Source: a virus. Taken from it: DNA of 64,000 bases. Shown one piece after another: positions 1-64,000 of the stretch. The stretch lies in the IMG/VR virus record IMGVR_UViG_3300027902_000006, positions 1 through 64,000 of that record. One strand, 5' to 3'. A program made the translations under genes and the position numbers. The number at the start of each line of letters is the position of its first letter. The stretch's first letter is position 1. The notes beneath the pieces were generated by a model that saw nothing but the letters and a program-made list of their open reading frames with translations, was not told where the DNA came from and did no database searches.

Positions 1-33
1 CTAGCCTCCCTGTCCCTTGCCTCGGGTGCTGCC

Positions 34-231
34 TCAAAATTCGAGGTGAGCTGCATCCGCTTTTCCCAAGATTAAGTGCGCTTTCTCTAGCCACTTTGCT
101 CGCCCTGCGAGATTGCCATTTGGTGAGAAGGCCCAGGATGGGGTTCCGGCCCCAAAAGGAGTTTGAAGTCCTCTGCGTACATCCTGCCTCCGGGAGCTGG
201 CAAAGCCCCGCTTTTTTGGCTGATATGGCAT
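34..231 (-). CDS. hypothetical small protein (possible early gene)
   Basis: 65-aa ORF starting inside the GT/AC-free stretch 181-347; AGGGGG just upstream; no recognisable motif. Confidence 0.35.
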   Translation of the reverse strand: MPYQPKKRGFASSRRQDVRRGLQTPFGAGTPSWAFSPNGNLAGRAKWLEKAHLILGKADAAHLEF

Positions 232-347
232 TGCCCCCTGAGAGATGGAATAGAATCATGGGCTAAAGCTATCATATCCCCCAGCCCTTGCATATCAGGC
301 TTTCCCTGATTTTTCAATTTTTTTTCTAAGGGATATCCCCTAGGGGC
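181..347. other. GpT/ApC-free island 1
   Basis: Read base by base: no GT or AC between the GTAC at 177-180 and the AC at 348-349. Confidence 0.9.
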
Positions 348-436
348 ACCCCCTGGATTGCCTGTTATACGAATAGATGATTACCTTTACATGAACTGAA
401 ACTATTATATGAACTATTACCACGTTACTTCTATCA

Positions 437-606
437 TTCCCCTGTTTCCCCTGGTTGTATGCGTTGTATGCGTTGTATTCCCCTGTTTCCCCGTATCTCC
501 GTTGTATTCGTTGTATTCCCCGTTGTATGCGTTGTATGCGTTGTATTCCCCGTTGTATTCCTAGTATTCCTTAGTAGGGGTTGTATCCGTTGTATTCCCC
601 TGTTTC
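437..606 (+). repeat. GTTGTAT-core degenerate tandem repeat (~11 copies)
   Basis: GTTGTAT followed by GC, TC or TCCCC, interspersed with CCCCTGTTTCCCC. Confidence 0.9.
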
Positions 607-838
607 CCCCGAAGGGGGTCGCCATGTAAGTCAGGAAAGATTACCCTAACACTACCAATACACCCCAAACAACCAGCATATACAAGTAAGTCCCACTCCA
701 TCACCCAGGGATTCACGGGCTTACATCGGCAGCACATTCATACACAGTCGTATACGGGCTATTAGGAGTATGACCCCCAGATTTAGGGATTCACGGGGCT
801 TTACGTAAGTATGTATTGCAGACACACAACTGGAAGCA

Positions 839-2130
839 GGTGCTTTTATGTTTCGTGTATATCAGTATGTATTTAAGGAAGTGCGTCTTAGGGGAGCTGG
901 GAGTATGTTTATAGGTAAGTAAGTCCCCCCAGGCACAAAGACTTAGTATACTTAGCTATGTGGGGACTATATGAAACTGACTCCCACATCAATTAAAATC
1001 GGGTATTACGGAGTACTCCTGAAACTTGATTTACTTTGTTTGTGCGTGGTTCGGAGTTTAGAGATGGAAGTTTACCCGTACCGAAAAACCTCATTACACT
1101 TGCGGTATCTATTAAACTTTAATATCTTGTGATACAGGAACGCTGTTTATAGGTAAGTAAGTCCCCCAGCGCTTAATACTTACTTACGGTGCTCCAGAAG
1201 GGACGACATACACGCACTTTGCTACTCGCTATTGAAATTATACTATTGCGTTCTATGACAGAGATTCGCGTATCTGTTTATCTATAACTGTCTTCGCTTC
1301 GTCATAGTCTGTCTTAGCGTCCTTGAGACTTACGCTAAAAGGGCTATTGCATCTAGTACATTCGTAATGCAATATAGGTTGCTCAGTTAGTTCTTGGAGC
1401 ATAATAACCCTATTGTGGTATTTCTCAGGAATCCGTCCCCGGTATATCCACGTGTGTACCGTAGACTGATCTACCCCAAGTATTCTACCGATCTCACTGA
1501 TACTTAAAACGCCTGAAACTAACCATTTCAACATATACGTTCTCCCATGCAATAGTATTATTTCTCTACTGAGTATACAAGTATTTGATTGATGCAATAG
1601 AGTTATCTTATCATAGTTTGAGTGGGTATGCAATTCCTATATCGCATAGAATTTTTACGTATACGTACCACGTACGTAAGTACGTATCGCAAGACACACG
1701 TCGGATACACCTATTTTGTCTTTCGTAGTACGTTTGTATATAAATAAATAAGTAAGTCTTCTACAGAAAGGAACATACGCTAGGACGTACCTACTTACAT
1801 CGCCCCAGAAGCACCCTGTAAGTTTCTACGTATGTAAGTAAGTCCCCCAGCGCTGGAAACTAACTCAGAGACGAACATACTTACACCCACTGGGGACGTA
1901 CAAACTTACACGACAAAAAACAACAGTCGGATACACCTCTTTTGTGTTTCGTGTATATCAGTAAGTCAGTCGGTCGCCGTTGGAATGAGGTGCTTTTGTG
2001 TTTCGTGTAGCTAAGTAAGTAGGGGGTTCCCCGATGTCGGGCTGGGGAGTTCCCCTAGGTCGTAAGTAGGGGGTTCCCCGATGTTTGAGTAGGGAGTCCC
2101 CTTAGGGTGTCCCCTGTAAGTAAGTATGTC
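839..2130 (+). repeat. dispersed direct repeats in a largely non-coding region
   Basis: GTAAGTAAGTCCCCC near 915, 1153 and 1834; TGTTTCGTGTATATCAGTA near 849 and 1945; GTCGGATACACCT near 1700 and 1926; GTAAGTAGGGGGTTCCCCGATGT at 2015-2037 and 2062-2084. Confidence 0.8.
1253..1534 (-). CDS. helix-turn-helix DNA-binding protein with C-terminal CxxC
   Basis: ISEIGRILGVDQSTVHTWIYRG HTH pattern; start moved to ATG 1534 (GGGAGA RBS upstream). Confidence 0.7.
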   Translation of the reverse strand: MLKWLVSGVLSISEIGRILGVDQSTVHTWIYRGRIPEKYHNRVIMLQELTEQPILHYECTRCNSPFSVSLKDAKTDYDEAKTVIDKQIRESLS

Positions 2131-2133
2131 CCC

Positions 2134-2192
2134 CAGCGTTTCCCTGAGGTTCATGTCAGCGTTTCCCTGAGGTTCATGTCAGCGTTTCCCTG
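2134..2192 (+). repeat. 23-bp tandem repeat x2.5 (CAGCGTTTCCCTGAGGTTCATGT)
   Basis: copies start at 2134, 2157 and 2180 (partial). Confidence 0.95.
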
Positions 2193-2499
2193 CGTCTCGT
2201 CTCGTCGCGTTCGTCTCGTGCGTCGCGTGGCGTGCGTCTCGTCGCGTCCGTCTCGTCGCGTTCGTCTCGTGCGTCGCGTGGCGTGCGTCTCGTCCCGTCT
2301 CGTCGCGTCCGTCTCGTCGCGTCCGTCTCGTGGCGTGCGTCTCGTCGCGTCGCGTCTCGTGGCGTCTCGTGGCGTCCGTCTCGTGGCGTCCGTCTCGTTC
2401 GTCTCGTGGCGTCCGTCTCGTGCGTCTCGTGGCGTCCGTCTCGTTCGTCGCGTGGCGTCCGTCGCGTTCGTCGCGTGGCGTGCGTCTCGTCCCGTCTCC
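2182..2499 (+). repeat. adenine-free (CGT-N1-2)n low-complexity array
   Basis: 318 nt with no A on the + strand; units CGTCT/CGTCG/CGTGG/CGTG/CGTC/CGTT, roughly 65 units. Confidence 0.95.
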
Positions 2500-2603
2500 A
2501 TAGGGGCGTTCCCTTAGGGGCTGGCCCCCAGAGCGCCCAGGGTGTTCCCCTAGGGAAAAGCCCGATAAAAAAATTGAATTTTCGATATAAATTCCTGGCC
2601 TAT

Positions 2604-2622
2604 ATCAAGATCCATGCCAAGC
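2604..2622 (-). promoter_or_regulatory. leftward sigma54-like element (GCTTGGCATGGATCTTGAT), non-canonical -12
   Basis: shares GCTTGGCATGG with the rightward promoter; GG-N10-GA instead of GG-N10-GC. Confidence 0.35.
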
Positions 2623-2777
2623 CCGCAAAGCAAGCAATGGCGCAGCTTTCCCAAAAGGGGGCAAAATCTAGAAAAAAATAATATCAAAATGAGAAAATAG
2701 CTATATATCTAGCCATCTAGCGCCCACCCCCCAGCCCGCAAAGCAAGCAATAGCTAGGGGCTGGGGAAAAGGCGCGC

Positions 2778-2795
2778 TTGGCATGGCCTATGCAA
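2778..2795 (+). promoter_or_regulatory. sigma54 (-24/-12)-type promoter TTGGCATGGCCTATGCAA
   Basis: GG(2780-81)-N10-GC(2792-93) with TGGCA core, about 50 bp upstream of the likely ATG at 2846. Confidence 0.6.
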
Positions 2796-2845
2796 TAGAT
2801 AAGGGCAAGATGCAAGCATATCCCAAAAAAAGGATGGAAAAGAAA

Positions 2846-3277
2846 ATGGCAAAGCAGATTAAGGCGCAGGAGATTCTGGCGGAAGCGGCTGCTGATTATC
2901 AAAGCGGCTTGGCAATGGAAGCGGCCCAGATGGATTATCAAGCTGATATGCGCCGCGAAGCGGCCCAGCTTGAGGAAAAGGCAGCAGCAGAGCGGCAAGC
3001 GCGAGAAGCGGCAGCCATCAAAATTCTGCCCCAGAATAAGAGCGGCCGCGGCAAGATGGGCAGCAGATTCTTAGCCAATGGGAAAAGCGAAAATGGATTC
3101 TTGCTCTCTGCGGGCAGCGGCCAGATTGATAAAGCCTATATGGAATATAGGAGAGGGAAGGGGCGCTTCCCGAGCATGGCTGAGGCTGCTGCCATGCTTG
3201 CCCCCCTTGGCCTATCGGAAAAGGATATCCTTATCCATATCCGATTCTATCAGCGGCATAGGGGGCTTTATATCTAA
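2846..3277 (+). CDS. Val/Thr-free hypothetical protein: coiled coil plus possible C-terminal winged HTH
   Basis: ORF track gives 2783..3277; the 2783 ATG lies inside the promoter, so 2846 (AAGGATGG upstream) is preferred; C-terminal GRFPSMAEAAAMLAPLGLSEKDILIHI resembles LexA-type wHTH; perfect hairpin follows. Confidence 0.75.
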   Translation: MAKQIKAQEILAEAAADYQSGLAMEAAQMDYQADMRREAAQLEEKAAAERQAREAAAIKILPQNKSGRGKMGSRFLANGKSENGFLLSAGSGQIDKAYMEYRRGKGRFPSMAEAAAMLAPLGLSEKDILIHIRFYQRHRGLYI

Positions 3278-3288
3278 GGAATAGCCCC

Positions 3289-3332
3289 TAGGGGAAGCCC
3301 CGATGGAGGATCGGGGCTTCCCCTATCTCTTT
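3289..3332 (+). terminator. perfect 16-bp hairpin, probable intrinsic terminator
   Basis: TAGGGGAAGCCCCGAT-GGAGG-ATCGGGGCTTCCCCTA followed by TCTCTTT. Confidence 0.7.
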
Positions 3333-3579
3333 GCCCTAATTTCTAAGGGTTTCCCCTAAGCAGTTCCCCTGACCCAGCCTAAGAGTTTCCCCTATCCTAT
3401 CAGGAGTCCCCTTAGTATTCTTCTAGGGAGTTTCCCCAAGTATGTGCTAGGGGAGTCCCCTATGTTGTGTAGGGGAGTCCCTGATAGCCAAATCCGAGTT
3501 TCGATGTGGCCCCCGGCAACATAGTACCTCAGTAAGTTGTTTGCGTCTGGGAAAACTTTCTCAAGTGCTCAAGTGCCCC

Positions 3580-4545
3580 TCACAAGTCAAGAGGAAACTG
3601 ATCCAATTGTTTATACGATGTGCTCTTCGTAACCATAGGTCGGTTGCGACATTGCGCCCCACAATACTTATGCTTTTCCCAAGTGTATTCTTTTTCATAA
3701 CGTTCTCTACCGAAAGGATTTCCACAGTTTTGACAGTACTTTATCTCAACGTATCCCAACTGATCCCGATACCTCTTACCGGAGGTCTTCATTTTTCTGC
3801 TCTTAAGTGATCTACTTAGATTACGTCTATGTTCTATAGAAAGCGGTTTACCTTTATGTCCTTTCGAGTAGTTTAGTTGAGAAAGGCTTTGTTTCTTCTT
3901 GTGCTCTTCTGATGTAACTAGAACTCTACCGGCACAACGCCGACAAAGTCCAGTCTTGCCTACTGCATGGGGAACTAACTTGCCGCAGTCTTTGCACCAG
4001 AATATGATACTGTACATCTTACGATTAGCGTCTTTCCTACACTTGTCACTACACCAACGACGTTTTTCCCAAGCTACCTTTCCCTTTCTACGACAGTTTC
4101 CAAAAACCTTTCCGCAGTAGTCGCAATATTTAATCTCTGTAGAGGTTCGGTAGAACAAGATTAATTGATCTCGGTCTGCTTGACTAAGTTCACTTCCGCC
4201 AGATAGGATATTAGTTAAGCAACCTCCATCCGCTTTGCGTCCGTAGAGAGCAATGATCCTCTCTTCTAAGTCATATGCTTCTTGTTCGGACAAATTAGAG
4301 GTATAAATTGTCTCTTCAAAATCTAAACCACGGTCCCAGAGGTAGTAGATTACATTTATTTTATGGGGGTTGTCTATGAAACGTAGATCTTCGGTTCTTC
4401 GAAACTTCTTAGCCTGTTCCCTATGGTTTTTGAGCCGTTGTTGTTGTCCCTTTCCAACATAGAAAGGCATTGATTGTGTAGAGTCAAGAGGATCGACTTG
4501 ATCGGGTCTCCGTAAGATATAAACGTAATGAACATTTTTAGTCAT
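3580..4545 (-). CDS. GIY-YIG (LEM-3-like) homing-type endonuclease with Zn-finger and NUMOD3-like motifs
   Basis: YVYIL...PFYVGKG...R..H; repeated YCxxCG..F..WCSxxC motifs; LSIEHRRNLSRSLK. Confidence 0.75.
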   Translation of the reverse strand: MTKNVHYVYILRRPDQVDPLDSTQSMPFYVGKGQQQRLKNHREQAKKFRRTEDLRFIDNPHKINVIYYLWDRGLDFEETIYTSNLSEQEAYDLEERIIALYGRKADGGCLTNILSGGSELSQADRDQLILFYRTSTEIKYCDYCGKVFGNCRRKGKVAWEKRRWCSDKCRKDANRKMYSIIFWCKDCGKLVPHAVGKTGLCRRCAGRVLVTSEEHKKKQSLSQLNYSKGHKGKPLSIEHRRNLSRSLKSRKMKTSGKRYRDQLGYVEIKYCQNCGNPFGRERYEKEYTWEKHKYCGAQCRNRPMVTKSTSYKQLDQFPLDL

Positions 4546-4645
4546 AGATTTATAATATCATATTACCTAACCGGTACGAAAATACGTAGGAAAAGGGCGC
4601 CTCAATTTTTTTTGGACCCTCTGTACAAATACTTGTTATGCAGGT

Positions 4646-4678
4646 TTTTCTTGGTTTCCTTAGTCTTAGCTATTATGA
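4646..4678 (+). promoter_or_regulatory. sigma70-like promoter of the virion operon
   Basis: TTGGTT-N17-TATGAT upstream of terS. Confidence 0.4.
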
Positions 4679-4703
4679 TAGGAAAGTAAGAGAGGTTGTG
4701 GTT

Positions 4704-5213
4704 ATGTCTACGTCGTGTACGGGAACAAAAGGTAAAGTTATTGGTATTAGAAAGAATATCAAACCTCCTACTAAAAGAGATTCAGTAGCGACACATATTT
4801 TGAAGAGTTGGGAACCTAGTGAGAAAGAACGTTATGCCGTACGCATAATGGTTGCTGGTGGGATGAAACAAGATGACATTGCCAAATGTATTCATCCACA
4901 GGGACCGATTTCAGTCAGTACGCTAAAACGTAAATTTCCAGAAGAGATTTCTCACGGACGAGCGGACATCACAAAACAGGTTATTTCCGTTCTGACGGAG
5001 ATGGCTCTTAACGGTAGGAATCCGGGCGCGACGATGTTTTGGTTAAAGACGCAAGCTGGTTGGAAGGAGACTAATGGGCTTGGAAGTAGTATCGGTAATT
5101 CCAAGTTTGGAACTAATTTAAGTGCGACGGAAGAGATTACGAAGAAACTTCAGAACACAGCCAAGTTTGCTGCCGAAACCCTTCCTAGATGCAAGACAGG
5201 TACAGGGGACTAA
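4704..5213 (+). CDS. terS: terminase small subunit (HTH)
   Basis: ISVSTLKRKFPEEI...ATMFWLKTQAGWKE pattern; upstream of terL; GAGAGG RBS before ATG 4704. Confidence 0.7.
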   Translation: MSTSCTGTKGKVIGIRKNIKPPTKRDSVATHILKSWEPSEKERYAVRIMVAGGMKQDDIAKCIHPQGPISVSTLKRKFPEEISHGRADITKQVISVLTEMALNGRNPGATMFWLKTQAGWKETNGLGSSIGNSKFGTNLSATEEITKKLQNTAKFAAETLPRCKTGTGD

Positions 5214-5399
5214 ATGACTAATATCTTAGACTTATCTAACAAACTTGCTGAAAAGTGCAGCATAGATTATTATGACTCCATCGACCTGTTAGAAGCTCTG
5301 TTAGACCTCAAAGAGAATCAGATGATGTTCGTAAGTAATATTCGAGGTGAGTTACGTTACGAGATTGTTCCAGCACGTCGGTTCTTTATTGATTTATGA
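5214..5399 (+). CDS. hypothetical protein
   Basis: coupled to both neighbours. Confidence 0.55.
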   Translation: MTNILDLSNKLAEKCSIDYYDSIDLLEALLDLKENQMMFVSNIRGELRYEIVPARRFFIDL

Positions 5400-6574
5400 T
5401 CGCCTTAATAGACACTGCTCCTAAGAAGGATATAAAGACGGTCAACTTAGGTTTGGAACTCGTCAAAGCGGAGATGAACGCAGATGTCTATCACTGGTCA
5501 GACTCAGTGGATGTTTCCAAGTACGAGACAATCGCCTTTAATACGTACTACGTTATGCATAATAAGAACATTATTCGCTTCCTTAAAAAACACGATTGTA
5601 CTGGGAAAAGACTCCTGACAGGTGGTCAAGGAGTCCGTGATTGGGTCGAGACAGAAATCTTCTTAGGTGAGTACGACGGAGATGTTGTAGACAAGCACGG
5701 TTTTCATCGAGCGTCTGAGTTAATATCTCCTCCTGTCATACATGGACCCAGAGCTGTATTGGAAATGACACGAGGTTGTAAGTATCGTTGTCATTTTTGT
5801 GAGTATGGCTGTTGGCAAGGTGGGAAGTATCGAGAGAAGGAGATCGGACTCGTCCTAGAACAACTCAAGGAACTTAAGTTGAAGGGCGTGAAGACAGTTA
5901 ATCTGTTCTCAGTCAATCTAGGTGGTCACAGTCAAATACAAGAGTTGTTTGATTACAGAGAACTAATTCTCCTTTGTACAGGGTGCACACTTAAAGACGT
6001 TAAAAATGTCATGCCCTTTTTAAAACATCGGCCATATGTGAGAGTAGGTATAGAGACATTTGATGAGCGTACTCGCAAACGTTTATCTCCTGGTAAGTTC
6101 GTCTCCGACGACAAGATGTTAGAAATCTTTGATTATCTCTTTCAACATGTCAATTATGTTTTTATCTATCTCATTTATGGACTACCCAAAGACAACTATC
6201 AGGCATGGTTTGACTGGGTCAAGAAGTTGGCCGTTCTCAGACAGAACCATACAAAGATAAAGTCGAAGAAGATTTTGTTTTTTGATGATGTGGAGACAGT
6301 GACATACGACCGGAACATCCGCGTAGACTTTTCTATTAGCTCTCTTGAACCGTTGCCTCATACACCTCTAGAAGGGGCTCCACTTGTAGATTTTGTCAAG
6401 CGCCAAGAGTTTCTCAAAGAGTGGTTGCCATGTCTTAAGGAGTATGGATTTAGGAAGACTGACACTGGAGGAGGTAGACTCGGGCGAGGAGAGGTGTCTT
6501 ACCTTGAGGCACTTAGATTGAAGGGAGTTGTTGAAGAACACGGAATGTTAAAGAGATCTGATGCCAAAACGTAG
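5396..6574 (+). CDS. radical SAM enzyme (class B/B12-type-like, short N-terminal domain)
   Basis: EMTRGCKYRCHFC CxxxCxxC; VGIETFDE; YLIYGLP. Confidence 0.85.
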   Translation: MIALIDTAPKKDIKTVNLGLELVKAEMNADVYHWSDSVDVSKYETIAFNTYYVMHNKNIIRFLKKHDCTGKRLLTGGQGVRDWVETEIFLGEYDGDVVDKHGFHRASELISPPVIHGPRAVLEMTRGCKYRCHFCEYGCWQGGKYREKEIGLVLEQLKELKLKGVKTVNLFSVNLGGHSQIQELFDYRELILLCTGCTLKDVKNVMPFLKHRPYVRVGIETFDERTRKRLSPGKFVSDDKMLEIFDYLFQHVNYVFIYLIYGLPKDNYQAWFDWVKKLAVLRQNHTKIKSKKILFFDDVETVTYDRNIRVDFSISSLEPLPHTPLEGAPLVDFVKRQEFLKEWLPCLKEYGFRKTDTGGGRLGRGEVSYLEALRLKGVVEEHGMLKRSDAKT

Positions 6575-8033
6575 TTACGGGGAAGGTCCGGCCCAAGGAG
6601 GACGTCCGAAGAAGCAGGACTACTTAACTCTGCGTTGGACGAAGATGCGTCCACACGATGAGCAGCGTCGCTACTGTGAGTCTGCTTCTCGATTCAAAGT
6701 TGTCCCTGCCGGTAGGAGAAGTGGAAAAACTGAACTTGCCAAACGTAAGTTAGTTATTAGAGCACTCGATCCTTTTAGTACAAACATGTTACCTCTCCCC
6801 TCCAAGTTCACTAGTCCTCGATACTTCTTCGGTGCTCCTATCTGGTCTCAGGCCAAACGCATCTTTTGGTACGATATTAAGTCCATGATTCCTGAGTGGG
6901 CATATAATCCAGATTCACGTCGTGGAGTAAGTGAGTCTGAAATGAACATCAGACTAAAGTCTGGTGCCGAGATCTGGGTTATTGGTATGGATAAGCCAGA
7001 GCGTATTGAAGGTACTCCTTGGGATGGGGGAGTGCTAGATGAGTACGGTAACATGAAATCTCGTACTTGGCCAGAGCACGTACGTCCCGCCCTCTCTGAT
7101 AGATTAGGTTGGTGTGATTTTATCGGTGTTCCCGAAGGGAGGAATCATTATTGGGACTTAGCAGAAGTTGCCAAACGTGTTGCGGAAGAAGCAGCGTTAA
7201 AAGATATAGTTCCTGAATGGGACTATTTTCATTGGAAGAGTTCTGAGATTCTTCCAGCTCACGAAATAGAGAGCGCTAAGAACGATCTTGACCCTTTAAC
7301 CTTCGCCCAGGAATTTGAAGGCTCGTTCGTACATTTCCAAGGAAGAGTGTATTATCCCTTCGAACAGAAGGTTCATTGTCGTCCCTTACAATACGATCCG
7401 TCCCAACCTCTAATAATATGTTTTGACTTCAACATTTCTCCGGGCGTGGCTGTCATTTGTCAAGAACAACAACTTCCAGGTGTATCTGAACCGGTTTATG
7501 ATGAAAGAAGGAATGAAACATATTATAATCCCGTTATCGGTACAGGAGTTATCGCAGAAGTCTTCATTCCTAAGAATAGTAACACAGTCGCTGTCTGTAA
7601 CAGGTTGATTCAGGATTGGGCAAACCATAAAGGTGATGTACATGTCTATGGTGATGCAACGGGTGGTGCAGGAGGATCAGCTCAGACAGAAGGTTCAGAC
7701 TGGGACATTGTGAGAAAGATGTTTAAAGACAAGTGGAAACGTATTTATTACTTTATTCCAACTACTAATCCGAGAGAGAGGGCTAGAGTCAATGCGGTAA
7801 ACTCTAGATTAATGTCAACTACTGGTGTGGTAAGAATGGTCATAGATGCTGACAAGTGTCCTAACGTTGTTAAAGATTTTGAGGGTACTAGATTACTTGA
7901 AGGGGGGTCAGGAGAGATTGATAAGAGAGCCACTCCTGATCTTACCCATATGACAGACGCTCTGGGCTATTACGTGTGTTATCGTTATCCAGTTGAAGAA
8001 CTGGTAGGTAGGAGTATAGAACTATTATGGTAA
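6561..8033 (+). CDS. terL: terminase large subunit
   Basis: Walker A AGRRSGKT, Walker B GGVLDE, nuclease DFN...DATG...HMTDALGY. Confidence 0.95.
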   Translation: MPKRSYGEGPAQGGRPKKQDYLTLRWTKMRPHDEQRRYCESASRFKVVPAGRRSGKTELAKRKLVIRALDPFSTNMLPLPSKFTSPRYFFGAPIWSQAKRIFWYDIKSMIPEWAYNPDSRRGVSESEMNIRLKSGAEIWVIGMDKPERIEGTPWDGGVLDEYGNMKSRTWPEHVRPALSDRLGWCDFIGVPEGRNHYWDLAEVAKRVAEEAALKDIVPEWDYFHWKSSEILPAHEIESAKNDLDPLTFAQEFEGSFVHFQGRVYYPFEQKVHCRPLQYDPSQPLIICFDFNISPGVAVICQEQQLPGVSEPVYDERRNETYYNPVIGTGVIAEVFIPKNSNTVAVCNRLIQDWANHKGDVHVYGDATGGAGGSAQTEGSDWDIVRKMFKDKWKRIYYFIPTTNPRERARVNAVNSRLMSTTGVVRMVIDADKCPNVVKDFEGTRLLEGGSGEIDKRATPDLTHMTDALGYYVCYRYPVEELVGRSIELLW

Positions 8034-8314
8034 GTAGTAATATTGTTAATCTTCAAGACTATCGCAAAGCTCAGATTTGTCATATCACGGGTGAGGCAAG
8101 GTGTTTAGAATGTTTTTTTGAGTGGGTCGCCACTGAACCCCAAGGGACTAGATTTATAGAATGTCCAAGTTGTGGGTGTTATAAGGGAACGTTTGCAGCT
8201 CAAGTTGAGATAGATTGTCCTCATTGGACGTGTAATTGTGGAAATTCGCTATTCTACGCTACGGAGGATGGGATGTACTGTCCTATGTGCGGTTTGTTCC
8301 AGAACGGGTTCTAG
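8027..8314 (+). CDS. Cys-rich zinc-ribbon protein
   Basis: multiple CxxC/CxC motifs. Confidence 0.6.
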   Translation: MVSSNIVNLQDYRKAQICHITGEARCLECFFEWVATEPQGTRFIECPSCGCYKGTFAAQVEIDCPHWTCNCGNSLFYATEDGMYCPMCGLFQNGF

Positions 8315-8326
8315 AAGGAGTGGTTA

Positions 8327-8593
8327 ATGGATTTTGACTATGGGATTTCATTTTGTGCAGGTAACGAGGAGTTGTGGAAAAAGGACGCAACTGTAGCAGA
8401 CCTTATTGCTATTTTGAAAGAGTTCCCATCCGACTTACGGATCAGTGCATTTTTTGATTGTAGAGTGGATAACGGAAATAATGTAGTATATATAGAAGAT
8501 AAACGTACTACGTCACTGGTCGATATTGTTTTGGAGTGCCCGATGTGTAGTCAACATCTGAAACTTCAACCCAATGATCACATTATCAACTGA
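8327..8593 (+). CDS. hypothetical protein
   Basis: AAGGAG RBS; C-terminal CPMC. Confidence 0.6.
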   Translation: MDFDYGISFCAGNEELWKKDATVADLIAILKEFPSDLRISAFFDCRVDNGNNVVYIEDKRTTSLVDIVLECPMCSQHLKLQPNDHIIN

Positions 8594-8601
8594 GGTTTGT
8601 C

Positions 8602-10254
8602 ATGGCTATTCTGAAAGACTGGTTAACTGGGGAAACAATAGTTGAGACTAAGATATCGAAAATTTCAACTATTGATGTTCCCCTTATGGGTTCACCCGCT
8701 CCATCTGGAGTAGAAATACCTCGAAAGGAGTATGTCGAGCATCAGGAACGACTCGATCTGATTACATCTCTTTTGGGTGGGACAAAGGCTATGAAAGAAG
8801 CCGGTCAAAAGTTCCTTCCAAAAGAGACGAAGGAAAGTGATGAGAACTATCAGAATCGCCTAAGACGAACGTATCTCTTTAATGCTTTCGGGAGAACCGT
8901 CTCTTATCTGGGTGGCCAAGTTTTTACGCAACCTGTTAAGTTACTGGCTGATGTCCCCTCTGCTATCAGGACAACTAAGACACAAGACGGTTATGAAGAA
9001 GATATAGACTTGAAGGGTAGCAATCTAGATGCTTTTCTTAAACCTGTTTTTGAGAGAGGTGTTTCAGATGGCGTTTCGTGCGTACTCGTAGATTATCCCC
9101 AAGGAACATATCTCGGTACTATTTCTGTAGCCGACGAAAAGAGAATAGGACGTCGGCCTTACTGGGTTCATCTTCCTCCTTCCTCAATCATAGGATGGAA
9201 GACAGAAATCGTAAGTGGTAAAACTCTTTTTACCCAATTACGTATCCGAGAGACTGAAGAAGTTGACGACGGTCAGTTTGGGGTCAAGCAAGTAAATCGT
9301 ATACGAGTTTTAGAACCTAGGCGATGGACGCTCTACGAAGAGCAAAAAGATGAACAGATCAACCAGATGAAGTGGGTTGTAATAGGTGCGGGTCCTACAA
9401 CTCTAGACATAATCCCGTTGGCTGTCTTTATGCCAGGTAAAACGATCTCTGCTCTTACTGCTGAACCTCCTTTGGATGACTTGGCATATATGAACTTGGC
9501 TCACTGGCAGAGTACTAGTGACCAGATGAACATTCTCCATTTTACTCGTTTACCTATTCTCTTCGGTAGAAAACTTACAGACTCGGATAAAATAGACCAG
9601 ATTGAGATCGGACCTAACAGGATGATTCACTCCGATAGTCTAGAAGGGGATCTTAAGTATGTAGAACACACTGGGAAGTCTATTGCTGAGGGTCATATGC
9701 ACCTCATAGACTTAGAGACTAAGATGGCCATGTGGGGTTTACAACTTCTGATGCCCAAGACTGGTACGATTACGGCCACTGAAAAAGCATTGTCCTCGGG
9801 GGAGAGTGATAGTACTCTCAAATCTTGGGCACTCCTCTTCACTGATTTTATTGAACAATGCCTGTTCTTCACTGCCTTGTACATGAGAGAAGAACGGGGA
9901 GGAGCTGCTGAAGTCAATACTCAATTCCGCTGGATGCAGACGCTTGATGCTGAGGTTCTATTGCGTGGTGCTCAACTTAGGGTACTTCCTGGTCAGTTGG
10001 TCTTTGAAGAACTCCAACGGCGTGCGATTATCAGTGACCAGTACGATTACGCTGATCTTCAGTCAATGTTCGACGAAGAGAATCGCGGCTTAACTTTTGC
10101 TAAAGGAAGTTTTGGAAACATCGCTCAAACGGTTCTAAGTCCCGGAACAACACGTACTCCAACTTCGACATCGGTGACTGCCACTCGCGCTCAATCTGGG
10201 ACTGGGACTCCCTATTCATTTAAACGTGGCCACGGAACAAAAGGTACTCCGTAA
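8602..10254 (+). CDS. portal protein (DUF4055-like)
   Basis: GGTKAMK...FLPK...E..ENYQNRL, PPLDDLAYMNLAHWQSTSD; position after terL. Confidence 0.9.
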   Translation: MAILKDWLTGETIVETKISKISTIDVPLMGSPAPSGVEIPRKEYVEHQERLDLITSLLGGTKAMKEAGQKFLPKETKESDENYQNRLRRTYLFNAFGRTVSYLGGQVFTQPVKLLADVPSAIRTTKTQDGYEEDIDLKGSNLDAFLKPVFERGVSDGVSCVLVDYPQGTYLGTISVADEKRIGRRPYWVHLPPSSIIGWKTEIVSGKTLFTQLRIRETEEVDDGQFGVKQVNRIRVLEPRRWTLYEEQKDEQINQMKWVVIGAGPTTLDIIPLAVFMPGKTISALTAEPPLDDLAYMNLAHWQSTSDQMNILHFTRLPILFGRKLTDSDKIDQIEIGPNRMIHSDSLEGDLKYVEHTGKSIAEGHMHLIDLETKMAMWGLQLLMPKTGTITATEKALSSGESDSTLKSWALLFTDFIEQCLFFTALYMREERGGAAEVNTQFRWMQTLDAEVLLRGAQLRVLPGQLVFEELQRRAIISDQYDYADLQSMFDEENRGLTFAKGSFGNIAQTVLSPGTTRTPTSTSVTATRAQSGTGTPYSFKRGHGTKGTP

Positions 10255-10273
10255 CAAAGTGAGGTTTACTGAG

Positions 10274-10741
10274 ATGAAAAAATGTAAAGTTTTTATAGGA
10301 AGTTTTGTCTCTGTAGTAGTATTTTTGTTTAGTCTGAGTGTGGCAAACTCCGAAAGTCCCGACAATAGACCCCTAACTCTTCCGTCACTAAATGAACGTG
10401 TAATCGGACTGGAAGAGTTAATAAGAGAGAGATCTCGTTTGAACGAGAGATATACAGAAGCCGCGCGTGCGGCAATGGAACGACGACTCGATGGAATGAA
10501 TGAGTTTAGGGAGACATTGAGAGACCAAGCTTCTAGGTTTATTACTCGACAGGAAGTTGATCTGACTGTTTCCAAGATCAGGACAGATAGCGACCTACTT
10601 TTCAAGACAACCGATCAGCAAAGTCGGTCTATACTGCTTGTTTTACTAGTTGCTGTGATTGGTCTGTTATTCGGAGTAGCGGCACTTCTACTAGCCATTC
10701 GCGAGACCTATAAAACATCAGCTAATACTATTGAAAGGTAA
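10274..10741 (+). CDS. membrane-anchored coiled-coil protein
   Basis: hydrophobic segments at both ends; RRLDGMNEFRETLRDQ core. Confidence 0.65.
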   Translation: MKKCKVFIGSFVSVVVFLFSLSVANSESPDNRPLTLPSLNERVIGLEELIRERSRLNERYTEAARAAMERRLDGMNEFRETLRDQASRFITRQEVDLTVSKIRTDSDLLFKTTDQQSRSILLVLLVAVIGLLFGVAALLLAIRETYKTSANTIER

Positions 10742-10744
10742 TGT

Positions 10745-11443
10745 ATGAAAATAAATTGGAAATGGATTTTTGCAGTTAACGATCAGTTGAAAGCAAGTAG
10801 CGAGACGATTCATGACATTAATTTTGTTAGAGAACTGATTAGTTATTTAGTTCTATCTTCGGCTACGAGTATTGTCGAAACTGGGACAGAGAGGGGCGTT
10901 ACTGCGAGATTTCTAGCTGCTCTCTTTCCTCAACTTAAACTCTATACTTGTGATAAGTTTTTGAACGGCCCAGTAGTAGCAGAGACACTTCGGGGTATCA
11001 CGAACGTAGTATGTCAAGCTCTGGATAGTCGTGAGTTTCTTCCTCTCTTGGGGAAAATAGAACTTGGTCCGAGACCCTTTTATTTCTTAGACGCCCACGC
11101 TCGAAACAATCCCAATCCAATTCGTGAGGAGTTTCAAGTTATTAATGAGAAGCTCGCTCAACACGAAATTGTCGAAGCTCATATATGTGTACATGATTTT
11201 AAGGTTGAAGATAAACCTGAGTTCGGTTACAACATGTCTGACTACGATGGGACCGACTTATCTTGGGAGACAATTGAAGATCTAGTTAGACCTCTTGCTA
11301 AAGGCGTATGGTTTCCTAGGGGTGAGCCATTGACAAAATATTCGAGAGGTCGTATTTTTATTTACATGTCTGCTATCCAACCTGTTCTTCCTTATAATCT
11401 AGAGTATTTGGAGAACTTGGGGATCTTGTGCAGATATCTATAG
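10745..11443 (+). CDS. class I SAM-dependent methyltransferase
   Basis: IVETGTERGVT, FLDAH, VHDF motifs. Confidence 0.75.
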   Translation: MKINWKWIFAVNDQLKASSETIHDINFVRELISYLVLSSATSIVETGTERGVTARFLAALFPQLKLYTCDKFLNGPVVAETLRGITNVVCQALDSREFLPLLGKIELGPRPFYFLDAHARNNPNPIREEFQVINEKLAQHEIVEAHICVHDFKVEDKPEFGYNMSDYDGTDLSWETIEDLVRPLAKGVWFPRGEPLTKYSRGRIFIYMSAIQPVLPYNLEYLENLGILCRYL

Positions 11444-11445
11444 TT

Positions 11446-11604
11446 CCTTCACCCCCCTCCTTTCCCAGATGCGCTTGGAGTCTGGCCGTAAGTGGTTATC
11501 TGCCTTTGGTTTCTCTCCTTTTCCAGAGGTTAACGTCTCGGGTGAAGGCTCTTCGTTATGAGACCAAGAAACCGAACCAGCGAGAGCCCCTGCGAGAGTG
11601 GGGC
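11446..11604 (+). ncRNA. candidate structured RNA in intergenic gap
   Basis: several 5-10 bp complementary pairs (see findings). Confidence 0.3.
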
Positions 11605-11634
11605 ATATCTTTATACTAAGAGAGGTATTGAACT

Positions 11635-11991
11635 ATGTCTGCTATTCAATCGTCATTATACGAATTAAAAATTACTGGAGCTGGTCCTTATACAGATGTC
11701 GCATCCTTCATACATCGTTATTCTCCTGTCATAATCTCTGTTAATACTGCTACTGCCTATACTATAAGATTACCTAAAGCGTCTCTTTCCTCGTCAGACT
11801 TGACTATTGTTAAGCTTCAAGCTAATACAGTAAGTGTAAAAGTAGCGCCGGGAGATAAGATAGGGAGTTCATCTACGGGTTGGAGTTGTACTCAGGCGAC
11901 CCAAACATGGGCGTCTCTAGTACTCCAACCAGTCTCAGGGGCCAGTAAGTGGATAATAGTTGGGAAGGATGGTACTTGGAATAAGATCTAA
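11635..11991 (+). CDS. hypothetical beta-rich virion protein
   Basis: GAGG RBS; AYTIRLP...WIIVG pattern seen in phage fibre/decoration domains. Confidence 0.6.
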   Translation: MSAIQSSLYELKITGAGPYTDVASFIHRYSPVIISVNTATAYTIRLPKASLSSSDLTIVKLQANTVSVKVAPGDKIGSSSTGWSCTQATQTWASLVLQPVSGASKWIIVGKDGTWNKI

Positions 11992-11993
11992 GT

Positions 11994-12611
11994 ATGAAAA
12001 TAGACTTCTTCGATGAACTGTGTTCTGGTATTCCAGGTGTCCCCGATTCAGTCGGAGACGCCCTCAAACAACTCACTTGGGACTGTCCATCGAACCCAAA
12101 GTTTTTAGAAGTAGGATCATGGAAGGGTAGGTCTTCGTGTTATTTAGCGGCGATAGCTAAGGTGCGGGGCGGTCATCTAACTTGCATAGACCATTGGCAA
12201 GGTTCTCTATCCTCTATAGGTGGTAGTGAGATTGTCGATGGGGGTCTTAATCTATACGAAGAGTTTCTATCTAATTTAACACAACGCGGACTACGTGAGT
12301 ATATAACTCCTTTGAAGATGTCCTCTGAAGAAGCTAGTTTACTTATTCCAGACGAGTCTCAAGATTTAATTTTCATAGATGCCGATCATTTATATCCTAG
12401 TATAAAAAGAGATTTGGAACTTTGGTTTCCTAAAGTTAAAACAGGTGGGATTTTTTGTGGACACGACGCTGAGTTTTACTACTCAGAGAAGGCGGATCGT
12501 GAACTTAACTTATCTAGTGCATGTACTTATAGTTATCATCCTGGAGTTATTACGGCCCTTTTTGAGAAGTTCGACGACAAACATAACTTGATTAAAGGTG
12601 CTCACGTTTAG
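11994..12611 (+). CDS. SAM methyltransferase (Methyltransf_24-like)
   Basis: LEVGSWKGRS, FIDADHLY, GGIFCGHD. Confidence 0.9.
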   Translation: MKIDFFDELCSGIPGVPDSVGDALKQLTWDCPSNPKFLEVGSWKGRSSCYLAAIAKVRGGHLTCIDHWQGSLSSIGGSEIVDGGLNLYEEFLSNLTQRGLREYITPLKMSSEEASLLIPDESQDLIFIDADHLYPSIKRDLELWFPKVKTGGIFCGHDAEFYYSEKADRELNLSSACTYSYHPGVITALFEKFDDKHNLIKGAHV

Positions 12612-12625
12612 TGGATTAAACGCCG

Positions 12626-13678
12626 ATGCTCTTAACTCCCAATGAGACTCTATTACTAATAGTTTTAGCTAGAAATATTGAGTGGCGTCTGCGTTTAGAT
12701 TCGTATGAAGCGTCGGCTCTCAAGGTTCTTCTACGATCCGTTAAACAGTCTGAACGTGATGTGTTAGATAGGATAACGAGTTATGGTCTTACTGTCCCAG
12801 TATGGGAAGAGGTACGAACTCTTAACCTTTTGGACGAGTTCAGTAGTCTAACAGGAGAGTTAAGAAGTGTAGTAGGTAAGAACATCGCTGAGATGGTTTC
12901 ACATGCTGGGGTCGCCTCGTTGCTTGTTCACAACGACATTGTCTCTTTCGGAAATAGAATCACAACCTTCCAACCAGTTTCCGCGTCTACTGAACAACTA
13001 CGTAGTGTATTTACTGATGTTCCAGTAGGTGGGTATCTTCTCTCCGATAGAGTCGACAACTTGTATGATAATATCGCCGGAAATATTCGAGAGGACCTCT
13101 CGACTGGATCATTACAGGGAGCTGATTATCATGGATTTGTTCGAGACTTAACTACAGGTTTTCGAGAGGCTGAGAAGGATGCGGCTACTCTAGCTCAGAC
13201 CTATGTTCAATCGGCCAATACACTCGCTCAGGAGGTAGTTTATAGACAGAATGGGGATATTGTCAAGGGTGTTAGATGGACAGCTATTTTAGAGGCTGGT
13301 TATAAACGTACGGGTAGGGGAACTTGTTTGCGATGTGCTGTACTAGATGGAATAGTATTTGCATTGGGAACGAATCCACCTTGTCCGTTACATGACAACT
13401 GTAGATGTAGTCTTCTACCTGAGTTTGCACCGGCGAGTTCACTAGGTTTGAATATGACCGAAATAAGTAACGAGTACAGTGAATATATCAATACTAAAAC
13501 TACTCCAGGCATCTCGGGGAACTATGAGTCTTGGTTTAAAGCTCAGAGTGAGTCTACTCAACAAAATTTAGTAGGACCAAACCGATACGCACTTATTAAA
13601 ACAGGAAGGATCTCGTTTAGTGACTTGATAGACAGGGATACAGGTAGACTACGAACACTAAGCGAGTTAGGAGGTTAA
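12626..13678 (+). CDS. minor head protein (SPP1 gp7/Mu F-like)
   Basis: TCLRCAVLDG...PPCPLHDNCRC; YESWF..Q. Confidence 0.85.
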   Translation: MLLTPNETLLLIVLARNIEWRLRLDSYEASALKVLLRSVKQSERDVLDRITSYGLTVPVWEEVRTLNLLDEFSSLTGELRSVVGKNIAEMVSHAGVASLLVHNDIVSFGNRITTFQPVSASTEQLRSVFTDVPVGGYLLSDRVDNLYDNIAGNIREDLSTGSLQGADYHGFVRDLTTGFREAEKDAATLAQTYVQSANTLAQEVVYRQNGDIVKGVRWTAILEAGYKRTGRGTCLRCAVLDGIVFALGTNPPCPLHDNCRCSLLPEFAPASSLGLNMTEISNEYSEYINTKTTPGISGNYESWFKAQSESTQQNLVGPNRYALIKTGRISFSDLIDRDTGRLRTLSELGG

Positions 13679-14524
13679 ATGAAGTTAGGTCATAAAACGA
13701 TTCCTTATCGAATAACTTCTCCAGTTAGATTAGTCGCTCTAGGGGATCTACACGTGGGTAGCAGTACGTTTGCACGTAGACGTTTTAAAAAGTTTATGGA
13801 GGAACAGGCAGAAATTCCTCAGACGCATTTCATTATTATGGGTGATGTCTTTGACGCCCTAGTCGTGGCAGATAGTAAACGTTTTAGATTATCAAATATA
13901 GATAAACGGTACTTTGATTGTCCTAATCCAGACAGATTCTTAGATGCTCAGATAGATGATGCTATCGAACTCCTAAGTCCGTATTCTTCTAAGATATTAG
14001 GTATTCTAAGAGGGAATCACGAAGACCAAATACTGAAACGTTACAATACAGATATGATTTGGCAACTCTGTGATCGTCTAGGGGACAAAACACTTGATCT
14101 AGGCTACAGTGCTCTACTCTACCTGCAACTTAAATATGATAGTGAAAAGAATAGGAATACTAGAGCTATACGAGTGTTTCTGCATCATGGTTACGGAGGA
14201 GGCTCTAGAACAGAAGGAGGGGCGATTACTACGTATTCAAGATTCATTACATACTACGACGCTGATATTTATTTAGTAGGTCATAGCCATCAACAGTGGT
14301 CAAAAAAAATCGCTAGAGTTTCCATTACACGAAAAGGTGATTGGGAAGATAGAACAATTATTCTAGCTAATAGCGGGACATTTAAGAAATCGTTAGTTGA
14401 GGGAGTGGCACCGTCATGGGAAGAGACAATGGGATTTTGTCCGCGCTTGTTGGGAGGAGTTGCGGTAGAGATTAAACTTAATAGTGGAAATACCTATCCA
14501 GAACTTTCAGTCTCAGACATATGA
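13679..14524 (+). CDS. calcineurin-like metallophosphoesterase
   Basis: GDLHVG, GDVFD, GNHE, HHG, GHSH. Confidence 0.9.
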   Translation: MKLGHKTIPYRITSPVRLVALGDLHVGSSTFARRRFKKFMEEQAEIPQTHFIIMGDVFDALVVADSKRFRLSNIDKRYFDCPNPDRFLDAQIDDAIELLSPYSSKILGILRGNHEDQILKRYNTDMIWQLCDRLGDKTLDLGYSALLYLQLKYDSEKNRNTRAIRVFLHHGYGGGSRTEGGAITTYSRFITYYDADIYLVGHSHQQWSKKIARVSITRKGDWEDRTIILANSGTFKKSLVEGVAPSWEETMGFCPRLLGGVAVEIKLNSGNTYPELSVSDI

Positions 14525-14645
14525 AAACTATGTTTTTTCTTTGGTTATATAACTTATTGAATTAACCTTATTCTTAGAATAAGAAAAAAGGTACCCTCGG
14601 TACCACAACTACAGGCGAGATGCCTTTTTGGAGAGATCCTACTTT

Positions 14646-15446
14646 ATGGCTACACAGAAAGAAAAAGAACTGAAATTGACGCTTAAGAAAGACGACGAGG
14701 ACAACTTGGTGTTGTCTGAAACTGGCTATCCTATCTGGGTTGATCAGGATGGCGAGGAAAGAATGTATGATGTGGAAAAGCTTTTGAAAGAGAAACAAGC
14801 CGCTAATAGTGAGTCGGCTGGTCGCAGAAAACGTATTGAAGACTTGGAAAGTCAGATTCACGAACTGCAAGGTAAATATGAGGGTATTGATGTCGATGAA
14901 GCTAAGAGAGCCCTCGATACTTTACAGAACATTGATCAACAAAAGCTGATGGACACTGAAGGCGTAGAAAGCGTCAAGAGACAGATGAAAGAAGCCTTCG
15001 AAACAGAAAAAACTAAGGAACGTGATACTTGGGAAAAACAAGTTAAGGAACGGGAAGAGGCGCTGAATCTAAAGACTAATCAGATTAGGAATCTGTTAGT
15101 TCGGAACGCTTTTACCTCTTCTGAATTTTTAAGAGAAAAGACTTTGTTAATTCCTGAGATGGCCTACTCCTACTTCGGAAACTATTTTGAAGTTAAGGAG
15201 ATAAACGGGGTCCCGACTGCTATCGGCAGGATGAACGGAGAAGATATCCTCTCAAAGAGAAACCCCGGTGAAATAGCTGACCCGGAGGAAGCTATTGAGA
15301 TAATCATCGACCGATTCCCTGCTAAAGAACGTATTCTTAAAGGGAACGTACAGGCGGGTTCTGGCGTGTTTAATCCAGATCAGGAACCAGTGGGATCACC
15401 AGATCATCTGGCGAAATCACTCTATCCAACGATGCTTAAAAAGTAA
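14646..15446 (+). CDS. capsid scaffolding protein
   Basis: acidic coiled coil directly before major capsid; ANSESAGRR, PGEIADPEEAIE. Confidence 0.75.
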   Translation: MATQKEKELKLTLKKDDEDNLVLSETGYPIWVDQDGEERMYDVEKLLKEKQAANSESAGRRKRIEDLESQIHELQGKYEGIDVDEAKRALDTLQNIDQQKLMDTEGVESVKRQMKEAFETEKTKERDTWEKQVKEREEALNLKTNQIRNLLVRNAFTSSEFLREKTLLIPEMAYSYFGNYFEVKEINGVPTAIGRMNGEDILSKRNPGEIADPEEAIEIIIDRFPAKERILKGNVQAGSGVFNPDQEPVGSPDHLAKSLYPTMLKK

Positions 15447-15476
15447 TATTACAAAACTATAACGAGGTAACTTAAC

Positions 15477-16448
15477 ATGGCACTTTTGACTGCTAACAGA
15501 ATGACCCTCATTGACCTCGCTAAACGGTCCAAAGATGGTGCTATCCTTGCCATCGCGGAAGTGATGAACAAGGTTAATTCTATCATGGACGACGCGGTAT
15601 GGGTTCGTTCTAATGGAGATACTCAGCATATTACTGCCAAGCGGCTTTCCCTTCCTACGGGTTCTTGGCGTAAAATTAATTCTGGCGTAACGCTGGAAAA
15701 GTCTAGCACTCAACAGATCGTTGAGGGCATCGGTATGTTGGAAGCCTACTCACAGGTTGATATCGCTCTTATCGACGTCGCGTCTGATAAGGCCGCTTTT
15801 CGCCTGACTGAAGATCTTGCCTTCGTCGAAGGTATGTCTCAGACGATGGCCTCTACTATTATCTATGGTTCTACTAGTGGTGCTCCTGAGAAGTTTAATG
15901 GCTTCTCCACTCGTCTTGCTAACCTTACTACTATTGGCGTGAGCGCCATCGCCAACTGTCATAACTACGGTGGAACTGGTTCTACACTGAACTCTATCTT
16001 CGTCGTTCAATGGGGACCGACTACTGTTCACATGATCTATCCTAAGAATTCCTCCACCGTTGGTTTTTCGATGAGTGATGATGGGATTCAAACTGTTTAC
16101 GATCCTTCTGGTAATCCTTACAAAGTTTATCAGACACACTTCAAGCAGAACGCTGGTCTCTGCGTCCGTGATGAACGGTGCATCCAGCGTGTGGCTAATG
16201 TTCCTGCTACTGCTACGAAGTTGGCGAATACTCTTATTGTCGCCCTGCGTCAGATGCCTTCTGGCGGGGCTGGTTCTGTAATCTACATGAACCCCACTGT
16301 CCTGACCTGTCTTGATAAAGAGGCGAAGGATAAAACAAATGTTCAGTACGGTCCTGCTGATGCTTTCGGTCGTCCAACAATGTTCTTCCGGGGTATCCCT
16401 GTGAAGCAGGTCGACGCTATGCTGAATACTGAAACTGCTCTTACCTAA
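15477..16448 (+). CDS. major capsid protein
   Basis: TLIDLAKR...LPTGSWRKINSGV...MLEAYSQVD...FRGIPVKQVDA; strongly biased codon usage. Confidence 0.92.
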   Translation: MALLTANRMTLIDLAKRSKDGAILAIAEVMNKVNSIMDDAVWVRSNGDTQHITAKRLSLPTGSWRKINSGVTLEKSSTQQIVEGIGMLEAYSQVDIALIDVASDKAAFRLTEDLAFVEGMSQTMASTIIYGSTSGAPEKFNGFSTRLANLTTIGVSAIANCHNYGGTGSTLNSIFVVQWGPTTVHMIYPKNSSTVGFSMSDDGIQTVYDPSGNPYKVYQTHFKQNAGLCVRDERCIQRVANVPATATKLANTLIVALRQMPSGGAGSVIYMNPTVLTCLDKEAKDKTNVQYGPADAFGRPTMFFRGIPVKQVDAMLNTETALT

Positions 16449-16466
16449 TTTTGGGGGTATATTAAT

Positions 16467-16910
16467 ATGACTATTATGGACTATCGCACTCAGCTTGCGG
16501 ATGCTAAAGCCTTGACGGGTGCTGTCTCCGCAACTATTACTGACTTTACTGTGGATTTGGCCGCGGTCAATCCCAATGTTGGTCGTGGCGAACCTATCTT
16601 CGTCCACGCTAAGATCGGTACTGCCGTGGCTAGTACCAAACCTCTTACTGCTACTCTGTCTCTTTACTTGCAGGATTCTCCTTCGTCTACTGCGGCCAGT
16701 TTTGGCAATTTGCTGAACCTGAATCTCTTAGGGGCGGCGAGCATGACTGTTAGTAAGTTGACCGTCGGAAAACTTGTCTATAGTGGGGTTATTCCCACTA
16801 AGTGTAAGCGGTACGTGCGTATTAAGGCTACTATTGCTGGTACTCCAACAACTGGTGGTACTTTGGACGCGTGGTTGGATATCGCTCCACTTGCAACTAG
16901 AATGGAATAA
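16467..16910 (+). CDS. capsid cement/decoration protein (Bbp16-like)
   Basis: follows MCP; GRGEPI...LQDS...KRYVRI...GTLDAWL. Confidence 0.75.
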   Translation: MTIMDYRTQLADAKALTGAVSATITDFTVDLAAVNPNVGRGEPIFVHAKIGTAVASTKPLTATLSLYLQDSPSSTAASFGNLLNLNLLGAASMTVSKLTVGKLVYSGVIPTKCKRYVRIKATIAGTPTTGGTLDAWLDIAPLATRME

Positions 16911-16921
16911 TAACCCATGCG

Positions 16922-16952
16922 CCGGGGGGCGGTTGCCGCTCCCCGGTTTTTT
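16922..16952 (+). terminator. intrinsic terminator after capsid genes
   Basis: CCGGGGGGCGG-TTG-CCGCTCCCCGG followed by a T-run. Confidence 0.85.
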
Positions 16953-16982
16953 TATATATAATATTATTGGGGGTATGGGATT

Positions 16983-17243
16983 ATGAAAGACGAATCCATA
17001 AAAGCCAGTCCAAAGCTTACTTTGAATCAGGTTACAGCTTTTGAATCATCCAAAATGGAGGAACCAACTCTACCAGCAGAAGTTAAGGGACCCAGTAAAG
17101 TTAAGGAACTCACTTGGCCTAGGAAGTACACTTGTATAGTTATGTGTTATGTAGCTAGCAAAGCACAAGTTTTCAATGTTGGAGACGTAGCGGAATTTGC
17201 AGAAGGGGAATATATCCCAAGTCATTTCTCACCACTAGATTAG
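16983..17243 (+). CDS. hypothetical protein
   Basis: ORF with RBS in operon context. Confidence 0.6.
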   Translation: MKDESIKASPKLTLNQVTAFESSKMEEPTLPAEVKGPSKVKELTWPRKYTCIVMCYVASKAQVFNVGDVAEFAEGEYIPSHFSPLD

Positions 17244-17256
17244 TGGGAGGATCACT

Positions 17257-17535
17257 ATGGCTAATGATACTAACGGGGATAAATGGACAATGCGACCCGT
17301 GGTCGCTTCTCTTCTTGTAGTTGGAACATTTGCCCTTTTTTGGTTTATTCAACAGGGTCAAGTAGGTAAAGAAGTTATCACTCTTATTGTCGGAGCTTTG
17401 ATAGCGAACTTGACCTCTGTCGTTTCTTTCTATTTTGGATCGTCTGCGGGTAGTGCTAAGAAGGACGATACTGTTATGCTTGCCCTTCAGAAAACTGGCC
17501 AACCCACGTGTCCACCAGAATCAAAAGAACAATAA
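17257..17535 (+). CDS. holin-like two-TM membrane protein
   Basis: two hydrophobic helices; VVSFYFGSSAGS motif common in small phage membrane proteins. Confidence 0.6.
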   Translation: MANDTNGDKWTMRPVVASLLVVGTFALFWFIQQGQVGKEVITLIVGALIANLTSVVSFYFGSSAGSAKKDDTVMLALQKTGQPTCPPESKEQ

Positions 17536-17592
17536 AAATATGATAAGATTATCTAATAGTGAACTAAACTCCTAAAAAAATTACGAGGGATC

Positions 17593-18786
17593 ATGAAGAT
17601 CAGTGCGTGCATGATGGTACGGAACGAGGCACATAATATGTCTCAAGTTCTAGAGTCCTTACAGGACGTCGTCGACGAGATCATAGTTGTCGATACAGGA
17701 TCAACAGATAAGACCATAGAAATTGCTGAACTCTATGGCGCTAAAGTCTATCACCACCCGTGGGAAAACAACTTCTCTACACATAGAAATCAATCTATTA
17801 ATTACGCTACTGGTGACTGGATTATAATTATCGACGCTGACGAGCGTCTTGTCAAAACCCCCCATTATACTCGGAGTATGTTTCATAAATGGCTGGAGAG
17901 TGAAATCGAAGCTCCGGGTTATACATCCATAGCTGTATTCATCAACGACTTTCAAGACGGCCAGTTGGCCATGAGTTGTAACTCAGCTAGGATGTTTAAA
18001 GCTGGGACTATCCATTATGTAAATTGTATCCACAATCAGCCAATCTTTGCAGGAGCGTGTGTTCTCAATCCTTACTTCTCGCTCTCACATTTTGGTTACG
18101 ACCTAACGCCAGCACAGATGAGAAAGAAGTTTTTTAGGACTAAAGGACTTCTCTACAAAGAGATGCGTGATAATCCCGAGAACTTCGATGTACCATTCTA
18201 CTTCTGTCAGCTTTACGGTCATCATAACTACCATGAGAAAAGCAGATACTGGGGTGAGAAGTATCTGGCTATGAGGGACCAGATACCTACTGAAAGTTTT
18301 AATTCTACAATCTACTTTACATTGATCCGTAATTATCAAGAATCGGGAGACTTGGAAAAAGCGTTAGACTTGATGAGAGAAGCCATGAAAGATCGTCCGA
18401 ATGACCCAGACCTAGCTTCTGCAATGTCGGACCATGGAGCCATGGTGAGCAATAACTATCTTATGGCGGAAGGTGCACGACGTTATATTACTGGATATGA
18501 GGAAATGACTAACAACCCTGCTCTTAAGGGTGGACAGTTTTATTTTAGTATGTCTGAAGACGTTCTTGCTCTTAACCTATATCGTCTATGTGTAGCTTCT
18601 CTTGAGGAAGGAATGCGTTGTTGGGAAGCTATCAAGCCCAAAGTTAGACAGATGAATTCTGGACTGCGAGATGAACTTAAAGCTAATCTCAATATAGTAG
18701 GTCTACCCCATCTGTTACAAGAAGTTCCCGAACTCGGGGGTATTGCACACAAGACTGTTATAGATATTCGAGAGGTGGAGTTATGA
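17593..18786 (+). CDS. GT2 glycosyltransferase with TPR-like C-terminus (protein-glycosyltransferase architecture)
   Basis: ISACMMVRNEA, VDTGSTD, WIIIIDADE, HFGY, helical C-terminal half. Confidence 0.9.
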   Translation: MKISACMMVRNEAHNMSQVLESLQDVVDEIIVVDTGSTDKTIEIAELYGAKVYHHPWENNFSTHRNQSINYATGDWIIIIDADERLVKTPHYTRSMFHKWLESEIEAPGYTSIAVFINDFQDGQLAMSCNSARMFKAGTIHYVNCIHNQPIFAGACVLNPYFSLSHFGYDLTPAQMRKKFFRTKGLLYKEMRDNPENFDVPFYFCQLYGHHNYHEKSRYWGEKYLAMRDQIPTESFNSTIYFTLIRNYQESGDLEKALDLMREAMKDRPNDPDLASAMSDHGAMVSNNYLMAEGARRYITGYEEMTNNPALKGGQFYFSMSEDVLALNLYRLCVASLEEGMRCWEAIKPKVRQMNSGLRDELKANLNIVGLPHLLQEVPELGGIAHKTVIDIREVEL

Positions 18787-18995
18787 GTTGTGGAGAAGAA
18801 CAAGAAAAGAATTTTTTTATAGTCGACTTTGAGAATGACGCCGGTTTTCTTGGCTGGTTTGGAATGTCCAAGGAACTCTACGACGAATCAGAACACGAAG
18901 AAGTTAGCTATATGATCATGAGAGTGATAGACGCTTGGCTTAAGAGACGCTCATTCGTTCATAACAATGTAGAAATGTTTAAGACGTTATGTTAA
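18783..18995 (+). CDS. hypothetical protein
   Basis: overlaps both neighbours in operon. Confidence 0.5.
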   Translation: MSCGEEQEKNFFIVDFENDAGFLGWFGMSKELYDESEHEEVSYMIMRVIDAWLKRRSFVHNNVEMFKTLC

Positions 18996-19837
18996 AGTTT
19001 GCTATAACTGGGGTGGCAGGATATGTAGCTCCGCGTCACTTAAGAGCAATTAAGGATTGTGGGGGTACGGTAGTCGCTGCCATCGACCCCTTCGATTCGG
19101 TAGGGATTTTAGACTCTTACAATAAGGACTGTTTCTTTACTAAGGATTGGAAAGAGTTCTGTTCTTATTGTTCGTTTGAACAACCAGATTATTTTGTAAT
19201 CTGTTCTCCGAATGTGTATCATTTTGAACAGTGTCTGACTGGACTAAGACTTAAGGCAAATGTTATTTGCGAAAAACCTGTAGTACTGACGCTCACTGAT
19301 ATTAAGAGATTGCAGGATTGTGAGGAGGAGACTGGTACGAAAGTTAATACAATCCTTCAGGTTAGACTGAAGCCAGAACTTCAAGCACTTAAGGATAGAG
19401 TTACCAACGGACATAAAGTTTTCCTACGCTACTACACTCCTAGAGGTAAGTGGTACCACATAACTTGGAAGGCACAGACTAGGTGTTCGGGTGGGTTGGC
19501 TACGAATATCGGGGTTCATATGTTCGATACTCTCCTTTGGATTTTTGGAGAGAACTATAAGAAAGTTACGCTGATCGAAAAGAACGATGAACGTATAGTT
19601 GGGTCGTTTACTACTGATAAAGCTCTCGTAGAGTTCGATTTATCTATCTCTCCTAATCACGAGGTCACTCGAACTCTCATGGTTGACGATGAACTGGTAG
19701 ACTTTACAACTAATTTTACTAACTTACATTCTGAGTCTTATCGGCATATCATCGAGGGAAATGGATTCGGTCTAGATATCGCCAAACCGAGTGTGGGATT
19801 ATGCGAGAAGATTCGTCACCTGTCCTCAGCTACATAG
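18989..19837 (+). CDS. wbpB: Gfo/Idh/MocA oxidoreductase, UDP-GlcNAcA 3-dehydrogenase-like (WbpB/WlbA)
   Basis: FAITGVAGYVAPRHLRAIKD, DPFDSVGILDSY, CEKP, SGGLATNIGVHMFD. Confidence 0.88.
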   Translation: MLKFAITGVAGYVAPRHLRAIKDCGGTVVAAIDPFDSVGILDSYNKDCFFTKDWKEFCSYCSFEQPDYFVICSPNVYHFEQCLTGLRLKANVICEKPVVLTLTDIKRLQDCEEETGTKVNTILQVRLKPELQALKDRVTNGHKVFLRYYTPRGKWYHITWKAQTRCSGGLATNIGVHMFDTLLWIFGENYKKVTLIEKNDERIVGSFTTDKALVEFDLSISPNHEVTRTLMVDDELVDFTTNFTNLHSESYRHIIEGNGFGLDIAKPSVGLCEKIRHLSSAT

Positions 19838-20127
19838 ATATTAAACAGAGCCACTTAGGTGATTTTGTCCAGATGTCACTTTTTCCGATCACTGATACTA
19901 CAGGAGTGGTATTTCAGTGCGAGAAAGGTTGTCTTACTCCTACTCCTTATAATACACCACTCAGATGGTGGATTCCTTTTGGTAACTTGTTAAAGAGGTT
20001 TATCTTCTGTCCTGAGTGTAATACGAGCCACGTAGTTATGGTTGGCTTATACCGGGAATTTTCCAAAGAAAAACAAACTTGGATATGGGACTACGATGGT
20101 AGTCTACAACTAAAGAACCGGAGCTAA
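19801..20127 (+). CDS. hypothetical protein (Cys pairs)
   Basis: fills gap between wbpB and wbpD; start uncertain. Confidence 0.45.
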
Positions 20128-20132
20128 TTTTT

Positions 20133-20657
20133 ATGGGTCAAGTATTTATTCACAGAACGTCAGATGTCGAAGCTGGTTGCAGTATTGGAGATGGGACAAA
20201 AATTTGGCACTTCTGTCATGTCATGGACGGAGCCGTAATCGGTGAGAATTGTGTTTTGGGTCAGAACGTTTTCATTGCAGCCAATACTACGATTGGTAAC
20301 AACGTGCGTATCCAGAACAATGTCAGTATCTATGATGGAGTAGAACTAGAAGACGATGTCTTTATTGGACCGTCTGTAGTTTTTACTAACGTCAAACGTC
20401 CTCGGGCATATAAACGCGGACGTTTTGAAAAGACAGTAGTGAAGAAAGGGGCGGCTATCGGAGCTAACGCAACTATTGTCTGCGGTGTCACCATTGGCGA
20501 AAATGCTTTTATAGGAGCCGGATCGGTCGTTACAAAAGACGTTCCAGCTAATATGATTGCATGGGGTGTTCCTGCCAAAATTCAGAATTACGCATGGATT
20601 AAACGAGACCTAAGTAGTAGTACTAAATTGATTCGTGAAGAACTTCATGAACGCTAG
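20133..20657 (+). CDS. wbpD: hexapeptide N-acetyltransferase (WbpD/WlbB)
   Basis: [42 protein letters not shown]. Confidence 0.9.
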
Positions 20658-20665
20658 GAGTTAAT

Positions 20666-20830
20666 ATGGCTAAGAAAAGTTCGACTTCAGAACCTAAGGC
20701 AGGTAAGACGTCTTGGGCAACTGAGCAAATAACAAACTCTGGTTCTGTGGGGGCTACCCCAGTCAGAACGATCAAGAGCACCCCGAAGAGTCAGCCTAAA
20801 TCCAAGTCCGTTCCGAAGAAACGGGGATAG
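20666..20830 (+). CDS. Lys/Ser/Thr-rich microprotein (54 aa, not in ORF track)
   Basis: AGGAG RBS; MAKKSSTSEPKAGK...KSKSVPKKRG. Confidence 0.65.
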   Translation: MAKKSSTSEPKAGKTSWATEQITNSGSVGATPVRTIKSTPKSQPKSKSVPKKRG

Positions 20831-20834
20831 AACA

Positions 20835-21035
20835 ATGGCAAAGAAAAAGTGGATTCCGGGTGACCTGAAGGAAGGTGCATTTACTGCCAAAGCAAAAAAA
20901 GCAGGAAAGCCCGTCCAACAGTATGCAAGTCAAGTACTGGCTAATCCAGATAACTATGATACTAAAACTGTCAAGCAGGCCAACTTGGCTAAAACATTCA
21001 ACAGAATTGCTAAGGGCAATAAGAAAAAGAAATAG
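20835..21035 (+). CDS. small basic protein
   Basis: MAKKKWIPGDLKEGAFTAKAKKAG...QANLAKT. Confidence 0.75.
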   Translation: MAKKKWIPGDLKEGAFTAKAKKAGKPVQQYASQVLANPDNYDTKTVKQANLAKTFNRIAKGNKKKK

Positions 21036-21044
21036 GAGATTATC

Positions 21045-21263
21045 ATGGCAAAGAATAGTAAAGTTCCTGGTAGTAGGACCACTCCTCCTGACTCTAATAC
21101 GGGTTCGAGGATGAAGAGTAAACATTCTGATACTACAACTCCAGACAAGGCTGGTGGTATGTATGGGGATATGAGTTATCATATGAATGAAACTACTCAT
21201 ACACATAGGGCTAGAAACATGCATAAGAACATGCATGACAACCCACCCAAGGGCGGCGATTAA
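21045..21263 (+). CDS. small basic His-rich disordered protein
   Basis: AGGAGA RBS. Confidence 0.65.
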   Translation: MAKNSKVPGSRTTPPDSNTGSRMKSKHSDTTTPDKAGGMYGDMSYHMNETTHTHRARNMHKNMHDNPPKGGD

Positions 21264-21278
21264 ATAGGGGATAGAAAA

Positions 21279-21413
21279 ATGGCTGGTAAAAAGGGTGTTG
21301 TTCCCCCTCAGTTTGCGGCTAATGCTTCGAAGAAGAAAGCGACGGCCAAGGGGAAGGGCAAGGGAAAGACTGGTTCTCCCAACAATAAAAAAATGGACAA
21401 ACCGACCAACTAA
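21279..21413 (+). CDS. Lys/Gly-rich microprotein (44 aa, not in ORF track)
   Basis: AGGGGA RBS; MAGKKGVVPPQFAANASKKKATAKGKGKGK...; TAATG coupling to next gene. Confidence 0.65.
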   Translation: MAGKKGVVPPQFAANASKKKATAKGKGKGKTGSPNNKKMDKPTN

Positions 21414-21724
21414 TGGGAATCTTTAACTGGCTTCTAGACTTAGATGTCATACAAAAACAACTAGATCGCATGGAACTCATGTTGATCAACATTCTAAAAA
21501 AGGAAATTAAACTCATGCAACAATTTGATGACTTGTCAGCGGCCGTGGCTACAGAGACTACCGTAATCGACTCTGCTATTGTTTTGATTAATGGGCTGAT
21601 TGCGGAAGTAGCTACTTTGAAGGATGCTCCAACTCCAGAGGCGGTTCAGGCTGTCTTGGACAAAGTTGTGGCTTCTCGGGACGCTCTTGCTGCGGCTGTA
21701 GAGGCCAACACTCCTGTAGCGTAA
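21413..21724 (+). CDS. helical hypothetical protein
   Basis: AAVATETTVIDSAIVLINGL...LAAAVEANTP. Confidence 0.65.
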   Translation: MGIFNWLLDLDVIQKQLDRMELMLINILKKEIKLMQQFDDLSAAVATETTVIDSAIVLINGLIAEVATLKDAPTPEAVQAVLDKVVASRDALAAAVEANTPVA

Positions 21725-21732
21725 CTTTACCT

Positions 21733-21763
21733 AGGGGTCTAGTTATCCTAGACCCCTTTTTTT
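21733..21763 (+). terminator. intrinsic terminator
   Basis: AGGGGTCTAG-TTATC-CTAGACCCCT followed by a T-run. Confidence 0.85.
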
Positions 21764-21774
21764 GAGTGTGTGTT

Positions 21775-21915
21775 GTGGGCGCTAAAAATAAAGTAAAAAA
21801 ACCACCCAAAAAAAAGAAGAAGGCCGGTCCTAAACTTCCTAAGTCTCAACGACTTAGCAAGGTAAAGGGTAACGCTCCTAATCCGAAAGAACGTAGAACT
21901 AAGTTAAGAGGGTAA
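21775..21915 (+). CDS. Lys-rich microprotein (46 aa, not in ORF track)
   Basis: GTG start; MGAKNKVKKPPKKKKKAGPKLPKSQRLSKVKGNAPNPKERRTKLRG; weak RBS. Confidence 0.5.
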   Translation: MGAKNKVKKPPKKKKKAGPKLPKSQRLSKVKGNAPNPKERRTKLRG

Positions 21916-21920
21916 GGGTT

Positions 21921-22703
21921 TTGAAACTATCTGTGGTAATCCCTAGTTGGAAAGATCCTTATCTGATTAATACTATAGACTCTTTTCTTTCCAATTCTGA
22001 GTTGGGCGATCAGTTAGAGGTCATAGCAGTCTTTGATGGTTATTGGCCTACATTTAAACTTAGGATAGACCCGAGAGTTCGTTATGTTCATTTGGGGAAG
22101 AATCGCGGGATGCGAGACGCTATCAATGCAGGTGTCTCAGTAGCTCGCGGTGAGTTTATATGTCGTTCAGATGAACATGTGATGGTCGCGCAGGGCTTCG
22201 ATCGTATTATGACTGAGAGCTGTCAACCAAACTGGATCATGACAGCTACTCGCTATTTTCTAAATCCGAAAACTTGGACTGTGATGGAAGATCAACCCCC
22301 TGTGGGTTATGAGAAACTTGTTATTCAAGGGGGTATTAAGTTCGCAGGGCAAAGATGGAAGAGTCGTGATAGTAGGAGAAAGGATATACCCATAGATGCT
22401 ACTATGGCGATGCAGGGAAGCGTCTGGCTGATGCCGAGAGCATGGTGGGAGACAGTCATAGGGAAGTTGCAAACAGAGGGGTACGGGCCGTTATACCAAG
22501 ACTCACACGAGGTTGTCTTCAAAACTTGGCAGGCAGGTGGGCATCTCATGTTAAATAAGAATACTTGGTTTGCTCACAAGCATCGCTCCTTCTCTAGAAC
22601 ACATAATTATGGAACAGCTGAAGCCACACCTGGCTGGTTGTATTCCTTGAATACTTGGAGAAAGTATTACGAGGAAACTGTACGGCCTCAATGGGGGATC
22701 TAG
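21921..22703 (+). CDS. GT2 glycosyltransferase
   Basis: LSVVIPSW, VFDG, AINAGVSVARGEF, SDEH, MQGSVW. Confidence 0.85.
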   Translation: MKLSVVIPSWKDPYLINTIDSFLSNSELGDQLEVIAVFDGYWPTFKLRIDPRVRYVHLGKNRGMRDAINAGVSVARGEFICRSDEHVMVAQGFDRIMTESCQPNWIMTATRYFLNPKTWTVMEDQPPVGYEKLVIQGGIKFAGQRWKSRDSRRKDIPIDATMAMQGSVWLMPRAWWETVIGKLQTEGYGPLYQDSHEVVFKTWQAGGHLMLNKNTWFAHKHRSFSRTHNYGTAEATPGWLYSLNTWRKYYEETVRPQWGI

Positions 22704-22752
22704 ATGTATGTCTCCCATCCTTCCTTTAACCAACCTCTAGTTCGATTCCTCG

Positions 22753-23526
22753 ATGAAACTTCAGTTTGAAAGCACGACTGCGTGTAACGCTATGTGTGTT
22801 TTCTGTCCTCGTTACGACATGACTCGTCCTCGTGGAGAAATGAGTGATGAACTATTCCATAAGATAATCAAAGATGGAAAGGCGATGAACAATTCGTTCT
22901 TCGTTCCCTTTCTTAATGGAGAACCTTTTGTATTTCCTAGAATTTGGGATTGGTTGGACTATATGCGGGCTGAGAAAGTCCGCGTCCACATTTACACAAA
23001 TGCTGAACTGGTTGACGTTGATAGACTGGTCAAATATCACAATATCAGTTGTATTTGCTGTAGTATCAATGCGGCAACGAAAGAGACTTATGACAAGGTT
23101 GTCCGAGGTCCTGAGTACGAAAGAGTAGTGAGTAATGTGAGGAAACTCATTGAGAAGGCGCATTGTAAGGTCTTCGCTTCAATGGTCCTTGTTGACGATA
23201 ATTATCATGAGATAAGACGATTCAAACAACTCTGGGGAAAGAATCACATTTTCGGGGAGTTTAAGAACTGGGGTGGGGCTAGGCATCAGAAGTTGGAGAG
23301 AACGGGGAAACGTAAGGTCTGTTGGGCTTTGAACAATACAATGAGTATTCTCTGGGATGGCAGAGTCGTCGCCTGCTGCATGGATTATGACGGTAAATTA
23401 ATTCTAGGAGATGTTAATACTCAGACTCTCACTGAGATTTGGCACCAGTCGTATAGGATTAGAAAACGTAATAGAGGGCTTGACTTCAGTATGGAACCCT
23501 GTCTGAATTGTAACGCTAATGTATAA
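22753..23526 (+). CDS. radical SAM/SPASM-domain protein
   Basis: CNAMCVFC, GEP, C-terminal CW...WDGRVVACCMD...CLNC. Confidence 0.92.
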   Translation: MKLQFESTTACNAMCVFCPRYDMTRPRGEMSDELFHKIIKDGKAMNNSFFVPFLNGEPFVFPRIWDWLDYMRAEKVRVHIYTNAELVDVDRLVKYHNISCICCSINAATKETYDKVVRGPEYERVVSNVRKLIEKAHCKVFASMVLVDDNYHEIRRFKQLWGKNHIFGEFKNWGGARHQKLERTGKRKVCWALNNTMSILWDGRVVACCMDYDGKLILGDVNTQTLTEIWHQSYRIRKRNRGLDFSMEPCLNCNANV

Positions 23527-23537
23527 GGGAGACGAAG

Positions 23538-23849
23538 ATGGAGTACCAACCCTATTCTGAAGACCGAGAAGTTGTAAAGGCCGACTTGATGTATAGAGCA
23601 CATCGACATGTTTGTATTTGTGAGAAGCTTAGACAGATTTACGACGTAGTTTATGAGTTGCCGGAGAGTGAACTAAAGCTCAGTCTTACGGAACTTGTAG
23701 TTGATGCTTTCGTCATGGGCAAGAAACTCGCGCAGAGGTTATCCTATATGGTAAATACACATACGGATACTACAGGGAATAAGGGAGCCAACTTGATAGT
23801 AACTCCGAACCTCTGGGAAACTAGAAAAAAAAGAAAAGTCAGAAGATGA
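23538..23849 (+). CDS. hypothetical protein
   Basis: AAGGGAG RBS, operon context. Confidence 0.6.
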   Translation: MEYQPYSEDREVVKADLMYRAHRHVCICEKLRQIYDVVYELPESELKLSLTELVVDAFVMGKKLAQRLSYMVNTHTDTTGNKGANLIVTPNLWETRKKRKVRR

Positions 23850-24655
23850 AGAATCTTATGGTTTATGTCCATCCTAGAAAGGATTTTTGCCAAGAGAGTC
23901 GTATACTAATTAAGATTCAAATAGACAATAGTTTAGAATTGGGTTGGGGGCTAGAGGATATTATTTTAGTAACGAACTTCCATTATGAATACAGAGGAGT
24001 AAGAGCGTTCCTTATTGGTGACGAAAATTATTGCGATTTTTATCCTATGGCTACTAAGGAGAATGTCATAATTGATCTCATCAAAGGAGGAGTTTTACAA
24101 TCAAATACTTTATACTGGTTTCACGATCTCGATTGTTACCAGTGTGAGGTTCTGACAGAAGAAGAGATTAACCTTGGTGAGCACTACTTGGCACTATCTG
24201 ATTACGGTAGGATGGTCCAATGGAATACAGGTAGTATGTTTTTCACCACGAAAGTTTTAGATATTTTTGAGGTATTGAGAGCGGTAGAATATGCTCACAA
24301 ACTTCCCGAGGAACACGCTCTGTGCCTACTGACTGAAGATTATTCGGACGCAGTTGTGACTAAATATCTGATTAATAACAGACACTCCTTCGACCTGTCT
24401 AGACTCCCGAGGCTTAAAGAGTTTAATAGGATTAAACGACTTAACATTTCCTACAATTTTACTTTTATAAATGTTCGATCTAACTACACACAAGCAGTGA
24501 AACCTATAAGGGTCATACACTTTCACCCATTTGGGAGTTGGCGTCGATCTGGGATTCCAAGATTGTTGGACTTCTATAAAGGTAAAAATAAGATCAATCG
24601 AGTCTTAATGCCTCAACGATTAATCCAAATCTTTGATCGACATGGGATTGTATGA
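23846..24655 (+). CDS. putative GT-A-fold glycosyltransferase (paralog A1)
   Basis: WFHDLD (DxD), WNTGSMFF, LNISYN, HFH. Confidence 0.6.
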   Translation: MKNLMVYVHPRKDFCQESRILIKIQIDNSLELGWGLEDIILVTNFHYEYRGVRAFLIGDENYCDFYPMATKENVIIDLIKGGVLQSNTLYWFHDLDCYQCEVLTEEEINLGEHYLALSDYGRMVQWNTGSMFFTTKVLDIFEVLRAVEYAHKLPEEHALCLLTEDYSDAVVTKYLINNRHSFDLSRLPRLKEFNRIKRLNISYNFTFINVRSNYTQAVKPIRVIHFHPFGSWRRSGIPRLLDFYKGKNKINRVLMPQRLIQIFDRHGIV

Positions 24656-25371
24656 AACAAGTGTTAACTTACATAAGTCCAGATCGGGAATTTAATGACG
24701 AACATAGAATGGCAGCTAGAATCCAGATTGACAATAGTTTAAGTATAGGTTGGCACAAAGAGGACATCTTAATAGTAACTAATTTCAATTATGAGTATAA
24801 CGGAGTCAAATCTATCGTCATTGGAGATGACAACTATTGCTCGATTCACTGGCCCGCTACTAAGGTCTATGTACTCGTTTATCTTATGCAGAAGGGTCTA
24901 ATTGGAGACGATCTATACTGGTATCATGATTTTGATTGTTTCCAATTCGTATCGTTTAGGGAGGACGAACCAGACTTGGGGACGGCTGATTTAGGTTTAA
25001 CTAACTATAGTCGGATGCCTAGACTCTGTTCTGCCAGTATGTTCTTCAAGAAGACCGCCAGAGACATTTTTGAACAACTAAAAAAGGAGGTAGACCAAAC
25101 AGGAAAAGACGAAGAGATGGGACTAGCGAGGATGATAAACCGAGACAAGAAATTGAGAATTCGTGTTAAACATTTAAACATCACATACGCTTTTCACAAA
25201 TTTAATCTACGTTCTTGTATTAATATCGTAGATAAACCGATCAGGGCAGCTCATTTTCATTTAACCCCTGATAAGTATGACTTCTATGTCAGAGGAAATA
25301 ACAAACTGAACCTACCTCTGATACCTGAAAGATTAGTTAAAATCTTTCATCAACATGGGTTCGATAAATGA
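24652..25371 (+). CDS. putative GT-A-fold glycosyltransferase (paralog A2)
   Basis: IQIDNSL..GW..EDI..VTNF and WYHDFD shared with 23846..24655. Confidence 0.6.
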   Translation: MKQVLTYISPDREFNDEHRMAARIQIDNSLSIGWHKEDILIVTNFNYEYNGVKSIVIGDDNYCSIHWPATKVYVLVYLMQKGLIGDDLYWYHDFDCFQFVSFREDEPDLGTADLGLTNYSRMPRLCSASMFFKKTARDIFEQLKKEVDQTGKDEEMGLARMINRDKKLRIRVKHLNITYAFHKFNLRSCINIVDKPIRAAHFHLTPDKYDFYVRGNNKLNLPLIPERLVKIFHQHGFDK

Positions 25372-25383
25372 AAGGAGAGATAT

Positions 25384-25581
25384 ATGTTTTGTCCATATTG
25401 TGATGCCGACGAAGAGTATCCCCCAAGTCCTTGTACTTCTTTCGCTGTTTTTAAATGTGGTACAGAGTATCGTGACGGAGAGTACTATCAGAGTGACTTT
25501 TGTGAGGGCAAAGCCGAGTTTAATGAATTGGTTGAAAAAGTACAAAAATTGGAGGCTAAGTTATGCAGGATCGGACAATAG
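25384..25581 (+). CDS. small Cys-containing hypothetical protein
   Basis: AAGGAG RBS; FCPYC. Confidence 0.55.
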   Translation: MFCPYCDADEEYPPSPCTSFAVFKCGTEYRDGEYYQSDFCEGKAEFNELVEKVQKLEAKLCRIGQ

Positions 25582-26207
25582 TTTACTACACTGCCAACGC
25601 GGAGAATCCGTTGTTCGAAGAACGGATTAGAGAAGACCTAAAAAAGAAGGCGGGGGACATTCCAATCGTTAGTGTATCTAGGAAGCCGATTGACTTTGGA
25701 ACCAATATCTGTGTAGGAGAGGTCCCCATCAGTTATACAAGTGAGTGGAAGCAGCTACTTCTTGGTTTAAAGGAAGCCAAGACAAGACTTTGTATTGCCG
25801 CAGAAGCAGATTGTCTCTATCCTCCTGAATACTTCACGATGACTCCAGAGGAAGACGATATGATGTACAACTACAATCATATCTGGATTATTTGGAGACG
25901 TCATAGAGGAGCGTGGCGTAAGTATGGATACTGTGAAGGGGCACAGATGTGCGGTCGGGAATATTGGATCGAGAGACTTGAGCCTCTACTTCCTAAAGAG
26001 TGGGAGCCCTATACGAGACTAGAAGAGAATGCTTTGGTCAACAAAATCTTTCCTGATAGAAAGGAGTATACAGGTAGACCAGCGATCTCGTTTAAGACTG
26101 GTGATGGGGTCAGTTGTAGGACTACTTTTAGTAGGAAGAGTAGAACAAACGAACTAGAATATTGGGGTGGTGTAAAACAACTAAAGGAGATATATTTTGC
26201 ATCTTAA
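25563..26207 (+). CDS. putative glycosyltransferase-like protein (paralog B1)
   Basis: IVYYT, PIVSVSRKPIDFG, AEADCLYPPEYF. Confidence 0.55.
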   Translation: MQDRTIVYYTANAENPLFEERIREDLKKKAGDIPIVSVSRKPIDFGTNICVGEVPISYTSEWKQLLLGLKEAKTRLCIAAEADCLYPPEYFTMTPEEDDMMYNYNHIWIIWRRHRGAWRKYGYCEGAQMCGREYWIERLEPLLPKEWEPYTRLEENALVNKIFPDRKEYTGRPAISFKTGDGVSCRTTFSRKSRTNELEYWGGVKQLKEIYFAS

Positions 26208-26721
26208 GTATAACGCACACATTGGGGGCGGTTCTCATCTACCTATTGTAATGAGATTGATGGCTATGACAGAAGGTCCGGTTCTTGAATTGGGTATGGG
26301 TCTTTTTTCAACTCCATATCTTCACTGGGCTTGTTACGACTCGCAAAGACCCCTCGTATCTTGTGAGAATAAGAAGCCATTTTTAGACATGTTTGTTTTT
26401 AACGACAAAAGAGAAGTAGGAAATGATTATACCTTTCATGAAATCGTCTTCGTAGAGAACAGTGATTGGGATAAGATTGATGTTACTGATAGACACTGGA
26501 GTATTGTTCTGATCGACCATAATCCAGGTCCGCGAAGGCGTGAAGAAATGAAGCGAGTAGCCAATAACGCAGATTATGTCGTAGTTCACGATACCGATGA
26601 GAAGAACGATTGGTATTACAAGTATGCTGAGTACTTTCCACTTTTCCAAAATCGGTATGACACAGAGATCTATCCGAGAACGACTGTACTTTCTAACTTC
26701 AGGGATTTATCTATCCTATGA
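26197..26721 (+). CDS. methyltransferase-like protein (paralog C1)
   Basis: GSHLP, VLELGMGLFST, VLIDH, VVHD. Confidence 0.7.
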   Translation: MHLKYNAHIGGGSHLPIVMRLMAMTEGPVLELGMGLFSTPYLHWACYDSQRPLVSCENKKPFLDMFVFNDKREVGNDYTFHEIVFVENSDWDKIDVTDRHWSIVLIDHNPGPRRREEMKRVANNADYVVVHDTDEKNDWYYKYAEYFPLFQNRYDTEIYPRTTVLSNFRDLSIL

Positions 26722-27215
26722 ATATCAGTGGAGATATAGGATTCGGTAGTCATCTACCTATCTTAATCAAGATAGTCGGGATGACTACCGGTCCTATCTT
26801 AGAGCTTGGAATGGGAATGTACTCTACTCCGTTCTTACATTGGGCGTGCTTTAACGCTAAACGAAAACTTGTCTCTCTTGACTCTGATTATGAATGTTAC
26901 ACAATCAATCGTAGTTATGGACGTAGTGACTATCACGAGGTGCGCTTTGTCCAGAATTGGGATGAAGTCGACTTAGCTGGATTCTGGGATGTAGTTCTCA
27001 TTGACCACGAAAGAGATAGGCGTATCTACGAAATTCAGAAAGTGGTTAATTCGGCTAACTATATCATCGTACACGATAGCGAGGGACGAAGGGACAAGTA
27101 CTACAAATATTCCCAAATCTACCCACTTTTCAAATACAGATATGACTTTGCTAAGATAACTCCGTTTACTGTAGTCTTATCTAATTTTAAGGACCTGTCC
27201 GATCTATGCGATTAA
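26718..27215 (+). CDS. methyltransferase-like protein (paralog C2)
   Basis: GSHLP, ILELGMGMYST, VLIDH, IVHD. Confidence 0.7.
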   Translation: MNISGDIGFGSHLPILIKIVGMTTGPILELGMGMYSTPFLHWACFNAKRKLVSLDSDYECYTINRSYGRSDYHEVRFVQNWDEVDLAGFWDVVLIDHERDRRIYEIQKVVNSANYIIVHDSEGRRDKYYKYSQIYPLFKYRYDFAKITPFTVVLSNFKDLSDLCD

Positions 27216-27826
27216 TCGAGGGTATTGAATATACAGGCACTCCCTTTGAGATTCCCGATTGTGGAAGAGACGACCTCCCAGAATTTTTCAAGGAGATGGG
27301 GTATACTATTGGAGTGGAAGTTGGAGTCCTTCGTGGAGAATTTACAGAGAAGCTTTGTAAACCAGGACTGAAGGTTTACGGAGTTGATCCCTACGAAGGT
27401 TATAGAAACTATAGACGCGATTCTCGTGAGGAGCCTTACGAAGTGCAGTATAAGATGGCACTGGATCGTTTAGCTCCTTATGACTGTACGATTATTCGGA
27501 AACTCTCAGCGGACGCAGCAATGGATTTTAAGGACGAGAGTCTCGACTTTGTCTATATAGATGGAAACCACACTATTCCATATGTCGTCTCAGATATATA
27601 CGAGTGGAATAGAAGGATCAGAGTTGGTGGAGTTATCTCGGGTCATGATTATGGTTTGAACTCGAAGAACCCATACAGTTTCCAAGCTTGTCACGTTGTT
27701 CATGCAGTAAAGTTAATGACGGGTATTTTAGGAGTTAAGAATTGGTATCTATTAGGGGAGTACCGTCCTGAGGTGGGTGATAAACGTGATAAGTGGAGGT
27801 CATGGATGTGGATCAAGAAACATTAG
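27206..27826 (+). CDS. SAM methyltransferase (Methyltransf_24-like)
   Basis: GVEVGVLRG, DFVYIDGNH, GGVISGHDY. Confidence 0.9.
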   Translation: MRLIEGIEYTGTPFEIPDCGRDDLPEFFKEMGYTIGVEVGVLRGEFTEKLCKPGLKVYGVDPYEGYRNYRRDSREEPYEVQYKMALDRLAPYDCTIIRKLSADAAMDFKDESLDFVYIDGNHTIPYVVSDIYEWNRRIRVGGVISGHDYGLNSKNPYSFQACHVVHAVKLMTGILGVKNWYLLGEYRPEVGDKRDKWRSWMWIKKH

Positions 27827-28542
27827 GGTGTATATACTATACAGACAATAGGATTGACGGTAATCGGTACGACAATATCTTCAAACTTACTCAGAAGTAT
27901 ATCTCTGCTAGTGGACTTCCTATAGTCAGTTGTTCTCTAAAACCGATTGATTTCGGAGATACTCGTATCGTCCTCGAAGGACGTGAGAGAAGTTATCCTA
28001 CTATGGTCCTTCAGATCTTAACAGCGTTAGAGGCCGGTACGACTAAGTATGTCTTCTTCACAGAGCACGATGTTCTCTATCATCCTTGTCATTTCGATTT
28101 TACTCCACCTACGGACGATCTCTATTATTATAATGTCAATAACTGGCGATGGCTATACTTACAGGACTATCTAATAACGTATAGCGATTTGACTTCTCTA
28201 TCAAGTCTGTGTTGTAATAGAGAGTTGGCGATTCGACATTACAAATTCAGACTTGATCATATCAAGGAAAACAAATTTGATGAGATAAGAAGTCGAGAAC
28301 CTAGATGGGCTAGGCGATTTGGATACGAACCGGGAACTAAGAGTCGTAGACGTGGTGGATTAACTGATGAGGAACATGTCAAGCGTCGTTCGATGCTTCC
28401 AAATATTGATATAAGACACAGGTGTACATTCTCAAGGCCAAAAGTAACTCTAGAGGAATTCATTCATAAGCCGAGTGATTTTGTTCAAGTTGGACTAGAC
28501 GATATACCCGGCTGGAACTTACGGGAACTTTTTCAGTTATGA
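27793..28542 (+). CDS. putative glycosyltransferase-like protein (paralog B2)
   Basis: IYYTD, PIVSCSLKPIDFG, TEHDVLYHPCHF. Confidence 0.55.
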   Translation: MEVMDVDQETLGCIYYTDNRIDGNRYDNIFKLTQKYISASGLPIVSCSLKPIDFGDTRIVLEGRERSYPTMVLQILTALEAGTTKYVFFTEHDVLYHPCHFDFTPPTDDLYYYNVNNWRWLYLQDYLITYSDLTSLSSLCCNRELAIRHYKFRLDHIKENKFDEIRSREPRWARRFGYEPGTKSRRRGGLTDEEHVKRRSMLPNIDIRHRCTFSRPKVTLEEFIHKPSDFVQVGLDDIPGWNLRELFQL

Positions 28543-30209
28543 GCACACTCAGTATAATTATTCCCTCCCGCAACGAAATGTTTCTAGCTAGAACAATTCA
28601 AGATATTCTAGAAAACATTGAAGCTGATACGGAGATCATTGCCACTCTAGATGGGGCGTGGGCCAGACCGCCCGTTCCCCAACATGATAGAGTCAATATT
28701 ATTTATGTACCTGAGGCTATCGGACAGAGAGCAGCTACAAATATAGCAGCTAAGTTAGCTCAGGGTAAGTATGTAATGAAAGTAGATGCCCATTGTTCCT
28801 TTGAGAAGGGCTTCGACCGAAAGATGATTGAGGGCTTTAAAGAAGTTGGAGACGATGTTACGATGGTTCCCATCATGCGTAATCTCTGGGCATTTTCGTG
28901 GAAATGTTACCTCTGCGGTTGGACTAAATATCAAGGTCCGCGACCTAAAGTCTGTGAGCAATGCGGAAAATCTGGAAAAGTTCGGATGAAGATGATGTGG
29001 ATTGGAAAACGTAATCCTCAGAGTATCAGCTATTGTTTTGATTCTGTTCCACATTTTCAATACTTCAACGCCTATAAAGTCACCGATGCTTTTAAAGAAC
29101 AACGCAAAACGAACTTCACTGAAACAATGTCTCTCCAAGGTTCTTGTTTTATGTCTACACTCGAGAAGTATTTAGAGCTTAATCTATGCGACGAGAGTCT
29201 CGGTAATTGGGGCAATCAGGGTATTGAAGTAGCCTTGAAGACGCGATTGTCAGGCGGAAGGGTTCTTGTCAACCACAATACTTGGTATGCTCATATGTTT
29301 AGAACGCAGGGCGGTGATTTTGGTTTTCCCTACGATCTATCAGGGAGAGGAGTTCAACAGACTAAAAACCGAGTCAAAGCGTTGTTCTTCGGGAACAGTT
29401 GGGACAAACAGATCTATCCTTTGTCTAAAGTGATTGAACAGTTCTGGCCGATTCCGGGTTGGTCCGAAGAAGCATTTAAATCACTGAAAAAAGACGAGAT
29501 GCAAGTTAAGCGGCCCGGAGTTTATTCTATTAAGAATAAAGACAACACTAAAGCCTATATAGGATCTTCGATCAATATAGCTCAAAGATTCGGAGAGCAC
29601 CTACGAGAACTCCGTAGAAATGAACATGGAAACGAATATTTACAACATGCTTGGAATAAGTATGGGGAGGATTACTTCTCGTTTAATATCGAATACTTCT
29701 GTTCTCAAGATACGTTATTAATAAAAGAACAAGAAATTTTGGACCTCTTCACTTCTGACTTTGGGTGGAGGAATATATATAACCTTAATCCTACGGCTAG
29801 TCTATCTGGTAGAAATCATACAGAAGAGACAAAGGCTAAGATAGGGGAGAAGAGTAAAGGAAGAAGAACATTTTTAGGTAAGAAACATTCTTCTGAATCT
29901 ATCGAGAAGATCCGTTTGTCTAAATTAGGAAAAGATCCTTGGAACAAGGGTATCCAACACTCTGAAACTACCAAGCGTAAGATTAGTGAGTCTAAATTAA
30001 AGAACCCTATTGAGGTGTGGAACAAAGGGAAAAAGGGACTTTATTGTGCCTCCGAGGAGACACGAAAAAAACTGAGCGACTCCCTAAAAGGACGTATTCC
30101 TTGGAATAAAGGAAAACACCATACTGATGAAACTAAACAGAAAATAAAAGAAGCCGCGAAGAAACATCATAGACATAAAGACGAGAAGGGTCGTTTTGTT
30201 AAAAAATAA
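28539..30209 (+). CDS. GT2 glycosyltransferase fused in frame to GIY-YIG/NUMOD3 homing endonuclease
   Basis: N-half LSIIIPSRNE, KVDAHC, SLQGSCF; C-half GVYSI...YIGSS...R..EH and HTEETKAKI/PWNKG repeats. Confidence 0.9.
   Translation: MSTLSIIIPSRNEMFLARTIQDILENIEADTEIIATLDGAWARPPVPQHDRVNIIYVPEAIGQRAATNIAAKLAQGKYVMKVDAHCSFEKGFDRKMIEGFKEVGDDVTMVPIMRNLWAFSWKCYLCGWTKYQGPRPKVCEQCGKSGKVRMKMMWIGKRNPQSISYCFDSVPHFQYFNAYKVTDAFKEQRKTNFTETMSLQGSCFMSTLEKYLELNLCDESLGNWGNQGIEVALKTRLSGGRVLVNHNTWYAHMFRTQGGDFGFPYDLSGRGVQQTKNRVKALFFGNSWDKQIYPLSKVIEQFWPIPGWSEEAFKSLKKDEMQVKRPGVYSIKNKDNTKAYIGSSINIAQRFGEHLRELRRNEHGNEYLQHAWNKYGEDYFSFNIEYFCSQDTLLIKEQEILDLFTSDFGWRNIYNLNPTASLSGRNHTEETKAKIGEKSKGRRTFLGKKHSSESIEKIRLSKLGKDPWNKGIQHSETTKRKISESKLKNPIEVWNKGKKGLYCASEETRKKLSDSLKGRIPWNKGKHHTDETKQKIKEAAKKHHRHKDEKGRFVKK
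29406..30207 (+). mobile_element. intronless homing-endonuclease element carrying a replacement 3' end of its target gene
   Basis: KQIYPLSKVIEQFWPIPGWSEE at the left end matches KQIHPVSWLVERFWPVPGWTQE right after the endonuclease stop. Confidence 0.75.
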
Positions 30210-30294
30210 ACAAATACATCCTGTTTCTTGGTTAGTAGAACGCTTCTGGCCAGTACCTGGATGGACGCAGGAACAACTGGATCAGTTAAAGTAG
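30208..30294 (+). pseudogene. displaced original C-terminus of the GT2 gene (KQIHPVSWLVERFWPVPGWTQEQLDQLK*)
   Basis: manual translation; no start codon; homologous to 29406-29490. Confidence 0.8.
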
Positions 30295-30300
30295 AGCTAA

Positions 30301-32793
30301 ATGGCAACTTCATACGTTAGTGTCAGCCACGGTAACATAGGGTCTGCGACGAGGCCACAAACGCTAGTGGTCAACACACCCGCTTCTCTCCAAGCAGGAG
30401 ACGTCATTGTTGCCTATATCGGTGCTTGGGGTGCTGCTGGTGCTCCAACTATTAGTACTCCTTCTGGTTGGACTTTAGTAGATTCTGCTGCTCCTACATC
30501 AAGTTATTTGGGTAAGTGGTTTTGGCACGCTTTCTCTGTGGGGGAAACTTCATATTCGTGGACTATTTCTGCCACATCAGGGAATGTAGCAGCTTATGGT
30601 TGTTTAGCAGGTTTTCGTGGTTGTAGTGTAACAAATCCCATTGACCATAAGAATAAAAATAGCGGTACTAGTGGTTCTTCTATTACCGTAACTGGTTTCA
30701 CTGACACGGATGCCAACTCAATCGCCCTTCTTTTTGCAGCATGTGAATACTCATCGGCACGGACTTTCAGTTCAGAAACTTTAAATTCTGTCGCTATGAC
30801 GGAAAGAGACGATGCTTCGGGTTGTACAACCTATGTTCATTCAGTCTCTGTTTCGACTTTACAGTTATCTTCTACAACTACCGGTAATGCTGCTGCTACA
30901 ATCAGTAGTAGTACTAATAATGCATGGGTGGGCGTTCTTATCACACTGCTTCCGGCAGGAAGCTCTGCTAGTCCGAGTCTATCTCCATCTTTAAGTCCGA
31001 GTCTTAGTCCTTCAATTTCTCCGTCGTTATCGCCATCTGTAGCGGGTAGTTTCAGTCCTAGTCTGAGTCCGTCTATATCACCCTCAATATCTCCTAGTCT
31101 AAGTCCAAGCATATCTCCGTCCTATTCACCGTCTATCAGTCCTAGCGTGTCTCCTAGTTCGAGTCTCTCTCCGAGTCTGAGCCCATCCTTAAGTCCTAGT
31201 CTATCCCCATCATTCAGTCCTAGCTTAAGTCCTAGCTTAAGTCCTAGCTTATCTCCGAGCAGGTCTCCTAGTGTATCACCTTCGGCTTCCCTCAGTCCTT
31301 CATTATCTCCGAGTCTATCTCCTAGTATATCTCCGTCTCTATCTCCATCTTTGTCCCCAAGTAGATCACCGAGTCTATCTCCGAGTCTATCTCCATCTAT
31401 TTCACCGAGTGTATCACCGTCTGCGTCTATTAGTCCCTCTATATCACCTAGCTTAAGTCCAAGTAGGTCTCCTAGTCTCAGCCCAAGCCTATCTCCGTCA
31501 ATATCTCCTTCCTTGTCTCCGAGTTACAGTCCTTCTCTATCGCCCTCCCTTGTTACTAGTTTTAGTCCGTCTCTAAGTCCAAGTATATCGCCGAGTATTT
31601 CTCCGTCCGTTAGTCCATCGGCTTCGATTAGTCCTTCGCTATCTCCTAGTCTCAGCCCTAGTTATAGTCCAAGTATTAGCCCTAGCTTAAGCCCAAGTAT
31701 TAGCCCAAGCATCAGTCCGTCTGCTTCACCTTCGGCTTCTCTAAGTCCTAGTCTTAGTCCTAGCATAAGTCCTAGCATAAGCCCAAGCCTTAGTCCCTCT
31801 CTATCACCTAGTAGGAGCCCATCAATATCTCCGTCGGTATCACCGTCGGCGTCCATTAGTCCAAGTCTTAGTCCTAGTCTGAGTCCTTCTATATCACCTT
31901 CTCTGAGTCCTAGTCTCAGTCCATCACTCAGCCCGTCACTGAGCCCAAGTTTAAGTCCGAGTATATCTCCTTCAGTTAGTCCGAGTGCAAGTATATCACC
32001 ATCGCTAAGTCCAAGCTTAAGTCCTAGCTTATCTCCGAGCAGGTCTCCTAGTGTATCGCCAAGTGTAAGTCCTAGTGCCTCTATAAGTCCTAGCTTAAGT
32101 CCATCTTTATCTCCGTCTTTAAGTCCGAGTCTTAGTCCGTCTATCAGCCCGAGTAGAAGTCCGAGTCTTAGTCCGAGTCTTAGTCCGAGTATATCTCCTT
32201 CGGTTAGTCCTTCTGCGTCGATATCTCCCTCTCTGTCTCCGAGTAGATCCCCGAGTTTGTCACCCTCGATCAGTCCGAGCGTATCTCCTAGCGTATCCCC
32301 GTCCGCCTCGATCTCTCCAAGTCTGAGTCCGAGTATCTCTCCGTCTATAAGTCCGAGCCTCAGTCCCTCCATCAGTCCGAGTAGAAGCCCGTCTCTGTCT
32401 CCGAGTGTCTCACCGTCTCTCTCACCTTCTATTATAACTAGTTTTAGTCCATCGCTATCTCCGTCTTTAAGTCCAAGTCTGAGTCCATCCAGATCACCTA
32501 GTAGAAGTCCGAGTCTTAGTCCTAGCTATAGCCCATCGCTTAGTCCTAGTTTAAGTGGGAGTATATCTCCATCCGTATCTCCTAGTGCAAGTATCAGTCC
32601 GAGTATATCACCGAGTTACTCCCCGAGTTACAGTCCTTCCGTCTCTCCAAGCGGATCACCCTCGGCGTCGATATCTCCATCTGTGTCACCATCTCCATCT
32701 CCTCCACCTATTATGGGAAGACGTACTACGATTCTACGCTTGGGTGGACTGAGTTCAAGATACCGCTTAGTCACCCGTGATCCAAGCGAGTAA
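30301..32793 (+). CDS. virion protein: N-terminal beta domain plus ~580-aa (Ser-Pro-Ser-X)n mucin-like stalk
   Basis: 830-aa ORF; synonymous codon scrambling across the repeats shows selection on the protein. Confidence 0.85.
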   Translation: MATSYVSVSHGNIGSATRPQTLVVNTPASLQAGDVIVAYIGAWGAAGAPTISTPSGWTLVDSAAPTSSYLGKWFWHAFSVGETSYSWTISATSGNVAAYGCLAGFRGCSVTNPIDHKNKNSGTSGSSITVTGFTDTDANSIALLFAACEYSSARTFSSETLNSVAMTERDDASGCTTYVHSVSVSTLQLSSTTTGNAAATISSSTNNAWVGVLITLLPAGSSASPSLSPSLSPSLSPSISPSLSPSVAGSFSPSLSPSISPSISPSLSPSISPSYSPSISPSVSPSSSLSPSLSPSLSPSLSPSFSPSLSPSLSPSLSPSRSPSVSPSASLSPSLSPSLSPSISPSLSPSLSPSRSPSLSPSLSPSISPSVSPSASISPSISPSLSPSRSPSLSPSLSPSISPSLSPSYSPSLSPSLVTSFSPSLSPSISPSISPSVSPSASISPSLSPSLSPSYSPSISPSLSPSISPSISPSASPSASLSPSLSPSISPSISPSLSPSLSPSRSPSISPSVSPSASISPSLSPSLSPSISPSLSPSLSPSLSPSLSPSLSPSISPSVSPSASISPSLSPSLSPSLSPSRSPSVSPSVSPSASISPSLSPSLSPSLSPSLSPSISPSRSPSLSPSLSPSISPSVSPSASISPSLSPSRSPSLSPSISPSVSPSVSPSASISPSLSPSISPSISPSLSPSISPSRSPSLSPSVSPSLSPSIITSFSPSLSPSLSPSLSPSRSPSRSPSLSPSYSPSLSPSLSGSISPSVSPSASISPSISPSYSPSYSPSVSPSGSPSASISPSVSPSPSPPPIMGRRTTILRLGGLSSRYRLVTRDPSE
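30970..32703 (+). repeat. coding 12-nt-period repeat (SPSL/SPSI/SPSV/SPSR/SPSY)
   Basis: about 140 tetrapeptide units. Confidence 0.95.
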
Positions 32794-32801
32794 AAAACAT
32801 T

Positions 32802-32848
32802 CGAATTTTCTTGTAGTTCTACGGACTTACTTTATCATTAAAAGAGAG
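32802..32848 (+). promoter_or_regulatory. repeated putative late promoter, copy 1
   Basis: CGAATTTTCTTGTAGTTC identical to 37111-37128; TTGTAG-N16-TATCAT. Confidence 0.6.
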
Positions 32849-32871
32849 TTAGGTAATGACTCCTTGGAGGC

Positions 32872-34293
32872 GTGATGGCTGACAATATAAAAACCCCACA
32901 AGGATATGGAACTGATCCACCCGTAGCTACAGACGAGATAGGTGGGACCCATTATCAAGTTGTCAAGCAAGCCTACGGAGATCCAGACTCTGTTACTCAG
33001 GTTAGTCGAGTCAATCCACTACCTGTGGTCCCGGCTGATGCACCAACGGCAGTTACAGGGTCAGTCTCATCTGATGGACCACTCCTTTCTTGTGACACTA
33101 CTGGCTATCAAGTTATTTCTCTTCAACTATCTGGGTCTTGGCAAGGAAATGTTAAATTCCAAGCAAGTAATGACAATTCTACCTGGGTAGATGTCTTAGG
33201 TTATGGCGTTTCTTCAGAAATGTCTGCCGTAGAGTTCATAGCAAATAACGACATAATTTTGATTCCCTGTGTGGGTCGTTATTTTAAAGCGGTGGTGTGG
33301 GGATTAGTAAGTGGAACTGTGGTTGGTACGGCCTATCTTCGTCAGCAATCGCTAGCTGGTATTGGAGAAGCCCAACTCTCTCAAGCGATGGACCCCCTAA
33401 ATCTGCAGTTTTTGAACGTATCCCCGGCGGGAGTAGACCAACCGGGTTTACAACCGGTGACTCGATCATTCCCCGTGGCACTTGCTCGGGAACATATTCA
33501 GGACCTCTTCATACCCCCGAGGGCGTGGGTGGCAGGGAATCTTAACAACAATGTCATAGATCCGGCTGGTGGTGCGACTCCGGTTGATTGCCTTCAATAC
33601 CGAAGCATCCATGTCCAAATAGCAACGGGAGCGGGTGTTACCGGGGCAATAACTTTTGAGCAGAGTAATGACCTTATCAACTGGAGTGGCCTATTCTTGG
33701 AAGATCCGGGTGCCTCGGCGGCTTGGGCGACTTCTTGGACCTTGGCGGCCAGCACCACTAGGCTCTACTCCGGGGCAATTAAGGCACGGTATGTCCGGTT
33801 GAGAGTATCTACTATCTTGGTGGGGACCACGGTAGTTAGCGCAAAAGTGAGCATGACACCCCACCTGGTTGAATACTTGGCGGTGAATCCATCTTACATC
33901 AGCGGCACTGCCATCGTCACTGGAGGCTTGGCCGGATCTCAGGGCGTGGGTGGTCCCTCAGCAATCGGCGTAGTCCCCACTTACAATCCCCTCTTGGCCG
34001 GTGGTGTGGATCTTGCCAACCTTACTCGCAGGGTACGAACAGATGAATTAGGTAACCAAGTAGTAACTGGACTAGATCCAACACAAAACGCTAAAGCACT
34101 ACTCAATCCTGTATTCTCTCGACTTGCTATTTCTGGTAGGGGTGAAGAAGATACAGATATGCTCATTCGTATCTTAGCCGAGTTACGTACAATCTCGTTC
34201 TATCTAAGCGAACTGCCCTTTATGCTCCACTCTAATATTAACTTTGTTGATGACTCTTCGGATGTTTCCGACGAGGCAAGAATTAAACAGTAA
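32872..34293 (+). CDS. virion structural protein with two repeated beta-sandwich modules
   Basis: DEIGGTHYQVVK N-terminus; VKFQASNDNSTW and ITFEQSNDLINW repeats. Confidence 0.7.
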   Translation: MMADNIKTPQGYGTDPPVATDEIGGTHYQVVKQAYGDPDSVTQVSRVNPLPVVPADAPTAVTGSVSSDGPLLSCDTTGYQVISLQLSGSWQGNVKFQASNDNSTWVDVLGYGVSSEMSAVEFIANNDIILIPCVGRYFKAVVWGLVSGTVVGTAYLRQQSLAGIGEAQLSQAMDPLNLQFLNVSPAGVDQPGLQPVTRSFPVALAREHIQDLFIPPRAWVAGNLNNNVIDPAGGATPVDCLQYRSIHVQIATGAGVTGAITFEQSNDLINWSGLFLEDPGASAAWATSWTLAASTTRLYSGAIKARYVRLRVSTILVGTTVVSAKVSMTPHLVEYLAVNPSYISGTAIVTGGLAGSQGVGGPSAIGVVPTYNPLLAGGVDLANLTRRVRTDELGNQVVTGLDPTQNAKALLNPVFSRLAISGRGEEDTDMLIRILAELRTISFYLSELPFMLHSNINFVDDSSDVSDEARIKQ

Positions 34294-34311
34294 CTAATTT
34301 AGGAGAACATC

Positions 34312-34956
34312 ATGCTCGTTCAAGCACAAGTAGGACAACCCTCTGTCTCTTCCATTCAGCCCGGTACTACACCGACGCTTCGTCTCGGACAACTTGCTGA
34401 TCTGGTTGTCAGTGAACTCCAAGGGAGATACTATGAAAACACATACCGTGGTAACGTATATGTATCATCTACAGCCGCTGTCGGTACAACTATAGTTGCG
34501 GCCAATAACTCTCCAGTAGCTGCCGGTGCCGCCGCGGCTTATGCACTTGTTAATCCTGCTGGTAATACTTTCAACGCTGCCGTGTTGAAGATCTGGGCAA
34601 GTACTATCTCTGGTACTCCAGGTGGCCCGTTGGCCCTTAACGTGATAACTCCTCCATCTGGTATTACTGCTGTTACTACTCAGACTCCTATAAAAGCGAA
34701 TACATTGACAGCCGCTGGTTCTACTATGCGTGTCATTGTTCAGTCAGCTTTAACTGGTAGTATTTTAGCTATTATGTTTAGACCTCTCGGTGGTCCAGCC
34801 GCAATCGCTGCTGGTGCTGGTGTAAACCATGTGATGGAAGATGTGGGTGGAGATATTATAATTCCTCCTGGTGGGGCTCTGCTTGTTTGTTCGACGGCTA
34901 CCGGTACTAACCATGTTGTATGTATCGGTATGGCGTGGGCTGAGTTACCTCTGTAA
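34312..34956 (+). CDS. virion structural protein
   Basis: AGGAG RBS; VSELQGRYYE..YRG, GDIIIPPGG. Confidence 0.7.
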   Translation: MLVQAQVGQPSVSSIQPGTTPTLRLGQLADLVVSELQGRYYENTYRGNVYVSSTAAVGTTIVAANNSPVAAGAAAAYALVNPAGNTFNAAVLKIWASTISGTPGGPLALNVITPPSGITAVTTQTPIKANTLTAAGSTMRVIVQSALTGSILAIMFRPLGGPAAIAAGAGVNHVMEDVGGDIIIPPGGALLVCSTATGTNHVVCIGMAWAELPL

Positions 34957-35023
34957 CCTGATGTTACTCTTTTGGCGAGTTAGAAGAGCATGGAGAAGTC
35001 GCCCGAAGACTAGAGAGGATCAA

Positions 35024-35911
35024 GTGAGAACAATAAAACAGTCGTCTGCATATAATTTGACGGTCTGTCTCGTTGATAATGTTAGCCACGTGTTGGGGTT
35101 AGCAGGAGCTAGTCTCAATGTGTGGCTATCTAAGAATGGTGGAGCCTTTTCACCGATATCGCCAACTATTACTGAACGCGTCAACGGTTGGTACAATATC
35201 GCACTTACAACAGGCAATACAGATACTTTGGGTGATCTCTCTATTCATATTGAGGCTACTGGAGCAGATCCAGTAGATATAGTCTGTCAGGTCGTGGCAG
35301 GAAGTCTAGATGCAGATGTGACTTCACGACTAGCAAGTGCGAGTTATACTGCTCCTGATAACGCTAGTATAACTACGATCAAAGGCAAAACCGATGCCCT
35401 CCCTGCCTCTCCTGCGGCAGTCGGCTCCGCAATGTCGTTAATAAGTGATTATGACGCAGCCAAGACAGCGGCTTCCGCATCAGGAGTAGCAGCCATTCCA
35501 ACAAACCCACTCCTAACTAGTGATTCTAGATTGAACAATTTAGACGCTACTATAAGTACAAGGGCGTTGGAAGTAGGTGGAAACGTGGCTTCAATTAAGG
35601 CGAAGACGGACACTCTCCCGGCTTCACCAGCTACCACTGGTTCGTTGATGAACCTAACGAGCGGTTATGATGCGGCAAAAACTGCTGCTAGTTCCGATTC
35701 AGTAGCACGAGCCTTAGGTTTGCTACAAGAGAATGTCTTCCATGATCAACTTGTCTATGACGGAAATGGACGTTTAACTGGTGGACGACGTAGACTCTAT
35801 TCAAATGCACTCTCAGTTGGGACTGATTCAAACGTTCTTGCTACCTACACAATTACTGTGGTCTGGAATTTGGATGAGACGATGCAATCCTACAAGGCCG
35901 TGAAAATATGA
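35024..35911 (+). CDS. virion fibre/neck-associated protein with internal repeat
   Basis: GTG start after GAGGA; SKNGGAF...GWYNIALT..TDTLG; IKxKTDxLPASPA...YDAAKTAAS twice. Confidence 0.7.
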   Translation: MRTIKQSSAYNLTVCLVDNVSHVLGLAGASLNVWLSKNGGAFSPISPTITERVNGWYNIALTTGNTDTLGDLSIHIEATGADPVDIVCQVVAGSLDADVTSRLASASYTAPDNASITTIKGKTDALPASPAAVGSAMSLISDYDAAKTAASASGVAAIPTNPLLTSDSRLNNLDATISTRALEVGGNVASIKAKTDTLPASPATTGSLMNLTSGYDAAKTAASSDSVARALGLLQENVFHDQLVYDGNGRLTGGRRRLYSNALSVGTDSNVLATYTITVVWNLDETMQSYKAVKI

Positions 35912-36069
35912 GTATAGATCTACTAACTGGTGGAATGGTCCCCGCGGAGGGCATTACAGTAGAAGTGACAAGAGTGGATGGAATACAGATAGATTTAGTG
36001 ACACTACCCATACACGCTAATGTTACGATTCAAGATATCAATGTTGCAGTGGTGATAGAAAGGGGATAA
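35908..36069 (+). CDS. small hypothetical protein (53 aa, not in ORF track)
   Basis: ATGA overlap with upstream gene; fills gap. Confidence 0.5.
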   Translation: MSIDLLTGGMVPAEGITVEVTRVDGIQIDLVTLPIHANVTIQDINVAVVIERG

Positions 36070-36072
36070 CGA

Positions 36073-36411
36073 ATGGCTGATATACAAACTCTTCCAGATG
36101 TAGTGATTCAGGGTGAAGGTAGATGGTTTAAATTTACCTACCTTGATACAAACAGTCAACCAATTGTCATGCCCGCATCTGGATATATTTTTATTTTAAA
36201 ACAGAGCGTCGGGGCTGCGACTACATTGTTTACAGCCAATTCTTTTGATGTGTCGAGTAGGGCAACTGGTATTATCAGAGTAAATGTACCCGCCTCCGTG
36301 AGTATCGTTCTACCACCTGGGAGTATCTTTGGTCAGATGACTGCCGTTATTACAGCTGGAACTGACGTGGATATCCAAAAATTTAAATTTAAAGTCGAGG
36401 CTGACATCTAA
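36073..36411 (+). CDS. BppU-like/Ig-fold structural protein
   Basis: VIQGEGRWFKFTYLD...GIIRVNVP. Confidence 0.55.
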   Translation: MADIQTLPDVVIQGEGRWFKFTYLDTNSQPIVMPASGYIFILKQSVGAATTLFTANSFDVSSRATGIIRVNVPASVSIVLPPGSIFGQMTAVITAGTDVDIQKFKFKVEADI

Positions 36412-36918
36412 ATGGCTATCTATGTAGAAACAGGATCTGGAACATTGGCTTCTGCTAACTCTTATTATAGTCTAGCTTCGGCCAATACGTACTTCGAAAC
36501 GATTGGATTTTCTGATTGGATAGATGGCGATGATGATGTTAAATCAGCATCATTAATTAGAGCTTGCCTCTATATGGAAACACTACCGTGGAATGGTCTT
36601 AAGTCTCTATCTACTAATCCCTTGGAATGGCCTAGACGTAATGTACTAGATCGAAATGGTTATTATGTCTCAGCTACAGGTATCCCACTAAAGATTAAGC
36701 AGGCACAAGCAGAGATTGCTTATCGGTACTTTACTGGTGGAAATCCTGTTCCCGACTTAGATTTCTCTGGTGGTAATATTGTCAGAGAGAAAGTTGATGT
36801 TATCGAAATTGAATACGATAGAGGCGGTAAGTCCGATGTCCCAGAATACCTTTACATTGATAATCTTCTTAGACCCTTTCTAGCATCAAGTCTGAACGTC
36901 GAATTAGTGAGGGCTTAA
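36412..36918 (+). CDS. head-tail connector (DnaT-like family)
   Basis: ANSYYSLASA..YF, LEWPR, IPLKIKQAQAEIA, EKVDVIEIEY. Confidence 0.85.
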   Translation: MAIYVETGSGTLASANSYYSLASANTYFETIGFSDWIDGDDDVKSASLIRACLYMETLPWNGLKSLSTNPLEWPRRNVLDRNGYYVSATGIPLKIKQAQAEIAYRYFTGGNPVPDLDFSGGNIVREKVDVIEIEYDRGGKSDVPEYLYIDNLLRPFLASSLNVELVRA

Positions 36919-36920
36919 CT

Positions 36921-37109
36921 ATGAGTCCCTGGACAGGAAAAACTTTCAAGAAAAAACACGATCAAAAACTGACAACGAAACAGGCGAATAAGGCGTCCAA
37001 GATCGCCAACGCTATACTTGCTGAGAATCCCGGTAAAGAGGGGATGGCAATAGCAACAGCCATTAAGTTAGCGACTAAGCCTCCTAAGAAGAAACCCACA
37101 AAGAAATAG
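36921..37109 (+). CDS. small basic protein
   Basis: MSPWT...KASKIANAIL...AIATA..., Lys-rich tail. Confidence 0.7.
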   Translation: MSPWTGKTFKKKHDQKLTTKQANKASKIANAILAENPGKEGMAIATAIKLATKPPKKKPTKK

Positions 37110-37110
37110 C

Positions 37111-37156
37111 CGAATTTTCTTGTAGTTCGAACAATTTCCTTTATTCTTAAATAGAG
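37111..37156 (+). promoter_or_regulatory. repeated putative late promoter, copy 2
   Basis: CGAATTTTCTTGTAGTTC; TTGTAG-N16-TATTCT, 9 nt before ATG 37157. Confidence 0.6.
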
Positions 37157-37528
37157 ATGGACTACAACGGACTTAACGTAATGGTGAGGAGCCTAGTCCA
37201 CAAGTGGGGCACTCCTCTAACTCTTCAACGTGTTGGATACTCTATGTTTAGTCCGACTAAAGGAGAGTATACCTCCACAGCCACGAGTAGTTTCGTCGTA
37301 TACGGAGTGATTCGTGCCTCCTACCGAATGTGGGCCGGAGAACGTTTTTACTTCGGAGTGGAAGTACAGTCGGGAGATAGGGATATTATCATCTCTACTT
37401 CGGCCTCAGTTACTCCGCTAGTTGGAGATATTATACAAATAAAAGGAGTTGCGTATCGGCTTGTAGTATGTCAGCCAGTGACTCCGGGTGGAACGGACCT
37501 TCTTTATAAAACACTCTGTAGGAGATAA
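37157..37528 (+). CDS. head closure/head-tail adaptor
   Basis: VQSGDRDI..., PVTPGG..LLY; position. Confidence 0.75.
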   Translation: MDYNGLNVMVRSLVHKWGTPLTLQRVGYSMFSPTKGEYTSTATSSFVVYGVIRASYRMWAGERFYFGVEVQSGDRDIIISTSASVTPLVGDIIQIKGVAYRLVVCQPVTPGGTDLLYKTLCRR

Positions 37529-37532
37529 AACC

Positions 37533-37583
37533 ATGAACCAGAAATGTAAAGGTAAAGGTAAGGGCGGTAAGAAAGGCAAGTAA
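37533..37583 (+). CDS. 16-aa Lys/Gly micropeptide MNQKCKGKGKGGKKGK
   Basis: AGGAGA RBS 7 nt upstream; stop abuts next ATG. Confidence 0.55.
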   Translation: MNQKCKGKGKGGKKGK

Positions 37584-38129
37584 ATGGCTGTTATTACCGG
37601 TGGAATTGGATCATTTAACCTAGGTGGCGGTACGAGTTTTGGGGGTTGTGCCGCCTCTATCGAAGCGTTTACTAAGAAGACAATCGCGAAGTCCGAGAGC
37701 ATCATTCAGCGTTCTGTAATGGAAGTCTTCAAACGTATCGTTATGAGGACTCCCATTGACACTGGCAGAGCTAGGGCCGGATGGCAGGTTGGTGAGACTG
37801 CAGCTATCTCCTCTCCATTAGGAGCTGTGGGTCCCATTGGTCCTAAGGGTAAAAGTGGACGAGTAGTACAATCTCGGGCACTCGGAGGAAAGTGGGTAAA
37901 AGCAGGACGCGGTACTTTCGATAAAAGAGGTCAAGCCACTATTGCTAGTGGTAGAGCTAATATTAAAGCTGCGTTTAGAGATGGAATAGCAGCCATCATC
38001 TCAAATCCAGTATACTATGTAGTCTATCTAGAGTATGGTCATAGTCAAGCCCAAGCTCCGGCTGGTATGGTTAGAATTACAATGGCGGAATGGCCATCTA
38101 TCGTGGCAAGTTTTGGAGGAGTAGTTTGA
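37584..38129 (+). CDS. HK97 gp10-like neck/tail completion protein
   Basis: TPIDTGRARAGW, NPVYY..LEYGHSQ.QAPAGMVR. Confidence 0.88.
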   Translation: MAVITGGIGSFNLGGGTSFGGCAASIEAFTKKTIAKSESIIQRSVMEVFKRIVMRTPIDTGRARAGWQVGETAAISSPLGAVGPIGPKGKSGRVVQSRALGGKWVKAGRGTFDKRGQATIASGRANIKAAFRDGIAAIISNPVYYVVYLEYGHSQAQAPAGMVRITMAEWPSIVASFGGVV

Positions 38130-38542
38130 CGACTACTAATGAAGATATCGTACATGCTCTTAATAAGTGCTTTAGTATGTTTACTCCTACTCTAGCAACG
38201 GTGTACGAGAACCAACAGTTTAACCCGGAGCTGCTGACCCCTCATTTGCGTATTTGGCACTTGCCCGCTGAAACAAGTGTAGTCTCTTTAGGAGTTACTG
38301 GATACAACCAATATACTGGTATCTTTCAAGTGAGTTGCTTTTATCCACAAGGCTTCGGGTGGAACGACGCTAAAGTAATGGCAGGTAAAGTCTGTTCACA
38401 TTTTTATAGAGGACGACAGATTACGTATAACAATATAGTAGTTGAAGTCAGGCGATCGTGGCCTGATCCTGGTATAGCCGAGGATGAATATTATCATGTC
38501 CCGGTAAGTATACTCTATTGGTGTTTTGATAATACTTTGTAA
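38126..38542 (+). CDS. tail terminator-like protein
   Basis: YEN..F.P, GIFQVSCFYP.G.G; TTG start after GGAGGA. Confidence 0.75.
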   Translation: MTTTNEDIVHALNKCFSMFTPTLATVYENQQFNPELLTPHLRIWHLPAETSVVSLGVTGYNQYTGIFQVSCFYPQGFGWNDAKVMAGKVCSHFYRGRQITYNNIVVEVRRSWPDPGIAEDEYYHVPVSILYWCFDNTL

Positions 38543-38556
38543 GAGGTAACTAAACT

Positions 38557-39714
38557 ATGACTGTATTCTCCCTTTTTGCTGCTGGGTCTAAACATGGAGT
38601 AAGGTATGTCTCTGAGGCTACTTTTGGGATCGTCCCTCCGACTCCAGCTATGGTTTCACTTCGGCATACGGGTTGCTCATTGATTCTTAGTAAGGACACT
38701 TTCCAATCTGCTGAGTTGAGAAGCGATCGTCAGATTGCTGACTTTAGACATGGTACTCACAAGGTCGCGGGTGATATAAACGTAGAAATGTCCTATGCTG
38801 AGTTCGATCCGTTCATTAAATCCGCGTTCTGTGGAACATTTCAAACATATACCGCTGCCCTCAATTCTAAGACTGGAAACATCTCTGTAACTTTGACCGG
38901 TGGCTCTAAGTTCTTAGCTGCCATCCAGACGTTTACTTCGTTCGGTGTAGGTAGTATCATTAAATACGGAGGATCTGTCACAAACGCAGGCTACTATGTC
39001 TTGTCTGCTGTCGCTCCTCATACACTCACAGTTATGGGAGCCTTGACAGCCCAAACTGCCGCAACATCTAGAACAATTAGATTGCAGCCTGCTATCACAA
39101 ACGGAACTGCAAACTATAGTTTAACTATTGAGCGCGCTCATACTGATATCACTCAGTACCAACAGTTCAGAGGATGTGTCGTCGATAAGTTTACACTGGG
39201 CCTCAAGCCTAGCGGGATCGTCACTGGTGTATTCAGTGTTATCGGCAAGGCTGCTACAATTACCGTAACTCCGTTGAAGGCTGTTCCAACCGTTAGCCAG
39301 ACCGGGTCTCCTTACGATACGTTCTCAGGTACGCTCAGAGAAGGTGGGACACTTATCGCTACTATTACAAGTATTGATTTCAGTCTGGAGAACGGTGGAG
39401 AAGCTACTTATGTTATCGGTAGTAAATACGCGTCTAACGTGGTACTTGGAAGGTGTAATATTACGGGAACAATTGAAGCGTACTTCTCTAGCGTTCTTCT
39501 GTTGAACAAGTTCATCAACGAGACTGAAACTTCCATCGAAGTTGATATCGGTGGTAGTTCTAACTTTTATAAACTCTTCCTCCCAAGAGTAAAATATGGT
39601 GGAGGCGATACAGGAGTAACGGGCGAAGGTCCGATTATGATGAAGATGCCTTTCCAAGCTCTATATAGTTCGACCTATGGATTCACAGTCCGTATGGCAA
39701 AAATGGTGACATAA
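38557..39714 (+). CDS. major tail tube protein
   Basis: EATFG..P, SAELRSDRQIAD.R.G, ITGTIEAYF, LPRVKY. Confidence 0.88.
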   Translation: MTVFSLFAAGSKHGVRYVSEATFGIVPPTPAMVSLRHTGCSLILSKDTFQSAELRSDRQIADFRHGTHKVAGDINVEMSYAEFDPFIKSAFCGTFQTYTAALNSKTGNISVTLTGGSKFLAAIQTFTSFGVGSIIKYGGSVTNAGYYVLSAVAPHTLTVMGALTAQTAATSRTIRLQPAITNGTANYSLTIERAHTDITQYQQFRGCVVDKFTLGLKPSGIVTGVFSVIGKAATITVTPLKAVPTVSQTGSPYDTFSGTLREGGTLIATITSIDFSLENGGEATYVIGSKYASNVVLGRCNITGTIEAYFSSVLLLNKFINETETSIEVDIGGSSNFYKLFLPRVKYGGGDTGVTGEGPIMMKMPFQALYSSTYGFTVRMAKMVT

Positions 39715-39729
39715 CGAGAGGTGTGTTTT

Positions 39730-40131
39730 ATGGATTTGACTAAGTTCGAACCGGCTACTGCTAGTATAGAAGGAGTCAAGATGGAGTTGTACCATCCGGT
39801 GACTGAGGTATCTTTCGAACCTCCTATCTACATTACTGTGATAGGGATAGACTCCGATGTTTATCGGGCCGCTCAACGCGAACTGACAAATAAACGTCTT
39901 AAGAAGGCACAGGCTAGGAACCGGTTTAGATTTCAAGCTACTGCTGAGGAACTTGAACAAGATTCAATTGACCTCCTAGCCAAGAGTGTTCTTGGCTGGG
40001 AGAATATCGAGTGGGAAGGAAAGACACTTCCTTTTAGTTATGATAACGCTAAGAAAATTGTCACCGTCCCTTGGATTAGGGAACAGATTGATACCTTTGT
40101 GGGGGATCGTGCAAATTTTTTGAAGACTTAG
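39730..40131 (+). CDS. tail assembly chaperone (G)
   Basis: ITVIGIDSD, WIREQIDTFVGDRANF. Confidence 0.85.
   Translation: MDLTKFEPATASIEGVKMELYHPVTEVSFEPPIYITVIGIDSDVYRAAQRELTNKRLKKAQARNRFRFQATAEELEQDSIDLLAKSVLGWENIEWEGKTLPFSYDNAKKIVTVPWIREQIDTFVGDRANFLKT
40113..40122 (+). other. programmed -1 frameshift site (A AAT TTT / T TTT TTG)
   Basis: -1 frame is open (FEDLAVLLEDATEM) into ORF 40158..40523. Confidence 0.8.
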
Positions 40132-40157
40132 CTGTACTTCTAGAAGATGCAACTGAG

Positions 40158-40523
40158 ATGTGGGCTAATCTCCACTATCCAGACGAAGACGACATAACTA
40201 ATTTTCAGCGGCTAAGTCAATTAGAAGAACAAACAGGAGATGTCCATGTTCCAGAAATACATATTCCAATGGAAGGCATGTATATCTGGGAATGGTTCAT
40301 GGACCTAGCCAATAGTCGTCAGTCTGGTTTTGGGATTAGCCCTATTTCGTATTCAGAATTAAAAGCATGGAGTGAGTTATCTAGTACATACCTCTATACT
40401 TGGGAAGTTTCTATAATACGTAGAATGGATCAATGTTTTATAAAGGTCATCAACGAGTTTTCTAAACGGAAAACTAGTTCTACTAAGTCAAAGCAGTTGG
40501 GCGAGACTAGAAGGATAATGTAA
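40158..40523 (+). CDS. tail assembly chaperone, frameshift (T) part
   Basis: IWEWFMDL..SRQ.GFG.SPISYSELKAW. Confidence 0.8.
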   Translation: MWANLHYPDEDDITNFQRLSQLEEQTGDVHVPEIHIPMEGMYIWEWFMDLANSRQSGFGISPISYSELKAWSELSSTYLYTWEVSIIRRMDQCFIKVINEFSKRKTSSTKSKQLGETRRIM

Positions 40524-43500
40524 ATGGCCGATGTAGCTGCATTAAAAATTGTAATAACGATTGACGGTGCCGAAGCAACAGTTAGACAGTTAGGCAACGT
40601 TGAAGGGGCCGCTCATAGAGCAGAGAACGCTACTCGTAAAATGAAGGGGGCGACCCAAGAGTTCAATGACGAGCTTTTGAAATTTGGTCGTACTATGGCG
40701 TCGTTTGCTGCCATTTTTTATACCTTCCAAAACTTATTTGGACTATATGCCGTCGGTATGAAATTCAACCAAGTTATTGAAGATTCTAGAATAAGCATAG
40801 CTGGTTTGTTGTCTTCTCTTTATGAATATAAAGATACTACCGGTAAGGTTATAGAAGGAGTAGATAAGTTTAACATAGCACAGGAGGACGCTACAAAACT
40901 CCAACAGGGACTGAGAATCGCGGCTATTACCACTGAAGCTACATATGAAGAGTTAGTCTTCGCCATGCAGAACTCAGTTCTTCCTGCTACACAAGCTGGA
41001 ATAAAGTTTGAACAATTAACTGGATTTGTTCAACGTTTCGCTCAGATCATGCAGGTCGTTAAAGTCCCTATGAATCAAGTCAATGAGGAGGTTCGTAGCT
41101 TTCTCCAAGGTACTATGCAACCCAGAATGACCCGTGTTATGCCGTTCATGATGGGTATTGGACTGACCAACGATAAGATTAAAGAACTAGTAGCGAGTGG
41201 GAAATTTGCTGAGGAGTTTTTCAAGCGTACTCTGACAGTTGAAATCATGGCGGCTGAGGGTGCTAAGACATTTTCAGTAGCGTTATCTAACTTAAAGGAC
41301 GCGTTCTCTCAAGCACTCGGGGAAGGTACGAAAAAGTCATATGACGCATTAAAGAAGATATTCTACGATTTGACATACGATATAGTCAATATTACAGACG
41401 ACTTCGATGAAGCCGGTAATAAAATCGGGCAGACGTTAACAATCGATCCTGCTTTTTTAAACGCTATTATGGCTGTTGATGAGCGTCTGACTGGTATCAT
41501 TGCAAAACTGAAGAACTTTGCTAGTACATTGTCTGGGTTAAAGAGTTCCCATCCTGTTTTATCTCAACTGGTAGTAGACATAGGTGATATCGTTTTATCT
41601 ACGACGGCTTGGGTGACTTTACTCACTTCAGCGGTTGGACTCATAAGTTGGGCGTTTGGAAAGTTACTTGGAGTATGGCAAACTTTAATAGGTGCATTTG
41701 CTGTGATGGAAGCTGGGGTTGTTACTACTGCTGGGACTGGTATTTTAGGCTGGATCAGTGCCATAGCGGCGGCTCCTCCTATAGTTAAAGCGGCAATGGT
41801 ACTCATCGGTGCCATCATGGTAGATGAAATCGCCGCCGCCGTATCTTCTATGGCAAAAACTTTTTGGGATTGGGTCAGCTCCTTCGAAGTCTATGGTAAA
41901 CCTATAAAAGACTGGGCAGATGACGCTGCAGACTATGTCGTTGCGGCTTTTGCTAGACTGGGAGTTGACCTCCCGGCGGCACTACAAAAAGCATATGACA
42001 AAATAAAGGAGTTGGATGATAAACTAAAAGAAAAGAGAGACCAAGGATGGACTCTTGGAGGTATCGCTGGAGGTATCGCTAGTAGTGCTGCCGCGGCGAC
42101 GTCACAACTTCGTACTGGTATAACGATGTCTCAGATAGATTTACTTCAGGGACAGTTAACAGCGGCCCAACAAGCAACAGGAGCGGCAGCACCAGGGAGT
42201 GATGAATTTGAGTGGCAGTACGACCGAGTTAGATTAGCGTCCGAAACTTTGGCTAAACTACTCTTAGATATACGTGATCATGAATTACAACTTAATGCAG
42301 TCGTAGCAGTACTAGAACAAAGAATAGCAGAAAATCGTGTCGCTATCGGTGAGGCACTCAAAACTGGACAGACAGACTTGGCGAATTCCCTCGAAGACGC
42401 ATCTAACAAAGCCCAAGCACAAATCAACGCACTTAAAGGAGGGGCTGAGGGATTTGCTGCACTCTTCCCGATGCAACTCTCCATTGATATTATGGCGCGG
42501 ATATCTGGTCTTTCAGCACTAGATGCGTTATTTGGCGCGGGTCGATTACAGGATCTCCTAACAGGAGGGTGGAGAGGGGCTGACGTCAAGTTACAAAAAG
42601 AAGTTGCAGAAATGAAGAAGACAAGTACATCCGCAGGTATGGTCTCCTACGATGAGACAGGAGGAGCGATAGGTCAGGGAGGTGCCACTGGTGCCGGTCC
42701 TCGAAAGGCTCCGCCCGAAGTTGGAGGTAGAAGGTCTACTGTCCCACCTTTTGAACAAAAAGGTAAAGGTGGTGGAGGAGAAGACGCCGAAGCTCGGCGT
42801 TTACAGTCTCTCTATGATACTCTCAATAAAGATATAGCTAGACTTTCTGAGGGACGTATCTCCGAGATTGCCGAACTCGAAGAGAAAACTAACGATCAGA
42901 TTCTTAACAAGAAAGAGGTCAAGGAAGTAACTACCGATGAACTAATTGTCCTTAACCATAAAAGAGCAGCGCTTCAACGTCTGAAAGTTGAGGAGGATTA
43001 TGCGATTTGGTCCGGTAAAATCAGTGGTGACGTCACTCAGGAGTGGATAGCTAACGCAGCGAAGGAGTTACAACAGTGGAAAGGGTTTAAAGACGTTCAA
43101 TACAGAGTCCTTCAAGAGTACAATCGTAAAGTATCTATCTACAACGAGAAACAAATTGAAGCGGTAGCGACTGGACAGAAAGAATACTTGACTGCTCTAG
43201 GAGCCGTTACTCCTCTTCTGTCTGAGCAACTGAAAATTCAAGACCTTCAGCTAGATAAGGATCACGAACGCAAGATAGCCAAACTAGACCAACAACGCTT
43301 GGACGGTGATATCGGACGTCAAACCTACGAAACTTTAAGGACTATGGAAGAGCAAACCAACGAGCTTCAGAAACAGGCTATTGAACGGAAGAAATGGATG
43401 ACGGAAGGATGGCAGGGCGGTCTGAAGGAGTGGGCCTTCGCTAGAGCGGGTGAGGCAGAACAGAGACCTGCAAAAGCGATGATGGATCTGATGCAGACTG

Positions 43501-44369
43501 CTGAGACGGACCTAAGCAATTCTATATCTGGAGGTATCATAGGTGCTTTGAGTGCTACAAAAACAGACTGGATCAAAGCCGGTCAAGATATAGCCACCGC
43601 CTTCCTAAAGAAATCCGTTGATACCATGGTAGCCACGCTCTTTGACCAGTTAATTCCACAGATTTTACAATCCTTTGGAGTAGTTATGCCAACCCTAGCC
43701 AGTGCTGGTCAGACGGCAGGAGGAGCGTTAGCAGCCGGTGCGGCGGAAGCGGGGGCGACACTAATTCAGGCAGCAACTACCGCACAGGGTATTTTATCCG
43801 GACGAATATCAATGGGAGCGGGTGGGTTGACTATACCTGGAGTAGGATCTTCTAGTGCTTTTAGTGGGTTGTTTAAGAGTCTGTTCGGTGGTTGGGGTAT
43901 GGGCGGCGCTCCCTCGACTGCTGGTGGGGTAACTATTCCAGGTGTAGGATCTACGACTGTCGGCAGTTCTCTATATCAGGGCTGGCTAGGCGGTAACTAT
44001 AATGCTAAGGGTAATGTATTTTGGAATGGAGAAATTATCCCCTTCGCTTCTGGTGACATCGTTAATAGAAAATCCATGTTCCAAATGGGAATGATGGGTG
44101 AGGCCGGACCCGAAGCGATAATGCCACTATCCAGAACTTCTAGTGGGGCTTTGGGAGTAATAGCAGCGGGAGCGAATGTGTCCCAGCCTATTAGTGTAGT
44201 GATTAATAATGAGACAGGTGTTCAGGCTGATGCAGACGTCAAGATGGACAACGGTAAGCTTGAGATCACCCTATCTAAGATGGTCTCGTCTAACATCGCT
44301 AGAGGCGGGGAAATCCATCGTCAGATAGCTAGGTCGTTTAATGTCGGAACGAAGGTGCAAAGAAGATAA
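40524..44369 (+). CDS. tape measure protein
   Basis: 1281 aa, helical; C-terminal NAKGNVF...MGEAGPEAIMPL. Confidence 0.95.
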   Translation: MADVAALKIVITIDGAEATVRQLGNVEGAAHRAENATRKMKGATQEFNDELLKFGRTMASFAAIFYTFQNLFGLYAVGMKFNQVIEDSRISIAGLLSSLYEYKDTTGKVIEGVDKFNIAQEDATKLQQGLRIAAITTEATYEELVFAMQNSVLPATQAGIKFEQLTGFVQRFAQIMQVVKVPMNQVNEEVRSFLQGTMQPRMTRVMPFMMGIGLTNDKIKELVASGKFAEEFFKRTLTVEIMAAEGAKTFSVALSNLKDAFSQALGEGTKKSYDALKKIFYDLTYDIVNITDDFDEAGNKIGQTLTIDPAFLNAIMAVDERLTGIIAKLKNFASTLSGLKSSHPVLSQLVVDIGDIVLSTTAWVTLLTSAVGLISWAFGKLLGVWQTLIGAFAVMEAGVVTTAGTGILGWISAIAAAPPIVKAAMVLIGAIMVDEIAAAVSSMAKTFWDWVSSFEVYGKPIKDWADDAADYVVAAFARLGVDLPAALQKAYDKIKELDDKLKEKRDQGWTLGGIAGGIASSAAAATSQLRTGITMSQIDLLQGQLTAAQQATGAAAPGSDEFEWQYDRVRLASETLAKLLLDIRDHELQLNAVVAVLEQRIAENRVAIGEALKTGQTDLANSLEDASNKAQAQINALKGGAEGFAALFPMQLSIDIMARISGLSALDALFGAGRLQDLLTGGWRGADVKLQKEVAEMKKTSTSAGMVSYDETGGAIGQGGATGAGPRKAPPEVGGRRSTVPPFEQKGKGGGGEDAEARRLQSLYDTLNKDIARLSEGRISEIAELEEKTNDQILNKKEVKEVTTDELIVLNHKRAALQRLKVEEDYAIWSGKISGDVTQEWIANAAKELQQWKGFKDVQYRVLQEYNRKVSIYNEKQIEAVATGQKEYLTALGAVTPLLSEQLKIQDLQLDKDHERKIAKLDQQRLDGDIGRQTYETLRTMEEQTNELQKQAIERKKWMTEGWQGGLKEWAFARAGEAEQRPAKAMMDLMQTAETDLSNSISGGIIGALSATKTDWIKAGQDIATAFLKKSVDTMVATLFDQLIPQILQSFGVVMPTLASAGQTAGGALAAGAAEAGATLIQAATTAQGILSGRISMGAGGLTIPGVGSSSAFSGLFKSLFGGWGMGGAPSTAGGVTIPGVGSTTVGSSLYQGWLGGNYNAKGNVFWNGEIIPFASGDIVNRKSMFQMGMMGEAGPEAIMPLSRTSSGALGVIAAGANVSQPISVVINNETGVQADADVKMDNGKLEITLSKMVSSNIARGGEIHRQIARSFNVGTKVQRR

Positions 44370-44767
44370 TGCCGACTTGGCCCACCACTCTCCCCATCTA
44401 TCCCGACGATAGTGCGTTTACCGAAACAAGCCAAAAGGTCACGATTAGTTCTCAGCCCGAAATTGGACCCGCCAAGGTGCGGAGGCGGGTTACAGTAGCC
44501 CCAAGAAAGTTAACAGCGTCCTATACGATGACCGACGCAGAAATAGCAATATTCAGAACTTTTTATATAGATACGTTACTAGGTGGACAGGAAGTATTTG
44601 AATGGCCACATCCTCGTTTGGATAGGTCAGTGACGGCTTATTTCACTAAAATTCCAACATATAAGAACAAGGCGTATAATCAGTACTCTTTGGATATAGA
44701 GATTTCAGTGGATGAAAGCAAACTGGATGGATGGTTCGTCGCGGGATGGTTCGACGATTGGTTTTAA
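44369..44767 (+). CDS. distal/minor tail protein (lambda gpM-like), paralog 1
   Basis: WPTTLP...GPAKVRRR...F..FY..TL.GG..F.WPHP. Confidence 0.75.
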   Translation: MPTWPTTLPIYPDDSAFTETSQKVTISSQPEIGPAKVRRRVTVAPRKLTASYTMTDAEIAIFRTFYIDTLLGGQEVFEWPHPRLDRSVTAYFTKIPTYKNKAYNQYSLDIEISVDESKLDGWFVAGWFDDWF

Positions 44768-44776
44768 GGAGTAAGG

Positions 44777-45904
44777 ATGGGTACGTATACAACTGCAAAT
44801 GTTTTTTACAAACCTATCAAGGGTGCTTCCGGTGATAGTGAGAAAGTAACCTTTGATGCGGCACTGGACAAGACCGCTAGAATCATAGCAGGTTCGATGG
44901 CACCCGGTGTTCTAGTGAACGGTAAGATTGATTATTCTATTAATGGTTCTGGTGACCTGAATGTTAGAATTCTTACCGTAGCTGGAACAAATCCCTCTAC
45001 TTTAAATCCAGTATGGTGTAGAGTCGGTTCTAGAGTTGTGACGATCAAGTCTGCTCTAGGGATTACTCGAACTCACGTTCCAGTCCCCGAATCTGGATGG
45101 AATCCCTCTTGGCTAAACTTAGCAAAGCCACCAGTTAATGCGTGTGAGACGGATCTGTTCGTCTACACTGGCTGGAATAATGCGAGACAACTTCCATATA
45201 TAGCAGTATCTCGTCACGGATTTCATAATCAGTTTGTCTTTGAATCAGAGACTTCTGGTCACGGGGCAATGTGTAGCCTCACTACGAGTTTTAATTACTT
45301 AGCTCCATCTTATCCATATCACTCGCTAGATGAGATTGCCGTTTCAGGTAGGATTGCAGTTACTCTGACTACTCCCAATACTTGGTCTACTCCAGCTAGT
45401 GGTTCTCTCATAGTACAGAGACCTACTCAAGATACTCGGCTGCTTAAATTCAATCCCAACTGGAGAACTTATTCTCACTTTAGTCCGAGTACTTCTATGA
45501 AGTATTATGGTGGAGGTACTATGTCAGTGGCTGTAACTTACCTCAACCATTATGCTTTTAATGGTCAGTATATCAATCTGATGTTATCCACGTACCTTTA
45601 CTACTACCATGCTAATGCAGCGGCTACTCGGACGGATGGTATCTTTTTCGATGTCCCTCTTTCAGTTCAGGATTATGCCCACGCCGGGGCCAAATCCTTC
45701 GGAGCCGTTACTATGTGTACTGCGGGAGGTGTCTTAACTTTGGAAAGGGCTCCGTTAGCAGTATCGCAAACCGGGACAGACGAAGGAAAACTGATAAAAC
45801 TTGTTACGGCTAGTCAAGCCTCGTACACACCGAGTCTGATGTACGTTACTGGTCAATATAGAGTATACTTACCTGGTACGAGACTCAGGTTTCTTAATTT
45901 CTAA
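44777..45904 (+). CDS. tail fibre/receptor-binding protein
   Basis: position in tail module; beta-rich. Confidence 0.55.
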   Translation: MGTYTTANVFYKPIKGASGDSEKVTFDAALDKTARIIAGSMAPGVLVNGKIDYSINGSGDLNVRILTVAGTNPSTLNPVWCRVGSRVVTIKSALGITRTHVPVPESGWNPSWLNLAKPPVNACETDLFVYTGWNNARQLPYIAVSRHGFHNQFVFESETSGHGAMCSLTTSFNYLAPSYPYHSLDEIAVSGRIAVTLTTPNTWSTPASGSLIVQRPTQDTRLLKFNPNWRTYSHFSPSTSMKYYGGGTMSVAVTYLNHYAFNGQYINLMLSTYLYYYHANAAATRTDGIFFDVPLSVQDYAHAGAKSFGAVTMCTAGGVLTLERAPLAVSQTGTDEGKLIKLVTASQASYTPSLMYVTGQYRVYLPGTRLRFLNF

Positions 45905-46254
45905 TGACTAAGTGGCCGTCTTCCGTTCCCGCTACACCTCTGATGGGTCAGTTTGAGGAAGGACTACCCACTCAAATAGTCTTTTCTAATATGGATGTGG
46001 GACCCGATGTCAGAAGGCGTAGAACTACATTGGGAAACTATCCTATCACGGCTGAGTTTGGGATGACTCGTCTTCAGGTGTGTGCATTTTCAGTATTTTA
46101 CGACGATACTGTCAAGTGTGGAAGTATTCCGTTTACTTGGATTAACCCTAGAACATTGGCTACTATATCGGTGTGTTTTATGGAGGCTCCTCAGTTTACA
46201 GCAGAGACGTTTGATTGGTATAAAGTCAGTATAAAGGTAGAAGTACTTCAATGA
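45904..46254 (+). CDS. distal/minor tail protein, paralog 2
   Basis: WPSSVP...MDVGPDVRRRRT...FY..T..CG..F.W.NP. Confidence 0.75.
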   Translation: MTKWPSSVPATPLMGQFEEGLPTQIVFSNMDVGPDVRRRRTTLGNYPITAEFGMTRLQVCAFSVFYDDTVKCGSIPFTWINPRTLATISVCFMEAPQFTAETFDWYKVSIKVEVLQ

Positions 46255-46316
46255 GTGTAATAGTCTATACTTCTTGTACACTCTACACTAGACGGAGTGC
46301 CATTCTTTTTTCTTAG

Positions 46317-46808
46317 GTGATATTTATGACTATAACAGCTTACACTCTATGTACTATTTATACGCGTCAAGTAACAACCTTGGCGTTCTCTACTCCAGTT
46401 GATGTAATAAACATTGGTAATAAACAGACATATACTAGTGGGACTGGAAATTACCAAGTTCGATTTGTCTACACTCATCAAGGAACGTTAACTGGAGGAA
46501 GTTCCGTTACGTTCAATATTAAGAGTGGAACTCTGAAGGACAACTTGGGTAACCAATTAGTCTTCACGAAACTTAAGTCTGTCTATTTTTCAAATTTAAC
46601 TACTGCTCATACGTGGGCCGCTTGTCTCGGTAGTTGTGGAAATAACAACGTTCTAATGGCGTTTAAAATGGACAAGGTATATTGTTATGGAAAGAGCCAG
46701 CTATTCTTAACCTCACCCATAGCAGGAGTTTCTTGTGCGTCCATCTTCCGAGTCTTGAATACAGTTGGTACTACTATCACTTATAACATGATATTGATCG
46801 GAACATAG
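46317..46808 (+). CDS. hypothetical virion protein
   Basis: LKDNLGNQLVFTKLK motif; tail module. Confidence 0.55.
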   Translation: MIFMTITAYTLCTIYTRQVTTLAFSTPVDVINIGNKQTYTSGTGNYQVRFVYTHQGTLTGGSSVTFNIKSGTLKDNLGNQLVFTKLKSVYFSNLTTAHTWAACLGSCGNNNVLMAFKMDKVYCYGKSQLFLTSPIAGVSCASIFRVLNTVGTTITYNMILIGT

Positions 46809-46809
46809 G

Positions 46810-47286
46810 ATGCCGAGACCTACTAGTGCCGCCTTTACTCGTGCAGCATTTACTCAAACAACGGATGAAGTTGTTATAGAACTGCTAACCTTAGAGCATG
46901 AGCTTCTGTCTGAACCGGTTAGATTAGCGCGGAATACCGTAAATATTACTAGTCGTGGACATCTATATATAGGAGCGATGTTCGATTTAACTTGGCCTCA
47001 AGATAAAGAGAATGAACCTCCTCAAGCTTCTCTACGTTATCAGAATGTCAGTAGAGATCTGGTTGCCGCCATTCGTGTTCTCAGAACTCCTATGAATGCA
47101 ACTATAGAAGTAGTCCTCGCAAGTACTCCAGACACAGTCGAGGCGTCTTACACAGGGATGCAAGCTGTATCTAATACTTATGATGTTAATGTAGTCGACT
47201 TCTCGTTAACTTTTGAGCGCTTCATGCACGAAGGATTCCCAGGTAAAACTTTTGGGCCTGCCAATTTTCCGGGTATTTTCAAATGA
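46810..47286 (+). CDS. tail tip protein (DUF1833-like)
   Basis: LLTLEH..L..PVRL, NVSR, VVLASTPDTVE, FPGIF. Confidence 0.85.
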   Translation: MPRPTSAAFTRAAFTQTTDEVVIELLTLEHELLSEPVRLARNTVNITSRGHLYIGAMFDLTWPQDKENEPPQASLRYQNVSRDLVAAIRVLRTPMNATIEVVLASTPDTVEASYTGMQAVSNTYDVNVVDFSLTFERFMHEGFPGKTFGPANFPGIFK

Positions 47287-47687
47287 GTGTTCTTATTAAA
47301 TTCACTCAAGAAAGTATTGGGACTCCGTTTGTAGAGAATGGACGAAGTGCATCTACAGGATGGGATTGTTGGGGATTATGTGTCTCAGCATTTAAGACTA
47401 TTGGAATAGATTTGAGTAAGTATGAACACATTGAAACAATGGATGTCGAGAGTGCAGAAAGAGAGATTACGAAGCAGGTCAGTAACTGGACTAAGATAGA
47501 GCTTGGAAAAGAACGTCCTTGGGATGTTGTCTATATTCGCCCCGCTCATCTTGGGGTGGTAGTTCAAAAGGGAAAGATGCTTCACGTTACTCCTGGCTCA
47601 GAGACTTGTGTAGTGTCCTACAAAGATATTGCATGGAAGAATAGAATTTTAGGTTTTTATAGATATGGCGAACTTAGTAAAGACTGA
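47283..47687 (+). CDS. NlpC/P60 tail-associated peptidase (gpK-like)
   Basis: GTPF...GR...GWDCWGL, HLGV, MLH, GFYRY. Confidence 0.9.
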   Translation: MSVLIKFTQESIGTPFVENGRSASTGWDCWGLCVSAFKTIGIDLSKYEHIETMDVESAEREITKQVSNWTKIELGKERPWDVVYIRPAHLGVVVQKGKMLHVTPGSETCVVSYKDIAWKNRILGFYRYGELSKD

Positions 47688-50600
47688 ACCGATCTATATT
47701 TTTGCTTGTTCCAATCCTTTCAATATGGATCGGAAACAAATCCAACTATCGGACTATCGTCTTTCTCTCTATGAGATAATCGAAAGGCTTCAACCTAACG
47801 AGATGTATAGACATGGAGCCTATGTTGCTGTCAATAGTGAGGTAATTTTAGAGGAAGATTGGAAGTACTTCTATCCTGCTCCACGTTCAGTTATCAACAT
47901 TAGAGTCATCCCGAAAGGACCAGTTATTCCTATTGTTATGGCACTAGCCGCAATCGCGGCCCAGGTCGGTACACCACTAGCTGTCGCGGCTATATTAGAT
48001 ATTACATTAACTGCTACTACTGCGGCAATTATTGGGGCAGTTGCTGCTATGGTAGTCTCCGTTGTGGGCTACATTATCATGAACGCCTTAGTGAGACCTC
48101 CTGGGTCTACGGCTACACCAAAGGCGCTCACCGCTGCTTCTCAACGTTTTGACGATGCTAGAGACACCCCTTCTTCATACCTAACAGGGGCGAGAAATGC
48201 TACCTCTCCCTACGGAGTTATTCCTAGAGTTTATGGAACAGTCAGAATGACTCCACCTCTAGCTGCTCAGTCCTATACTGAGTTAGTTAACGTCATGGGC
48301 GTCCCTTTTGAATGGGTCGGACAAGCTAGTGGGGGTAAGTATTACGCGAATCAACCTAATTATTATAATCTTACAGAACAGTTAGGAGAGGCTCAATATC
48401 TCAGACTAGTAGTCTGTTGGGGATTTGGACCCGTCACAGTTAAGGGCTTACGTATCAGTACTACTGATTTAAGTGATTATAGTAATGTAGAAATAGAACA
48501 TCGGTATGGATATCCAGAGGATGAGAAACTCACTCTTTACACGGAAGATGTCTATGAAGAAGCTCTAGATGTATCACTCACGCGGGCTATTGGTTATGTC
48601 TCTAGAACTACACAAGCTCATACAGATGAAATCTCATTAGATATTGCTTTCCCAGGTCTCTACCAGACAAACCCTCAGACCGGTCAGAAACTACAAGTAT
48701 CAGTTGGATTCGTTATCAGATATAGGCCCGTCGGTACAGATGATAATGCTTGGATTTATCTACCTGTTTTTAATTGTTATGGAACTACAACTTCTACAGT
48801 ACGAAGAGGTTTCCGTTGGAAAGTTCCTAGTGGACAATATGAAGTTGCCATTGCTAGAGGCACAGATGACGATAGGAGTGGTTATATCATAGATAAGTCT
48901 GTGTGGGTACTTCTGCGTTCTATTCGATCAACATATCCCGTTAAAGAAAAAGGCTTGGCTCTTACTGCGATGCGGATTCGGGCTTCAGATCAGTTACAGG
49001 GAAATGTCGATGAACTCAACGGGCTAGTTACAAGTATCCTCAGAGACTGGGACCCTAATAGTGGAAGTTGGTCTTCTAGAGAAACCAACAATCCGGCGTC
49101 TATAATAGCCGATATTCTGTGTGGAAATCCCGAATACGGTATCTCGGCAAATACTAGGTTCATTTCCGACGACCGAGTTGATTGGAATAGTATTGAAGTT
49201 TTTCATGGGTGGTGTACTGAGAATAAGTTTGCCTGTAATTATATTTTTGATGCGTCTACTACTATCTGGGACGCTCTTCAATTAGTAGCAGCTTGTGGTA
49301 GAGCGACTATGTCAGTCGTCAATGGAAAATGGGGAGTCGTCATTGATAAAGAACAAGACTTTCCAGTCCAGCATTTCACTCCTAGGAACAGTTGGGACTT
49401 TAAGGCCACTCAGACTTTCCTAGATGAGATCCACGGATTTCGAATCAAATTTGCTAATGAGGAGGAAGACTACGCGGATGCAGAAACGACCGTCTACATG
49501 GACGGTTATGATGCGGACAACGCAACCAAGTTTGAAGACCTATCTTTACAGGGAGTTACCAACTACGATCAGATTTATAAGTTAGCTAGATACTTTTTAG
49601 CGGTCGGAGAACATCGTCGGGAAACTGTTACCTTCTCAGCCGATTTCGAACATATTATCTGTCAACGTGGGGATAGAATTAAATACTCCCATGATGTAAT
49701 GTTAATCGGGATTGTCTCAGGCAGATTAGCGGGACTGATTGACGACGGAGTCAATGTCACTCATTTTATTCTGGATGAAGTCGTCGAAATGGGGGAAGGT
49801 ATTTCCTATAATGTCAGATTCAGACTCAGTAATAATACATCTTATCTCTTTCCTGTTGTCACCATTGATGGGATGACTGATACATTAGAACTGACTTCTC
49901 CAGTTAATTTAAGTAGTTTGACTCTCCCAGAAATCGGAGATCTCTATACGTTTGGAGAAGCCGGTACCGAAACAGAAGACTTGCTAGTAAAAAGCATTGA
50001 GCCCGGACCTGATCTTACCGCTACAATAGAATGTACGCTCTATGCTCCGGCAGTATTCACAGCGGCCATCGGTCCCATTCCACCTTATGTGCCTAAGATC
50101 ACTGTACCTATATCGTGGCAGACTCCTCAAATAGATACTATTCTATCTGATGGAAGCGTCTTAATTTGGTCACAGGGATCATGGCAATCTAGAATTTTAG
50201 TAGATTTTTCTTATCCAACTTTCTTACCTCTCTATTCGGGAATAGAAGGAAGCTATCGACGGGCTCTCAGTGATAGTAGTGGAACTTGGGTATCCGTCAC
50301 GGCAGCACTTAGTGACAGTACACTCTCTTTCTATCCGGTGGAAGATGGTGCTGTCTATGAACTTAGGTTTAGATACACGCGGCAAAATGGGACTTTCGGC
50401 CCTTGGTCTAGTATCTATACCCATACCGTCTTGGGTAAAACCGCTCCTCCTTCTGATGTCTCTGGATTCTCAGCTAGCTATTTCGCTGGATTGGTGAATT
50501 TCAAATGGGACAAAGTTCCTGATGTAGATGTAGCAGCCTACGAGATCCGTTATGGAGAACCCGGAGGTGATTGGGAAGCTGGTACAGTTCTAGTTCAAAC

Positions 50601-51387
50601 TTTGGCAGCTACTTCTGCTATATCAGTAATGTTACCGGTCGGAACTTGGGACATATTAATTAAGGCGATTGATGTAGTTGGAAATTATAGTGATAACGCG
50701 ACGGTCACTCCAGTCTCAGTTTTGAGTATCTACCAGACAGTATTTAGACAGACCCATGAGAACTGGCCTGGTAGTAAGACTAATTATGTAGAAAACATAA
50801 TGACTGGACATCTCAATCCTACGTCAAGTATCATCGCTACAGCTAACAACTTTGATACATTTACCTCTTATGTCACTAGTCCGGCCACGACTTCAATTTA
50901 CACAGGAGCTACTATTACTCTGGGATCAGATGATACGGTACGTGCTTATGGAATGGTAAGGGGTAGATTGGGTCCGGGTAGTACTGGAGTCATAGCTCCT
51001 CACGTTCAAATAAATTACGGAGATGGGTGGAAAGACTGGTCTATCGGAAACGTAACAGCTTCGTATGTTCGCTTTAGATTTGTCTCACCTGCAAGTATTG
51101 GATTATTCTCAGTATCAGGCTTTGATTGCTATTTGGACAAAGAACCAATTCTTGAAACAGGGGATCTAAATGTCTCTGCAACTGGTACGACAGTAACATT
51201 TATGGAGAAATTCTATACTTCACCGCTCCTTCAAGTTTCGGCTTCGGCAGGGACGGGAAGTAAACCCAGAATAGCAACTTCAAGTGGATTAACGATAACT
51301 TATTTTGTCGCACATATACATACGAGCAATGGTACTGCAGTAGGTGGTAAATTAACATATACAGCAACAAGTAGGGAGGCTCTATAA
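47665..51387 (+). CDS. central tail fibre/host-specificity protein (gpI+gpJ-like)
   Basis: RN..SPYGVIPRVYG, TNNPA, HFTPRNSWDF, FN3-like GKTAPPSDV. Confidence 0.92.
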   Translation: MANLVKTEPIYIFACSNPFNMDRKQIQLSDYRLSLYEIIERLQPNEMYRHGAYVAVNSEVILEEDWKYFYPAPRSVINIRVIPKGPVIPIVMALAAIAAQVGTPLAVAAILDITLTATTAAIIGAVAAMVVSVVGYIIMNALVRPPGSTATPKALTAASQRFDDARDTPSSYLTGARNATSPYGVIPRVYGTVRMTPPLAAQSYTELVNVMGVPFEWVGQASGGKYYANQPNYYNLTEQLGEAQYLRLVVCWGFGPVTVKGLRISTTDLSDYSNVEIEHRYGYPEDEKLTLYTEDVYEEALDVSLTRAIGYVSRTTQAHTDEISLDIAFPGLYQTNPQTGQKLQVSVGFVIRYRPVGTDDNAWIYLPVFNCYGTTTSTVRRGFRWKVPSGQYEVAIARGTDDDRSGYIIDKSVWVLLRSIRSTYPVKEKGLALTAMRIRASDQLQGNVDELNGLVTSILRDWDPNSGSWSSRETNNPASIIADILCGNPEYGISANTRFISDDRVDWNSIEVFHGWCTENKFACNYIFDASTTIWDALQLVAACGRATMSVVNGKWGVVIDKEQDFPVQHFTPRNSWDFKATQTFLDEIHGFRIKFANEEEDYADAETTVYMDGYDADNATKFEDLSLQGVTNYDQIYKLARYFLAVGEHRRETVTFSADFEHIICQRGDRIKYSHDVMLIGIVSGRLAGLIDDGVNVTHFILDEVVEMGEGISYNVRFRLSNNTSYLFPVVTIDGMTDTLELTSPVNLSSLTLPEIGDLYTFGEAGTETEDLLVKSIEPGPDLTATIECTLYAPAVFTAAIGPIPPYVPKITVPISWQTPQIDTILSDGSVLIWSQGSWQSRILVDFSYPTFLPLYSGIEGSYRRALSDSSGTWVSVTAALSDSTLSFYPVEDGAVYELRFRYTRQNGTFGPWSSIYTHTVLGKTAPPSDVSGFSASYFAGLVNFKWDKVPDVDVAAYEIRYGEPGGDWEAGTVLVQTLAATSAISVMLPVGTWDILIKAIDVVGNYSDNATVTPVSVLSIYQTVFRQTHENWPGSKTNYVENIMTGHLNPTSSIIATANNFDTFTSYVTSPATTSIYTGATITLGSDDTVRAYGMVRGRLGPGSTGVIAPHVQINYGDGWKDWSIGNVTASYVRFRFVSPASIGLFSVSGFDCYLDKEPILETGDLNVSATGTTVTFMEKFYTSPLLQVSASAGTGSKPRIATSSGLTITYFVAHIHTSNGTAVGGKLTYTATSREAL

Positions 51388-52307
51388 TGCCTGGTGCAAG
51401 TTGGACACAACCTAATTTTGAACTTCAAGATGGAACGAGTTATAAAACATCTATTGATAATTGTATTCAAATAGCCGAACGTATGTGTCGAAATCGCTCT
51501 CCGAGGGAGATGGATACTCCGGCCATGCGTGTATGGACAGACTCTGGTATATTCTACAATGCCGCCTCTGGTACTCTCCTCGCCATTGCAGCTACTAAGA
51601 GTGCACTCTTTATCAGACCGGTCACAAATAATAGAATAGATCGACTTATCATGACTAGTATGGGGTCTACCTCGATAGTCAAAGGAGCATGTGCGGCCAA
51701 TCCTAGTCCACCTGCGATTACAGCTGGAAAATATCCGATCTGTCAAGTTTACATGAGTACTACTATTACTAAGATTCAAAATATAAATATTACTGATGAA
51801 CGTGTGAATTCAGCTTTGGGGCTTAATCCAGCGGCGACATCCATCAAGTTTACTAGTGCTACTGGAACATGGATTTGTCCGTCCAACGTTACTACTATCT
51901 ATATTACTGGCTGCGGTGGAGGTGGAGGGGGTGCAGGTTATAATGTCACCGGTGGTGGAGGCGGTGGAGCAGGAAGGTATGCTATTCGACACAAGCTAAC
52001 AGTAACTCCTGATGCAAGTTATTCGTATAGCGTTGGTGCTGGAGGAAGTGGAGGAGGAGTCAATTCATCCGGTAACCCCGGAAATATAACAACCTTTGGC
52101 ACGTCTCTCTTTACTCTAACTAACGGGGTCGGAGGAGTTCTGAATAGTACTCCAGCTACTGGCGGTTCTACCCCACTCGGTTTTGGTGGAATTGGGGGGG
52201 CTCCTGGTACAGTGGGTAAAGGTAGTGGTGCTGGTGGCGGTGGGGGAACTGCTCCTGGTACTGGAGGTGGTAACGGTTCCCCCGGACTACTTTGGTTGGA
52301 ATGGTAA
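51387..52307 (+). CDS. glycine-rich tail fibre protein
   Basis: FTSATGTWICPSNVT.I.IT.CGGGGGG...GAGG...GLLWLEW. Confidence 0.85.
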   Translation: MPGASWTQPNFELQDGTSYKTSIDNCIQIAERMCRNRSPREMDTPAMRVWTDSGIFYNAASGTLLAIAATKSALFIRPVTNNRIDRLIMTSMGSTSIVKGACAANPSPPAITAGKYPICQVYMSTTITKIQNINITDERVNSALGLNPAATSIKFTSATGTWICPSNVTTIYITGCGGGGGGAGYNVTGGGGGGAGRYAIRHKLTVTPDASYSYSVGAGGSGGGVNSSGNPGNITTFGTSLFTLTNGVGGVLNSTPATGGSTPLGFGGIGGAPGTVGKGSGAGGGGGTAPGTGGGNGSPGLLWLEW

Positions 52308-52337
52308 ATTCTCGAGTAAGGAGAATCGGTATGACAA

Positions 52338-52673
52338 ATGGTGATCTTTCTTGGAGACAAAGAATATGTGGCAGGCTGGTGCTTCGAAGGATTCACCTCT
52401 GCTGAGAAACTCACATCTCTACTTATAGAAGTATTGAAATTTATAGGGATAGAAACTGGGGAATTTATAATAGAAGAGACGGAAGACGTAGTTCGCGTAT
52501 CACTGCCAACTATTGTGGGAACCTCCTACCGATTTAGACAACGAGATCGTGTTGAGGAACGCGTCCGAGTTTTACTTGTCTCATGTACTAAATTTTCAGC
52601 CTATGAGGTTGGGCTCTTACTAAAAGATAAACTTGATATGTTGATGGTAGGCCGAGGGTACTTTACATACTAA
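52338..52673 (+). CDS. hypothetical protein, weak AdoMet-decarboxylase-like C-terminus
   Basis: VLLVSCTKFS...L..L resembles SpeD-fold C-terminus; self-cleavage ESH motif absent. Confidence 0.5.
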   Translation: MVIFLGDKEYVAGWCFEGFTSAEKLTSLLIEVLKFIGIETGEFIIEETEDVVRVSLPTIVGTSYRFRQRDRVEERVRVLLVSCTKFSAYEVGLLLKDKLDMLMVGRGYFTY

Positions 52674-52687
52674 GAGGAGAATAACAC

Positions 52688-52906
52688 ATGGCCCTAGACG
52701 ACCCTTGGTTGAAGGAGTTCCTGAAGAAGGTAGATGAGCAGACCGGACGACTTGAAGCGAAGCTAGATACTTTTATTAAGAGAGTTGAAAATGACTACGT
52801 GAGTAAGACTGAACTATCCCCCATCAAAATCATAGTCTTCGGAATGGCCGGTTTTGTCCTAGCCGCTTTTATAGCAATGCTTGTATTAAAGGTCGGGTGG
52901 AAATAA
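52688..52906 (+). CDS. small membrane protein (holin/haemolysin-like)
   Basis: AGGAG RBS; coiled coil plus C-terminal TM. Confidence 0.65.
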   Translation: MALDDPWLKEFLKKVDEQTGRLEAKLDTFIKRVENDYVSKTELSPIKIIVFGMAGFVLAAFIAMLVLKVGWK

Positions 52907-53415
52907 TGAATACGCAAACGACAACAGTCAGAAAAAACCACCTTCGTATGGCAAACTTCTTGGCTTATTTAACTATTACAGTAATGTTCACAACTCTCTG
53001 TGTGGGAGTTTTTTGGTTATTTTGGCCAACGGACGTTCTGGAAGTTTATTCTATCGAACTTCTCCAACCATCTGTCAAACAAGGTTGTGGAATTAGATAT
53101 ATTATACATTACGATAAGTATCAAGATGAACCCGGAGAAGTGACCAAGATGCTTATTGGAGAGGATAACAACCGAGCATATAGTCTAGTGGCTCATTTCA
53201 TGGGAGCATTACCTGCTGGAAGAGCGTTATCTGCGGAGACATTCACAGCTATTCCACCTTTCGTCAAACCCGGACGGTATAGACTACACTATCATATCAA
53301 ATATACTCTCAATCCGTTGAGAAACTTTCTTGAGGAGTTTGAGACTCCCGCCTTTGAGGTTACTCAAGGAGATCGAAAATCTAGTGACTGCTTTTGGAGT
53401 CCATATGGTAACTAG
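52906..53415 (+). CDS. membrane-anchored Ig-like protein, paralog 1
   Basis: N-terminal TM ending WP; IPPFVKPGRYRL...Y.LNPLR...FET..F.V. Confidence 0.7.
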   Translation: MNTQTTTVRKNHLRMANFLAYLTITVMFTTLCVGVFWLFWPTDVLEVYSIELLQPSVKQGCGIRYIIHYDKYQDEPGEVTKMLIGEDNNRAYSLVAHFMGALPAGRALSAETFTAIPPFVKPGRYRLHYHIKYTLNPLRNFLEEFETPAFEVTQGDRKSSDCFWSPYGN

Positions 53416-53869
53416 AGAACTCAACTGGAGTTTAGTTCTCTCGATAGTTATCGTAACTATCATGGCACTTACTTTTAGTCTGGGTCTCTATCTGATAGTA
53501 TGGCCAGTTAATGTAGTAGATGTTGAATCAGTCGAGATCTTAACTCCGATTGTCTATCCAGGGGAGGTTGTTAGATATAAAATCTGTTACGATAAGTTTT
53601 TAGACATAGCCGGATTCGCTACTAAGATCCTTACTGGTAAGGATGAAGACCTCGTACCTAGGCGCTACGCGCTATCTATGACTGTAGGTCTTTTCGAAAA
53701 GGGTATAAGTATTTGTGTAGAGGAGTCTACCCAAATTCCTATTTATGTAGTGCCGGGTCAGTATAAGGTTCGATATAGAATTATATACCAGATAAACTCG
53801 TTAAGGACACATACTGAAAATTTCGAGACGACTCCTTTCAAAGTCGTTGCTCGGGATGTTAAAAAGTAA
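53405..53869 (+). CDS. membrane-anchored Ig-like protein, paralog 2
   Basis: same motifs (IPIYVVPGQYKV...INSLR...FETTPFKV). Confidence 0.7.
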   Translation: MVTRELNWSLVLSIVIVTIMALTFSLGLYLIVWPVNVVDVESVEILTPIVYPGEVVRYKICYDKFLDIAGFATKILTGKDEDLVPRRYALSMTVGLFEKGISICVEESTQIPIYVVPGQYKVRYRIIYQINSLRTHTENFETTPFKVVARDVKK

Positions 53870-54039
53870 TGAGTAATATTGTAGTGTTTAAGGTATCTAA
53901 GAAGAGAAAAGAACAATATACAGATGCACTCGTGCGTAAACGAGCTGAATACCTATACTGGATAACGAACGGTTTTGAGTTTATGTGCCAAGATCCAGAT
54001 GTTCGAGAACGCTTTGACAATGGTGAAATTGAACTGTGA
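53869..54039 (+). CDS. small hypothetical protein (56 aa, not in ORF track)
   Basis: TAATG coupling. Confidence 0.5.
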   Translation: MSNIVVFKVSKKRKEQYTDALVRKRAEYLYWITNGFEFMCQDPDVRERFDNGEIEL

Positions 54040-54110
54040 AGGGATTTTATCCTCTACAAGAAAACAATCCCTTAGACGCCGTCTGACGAGCACAGAAGGG
54101 GGTAATAGAT

Positions 54111-54443
54111 ATGAAGATCAGGTGCAGTATATGTGGAGCGGATGTTTCCTCTGAGTTACCTGACGATACCGAGGTTGAGGCTTTCGTAGAGTGTCAGAAC
54201 TGTCGTACGAGGGAAGAGGCTCAAAATAAATCCGACGAGATAGTTGTTACTACTCATCAAGTCGTAGATCTTCCTCCACAACCTGAGCCGAAAGTTTCAT
54301 TCACGGCTCAGGTTATATCGAGATCTGTCGTAGAACAAACATATATGGAAACAAATTACGAAAGTTTAGTACAGAGGTTACTAGATGCCACTAGGATGAG
54401 GAAAAACAAACTTCCTATTACTATTGTTATAAGTCAGGACTAA
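54111..54443 (+). CDS. zinc-ribbon hypothetical protein
   Basis: CSIC...CQNC; AAGGGGG RBS. Confidence 0.6.
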   Translation: MKIRCSICGADVSSELPDDTEVEAFVECQNCRTREEAQNKSDEIVVTTHQVVDLPPQPEPKVSFTAQVISRSVVEQTYMETNYESLVQRLLDATRMRKNKLPITIVISQD

Positions 54444-55246
54444 CTAATCTCTTCTCTGAATTTACAAATATCATTGCCATTCGGACAGCAGGCGTGCCAA
54501 GAGGGATCATCGCAAATCGACTCGATCCCTTTTCCTTTTACAGTATTGGCAATAATACAAGTCGGCTGACTATGATGACCACTTCTAATATATTGTAACT
54601 CCGTAGTCAGAGCCTCGAAGCTATGCCCATCACAAGTAGAGACTCTCCACCCAAAGGCTGAAAATTTCGCAGCTAAGTTATCTAGCGGGATAATATTGTC
54701 TGTAAAATCAGTAGCACAAATGCCATTCCGGTCAACAAGAACCACGAGATTATTAAGGCGATGAGCAGCGGCGAAGTCGGCTGCTTCCCAGATCTGTCCT
54801 TCATAACACTCTCCATCTCCGAGAAGTGTAAAAACTAAGTTGTTCTTACGATCCAGTTTCAGAGATTTAGCAATCCCACTAGCATACGAAAGACCCTGTC
54901 CTAAACTCCCCGTTGTAAACTCCACACCCGGAACTGTATATTGGAGATGAACGCCGAATTTACCGCCCTCTTGACAGAAGGTTTTTAACCAGTCCTTCGG
55001 ATAAAATCCACAGTCTGATAAAGTAACATAGAGAATTGGGGACGCTTGTCCTTTACTCAAGACAAAGTAATCTCGTCCTTCCCAATCAGGCTCTTCGTGT
55101 CTATAGTTCATTACTGAGTAATAAAGAGTTGTGAGGATCTCAACGCAAGAAAAGGAACTGGTTACATGTCCAGTTCCAGACTGACAACACATGTCATACG
55201 TCTCGTAACGTAATTGTAATGCTTTATTTTTGTGATATTCAAACAT
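54440..55246 (-). CDS. transketolase N-terminal (TPP-binding) subunit
   Basis: GHVTSSFS, RDYFVLSKG, TTGSLGQG, GDGE..EG..WEA, TVKGKG. Confidence 0.92.
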   Translation of the reverse strand: MFEYHKNKALQLRYETYDMCCQSGTGHVTSSFSCVEILTTLYYSVMNYRHEEPDWEGRDYFVLSKGQASPILYVTLSDCGFYPKDWLKTFCQEGGKFGVHLQYTVPGVEFTTGSLGQGLSYASGIAKSLKLDRKNNLVFTLLGDGECYEGQIWEAADFAAAHRLNNLVVLVDRNGICATDFTDNIIPLDNLAAKFSAFGWRVSTCDGHSFEALTTELQYIRSGHHSQPTCIIANTVKGKGIESICDDPSWHACCPNGNDICKFREEIS

Positions 55247-55562
55247 CGTTCCATCCGTTTTCTCTTAGTTTTGAAAGGCTTTCTCCACCGTCCCATTGGT
55301 ATTGATCATTGTAATCCCACGTCCTCTTTAGATCAGTATATTCTTTTTCTGGAAGATGATCTTTAAGTGGAATGAATCCACCAACACAACTAGCCCATAT
55401 GATGTGCCTTCTAGTATTAAAGATCCAATAGTAATCATCTTCTCCATCAACTACGTCTAACAACTGAACTACTTTAAATCCATCTAAAACTAGTTGATCG
55501 CGATACCTTTCAAGAGTGTTGTAGATAACCACTCGATTAGAGTCAAATACTTCCAGTTCCAT
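55239..55562 (-). CDS. hypothetical protein
   Basis: AAGGAGG RBS. Confidence 0.65.
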   Translation of the reverse strand: MELEVFDSNRVVIYNTLERYRDQLVLDGFKVVQLLDVVDGEDDYYWIFNTRRHIIWASCVGGFIPLKDHLPEKEYTDLKRTWDYNDQYQWDGGESLSKLRENGWNDV

Positions 55563-55575
55563 CTTTCCTCCTTTT

Positions 55576-56559
55576 TTAGATGTTAAGGTCTAAAGCCCAC
55601 GTCATTGTAGAGTACTTAAAAATATTCAAACCTCCGGCATTTACTGGACGCTGAATCCAGTTCAACCATTCTGTTTTTTCAAAGAATCTTCGGGTCACTA
55701 ACTGTTCAAGAACATGAGCAGGCCAGTCGGTAGGCTTTGGAAGTTCAACGTAATCCTGACATGGATGGAGAAGTTTTGTAATCCATCTCAGAAATGGATT
55801 TGTAGGAAGTTTGTATGGCCAAGTCTCAGGATGTAGACAATACTGAAAGTACCAGTCTAGCGTCTTTTCGAGAAGATAGAATAAATCTCTATTATGAAGA
55901 GTAAAGTAATCAAACATAACTTGGCAGTAGGGTTCGAGTGCGAAGTTCACATACCACATTCCAGCGTTCGTGCGTTTCACTTCATGATAAAGAATTCCGT
56001 TTTTATCAATAGCGTTTTTAACATGGTCAGAAAATCCGTCTATCCAACAAAGGATATTTCTTCCTGCTAGACGCTCTGAACGCAAGAACCCTAGCCATGA
56101 CCACGCACCCTGATTATTTTCCTTACCCATATATTCCAAAGCACAGAGTTTATAGATGTTCTCCACCCAATTAAGAAATGATTCTCTATGCGTCCAGTTA
56201 AAACTATCTATAAGAAGATACGCATCCATGAACTTATTACCTTCCATAAGCATAGCAAACTTGGACTCTTTTCCTCTGACCTCTTGGTTTAGAATCCCCC
56301 ACTTAGTGAGATGCTGGGAAGCTCGGTTTGCTGCATAGACGTTCGTTTTATCCATCTTGTAGCGCAAGGCCCAATATAAAGCCGCAGAAGTCTGGTCCTC
56401 TAGAATCTTTCCAGCCACTCTATTTCCATCTGGGTCAGAATAAAAGTTAGGAATAGAGAGGATAGAAGGAGCGTTAGGTTCAACCCAAAACCACTTCTCT
56501 TCCTCCGCCATAAACATAGGTTTAGTTATACCCGCCCAATATGCTTTATCACCGTTCAT
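55576..56559 (-). CDS. alginate-lyase-like (alpha/alpha)-toroid protein
   Basis: ENNQGAW, IDKNGILYHEVKRT...WYVNFALEP. Confidence 0.6.
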   Translation of the reverse strand: MNGDKAYWAGITKPMFMAEEEKWFWVEPNAPSILSIPNFYSDPDGNRVAGKILEDQTSAALYWALRYKMDKTNVYAANRASQHLTKWGILNQEVRGKESKFAMLMEGNKFMDAYLLIDSFNWTHRESFLNWVENIYKLCALEYMGKENNQGAWSWLGFLRSERLAGRNILCWIDGFSDHVKNAIDKNGILYHEVKRTNAGMWYVNFALEPYCQVMFDYFTLHNRDLFYLLEKTLDWYFQYCLHPETWPYKLPTNPFLRWITKLLHPCQDYVELPKPTDWPAHVLEQLVTRRFFEKTEWLNWIQRPVNAGGLNIFKYSTMTWALDLNI

Positions 56560-56681
56560 TTACGCCTTCTCCTCGCTTCCATTTTAATCCGTGCCAAAAA
56601 TGAAAAGTAAACTAGCCAGCACCCACCTACGAGAATTGCCGAATCAACAAAGTTGATATGATCGTATAACCAGCTAAACAT
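56556..56681 (-). CDS. small membrane protein (41 aa, not in ORF track)
   Basis: MFSWLYDHINFVDSAILVGGCWLVYFSFLARIKMEARRRRK; overlaps both neighbours. Confidence 0.5.
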   Translation of the reverse strand: MFSWLYDHINFVDSAILVGGCWLVYFSFLARIKMEARRRRK

Positions 56682-58092
56682 TTCTCTTGAGTTTCGTTTT
56701 AGTCATCTCTTGAATGTATTTCTTTGTTTCTTCCCCAAAAGCATTTTCTATCATACGTAGATAGCCCGGATTAGTGAAATATGTATTAAAGGCATAGTCT
56801 CTATACTCTATGACTTCGTGAGGTTCAAGATAGTTAGTTGGTAAAGGAAGACTCTCAGGTGAATACTGACTATAACCTTCCCAAGTTGCAGGAAGCGGCC
56901 ATCCTTTTGCCCTAACTTCTTCGTAGAGTTTACTTCCTGGGTACGCCATAGTACAGTAAAAATTAGACCATTCTGCGTAAATGGATTGTGCTAAGTGTAG
57001 AGTTTGCTGCATGGTGGGATAAGAATCATTCTCGAAACCAAACATCCAGTTGGCATTGATATGGATTTCGGCGTGTTGAGTCATCTGGGCTACTCGTCTT
57101 ATTTTATCTGTCCAATCTCCATGACTCAATGTCTTTTCACACTCATATGCTATGGCGTTATTTCCAGTCTCAAATCCATAGCACAACCACTTAACTCCAA
57201 TAGATCTGAGATTGTTTAGCATGTCGTCATCTACTGTCGATACGCTGGCGTATGCCCAAATATTCAATTCTTTCTCTAAGTTGAATTGCGTTTCTCTGGC
57301 TTTTGCTTTTAGTGCCGAACAGATATCACTTACATGTTTCTTATTCAGAGTAAAATTTTCATCTAGAATACGAATATTTCTAACTCCAACCCTATCTATC
57401 CACCAGAAGATTTCTTCCACAACTTTCTTAGGATCTTTAAATCTCACTCCTCTAGAGTTATTAAACATTGCATGGATAACACAGAATGAACAACTGTACG
57501 GACATCCGAGACTTGTGAATAGCACACCGTATGGACTTCTCCCTTGGAGATTTCCAAAGCAATGCCAATTGTGTGCTCTATACTTTTCAACAGGTAGTAA
57601 ATCCCAAGCCGGAAATGGAAGTTGATTCAAGTCAGCAAGCGTCTCGGTATAGACTATACCCTCAAGGGATTCTCGCTTAGAGACAATATCGAAACCCTCG
57701 CCCACTATTATACCAGTAACTCCCAAGGAGTTCATCGTCTGTTCGGGTAAAGCAGAAGGATGTAAGCCGTGTAGAATCGTTGGAATCCCGAATAGTTTTA
57801 GGGCTTCCACCAAATCAACGGCACCTCTCATACTCTGAGTAGAAGCAGATGGATTATGTCCACACACAGAGATAATTACTGATCGAGGACGAGCCGTAGA
57901 TAATCTAAGGGCTAGTTCGGAAACACTTAAATTCTCTATCTCGTTATCGAGTAGCATAACATCCTGTCCACTTTGACGAATACACGCAGCCAGTAGAGCC
58001 GCCCAGATTGGCGGCTCTACTGCAGTAAGATTGGAGTCTTCTAGGACTCCGTATATCTTCTGTTTACTATTGGGTCTGACTATTGCAATCAT
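56674..58092 (-). CDS. cobalamin-binding radical SAM enzyme
   Basis: EPPIWAALLA, GLHPSALP, GEG, TSLGCPYSCSFC, DENF, MAYPGS.LY. Confidence 0.93.
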   Translation of the reverse strand: MIAIVRPNSKQKIYGVLEDSNLTAVEPPIWAALLAACIRQSGQDVMLLDNEIENLSVSELALRLSTARPRSVIISVCGHNPSASTQSMRGAVDLVEALKLFGIPTILHGLHPSALPEQTMNSLGVTGIIVGEGFDIVSKRESLEGIVYTETLADLNQLPFPAWDLLPVEKYRAHNWHCFGNLQGRSPYGVLFTSLGCPYSCSFCVIHAMFNNSRGVRFKDPKKVVEEIFWWIDRVGVRNIRILDENFTLNKKHVSDICSALKAKARETQFNLEKELNIWAYASVSTVDDDMLNNLRSIGVKWLCYGFETGNNAIAYECEKTLSHGDWTDKIRRVAQMTQHAEIHINANWMFGFENDSYPTMQQTLHLAQSIYAEWSNFYCTMAYPGSKLYEEVRAKGWPLPATWEGYSQYSPESLPLPTNYLEPHEVIEYRDYAFNTYFTNPGYLRMIENAFGEETKKYIQEMTKTKLKRNV

Positions 58093-58328
58093 TCCTCGCT
58101 CAGTGGCTCCCCTTCATCATGCAAAAACATATTATGAGCTAATCCAACCACTACGCCGTACCATTCTAAGGGGTCATCTATTCTACCGTGGACAATTCTG
58201 CGTATCCCCTCTTTCGTCGAATAGATCACACATATCTCGCCGATGTCATCAACTATTTCATTAAGTTGTTCTAAAACACGATAATTCTCACTTAGATCAA
58301 GACGGACAACCTTCCTAGACTTTTTCAT
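58089..58328 (-). CDS. hypothetical protein
   Basis: coupled to both neighbours. Confidence 0.55.
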   Translation of the reverse strand: MKKSRKVVRLDLSENYRVLEQLNEIVDDIGEICVIYSTKEGIRRIVHGRIDDPLEWYGVVVGLAHNMFLHDEGEPLSEE

Positions 58329-59329
58329 CAGTTCCTCCGAAAGAGTTTAAGTAAGTCGGGTTCATGGGTCAATGAAGATGTGAACTGTGGGAGACGCCAC
58401 GGAAAAGGATACGTCTTTAAACTATCCGAATATGTATCTATACCTTGTTGTAAGTTAGGATACTTTTCAACGAATTTAAGTAAGAGAGTCATTAATAGAT
58501 TAAGCCAAACTTCACGTTCATAGAACTCCTTCGCGTCTTTAGCGTTCATCCCACCTTCGATGAGATATTTGAGAATAACTGTTCGCATCACTTTTGCTGA
58601 CGGAGAGTAGCTACTATCTGTAATTGCTTCGAACGGATTGAGATTCTTCTGAACATAATTTCCATCGTCGTGTCTGAGAATAGCTTGATATAACGACTTT
58701 TTTAAAGCGTCTTTAATCTTCCCACTCATGGCAGAGATTGCACAAGGGAGAACCTCTGCACCTAACCATTGATTCGGCATCAGGTGAGCGTACTTAAACA
58801 TCTGATTCCACGTCTCTGTTCGATGTACGTAGTACGTAGTCTTACGGTTCATCCTTAAGTATGTTATTAGGCGGTCTTCAATGTAAGGAGTCTCTAACTC
58901 TAGACAGGAGATGTAGTGCATCCCTAGAGTTTCTCCATGTTGTGTCTTTGTACATTTAGTACCACTTGCTGCGATATAATCTTGATTCATCTTTAGGAAT
59001 TCAACACATTCAGAAAGTCCGCGTTTAATAACAACGTCGTTCTCGGTGCAACTCAGCACATATGGAGTATCTATCATACTTCTGATTGATTGAATCACCG
59101 CTCCCTCATGTTTTCCTTCACAACACACAAGAGTGATATTAAGTCCTCCCAGTAGGCCGTTCCTCCGTACAGTTTGGATAGCTTTAATACTTCTCCCGGT
59201 ACTGGAATCAGCTAGAATAATCCGACCACGGAAGCGTTTCTTGATATAGTAATTTATCGAAGTTTGGAGACTCCGATGTCTATTCTTAGTCGGGATAATG
59301 ATGGTAACTAGTTCTTCATTATTATACAT
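58328..59329 (-). CDS. GT2 glycosyltransferase (TIGR00180-like)
   Basis: TIIIPTKNR, IILADSS, TPYV...DV, Y.VHRT. Confidence 0.8.
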   Translation of the reverse strand: MYNNEELVTIIIPTKNRHRSLQTSINYYIKKRFRGRIILADSSTGRSIKAIQTVRRNGLLGGLNITLVCCEGKHEGAVIQSIRSMIDTPYVLSCTENDVVIKRGLSECVEFLKMNQDYIAASGTKCTKTQHGETLGMHYISCLELETPYIEDRLITYLRMNRKTTYYVHRTETWNQMFKYAHLMPNQWLGAEVLPCAISAMSGKIKDALKKSLYQAILRHDDGNYVQKNLNPFEAITDSSYSPSAKVMRTVILKYLIEGGMNAKDAKEFYEREVWLNLLMTLLLKFVEKYPNLQQGIDTYSDSLKTYPFPWRLPQFTSSLTHEPDLLKLFRRN

Positions 59330-60226
59330 TTAGTCTACCAGAAGAGAAAGAAGATTTTCCTTGTCCAGTCCGTATTGTTTCCGTATATTTTCACGCCCTC
59401 CATACTCATATGTATATCCTAAGTTCCGGTCAACCTTAAGATGTATCATCGGGGGGAATCCAAATTCTTTTGTAAGTTGCTCGTAGAGAGGACTTTGGAA
59501 GTTTTCCTCTGCCAAAATTATACGACAGGCTTGGACTCTATACATGAAGGGAAGTAATTTTTTGAGTTCTTCTCCTAAACCCAGTTTCCACGGGAAGGTG
59601 TGAATATCTATTAATGTACAAGGACTCCCATAGAAGGAGTGTACTAAGTCTCCTTGTGTAAAGACAACCGTTCTCCAAGCAGGATTGAATTGCACAATAT
59701 GATAGCCAACATCGAAGAACGTCAGTTTATTGTATATAGGCTCTCTCACGGCTCTATCTAGACGGATGTAGGTAGGACCTTGAGGAACCTTGGCGACTCC
59801 AACTGCCATGACAGAGTCCGTTACTGTTATGACAGTCATATGGGGAAGAGTCGCCAAGATAGAGAAGTCTTCTAGTGTATGATGAGTGGGACCGGAGTCC
59901 TCATAACTAAATCCAGCCCCCACTCCAATCATAGTAATAGGCATATTGTGGGCACAGGGTCCGAGTTTAATTTGTTCATAGCATCGGAGACTGATAAACG
60001 GAGCTATGGCGTAGGTAAAAACCTTCTTACCGGCTCTAGCTAAGCCAACAGCTATGCCGATAGCATTAGCCTCTGCTATTCCAACGTTAATATACTGATG
60101 TGGGAGTTCCAACCTCCACTGATCCAAGGCTGGCGCTCCCATATCAGCACTGACTAAGATGATATTTCTATCGTTCTTAGCTTGTTGAAATAACTTATTG
60201 AAATAAGCGTCTCTTTGGGAGATCAA
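59330..60226 (-). CDS. transketolase C-terminal (pyrimidine-binding) subunit
   Basis: QRDAYF, SADMG, NVGIAEAN, RCYEQIK, GPTHH..ED, YIRLDR. Confidence 0.92.
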   Translation of the reverse strand: MISQRDAYFNKLFQQAKNDRNIILVSADMGAPALDQWRLELPHQYINVGIAEANAIGIAVGLARAGKKVFTYAIAPFISLRCYEQIKLGPCAHNMPITMIGVGAGFSYEDSGPTHHTLEDFSILATLPHMTVITVTDSVMAVGVAKVPQGPTYIRLDRAVREPIYNKLTFFDVGYHIVQFNPAWRTVVFTQGDLVHSFYGSPCTLIDIHTFPWKLGLGEELKKLLPFMYRVQACRIILAEENFQSPLYEQLTKEFGFPPMIHLKVDRNLGYTYEYGGRENIRKQYGLDKENLLSLLVD

Positions 60227-60683
60227 TTTTTGCCTCCGATTCCATAACTTGTGACCGACGGCAGATATCTCGTAAACAATTGTCTTTTCTCCATAGGGGA
60301 TTGTATTTTTTATAACGCTGTGCTGGATCTCCCCTGAAAAGCCTAGTCGCCCATTCTATTTGTAGAACAGGTGTATACATGACTTCAGGAGGAATGCGTC
60401 CATTTGGCCAAGTTAGACTTTTTCTGAATCCACACGGACCTTGAAAAGAGCTACTTAGAGACCCACCATTCCAGCCATTTCCTTCGATGTCAATAACGGC
60501 GGCTATAAAGAATGGATCAGTATTATTTTGTTTACAACCGCGTTTGACTGCTTCCCACCAATCGCTTGGCATTACTCTTCCATTGCGTGCTCTAGGGGGT
60601 AAGGTATGATCCCACCATTCGGCTTGAGCAGGTAAAGAATTAAAAGTTAAAAGCAAACCAAGGGCCACAGCGGCCCACCTCAT
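60195..60683 (-). CDS. secreted lytic-transglycosylase-like protein
   Basis: signal peptide (AQA); DPFFIAAVIDIEG...KYN. Confidence 0.55.
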   Translation of the reverse strand: MRWAAVALGLLLTFNSLPAQAEWWDHTLPPRARNGRVMPSDWWEAVKRGCKQNNTDPFFIAAVIDIEGNGWNGGSLSSSFQGPCGFRKSLTWPNGRIPPEVMYTPVLQIEWATRLFRGDPAQRYKKYNPLWRKDNCLRDICRRSQVMESEAKIDLPKRRLFQ

Positions 60684-60735
60684 TCATACACTCCAGTTAG
60701 ATTGTTTTTCATAGCTTCCTCCTGTGTTTAAACAC

Positions 60736-61125
60736 TTATTGTATTACGTTCAGTCCATTAGTAGTTCTCCATCGAATCCATTTTTCTTTGGAAAGTGGAG
60801 TGACCGGTTGAGTTGAATGTGAATTGTAATACTGCAAACCGATCAGATAATTCTCGTACTGATTCGCGCTAGCCGCGGAATCAAGCATCTGTTTTTCCAC
60901 ATTGTTACGATTTTTGATAGCCGAACCAATTAGAAGAGCCGCGACAAGTCCGAGAGCCATTGCTCCACCCGCGGCACCTGCTGCGTAACCCGGAGATACT
61001 CCGTACCTAAAGCCATAACCATAACCGTAACCAGGATAACAACCAGAACGCCAAGCAAAAGCAGGTGTTACTACTGCGAATGTTAAAGATGCACACACAC
61101 TGAGAGCTATAAGTTTCTTCTTCAT
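60736..61125 (-). CDS. secreted/membrane glycine-rich protein
   Basis: signal peptide, GYGYG, AAGAAGGAMALG. Confidence 0.65.
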   Translation of the reverse strand: MKKKLIALSVCASLTFAVVTPAFAWRSGCYPGYGYGYGFRYGVSPGYAAGAAGGAMALGLVAALLIGSAIKNRNNVEKQMLDSAASANQYENYLIGLQYYNSHSTQPVTPLSKEKWIRWRTTNGLNVIQ

Positions 61126-61126
61126 G

Positions 61127-61249
61127 TTAGTCCCCCGCTCGTAGTATAGCGCCTATGATAACAAGAGACAGAGTTAATAGTATGATTATCTCACTAGCAC
61201 GTAGAAAATACTCAAATGGAATACCGAAGAAAGTTAATCCATGAAACAT
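61127..61249 (-). CDS. small membrane protein (40 aa, not in ORF track)
   Basis: AAGGAGG RBS; single TM. Confidence 0.55.
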   Translation of the reverse strand: MFHGLTFFGIPFEYFLRASEIIILLTLSLVIIGAILRAGD

Positions 61250-61263
61250 AATGCCTCCTTTTT

Positions 61264-61635
61264 TTAGTCGTATGTGTAGAAATCTACACTACCTATTTTA
61301 GTGTGACAAAATGCTTGAGAAAGTGGTTTAATCCAAACGACCCTTCCGTTGATTTGTGACCAGATCCAAAGTTTAAAGAGTTTTCTCCAAGGCCATGTCA
61401 GAAAAGCTCGTATCGGGGCGTTATACTCTAGGACGCGTTCATATTTGAGGAAGTCCGCCCATACTGTATTATAGCCAACTACTGAGACAGAAGACGGACC
61501 CTTCTTGACTGCTAGAGTAAACTTAGCTCCATCTTTCCAATACTGAGCTACAACATTCCCACACGTACAGCGAGTGGCGTTATAGCTAACTTCAATAAGG
61601 TAGTCGTTACACAGTCGGCATTTAACAATCTTCAC
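61264..61635 (-). CDS. zinc-ribbon hypothetical protein
   Basis: CRLCND...CTCGN. Confidence 0.6.
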   Translation of the reverse strand: MKIVKCRLCNDYLIEVSYNATRCTCGNVVAQYWKDGAKFTLAVKKGPSSVSVVGYNTVWADFLKYERVLEYNAPIRAFLTWPWRKLFKLWIWSQINGRVVWIKPLSQAFCHTKIGSVDFYTYD

Positions 61636-61684
61636 TACTTCTTTCCCTTTCGACGCCGTCTTCTATTCCGTCGCTTCTTACTGC

Positions 61685-62698
61685 CTATTTTTCGACGGCC
61701 TGTTCTTCGTTTGGTTGCCATTCAAGTTTCCCGAGCACCTTGCTCCACCACTTCTTATAATTGTATTCCTCTGTCGCTCTTTTCCAACCATTCGCAGCGA
61801 TTTCAAGACGTTTCTTGGGATATCTCAAATAGTCTTTAATCTTTTTAGTGAGATCATCGTAGTTGGGTTCCTCCCCGTTCATCTCATAAGCAACATAGTC
61901 AACATCTGGAATGAACCAACGGTTCAACTGAGAGGTCTTTGCTGCCATCAACATAGTACCAGAGAGAGTAGTTTCCCATGCTCTCCCTTTATGATGGTAT
62001 GGAGTAAAGTCTAACATTATTTTACAGTTTCGCATATACCCTGCGTAGTCCTGAGCTGAGAGTTTATCCTCTCGCTGACCCCCTGAGTGACTCACAACGA
62101 TACCTCTTCTTTGTAACTCAGCAAAAGCCTTGACTCGTTCTGGCCTATTATCAAGGCTTCCGGCGTGGGCTACATCTATGGGACGTTCGCTTACCGGATC
62201 TCCGTAATAGAGTTCAGGATTCTGTGGAGTCCACATAGCCATAAGACTCTCGGGTGAGTCTTTGAATGTATAATCCATTGTCAGACTCAAATTAACATAC
62301 GGATAGAGAAGTTGAATCATGTGTTGACTTGTTTCCCATGTAGAGTCCCACCAGATAGTACATGTTCTCAGTTTCGGATTGATGCGCTTCATTCTATGGA
62401 ACGTAAGAATATCTGGATTGAATGGGCCAATAGGATCAGACGGCCCTAACTTTCCTACTAACCAAGTGTATATAACGATGTCAACCTTATGTTCTGCAAC
62501 AATCGTCAAAAGTTCAGAATCGGCCTTTTCTCCGTTTTGGAGAAACCAATCATCGAAGTGAAGAACTCTATGCTCCTCGGCAAATCCAGTTAGAGCTAGA
62601 GTATCAAAGAGGTTGTGATAAGAATTAGTCAGCCCAAACTCAGGGTTGTTAGAAGGCCATTTTTCTGTTACAAATAACACGTTGGGTTTCAAAAACAC
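61685..62698 (-). CDS. glycosyltransferase (GT-B, CgeB/Glyco_trans_1_2-like)
   Basis: DVAHAGS, KGRAWET...G, F.PDVDYV.Y, RLEIAANG. Confidence 0.85.
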   Translation of the reverse strand: MFLKPNVLFVTEKWPSNNPEFGLTNSYHNLFDTLALTGFAEEHRVLHFDDWFLQNGEKADSELLTIVAEHKVDIVIYTWLVGKLGPSDPIGPFNPDILTFHRMKRINPKLRTCTIWWDSTWETSQHMIQLLYPYVNLSLTMDYTFKDSPESLMAMWTPQNPELYYGDPVSERPIDVAHAGSLDNRPERVKAFAELQRRGIVVSHSGGQREDKLSAQDYAGYMRNCKIMLDFTPYHHKGRAWETTLSGTMLMAAKTSQLNRWFIPDVDYVAYEMNGEEPNYDDLTKKIKDYLRYPKKRLEIAANGWKRATEEYNYKKWWSKVLGKLEWQPNEEQAVEK

Positions 62699-62702
62699 TC
62701 CT

Positions 62703-62909
62703 TTACCAGCTCTTTCCGTCTAGATATGTATGGATATAATCAATAAAGTTTTCAACTGCTCGGTGTTCGGATGGAAACCCAGAAAGTCCCTCGTTTCCTG
62801 TTTCATCCCAAAACCCATAACTTAGTCTTGTTCCCTCTTTCTCGACAAAAATATACGGACGATGGCGCAGAGAAAAAACATCCTTTCCAACTCGGTCATC
62901 AGTAGTCAT
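62703..62909 (-). CDS. hypothetical protein
   Basis: AGGA RBS; FWDET. Confidence 0.6.
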   Translation of the reverse strand: MTTDDRVGKDVFSLRHRPYIFVEKEGTRLSYGFWDETGNEGLSGFPSEHRAVENFIDYIHTYLDGKSW

Positions 62910-62924
62910 CTTGATATCCTAATT

Positions 62925-63067
62925 ACGGTGGGTCGGATTCGATACCGACTTGGGCAGATTCAACCAGAGCGTCCGACTCGAAAAAAAGCCTGCTCTTGGC
63001 AGCTTACGGCTCAACTCTACTGCCCCATAGGCGTGATAGTCTCGGTTCCCCGCCGAGTCGCCACCAT
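62925..63067 (-). ncRNA. tRNA-like structured RNA candidate
   Basis: 7-bp terminal stem ATGGTGG/CCACCGT stacked on T-arm-like GTCGG-TATCGAAT-CCGAC; no canonical cloverleaf. Confidence 0.45.
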
Positions 63068-63073
63068 GTTATC

Positions 63074-63883
63074 TTAATCTAAATCTACCCAACCACTTTT
63101 GAGTAGAACCCAAAAGTCATCGGCTTGGTTACTATCGAAATACCAGTACGGGAGATATCCATATCCTTTGTCTCCCCAACTAGTTCCCCATGAGTTACGA
63201 ATAATTACATTCCCTTTATTATCGTCAAAACCAACGGCTGATATAGCATGACCGCCAACAGTAGGTTCGCCACTTTTAGGAGTGGGGATAACCCCAGTGT
63301 TACCTACATCTGGATTGTCTATACTCTTATAACAGGTAAAGCCGAACGCAACTGGAGTCTTCGTCTTAAGAAACGATTTTATTTGAGCTAACGAAGTAAG
63401 TTTAATATAGTTTAACCCTTTATAGGACTGTGCCATAGCATAGGCATCAGGAGGTGGTTCTATATCAAACTTAGTCTCATCGTAGGGCCAAATCCATTCA
63501 GGAGGACTACCGATGGCAGCTAGTGCCTTAATAGTAGTTCTGATTTCAGAGCCCGTATCTCCAATGGCAACTGGACCACGAGTTTTATAGTAGAGCTTGC
63601 GGCTAACGCGGTAAAGGAAAAGCCTTGAGTGGTCCAAATATTTACCAAAGCTTTGGCGTTCACCATATTCCAAGATACCCGTAACGGCATGTGCCGTACA
63701 CGACCCGAGGTTTCCCTGATCCTCAATCGGACTAAGAAATCCTGTCGATCTAAGATCAACCCGGGAGACAGCGAGATCGGCTCCCATTGCGAGTAGTTTA
63801 GTGGTAGTCGGAGGATGTGGAATATCACCCACACCGAAGTCTCTGACGTCCGGTAAATCCCGAATCCATCCAGTACCTTTCAT
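63074..63883 (-). CDS. papain-family (C1A) cysteine peptidase
   Basis: DQGNLGSCTAHA, GGHAI..VGFD, RNSWG..WGDKGY. Confidence 0.95.
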   Translation of the reverse strand: MKGTGWIRDLPDVRDFGVGDIPHPPTTTKLLAMGADLAVSRVDLRSTGFLSPIEDQGNLGSCTAHAVTGILEYGERQSFGKYLDHSRLFLYRVSRKLYYKTRGPVAIGDTGSEIRTTIKALAAIGSPPEWIWPYDETKFDIEPPPDAYAMAQSYKGLNYIKLTSLAQIKSFLKTKTPVAFGFTCYKSIDNPDVGNTGVIPTPKSGEPTVGGHAISAVGFDDNKGNVIIRNSWGTSWGDKGYGYLPYWYFDSNQADDFWVLLKSGWVDLD

Positions 63884-64000
63884 TTTGTTACTAAACCTCC
63901 CTCTTTAAACTGTCGCTCTAATTCATAGGTTTTCTTCAATTTAGTAGTAGCCGGAACTACTTGGTTAATAGTAGTAATCGCTTGTGGAAATTCTACGGTC

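Follow-up and report, generated by a model that had tools for sequence, protein, structure and literature searches.

A second, gene-less GT/AC-free island near the left end of a phage contig and a candidate DNA mark at GT

A non-coding stretch of 168 nt near the left end of a contig from an uncultured phage (positions 180–347) contains neither GT nor AC, and the reading that we favor, with a probability of roughly 45%, is that it represents a leftward control region that may be kept as plain DNA because the phage would mark GT/AC elsewhere in its genome. The window analyzed here covers the initial 64 kb of one viral contig of 140,478 bp that is classed as linear in IMG/VR and is about 92% complete according to CheckV. 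Since this non-coding stretch has been purged of GT/AC as cleanly as the gene cassette in a right-hand island of the same contig, the constraint concerns the DNA itself and not a protein or its codons. The purge, combined with the exemption of GT/AC-containing palindromes from avoidance, provides a sequence-only guess at the target motif of a modification enzyme (GT in the present case, with a DpdA-like protein as the enzyme), and hypermodified phages may need small control regions of “plain DNA”. Neither idea was found described in the literature that was searched.

The left island and its surroundings

The clean run is bounded by an AC step at 179 and another at 348, and the observed number of GT and AC steps within it is 0 against 20.5 expected (Poisson P(0) 1.3e-9), while not one of 200,000 shuffles was free of both. 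Its base composition is ordinary (A35 C46 G37 T50). An earlier note, made from the letters of the window alone, had described 181–347 as devoid of GT and AC and positions 1–180 as depleted (about 11), and had argued that such an independent repetition of the right-hand island speaks against chance. These statements hold throughout, since the clean run spans 180–347, positions 1–180 contain 9 GT and 2 AC, which is half of the approximately 22 expected, and both islands have the same compositional signature in addition to the low probability given above. This signature consists of AT and GC steps at 1.4–1.8 times their expectation, which is what the removal of AC and GT by transitions would give.

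Ranked by length, the GT/AC-free gaps of the whole contig (140,478 bp) begin with 623 (2726–3349), 182 (2544–2726) and 169 nt (179–348), followed by one of only 57 nt. A search for more islands, as the note had proposed and as carried out here within the contig, thus returned only the two halves of 2545–3348 and the stretch 180–347, and no further GT/AC-free island. With the exception of simple arrays, nothing comparable was seen for other dinucleotide pairs across the contig.

The right island (Table 1) holds a sigma54-like element (2779–2794), a gene of 143/164 aa whose product contains no Val or Thr, and a terminator (3289–3325). The note had also described the sequence between the islands as rich in GT/AC, and this is indeed the case, with 231 GT and 121 AC in 349–2543 compared to 12 per 100 nt in the rest of the genome. 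Within this core, positions 679–2135 contain 4–7 copies of a 16–35-nt repeat unit in which a C-run is combined with the word TAAGT in duplicate, as well as three copies of a 41-nt repeat that ends in a T-rich and GT-rich tract. These repeat families, which surround a gene for a 126-aa HTH protein (1253–1633, − strand), may represent an origin, signals for packaging or promoters specific to the phage. The + strand of 1–347, 437–606 and 1951–3518 has many GT and almost no AC (4 in approximately 2.1 kb). The bias is seen on either side of each island. On the + strand, both outer flanks contain GT but hardly any AC, a same-strand pattern that none of the explanations considered below accounts for, whereas a mirror pattern would be expected if the two units were mirrored. 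A 321-aa protein with GIY-YIG and zinc-ribbon (DUF2256) domains, likely a homing endonuclease, is encoded (3580–4545, − strand) between the right island and a small-terminase-like gene; the related contig L065 has different genes at this position.

Table 1. Features in and around the two GT/AC-free islands (positions in the window)
Feature	Position	Strand	Description
Left flank	1–179		9 GT and 2 AC (half of expected), nearly all GT on +; reaches contig end
Left GT/AC-free island	180–347		168 nt, non-coding, ordinary base composition
Hairpin and T-run, terminator-like	294–326	+	6-bp stem; T-run is the complement of A8-TTGAA
Composite border module M2	312–356	−	Order in the direction of the island: CCAGG, two GGG/CCC boxes, A8, TTGAA
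Palindromic box	326–343		CTAAGGG, 4-nt GT-free spacer, CCCCTAG; repeat family D8
GTTGTAT-type array	437–606	+	GT only on + strand, no AC; families D3, D9, D14
CGT-type array	2182–2499	+	About 90 GT, no AC on + strand; families D1, D2
Composite border module M3	2537–2579	+	Partner of M2; upstream edge of right island
Right GT/AC-free island	2545–3348	+	Single AC at 2726
Box, module M4	3343–3359		3′ edge of right island; first post-island GT in its spacer

Border modules, orientation and contig ends

The shared border, described in the note as an inverted motif, has two components, namely palindromic GGG/CCC boxes and an A-run-TTGAA. Both strings quoted for it are exact, and the composite is present only at these two places in the contig. 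A search of the window for box-N8–16-A7-TTGAA found it exclusively at 313–346 (−) and 2547–2578 (+), with 0 expected in shuffles, and the part A5+-TT(T)GAA is likewise restricted to the two border sites across the contig. The last GT or AC before each purge falls within the spacer of the outer box both times (348; 2542 and 2544), as had been claimed. The boxes are concentrated in the first 3.6 kb, which holds 11 of the 15 sites with the loose form GGGG-N2–6-CCCC and all four full boxes by the strict definition. Boxes are found at the 3′ edge of the right island as well, and in the contigs L065, L077 and L080 they cap the homologous cassettes on either side; their spacers are GT-free inside the islands and GT-containing outside.

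The divergent orientation that the note assigned to the two islands stands in one part and not in the other. An A-run-TT(T)GAAT that follows a box array is found on the upstream side of the cassettes in L077/L078, L079/L080 and L073, 130–300 nt before a conserved TGGCAT-N5-TTGCA element, and the inverted copy at 312–356 is thus of the upstream (“start”) type and points left. The box part, on the other hand, caps 3′ edges as well. Because the boxes are palindromic, 319–353 (+) is 83% identical to 3267–3301 (+) (family D8), and chained alignments of the left with the right island reach similar scores in both orientations (z 3.1 vs 3.5). The + strand also has a hairpin (294–310), with a stem that includes three G-C pairs, followed by T4-CAA-T8, and the whole element (294–326) can be aligned with the 3′ ends of both the right island and the L065 cassette, while the terminator scan yielded four sites vs 3.3 in shuffles, i.e., no excess. 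With boxes at 3′ edges and a hairpin and T-run on the + strand, similarity alone leaves the orientation unfixed, and the left border on this strand may be read equally well as a terminator with boxes of the 3′ type.

The conserved TGGCAT-N5-TTGCA element resembles a sigma54-type −24/−12 promoter and is located about 50 nt upstream of the cassette gene in four lineages (2779–2794 in the window, with the variant ATGCA; L065 530–545; L077 425–440; L080 3616–3631), and a sigma54-like GG-N10-GC element is also found in L078 and L079. A perfect copy that faces leftward is additionally present in L065 (225–210) and L077 (158–143). Neither a sigma54 activator nor a sigma70 region 2 was found in the contig, and a search for a T7-type RNA polymerase found none in the contig, with the control of that search silent too.

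The left island itself contains no credible ORF, as the short reading frames across it overlap one another in every frame and look unlike proteins, and no gene starts inside it. With the A-run and TTGAA read as a promoter with an UP element, a sigma70 −35/−10 pair with a spacing of 16–18 bp was not found, only three of the six −10 consensus positions being matched 17 nt past TTGAAA, and there is no −10 hexamer at 16–19 nt from the partner site at 2573 or from its equivalents in L077 and L080. A sigma54 GG-N10-GC element in a TGGCAC/TTGCW-like context is absent from both strands of 1–360, no Rfam family matched the island, and its RNA folds no better than shuffles on either strand. Without an ORF, a −10 hexamer at a fixed spacing, a GG-N10-GC element, an Rfam match or a fold signal, the claim that the left island is a transcription unit is without support.

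Furthermore, the two physical ends of the genome are not joined in the assembly as the note had supposed. Base 1 is the end of the contig, and the gene at the opposite end (139842–140478, − strand; L001 5842–6478) is truncated by the contig end, where its homology stops, and misses its first approximately 45 codons. Since this gene is cut by the contig end, base 1 is neither a join nor the terminus of the genome. Closure of a circle by an ORF that runs from window position 56 across the junction to 139842–140478 was rejected, as no part of the contig codes for the approximately 45 conserved N-terminal residues. Either the apparent continuity at the junction is a chance open frame, or the ends are separated by a gap of at least ~135 nt (the missing codons). 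The truncated gene belongs to a family of at least 138 proteins of 260–297 aa from phage-like and metagenome contigs, in which no Pfam domain is found and the conserved motifs recall those of glutamine-synthetase-like amidoligases. A homologue of the gene at 138.7 kb lies just upstream of TerS in the relative L074, a synteny that gives a weak hint that the two contig ends might be neighbors, in which case the left island would head the leftward arm. The assemblies of the phage and its relatives (L065, L073, L077 and L078) all break at cassette borders, probably because of the repeat arrays.

Evidence for a mark at GT

A test for the avoidance of six-base palindromes was applied to the whole contig, with a maximal-order Markov model for the expectation and an observed/expected ratio below 0.4 as the definition of strong avoidance. 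None of the 16 palindromes that contain GT/AC is strongly avoided vs 15 of the 48 lacking this step, among which five are absent (9–17 expected) and another is seen only once (28 expected). The exemption of GT/AC is the strongest among the ten dinucleotide steps (GC-stratified permutation p < 2e-4; 0.008 for TA). In phage CAjan, palindromes with and without GT/AC are avoided at equal rates (4/16 of the former), so that the exemption is specific to the phage studied here. The known GA motif of CAjan was not recovered, which leaves the test without a positive control. The exemption points to a protective mark that would be placed at GT/AC and that the islands could not receive.

The contig encodes FolE, QueD, QueE and QueC as well as QueF, all five of which meet or come near the curated cut-offs, together with a DpdA-like ORF of 275 aa (genome 98587–99414) that matches PHROG 887 (“queuine tRNA-ribosyltransferase”) with E = 3.6e-47; searches with the Pfam TGT model and against NCBIfam and PDB sequences returned no match for the latter. 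Within the deazaguanine cluster, a ParB-N protein is encoded between queC and folE. Adjoining the DpdA-like gene is one for a 194-aa protein (genome 98006–98590, − strand; L070 14006–14590) that matches the “DNA methyltransferase” PHROG 24333 (E = 3e-54) and might further modify the inserted base. A gene of the Mom family is also present (PF25680, E = 3e-29).

Phages with this deazaguanine gene set contain dPreQ1-type bases in their DNA (PMC10516641), and the mapped DpdA motifs, GA in one case and GA and GGC in another, consist of a G and its 3′ neighbor (PMC10484667, PMC7544227). The phage studied here has the set of DpdA-like, FolE, QueD, QueE and QueC genes together with QueF in common with the DpdA phages CAjan, iggy, phiSM, VH7D and HVTV-1 (PMC7544227, PMC10484667, PMC10516641). 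The known motifs cover about 1/6 to 1/4 of G, and GT contains 27.7% of all G in this phage, where the mark is predicted from sequence. As a G with its neighbor, the candidate motif GT would resemble them in kind, and no report of GT as a DpdA motif was found in the literature. The literature found also describes no motif-free islands in DpdA phages and nothing relevant on dinucleotide-free early regions, and CAjan (DpdA motif GA/GGC) has no GA/TC-free island. As CAjan lacks such an island and its GA motif was not recovered in the palindrome test, motif-free islands are not a general trait of DpdA phages.

The Mom protein of phage Mu forms 6-NcmdA at SAS sites (PMC13219725), and both the Mom-family gene of the contig and the fact that AC makes up half of the SAS core are reminiscent of this system. 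Unlike in Mu-type Mom avoidance, SAG-type sites occur at normal density in both islands. SAS sites have been kept, with 11 in the 168 nt of the left island and 42 in the 804 nt of the right island, and a Mu-like Mom specificity therefore fails to explain the purge. A further precedent is offered by the first-step-transfer region of T5 and the early region of T7 with Ocr, where DNA at the leading end is without certain restriction sites. The likeness lies in a discrete stretch by early functions that is kept free of sequence relevant to a nuclease or a modification; however, T5 and T7 lack specific 5–7-bp sites in the DNA that enters first, whereas here a whole dinucleotide is missing and the left island is gene-less.

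Relatives and competing explanations

The cassette protein family is small, with six clear members and one weak partial match in 1.8 billion representatives. GT/AC-free cassettes are found in the studied phage, of which L073 (JGI sample 3300003861) is a second assembly, over at least 803 nt, in L065 over at least 1,260 nt and in L077/L078 over at least 1,117 nt. The TerL of L065 is 78–79% identical to that of the studied phage, and the cassette protein only 29%; that the purge has been kept at this low identity is counted in favor of selection. Three other members of the family contain Val and Thr. Among these three, DNA was available for L079/L080, whose cassette has an ordinary GT/AC content and yet shares the boxes and the A-run motif as well as the sigma54-like element and the terminator. 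According to the note, an occurrence of the motif without depletion, coupled with a lack of early transcripts from both islands, would have spoken against its interpretation, and this is in part what was found, as in L079/L080 the motif heads an unpurged cassette, which places the motif with the cassette and separates it from the purge. Judging from these sequences, the purge is lineage-specific, persists as the sequence diverges and is separable from the motif. No island was seen within reach in the TerL relatives MW202621, MW202657, L004, L064, L066, L067 and L074.

Under the interpretation that we prefer, the phage would mark GT/AC throughout its DNA and thereby protect it from restriction. 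The likeliest mark would be a 7-deazaguanine (preQ1-type) that replaces the G of GT and is inserted by the DpdA-like enzyme. The 7-position of G would thereby receive a bulky group lying in the major groove, the side from which most DNA-binding proteins contact DNA, whereas islands without GT on either strand would stay ordinary in the packaged genome and could be read by host proteins on entry. The right island would then be a full cassette and the left island a control region only, i.e., a short, gene-less mirror image of the control region that precedes the right-hand cassette, with both flanking the 2.2-kb repeat-rich core. The left island would face the long arm of leftward genes, of which the last one preserved is located at the other end of the contig. 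We infer the position of the mark at GT, DpdA as its writer, the role of the island as a leftward control region and the hindrance of reading by the mark, and the link of the putative mark to GT is circumstantial. Against this explanation count the results for CAjan, the lack of a match to the Pfam TGT model, the absence from the left island of a −10 hexamer at a fixed spacing, a sigma54-type element and a gene start, the equally good reading of its border as a terminator with boxes of the 3′ type, the same-strand pattern of the outer flanks, and the homologous cassette of L079/L080, which works unpurged.

Several other explanations merit consideration. The left island could instead be the tail of a rightward unit or encode a short rightward RNA, with the hairpin at 294–310 and the T-run as its terminator and the boxes as a 3′ cap like that beyond the terminator of the right island. 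Such a reading, which we regard as unlikely though not far-fetched, is in agreement with the terminator-like site on the + strand, the identity of 319–353 to 3267–3301, a 10-nt block and the box that a three-way alignment shows to be shared with the right island and L065 at their 3′ ends, a TGGCAT word at 226–231 (+), and a + strand that is nearly AC-free over 1–347 as it is over 1951–3518 around the rightward cassette. However, the yield of terminators equals that of shuffles and the stem has only three G-C pairs, no correctly spaced rightward promoter, ORF or fold signal (z +0.95) was found, and the A-run-TTGAA is a feature of the 5′ side in four other cassettes. The boxes might also be the functional element themselves, bound by a dimeric DNA-binding protein (which might be the 143-aa product of the cassette, the 126-aa HTH protein encoded in the core or the ParB-like protein of the deazaguanine cluster), in which case the left island would be GT-free ground between sites and act as an operator or insulator, or else as an origin or a region for packaging, and not as a transcription unit. 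The clustering of the boxes in the first 3.6 kb and at the cassette edges here and in L065, L077 and L080, the difference between spacers inside and outside the islands, the HTH gene in the core and the ParB-N protein between queC and folE would fit this rather unlikely alternative, but the left island has a clear box pair at a single edge, the second candidate at 132–168 being weak, and the absence of GT/AC from the 130 nt between the boxes would be left unexplained.

The islands and boxes together could alternatively constitute a modification-sensing switch that times divergent leftward and rightward programs, a possibility that we consider doubtful. Boxes in the islands, with their GT-free spacers, would never be marked, and boxes outside would be marked at the GT of the spacer in packaged DNA and unmarked in fresh replicas, so that one box-binding protein could tell parental from new genomes; the dense one-strand GT arrays would serve as heavily marked barriers beside the boxes. 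An explanation without any mark of the phage is that the island reflects the avoidance of restriction in DNA that enters first near a physical end, by escape from host nucleases whose sites contain GT/AC. The location 180 nt from the contig end, the breaks of the L065, L073, L077 and L078 assemblies at cassette borders, the precedents of T5 and T7 and the heavy avoidance of palindromes, which indicates that restriction pressure is real, are consistent with it. We nevertheless find it improbable, because hexamer sites with GT/AC are not avoided elsewhere, the opposite of what would be expected unless a mark protects them, because the removal of a whole dinucleotide far exceeds known sets of sites, and because the contig end cuts a gene and is no true terminus, while repeat arrays can explain the assembly breaks. 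Lastly, the left island might be a decaying and functionless partial duplicate of the upstream region of the right cassette, in line with the weak and patchy similarity to the right island beyond the border and the lack of a gene or promoter. This is highly improbable, since 168 nt of neutral DNA that has diverged so far would regain GT/AC (20 expected), whereas the purge is perfect and the border defined.

When relatives were sought by exact matches to the border motif, 3 viral and 52 metagenome loci came up, every one of which was rejected as a chance occurrence; two of these have GT/AC-free runs that are plain low-complexity DNA rich in CT or AT. The 29-mer at the left end had no match in viral contigs, and no close locus emerged from scans with peptide patterns of the cassette protein, of the gene at the right end or of TerL. 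Among the close homologues of TerL, P0125, P0127 and P0130–P0132 carry inteins with Hint and intein-splicing domains, and the TerL of the studied phage is intein-free. The purged L065 cassette and the unpurged L079/L080 cassette coexist in one sediment sample (JGI 3300009506), and they form a natural pair for asking which genes accompany the purge.

Follow-up and report, generated by a model that had tools for sequence, protein, structure and literature searches.

Organization of the terminase-side end of the contig

The window analyzed here comprises 64,000 nucleotides of one strand (positions 1 to 64,000 of IMG/VR record IMGVR_UViG_3300027902_000006) from the 140,478-bp genome of an uncultured phage, in which a self-contained 0.8-kb cassette adjoins the packaging genes. 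Two islands free of GT and AC dinucleotides enclose a GT/AC-rich core that carries the gene for a 126-aa helix-turn-helix (HTH) protein, and the larger, right island contains upstream elements, a promoter element, one open reading frame (ORF), and a terminator-like hairpin (Table 1). The core is bordered by inverted repeat I1, whose 37-nt arms are 76% complementary and carry an A-run and TTGAA on each outward side.

Table 1. Features at the terminase-side end of the contig (window coordinates)
Feature	Coordinates	Strand	Remarks
14-mer CTAGCCTCCCTGTC	1..14		Extreme start of the contig; candidate cohesive-end/terminus sequence
Zone without GT[A/C/T] and complement	13..142		0 observed vs ~12.8 expected
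Left GT/AC-free island	181..347	-	169-bp run, AC at 179 and 348; faces outward to the minus-strand gene arm
Left boundary box	320..356		Inverted-repeat arm (partner 2537-2573)
GTTGTAT[G/T]C array	434..609	+	GT-dense; 10 of 12 exact genome copies lie here
HTH protein gene, 126 aa	1253..1633	-	Pfam HTH_17, E 8.5e-6, slightly under the curated cut-off
Adenine-free CGT-rich array	2176..2500	+	GT every 4-5 nt; GT+AC 2.1x expectation
Right boundary box	2537..2573		Inverted-repeat arm (partner 320-356); last GTs (2542, 2544) inside
Right GT/AC-free island	2546..3348		Whole cassette inside; run and Poisson statistics in text
Upstream element AAAAAAATTGAAT	2567..2579	+	Conserved 5' of the gene in this locus, L020/L021, and L022
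Sigma54-type promoter element TGGCATGGCCTATGCA	2779..2794	+	-24 GG and -12 GC, correct spacing
Island ORF, 164 aa	2783..3277	+	Alternative start 2846 (143 aa); homologs found by exhaustive phmmer
Terminator-like hairpin	3289..3325	+	Perfect 16-bp stem, weak T-tract; -35.8 kcal/mol, z -3.6
GGG(G)-N-CCC(C) box array	3347..3482		Cores contain GT (AGT, or TTT after G)
Landmark AGCCAAATCCGAGTTTCG	3486..3503	+	Right edge of the cassette region; conserved in L020 and L024
Small-terminase-like gene	4638..5213	+	54% identical to the L024 counterpart
Large terminase gene	6561..8033	+	Synteny anchor; 78% identical to L024 3727-5199

The 14-mer at the start of the contig also forms the final 14 bases of an unrelated metagenome contig (Ga0209048_10002077; L025 begins with the reverse complement of the 14-mer) whose flanks do not align with ours. 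In the present genome, that reverse complement holds the GGGAGG ribosome-binding site of the minus-strand gene starting at genome position 140471. The presence of the 14-mer at two contig extremities suggests a physical genome end at window position 1. The cassette would then lie on the terminase side of this probable end and, if entry resembled that of lambda, would be the last part of the genome to reach the cell.

A gene-sized stretch of DNA is purged of GT and AC

We found no GT and a single AC (at 2726-27) in the 803 bp from 2546 to 3348, where a genome-wide frequency of 0.120 per position predicts ~96.6 GT+AC (Poisson P(≤1) ~1e-40), confirming the initial annotation, which had put the expectation at ~100. 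All four GTN and all four NGT trinucleotides are absent, and the limits are abrupt, with the preceding GT at 2544 and the following one at 3349. The three longest runs without GT or AC in the entire genome (623, 182, and 169 bp) all lie in this region, the next one measures 57 bp, and the longest is 7.7 times the expected maximum gap; elsewhere in the genome, only the second island (181-347) approaches the first. Nothing comparable was seen for the other dinucleotide classes apart from the adenine-free CGT tract, in which AT is absent from 2176 to 2500 and TA from 2125 to 2501. Outside this region the observed/expected ratio of GT/AC is ~1.0 in coding and intergenic DNA alike, and for this reason we rejected mutational decay of GT as the cause.

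The few GT/AC steps that remain in or next to the purged DNA mostly share a context. The sole AC within the right island is part of a GTG on one strand, and so are the steps at 348 and 2542, two of the three that mark the inner edges of the islands (the third, at 2544, is GTT). The zone from 13 to 142 contains five GT/AC steps, each of them in GTG.

The initial annotation had attributed the purge to a constraint on double-stranded DNA, and this is supported by the loss of both GT and AC from one strand and by the extension of the purge beyond the transcribed unit. A constraint on the RNA, whereby the transcript avoids AC/GU steps read by an mRNA-targeting toxin or enzyme (MazF-type ACA cutters or CmdT-like proteins), would fit a purge that spans a transcription unit. 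We nevertheless regard it as very unlikely, since both GT and AC are gone from one strand, the purge reaches upstream of the promoter element and into the second island and the box arrays of L020 and L024, and the genome-wide palindrome pattern described below would be left unexplained.

The purge was paid for in protein sequence

The initial annotation had also noted a cost to the encoded protein, and this is borne out: the island ORF contains neither Val nor Thr, which has a probability of ~1e-10 given the 13% Val+Thr of the proteome, and Tyr, Asp, Asn, and His are encoded solely by TAT, GAT, AAT, and CAT. Among Gly codons, 8 of 13 are GGC (11% in the genome), and 6 of 8 Ser codons are AGC (22% in the genome), a shift from GGT/AGT to GGC/AGC that is expected from in-place GT-to-GC changes. 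We had also considered the Ala content to be a relic of Val/Thr replacement, a reading that we withdrew because unpurged homologs likewise contain 14-18% Ala.

The island protein is basic (pI 9.8) and matches no curated family in Pfam or PHROG, nor did we detect paralogy with the neighboring HTH gene. AlphaFold2 predicts a long helix followed by a C-terminal three-helix bundle (mean pLDDT 72; 72-82 in the bundle), and the predicted bundle resembles an HTH domain, with weak fold matches to sigma region 4 and LexA look-alikes (TM 0.5-0.6, Foldseek E >0.4).

The sigma54-like promoter that had been proposed for this gene is supported by conservation in three loci. The element matches the consensus at 10 of 12 positions and is the sole intergenic one among five matches of at least 10/12 in the genome, and TTGGCATGGCnnnTGCAATA is common to this locus, L020, and L022. 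Promoters of the sigma54 type require an activator; a search of the phage for enhancer-binding activators gave no PF00158 match. A scan for sigma70-type promoters gave hits no more frequent than in shuffled sequence, neither gene arm has a conserved 8-mer promoter motif, and no Rfam family, preQ1 riboswitches included, matched at E <0.69.

Purged cassettes recur in diverged relatives

Exhaustive phmmer searches recovered homologs of the island gene (E 4e-23, 3e-9, and 1e-4), whereas a word-index protein search with the same ORF returned the self-match alone. The orthologous cassette lies in a GT/AC-free run of 712 bp in L024 and of at least 1116 bp in L020/L021; the encoded proteins are again devoid of Val and Thr, and protein identity among the three purged members is 31-58%. 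The purge takes in the box arrays on both sides of the cassette in L020 and the downstream arrays in L024. On the other hand, three remoter homologous genes have normal GT/AC content, so that the expectation that homologs would share the loss of GT/AC and of Val/Thr holds for the closer loci but not for the distant ones. Since two closer loci are purged, we consider the trait to be lineage-specific rather than refuted by the distant homologs. These normal homologs still count against the explanation that we favor below, as does a comparison of the proteins, in which the purged members do not group cleanly as a clade.

The record probably stems from a metagenome assembly, so that a chimeric contig or another technical artifact has to be considered. 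We judge this to be extremely improbable, as three further assemblies, each independent, contain the purged cassette, repeat families are common to the island and its flanks, and a dinucleotide-free ORF cannot arise by chimerism.

Other phages related through their terminase lack a different dinucleotide at a similar place. Five of them carry islands of 0.5-1.0 kb free of GA and TC, in four of the five ~1 kb upstream of the terminase, and the ORFs in these islands show no detectable homology to the island ORF family studied here. One of these phages, G001, possesses a ThyA-family gene but no detectable DpdA or Mom, which indicates that the strategy is not bound to DpdA and weakens the enzyme assignment made below. 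No island was seen in the terminase-homolog contexts L001 and L006-L009, of which L009 begins too near the terminase to cover the position of the cassette. A megablast search of positions 1-9000 against phages gave no match, locus searches by terminase, radical SAM protein, and first minus-arm gene each gave one distant locus or none, and two exact DNA-word scans returned chance matches only.

Palindromes containing the purged dinucleotide escape genome-wide avoidance

Six-base palindromes are strongly avoided in this genome, with a mean log2 observed/expected ratio of -1.14, while the 16 palindromes that contain GT/AC average -0.17. When the comparison is restricted to palindromes with four G/C letters, the ratio is -1.94, against -0.27 for those containing GT/AC. 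The exemption was not matched in any of 20,000 GC-stratified permutations (p < 5e-5), persists when the first 4 kb are left out, and is unique to GT/AC among the ten dinucleotide classes. Classical avoidance is otherwise strong, as illustrated by GGATCC (0 observed vs 17 expected). Four-base palindromes show no effect of GT/AC.

In the two larger genomes with GA/TC-free islands, palindromes with GA/TC are likewise the class showing the greatest exemption (p 0.015 and 0.020), so that the purged word predicts the exempt word in three of three genomes. The AC/GT exemption is absent from CAjan, iggy, and ZHS, and the GA palindrome signal in CAjan and iggy has the right direction but is not significant. 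The exemption could in principle mirror the restriction enzymes of the hosts.

Restriction-site avoidance in phages likewise arises from selection that acts on double-stranded DNA and disfavors short words. It differs in that it acts genome-wide on sites of 4-6 bp, whereas here a dinucleotide has been removed completely and only locally; moreover, genome-wide, the words that contain the locally purged GT/AC are the ones that are not avoided.

The phage encodes candidate enzymes for a proposed GT/AC mark

We identified a gene for DpdA, a TGT-family DNA transglycosylase, on the minus strand at genome positions 98587-99414 (275 aa; phrog_887, E 3.6e-47), whose product is ~32% identical to annotated or characterized phage DpdAs by tblastn. 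The preQ1 pathway is represented by Pfam matches to GTP_cyclohydroI (FolE, 7.7e-56), PTPS (QueD, 2e-26), and QueC (8e-62), by a Fer4_12/Radical_SAM match of the fold expected for QueE, which completes the preQ0 branch, and by QueF (1e-31) for preQ1. The genome also encodes, at positions 80853-81548, a Mom-family GNAT-type domain (PF25680, E 3.3e-29, 102 bits with a cut-off of 27). Together with the exempt palindromes and the matching GA/TC islands of the relatives, these genes make it probable that GT/AC is a modification target, as had been proposed initially.

Phage DpdAs are known to act at GA in iggy (~97% of sites) and at GA and GGC in CAjan (PMC10484667, PMC7544227), and 7-deazaguanine placed at most or nearly all sites of a two-letter motif blocks matching restriction enzymes (PMC7544227, PMC10484667, PMC6884629, PMC10516641). 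Such motif-specific protection fits the GT/AC palindrome exemption that we observed. DpdA2 of VH7D has been expressed in E. coli (PMC10516641). On the other hand, a GT motif has not been reported for DpdA, the present DpdA is only ~32% identical to characterized ones, and neither CAjan nor iggy, with their known GA motif, has a GA/TC-free island, which counts against our preferred explanation.

Mom of phage Mu produces N6-carbamoylmethyl-adenine at SAS sites in a Gly-tRNA-dependent reaction (PMC13219725, PMC7261163) and offers a second precedent: its mark is added to double-stranded DNA after replication, depends on sequence context, and blocks restriction. For a Mom-family enzyme to account for the purge, its specificity would need to have changed to A before C. 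The right island still contains 42 SAS sites, counted over both strands, the missing ones being those with AC. The purge is therefore not explained by a Mu-like specificity, and marks of other kinds may still be present in the island. The N-terminal UDG domain of the phage polymerase hinted at thymidine hypermodification via 5-hmdU, which we set aside because the genome has no PF00303 match to a ThyA-family dUMP hydroxymethylase and encodes ThyX.

An island that may be kept free of the phage's own mark

The most likely reason for the purge, in our view, is that GT/AC seems to bear a protective chemical mark elsewhere in the genome, which this stretch is thereby kept from receiving. We infer the mark itself, the enzyme responsible for it, and the benefit of the unmarked state from the sequence. 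The phage would modify a base at each 5'-GT-3' on either strand, which appears as GT and AC on one, with the mark weaker or absent where G comes next (GTG). The leading candidate enzyme is DpdA, which may replace the G of GT with a 7-deazaguanine of the preQ1 type; the second is the Mom-like enzyme of this genome, whose target would be the A of AC. Selection would have stripped each GT/AC step from the full cassette, comprising upstream elements, promoter, terminator, and the gene for a small, basic, putatively coiled-coil and HTH-like protein, and, on the far side of the GT/AC-rich repeat core, a shorter promoter-side zone would have been purged likewise. With every such step removed, the DNA of the cassette would stay ordinary whether the rest of the genome is marked or not.

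As to the benefit, our best guess is a protein-DNA control region, made up of the cassette, its box arrays, and probably also the genome end close by, which would have to be read identically by host and phage proteins on marked virion DNA and on fresh, unmarked DNA. The GGG(G)-N-CCC(C) boxes are enriched 22-fold in positions 1-3600, and their equivalents in L020 and L024 (GGGATTCCCC, GGGAATCCCC) are without GT; the island-flanking boxes of the present genome contain it, which is awkward for a need for unmarked binding sites. Taken as a whole, with an unmarkable island, a GT mark made by DpdA or Mom, and a control region read alike in both states, we consider this explanation about as likely to be right as wrong. 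The broader proposal that, throughout this terminase clade of tailed phages, a gene-sized cassette next to the packaging genes or the genome end is free of the phage's own modification dinucleotide (GT/AC here and GA/TC in several relatives) is more tentative, and we lean slightly against it.

The same evidence for GT/AC marking could indicate escape from a host defense that attacks the modified base, such as Type IV nucleases or glycosylases, with the unmarked cassette remaining intact and transcribable and its product or DNA aiding phage survival. The glycosylases Dag1 and Dag2 fragment 7-deazaguanine phage DNA according to modification density (bioRxiv 10.1101/2025.10.29.685425), and escape would account for the purge of an entire promoter-to-terminator unit rather than of binding sites alone. 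However, cuts in the remaining genome would still be lethal unless entry were stepwise, and a lambda-like phage would deliver the cassette last; the product is basic and DNA-binding-like, unlike known nuclease inhibitors or DNA mimics, and its sigma54-type promoter needs an activator. We therefore consider defense escape rather unlikely.

Conversely, the cassette may avoid a reader of unmodified GT/AC, either a frequently cutting nuclease or nickase of host or phage or a context-specific double-stranded DNA deaminase, from which modification shields the rest of the genome while the cassette has to survive unmodified, for example in newly replicated DNA. Total loss of sites is typical of cutting-enzyme avoidance, frequently cutting enzymes go together with a corresponding modification in chlorella viruses, the polymerase has a UDG domain, and the evidence for shielding of GT/AC elsewhere applies to this reading too. 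Since no GT-specific candidate enzyme was identified and nothing in this reading says why this cassette alone needs modification-independent safety, we think it unlikely.

The initial annotation had favored a bulky mark that blocks the host RNA polymerase, with the unmarked island letting the first gene be transcribed. On this reading, no other part of the incoming DNA would be open to transcription until the island product had unlocked the genome. Purging of the entire unit, terminator included, and a product predicted to resemble a DNA-binding regulator would suit this idea, and heavily T-hypermodified phage DNA can stop foreign DNA polymerases (PMC12686479). Yet GT/AC is normal in all other genes and in 65 intergenic regions, which leaves both the block and the role as first transcribed gene unsupported. 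Most or nearly all GA sites in CAjan and iggy DNA carry a mark, yet these phages do without such an island, 7-deazaguanine-type major-groove marks are not known to halt RNA polymerase, and no phage RNA polymerase was seen among the ORFs scanned. An activator-dependent promoter would also be odd for a first gene, and the cassette lies on the side of the probable end that, by the lambda analogy, would enter last. A polymerase block thus appears distinctly unlikely.

Early-entering DNA without restriction sites is known from the first-step-transfer DNA of T5 and the early region of T7. As in these phages, a defined, self-contained region here lacks a short word that is present elsewhere and lies near a probable genome end, followed by a repeat array. 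Unlike in T5 and T7, the avoided word is a dinucleotide and probably the target of the phage's own modification rather than of a host restriction enzyme, a protein has been recoded by the purge, and the terminase-side position may make early entry unlikely.

We found no published description of such purged islands, and a gene-sized, dinucleotide-free island would, if our reading of an unmarked island holds, be a genome feature of a new kind. Phages would leave deliberate gaps in the modification that protects their DNA, kept so strictly that proteins give up two amino acids, and some step of infection or packaging would need plain DNA, with the small DNA-binding protein family and the box arrays as parts of a terminase-side control region. 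If true, modification motifs could also be deduced for phages known from metagenomic sequence alone, by combining the purged word with the palindrome exemption; as a general device, unmarked islands would here predict a DpdA with a new GT specificity or a Mom with a new AC specificity.

GT-dense arrays beside the islands

The repeat-rich core between the islands is a possible origin, which brings in priming as a further explanation. Primases of the T7 and T4 type start their primers (pppAC) on template 5'-GT, so that a GT-free duplex would be unprimable on either strand and the GT-dense arrays would act as hot spots, and the genome encodes a DnaB-like helicase and has a weak DnaG zinc-ribbon match. 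Known primases, however, read trinucleotides, yet here every GTN and NGT has been purged, and neither the palindrome exemption nor the GA/TC islands of the relatives would be explained. We consider primase-start-free zones highly improbable.

Clusters of GATC sites control cleavage at P1 pac and the E. coli oriC through their state of Dam methylation, and the GT-dense arrays beside the islands are similar in being dense clusters of potentially modifiable sites near packaging or replication control. Systems of the P1 pac/oriC type use site clusters, and we know of no site-free, gene-sized zone among them. A TACGTA cluster forms a further GT-dense array adjoining the islands. Boxes of the forms GGGGAGTCCCC and GGGGAAGCCCC are candidate binding targets of the 164-aa protein.

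Two GT/AC-free islands flank a GT/AC-enriched core

Within positions 2546-3348 (hereafter the island), GT is absent and AC occurs once, against 96.6 occurrences expected at the genome rate (Poisson P ~1e-40). This bears out the count reported in the initial annotation, and a genome-wide scan revealed no comparable run outside the region: the three longest stretches free of GT/AC (623, 182, and 169 bp) all fall within this part of the genome, and the next is 57 bp. No other dinucleotide class gave anything comparable in the genome, except for an adenine-free CGT tract at 2176-2500. This 325-bp tract, which has no adenine on the plus strand and consists of CGT units with 1-2-nt spacers, ends ~45 bp before the island. 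Since GT/AC observed/expected is normal elsewhere in the genome, at 0.99 in coding DNA and 1.02 in 65 intergenic regions, general mutational decay of GT/AC is excluded.

There is a second island at 181-347, and the boxes at which the two islands start are inverted repeats of each other (repeat I1). The 2.2-kb core between the two islands is enriched in GT/AC (352 vs ~265 expected), and this enrichment resides in arrays that are unique to the core within the genome, namely GTTGTAT[G/T]C, GTAAGTAAGTCCCCC, the CGT tract, and a TACGTA cluster. On one strand, the context is GTG for the sole surviving AC (2726) and for the GT/AC at edges 348 and 2542, whereas the remaining edge GT (2544) is GTT. The zone 13-142 holds five GT/AC, all of them GTG, with GT followed by A, C, or T found 0 times vs ~12.8 expected. 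Since these survivors share a GTG context, the avoided word may be GT without a following G.

The purge is conserved in some homologous cassettes

The initial annotation had proposed that the purge was paid for in protein, and this holds for ORF 2783-3277, whose 164-aa product contains no Val and no Thr (P ~1e-10), encodes Tyr, Asp, Asn, and His by NAT codons only, and uses GGC and AGC in place of the GGT/GGA and AGT preferred elsewhere in the genome. The gene is real; an open frame of this length arose in 0.6% of simulations at the island's own composition. Curated family libraries and a word-index search returned no match to the island protein, while exhaustive phmmer found three homologs (E 4e-23, 3e-9, and 1e-4) and profile-based searches added two further homologous loci. 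The protein is basic (pI 9.8) and is predicted to form a long helix, a disordered linker, and a C-terminal three-helix bundle, for which the fold look-alikes, all weak matches, are helix-turn-helix domains.

Comparison of the homologous cassettes is the strongest new evidence. GT/AC is purged at three loci, namely this phage, L020/L021, and L024 (Table). L024 is, by sequence, a genuine relative, since its terminase is 78% and its small-terminase-like protein 54% identical to those of our phage and the gene order is the same. Since the purged proteins share only 31-58% pairwise identity, the loci have stayed free of GT/AC while their sequences diverged extensively. Both the observation and its conservation are solid. 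On the other hand, the more distant homologs L022, L023, and L025 have normal GT/AC and 11-12% Val plus Thr, so that the trait is lineage-specific.

Islands at loci other than the main phage
Locus	Absent words	Position	Length	Encoded protein
L020/L021	GT/AC		at least 1116 bp	212 aa, Val 0, Thr 0
L024	GT/AC	contig start	712 bp	163 aa, Val 0, Thr 0
L033	GA/TC	95-599		
L093	GA/TC	8352-9132		
L095	GA/TC	8182-9114		
L100	GA/TC	8065-9107		
L102	GA/TC	1079-2038		

The common cassette layout comprises box arrays, an A-run then TTGAAT, TTGGCATGGCnnnTGCAATA and the gene, followed by a strong hairpin, further boxes, and the GCCAAATCCnGGTTT landmark. A sigma54-type element is kept in one unpurged locus as well as in two purged ones, and this conservation supports the earlier proposal of a sigma54-like promoter at the island. 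Because the unpurged locus shares the element, the purge cannot account for its having TGGCAT instead of TGGCAC. A search of the phage for an activator gene for such a promoter found none. The unpurged L022 cassette is flanked (170-330 and 1070-1500) by CCACTAGAC-type repeat arrays in place of the GGG-N-CCC boxes; the flanking repeats thus change with the protein, as would be expected if they were its binding sites.

GT/AC is exempt from palindrome avoidance

We tested whether GT/AC has a special status genome-wide through the avoidance of restriction sites (six-base palindromes). Such palindromes are strongly avoided in this genome, including GGATCC (0 vs 17 expected), ATCGAT (1 vs 28), GAGCTC (0 vs 14.5), and GCATGC (0 vs 10), which implies hosts rich in restriction systems. 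However, the 16 palindromes containing GT/AC are not avoided (mean log2 observed/expected -0.17 vs -1.14 for the rest), and the contrast is retained within GC-content classes (-0.27 vs -1.94 and -0.07 vs -0.59). Stratified permutation reproduced this exemption in 0 of 20,000 trials, with the same result when the first 4 kb were left out, and no other dinucleotide class came near GT/AC. A protective mark at GT/AC would produce such an exemption. Both the exemption and the islands are absent in the comparison phages CAjan, iggy, and ZHS. The genome has three CGGCCG and three GCGCGC sites, and the island holds one of each.

Among 80 terminase relatives scanned for islands, five loci (terminase identity 51-58%) carry GA/TC-free islands of 0.5-1.0 kb, which in four of the five (L093, L095, L100, and L102) lie ~1 kb upstream of the terminase. 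These four each hold a ~170-200-aa ORF devoid of Asp and Glu, apart from a lone Asp in one member, with no detectable relatedness to our ORF. GA/TC is also the most exempt palindrome class in the two larger genomes of the group (p 0.015 and 0.020), so that, with GT/AC here, purged and exempt words coincide in all three genomes tested. The existence of a mark at GT/AC has indirect support from two independent lines of evidence. Two other terminase relatives have long, GC-rich tandem repeats immediately upstream of the terminase (L059 2044-2785 and L061 1336-1880), and the AT-, TA-, and AC/GT-free runs there are spurious products of these repeats.

Candidate modifying enzymes

For the modifying enzyme, as for the function of the cassette, we offer hypotheses. 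The genome encodes FolE, QueD, QueE, QueC, QueF, and DpdA, in a cluster that also contains a methyltransferase gene and a ParB-like gene. The target of the ancestral tRNA enzyme is the G within UGU. The phage DpdAs characterized so far recognize motifs of two or three letters, of which most or nearly all sites are modified (PMC10484667, PMC7544227). The ParB N-terminal-domain protein inside the deazaguanine cluster (genome 101664-102761; L003 17664-18761, minus strand) may be a counterpart of bacterial DpdB, the partner of DpdA.

A Mom-family gene is also present, but a Mu-like Mom does not account for the purge, since Mu Mom marks SAS (PMC13219725) and the island, purged of GT/AC, keeps 42 SAS sites. 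Mom enzymes use Gly-tRNA as co-substrate (PMC13219725). Beside two tRNA-Gly genes, ARAGORN calls an amber-suppressor tRNA (anticodon CTA, labelled as Pyl; L002 13439-13514, genome ~77.4 kb). Thymidine hypermodification is unlikely, since ThyX is encoded and a ThyA-like gene is lacking. The family A DNA polymerase (genome 91941-94607; L003 7941-10607, minus strand) has an N-terminal uracil-DNA glycosylase domain, a fusion that recent papers tie to N4-like, SPO1-like, or SP-15-like phages, some with modified thymidine.

G001, a complete 60-kb relative, has a GA/TC-free island and a ThyA-family gene, but neither DpdA nor Mom could be detected in it. Having an island thus appears to be independent of the modification chemistry, and DpdA is only the leading guess for the enzyme here.

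Possible roles of a presumably unmarked cassette, and the probable genome end

A literature search for motif-free islands found no description of them. We prefer the reading that the cassette and its boxes would form a protein-DNA control region, which would need to look the same on marked and unmarked DNA. The main rival explanation is that the cassette escapes defences attacking the marked base. The initial annotation had instead proposed that the mark blocks host RNA polymerase, which does not fit with normal GT/AC in all other genes and intergenic regions, nor with the fact that CAjan and iggy lack islands.

The window covers the initial 64 kb of one virus record of 140,478 bp, which is classed as linear and ~92% complete and is thus probably a metagenome contig. 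The plus-strand arm (~2.8 kb to 54 kb) carries structural genes together with the small-terminase-like gene, the large terminase (6561), and the portal (8602). The minus-strand arm, with replication and nucleotide metabolism genes, runs from 140,471 down to 54 kb, so that the mostly non-coding, repeat-filled stretch 1-3570 is where the two arms diverge. The first 14 nt of the contig, CTAGCCTCCCTGTC, also end an unrelated metagenome contig, Ga0209048_10002077 (the source of L025, as L025 1-14), although the flanks do not align. This 14-mer may be a conserved cohesive-end or terminus sequence, and its reverse complement holds a GGGAGG in a suitable position for the minus-strand gene that begins at 140,471. 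Beside its copy, L025 has a 175-bp GT/AC-free run (61-236). A cohesive-end site at position 1 is probable from these sequence features, and both islands would then lie within 3.4 kb of the terminase-side end. By analogy with lambda, packaging would start from that end, which would be the last to enter the cell; this would speak against a "first DNA in" role for the cassette.

The small-terminase-like gene is separated from the island by a gene for a GIY-YIG endonuclease with DUF2256 zinc ribbons (3580-4545, minus strand), probably a mobile insertion, where L024 instead carries other small ORFs on the minus strand. The large terminase start is overlapped by a gene for a radical SAM enzyme without a PHROG match (5396-6574), and L024 has a different gene at the equivalent spot. 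Inteins are carried by many large-terminase homologs of the clade, 600-850 aa (P0005, P0007, P0010-P0012, P0016, P0020, and P0033).
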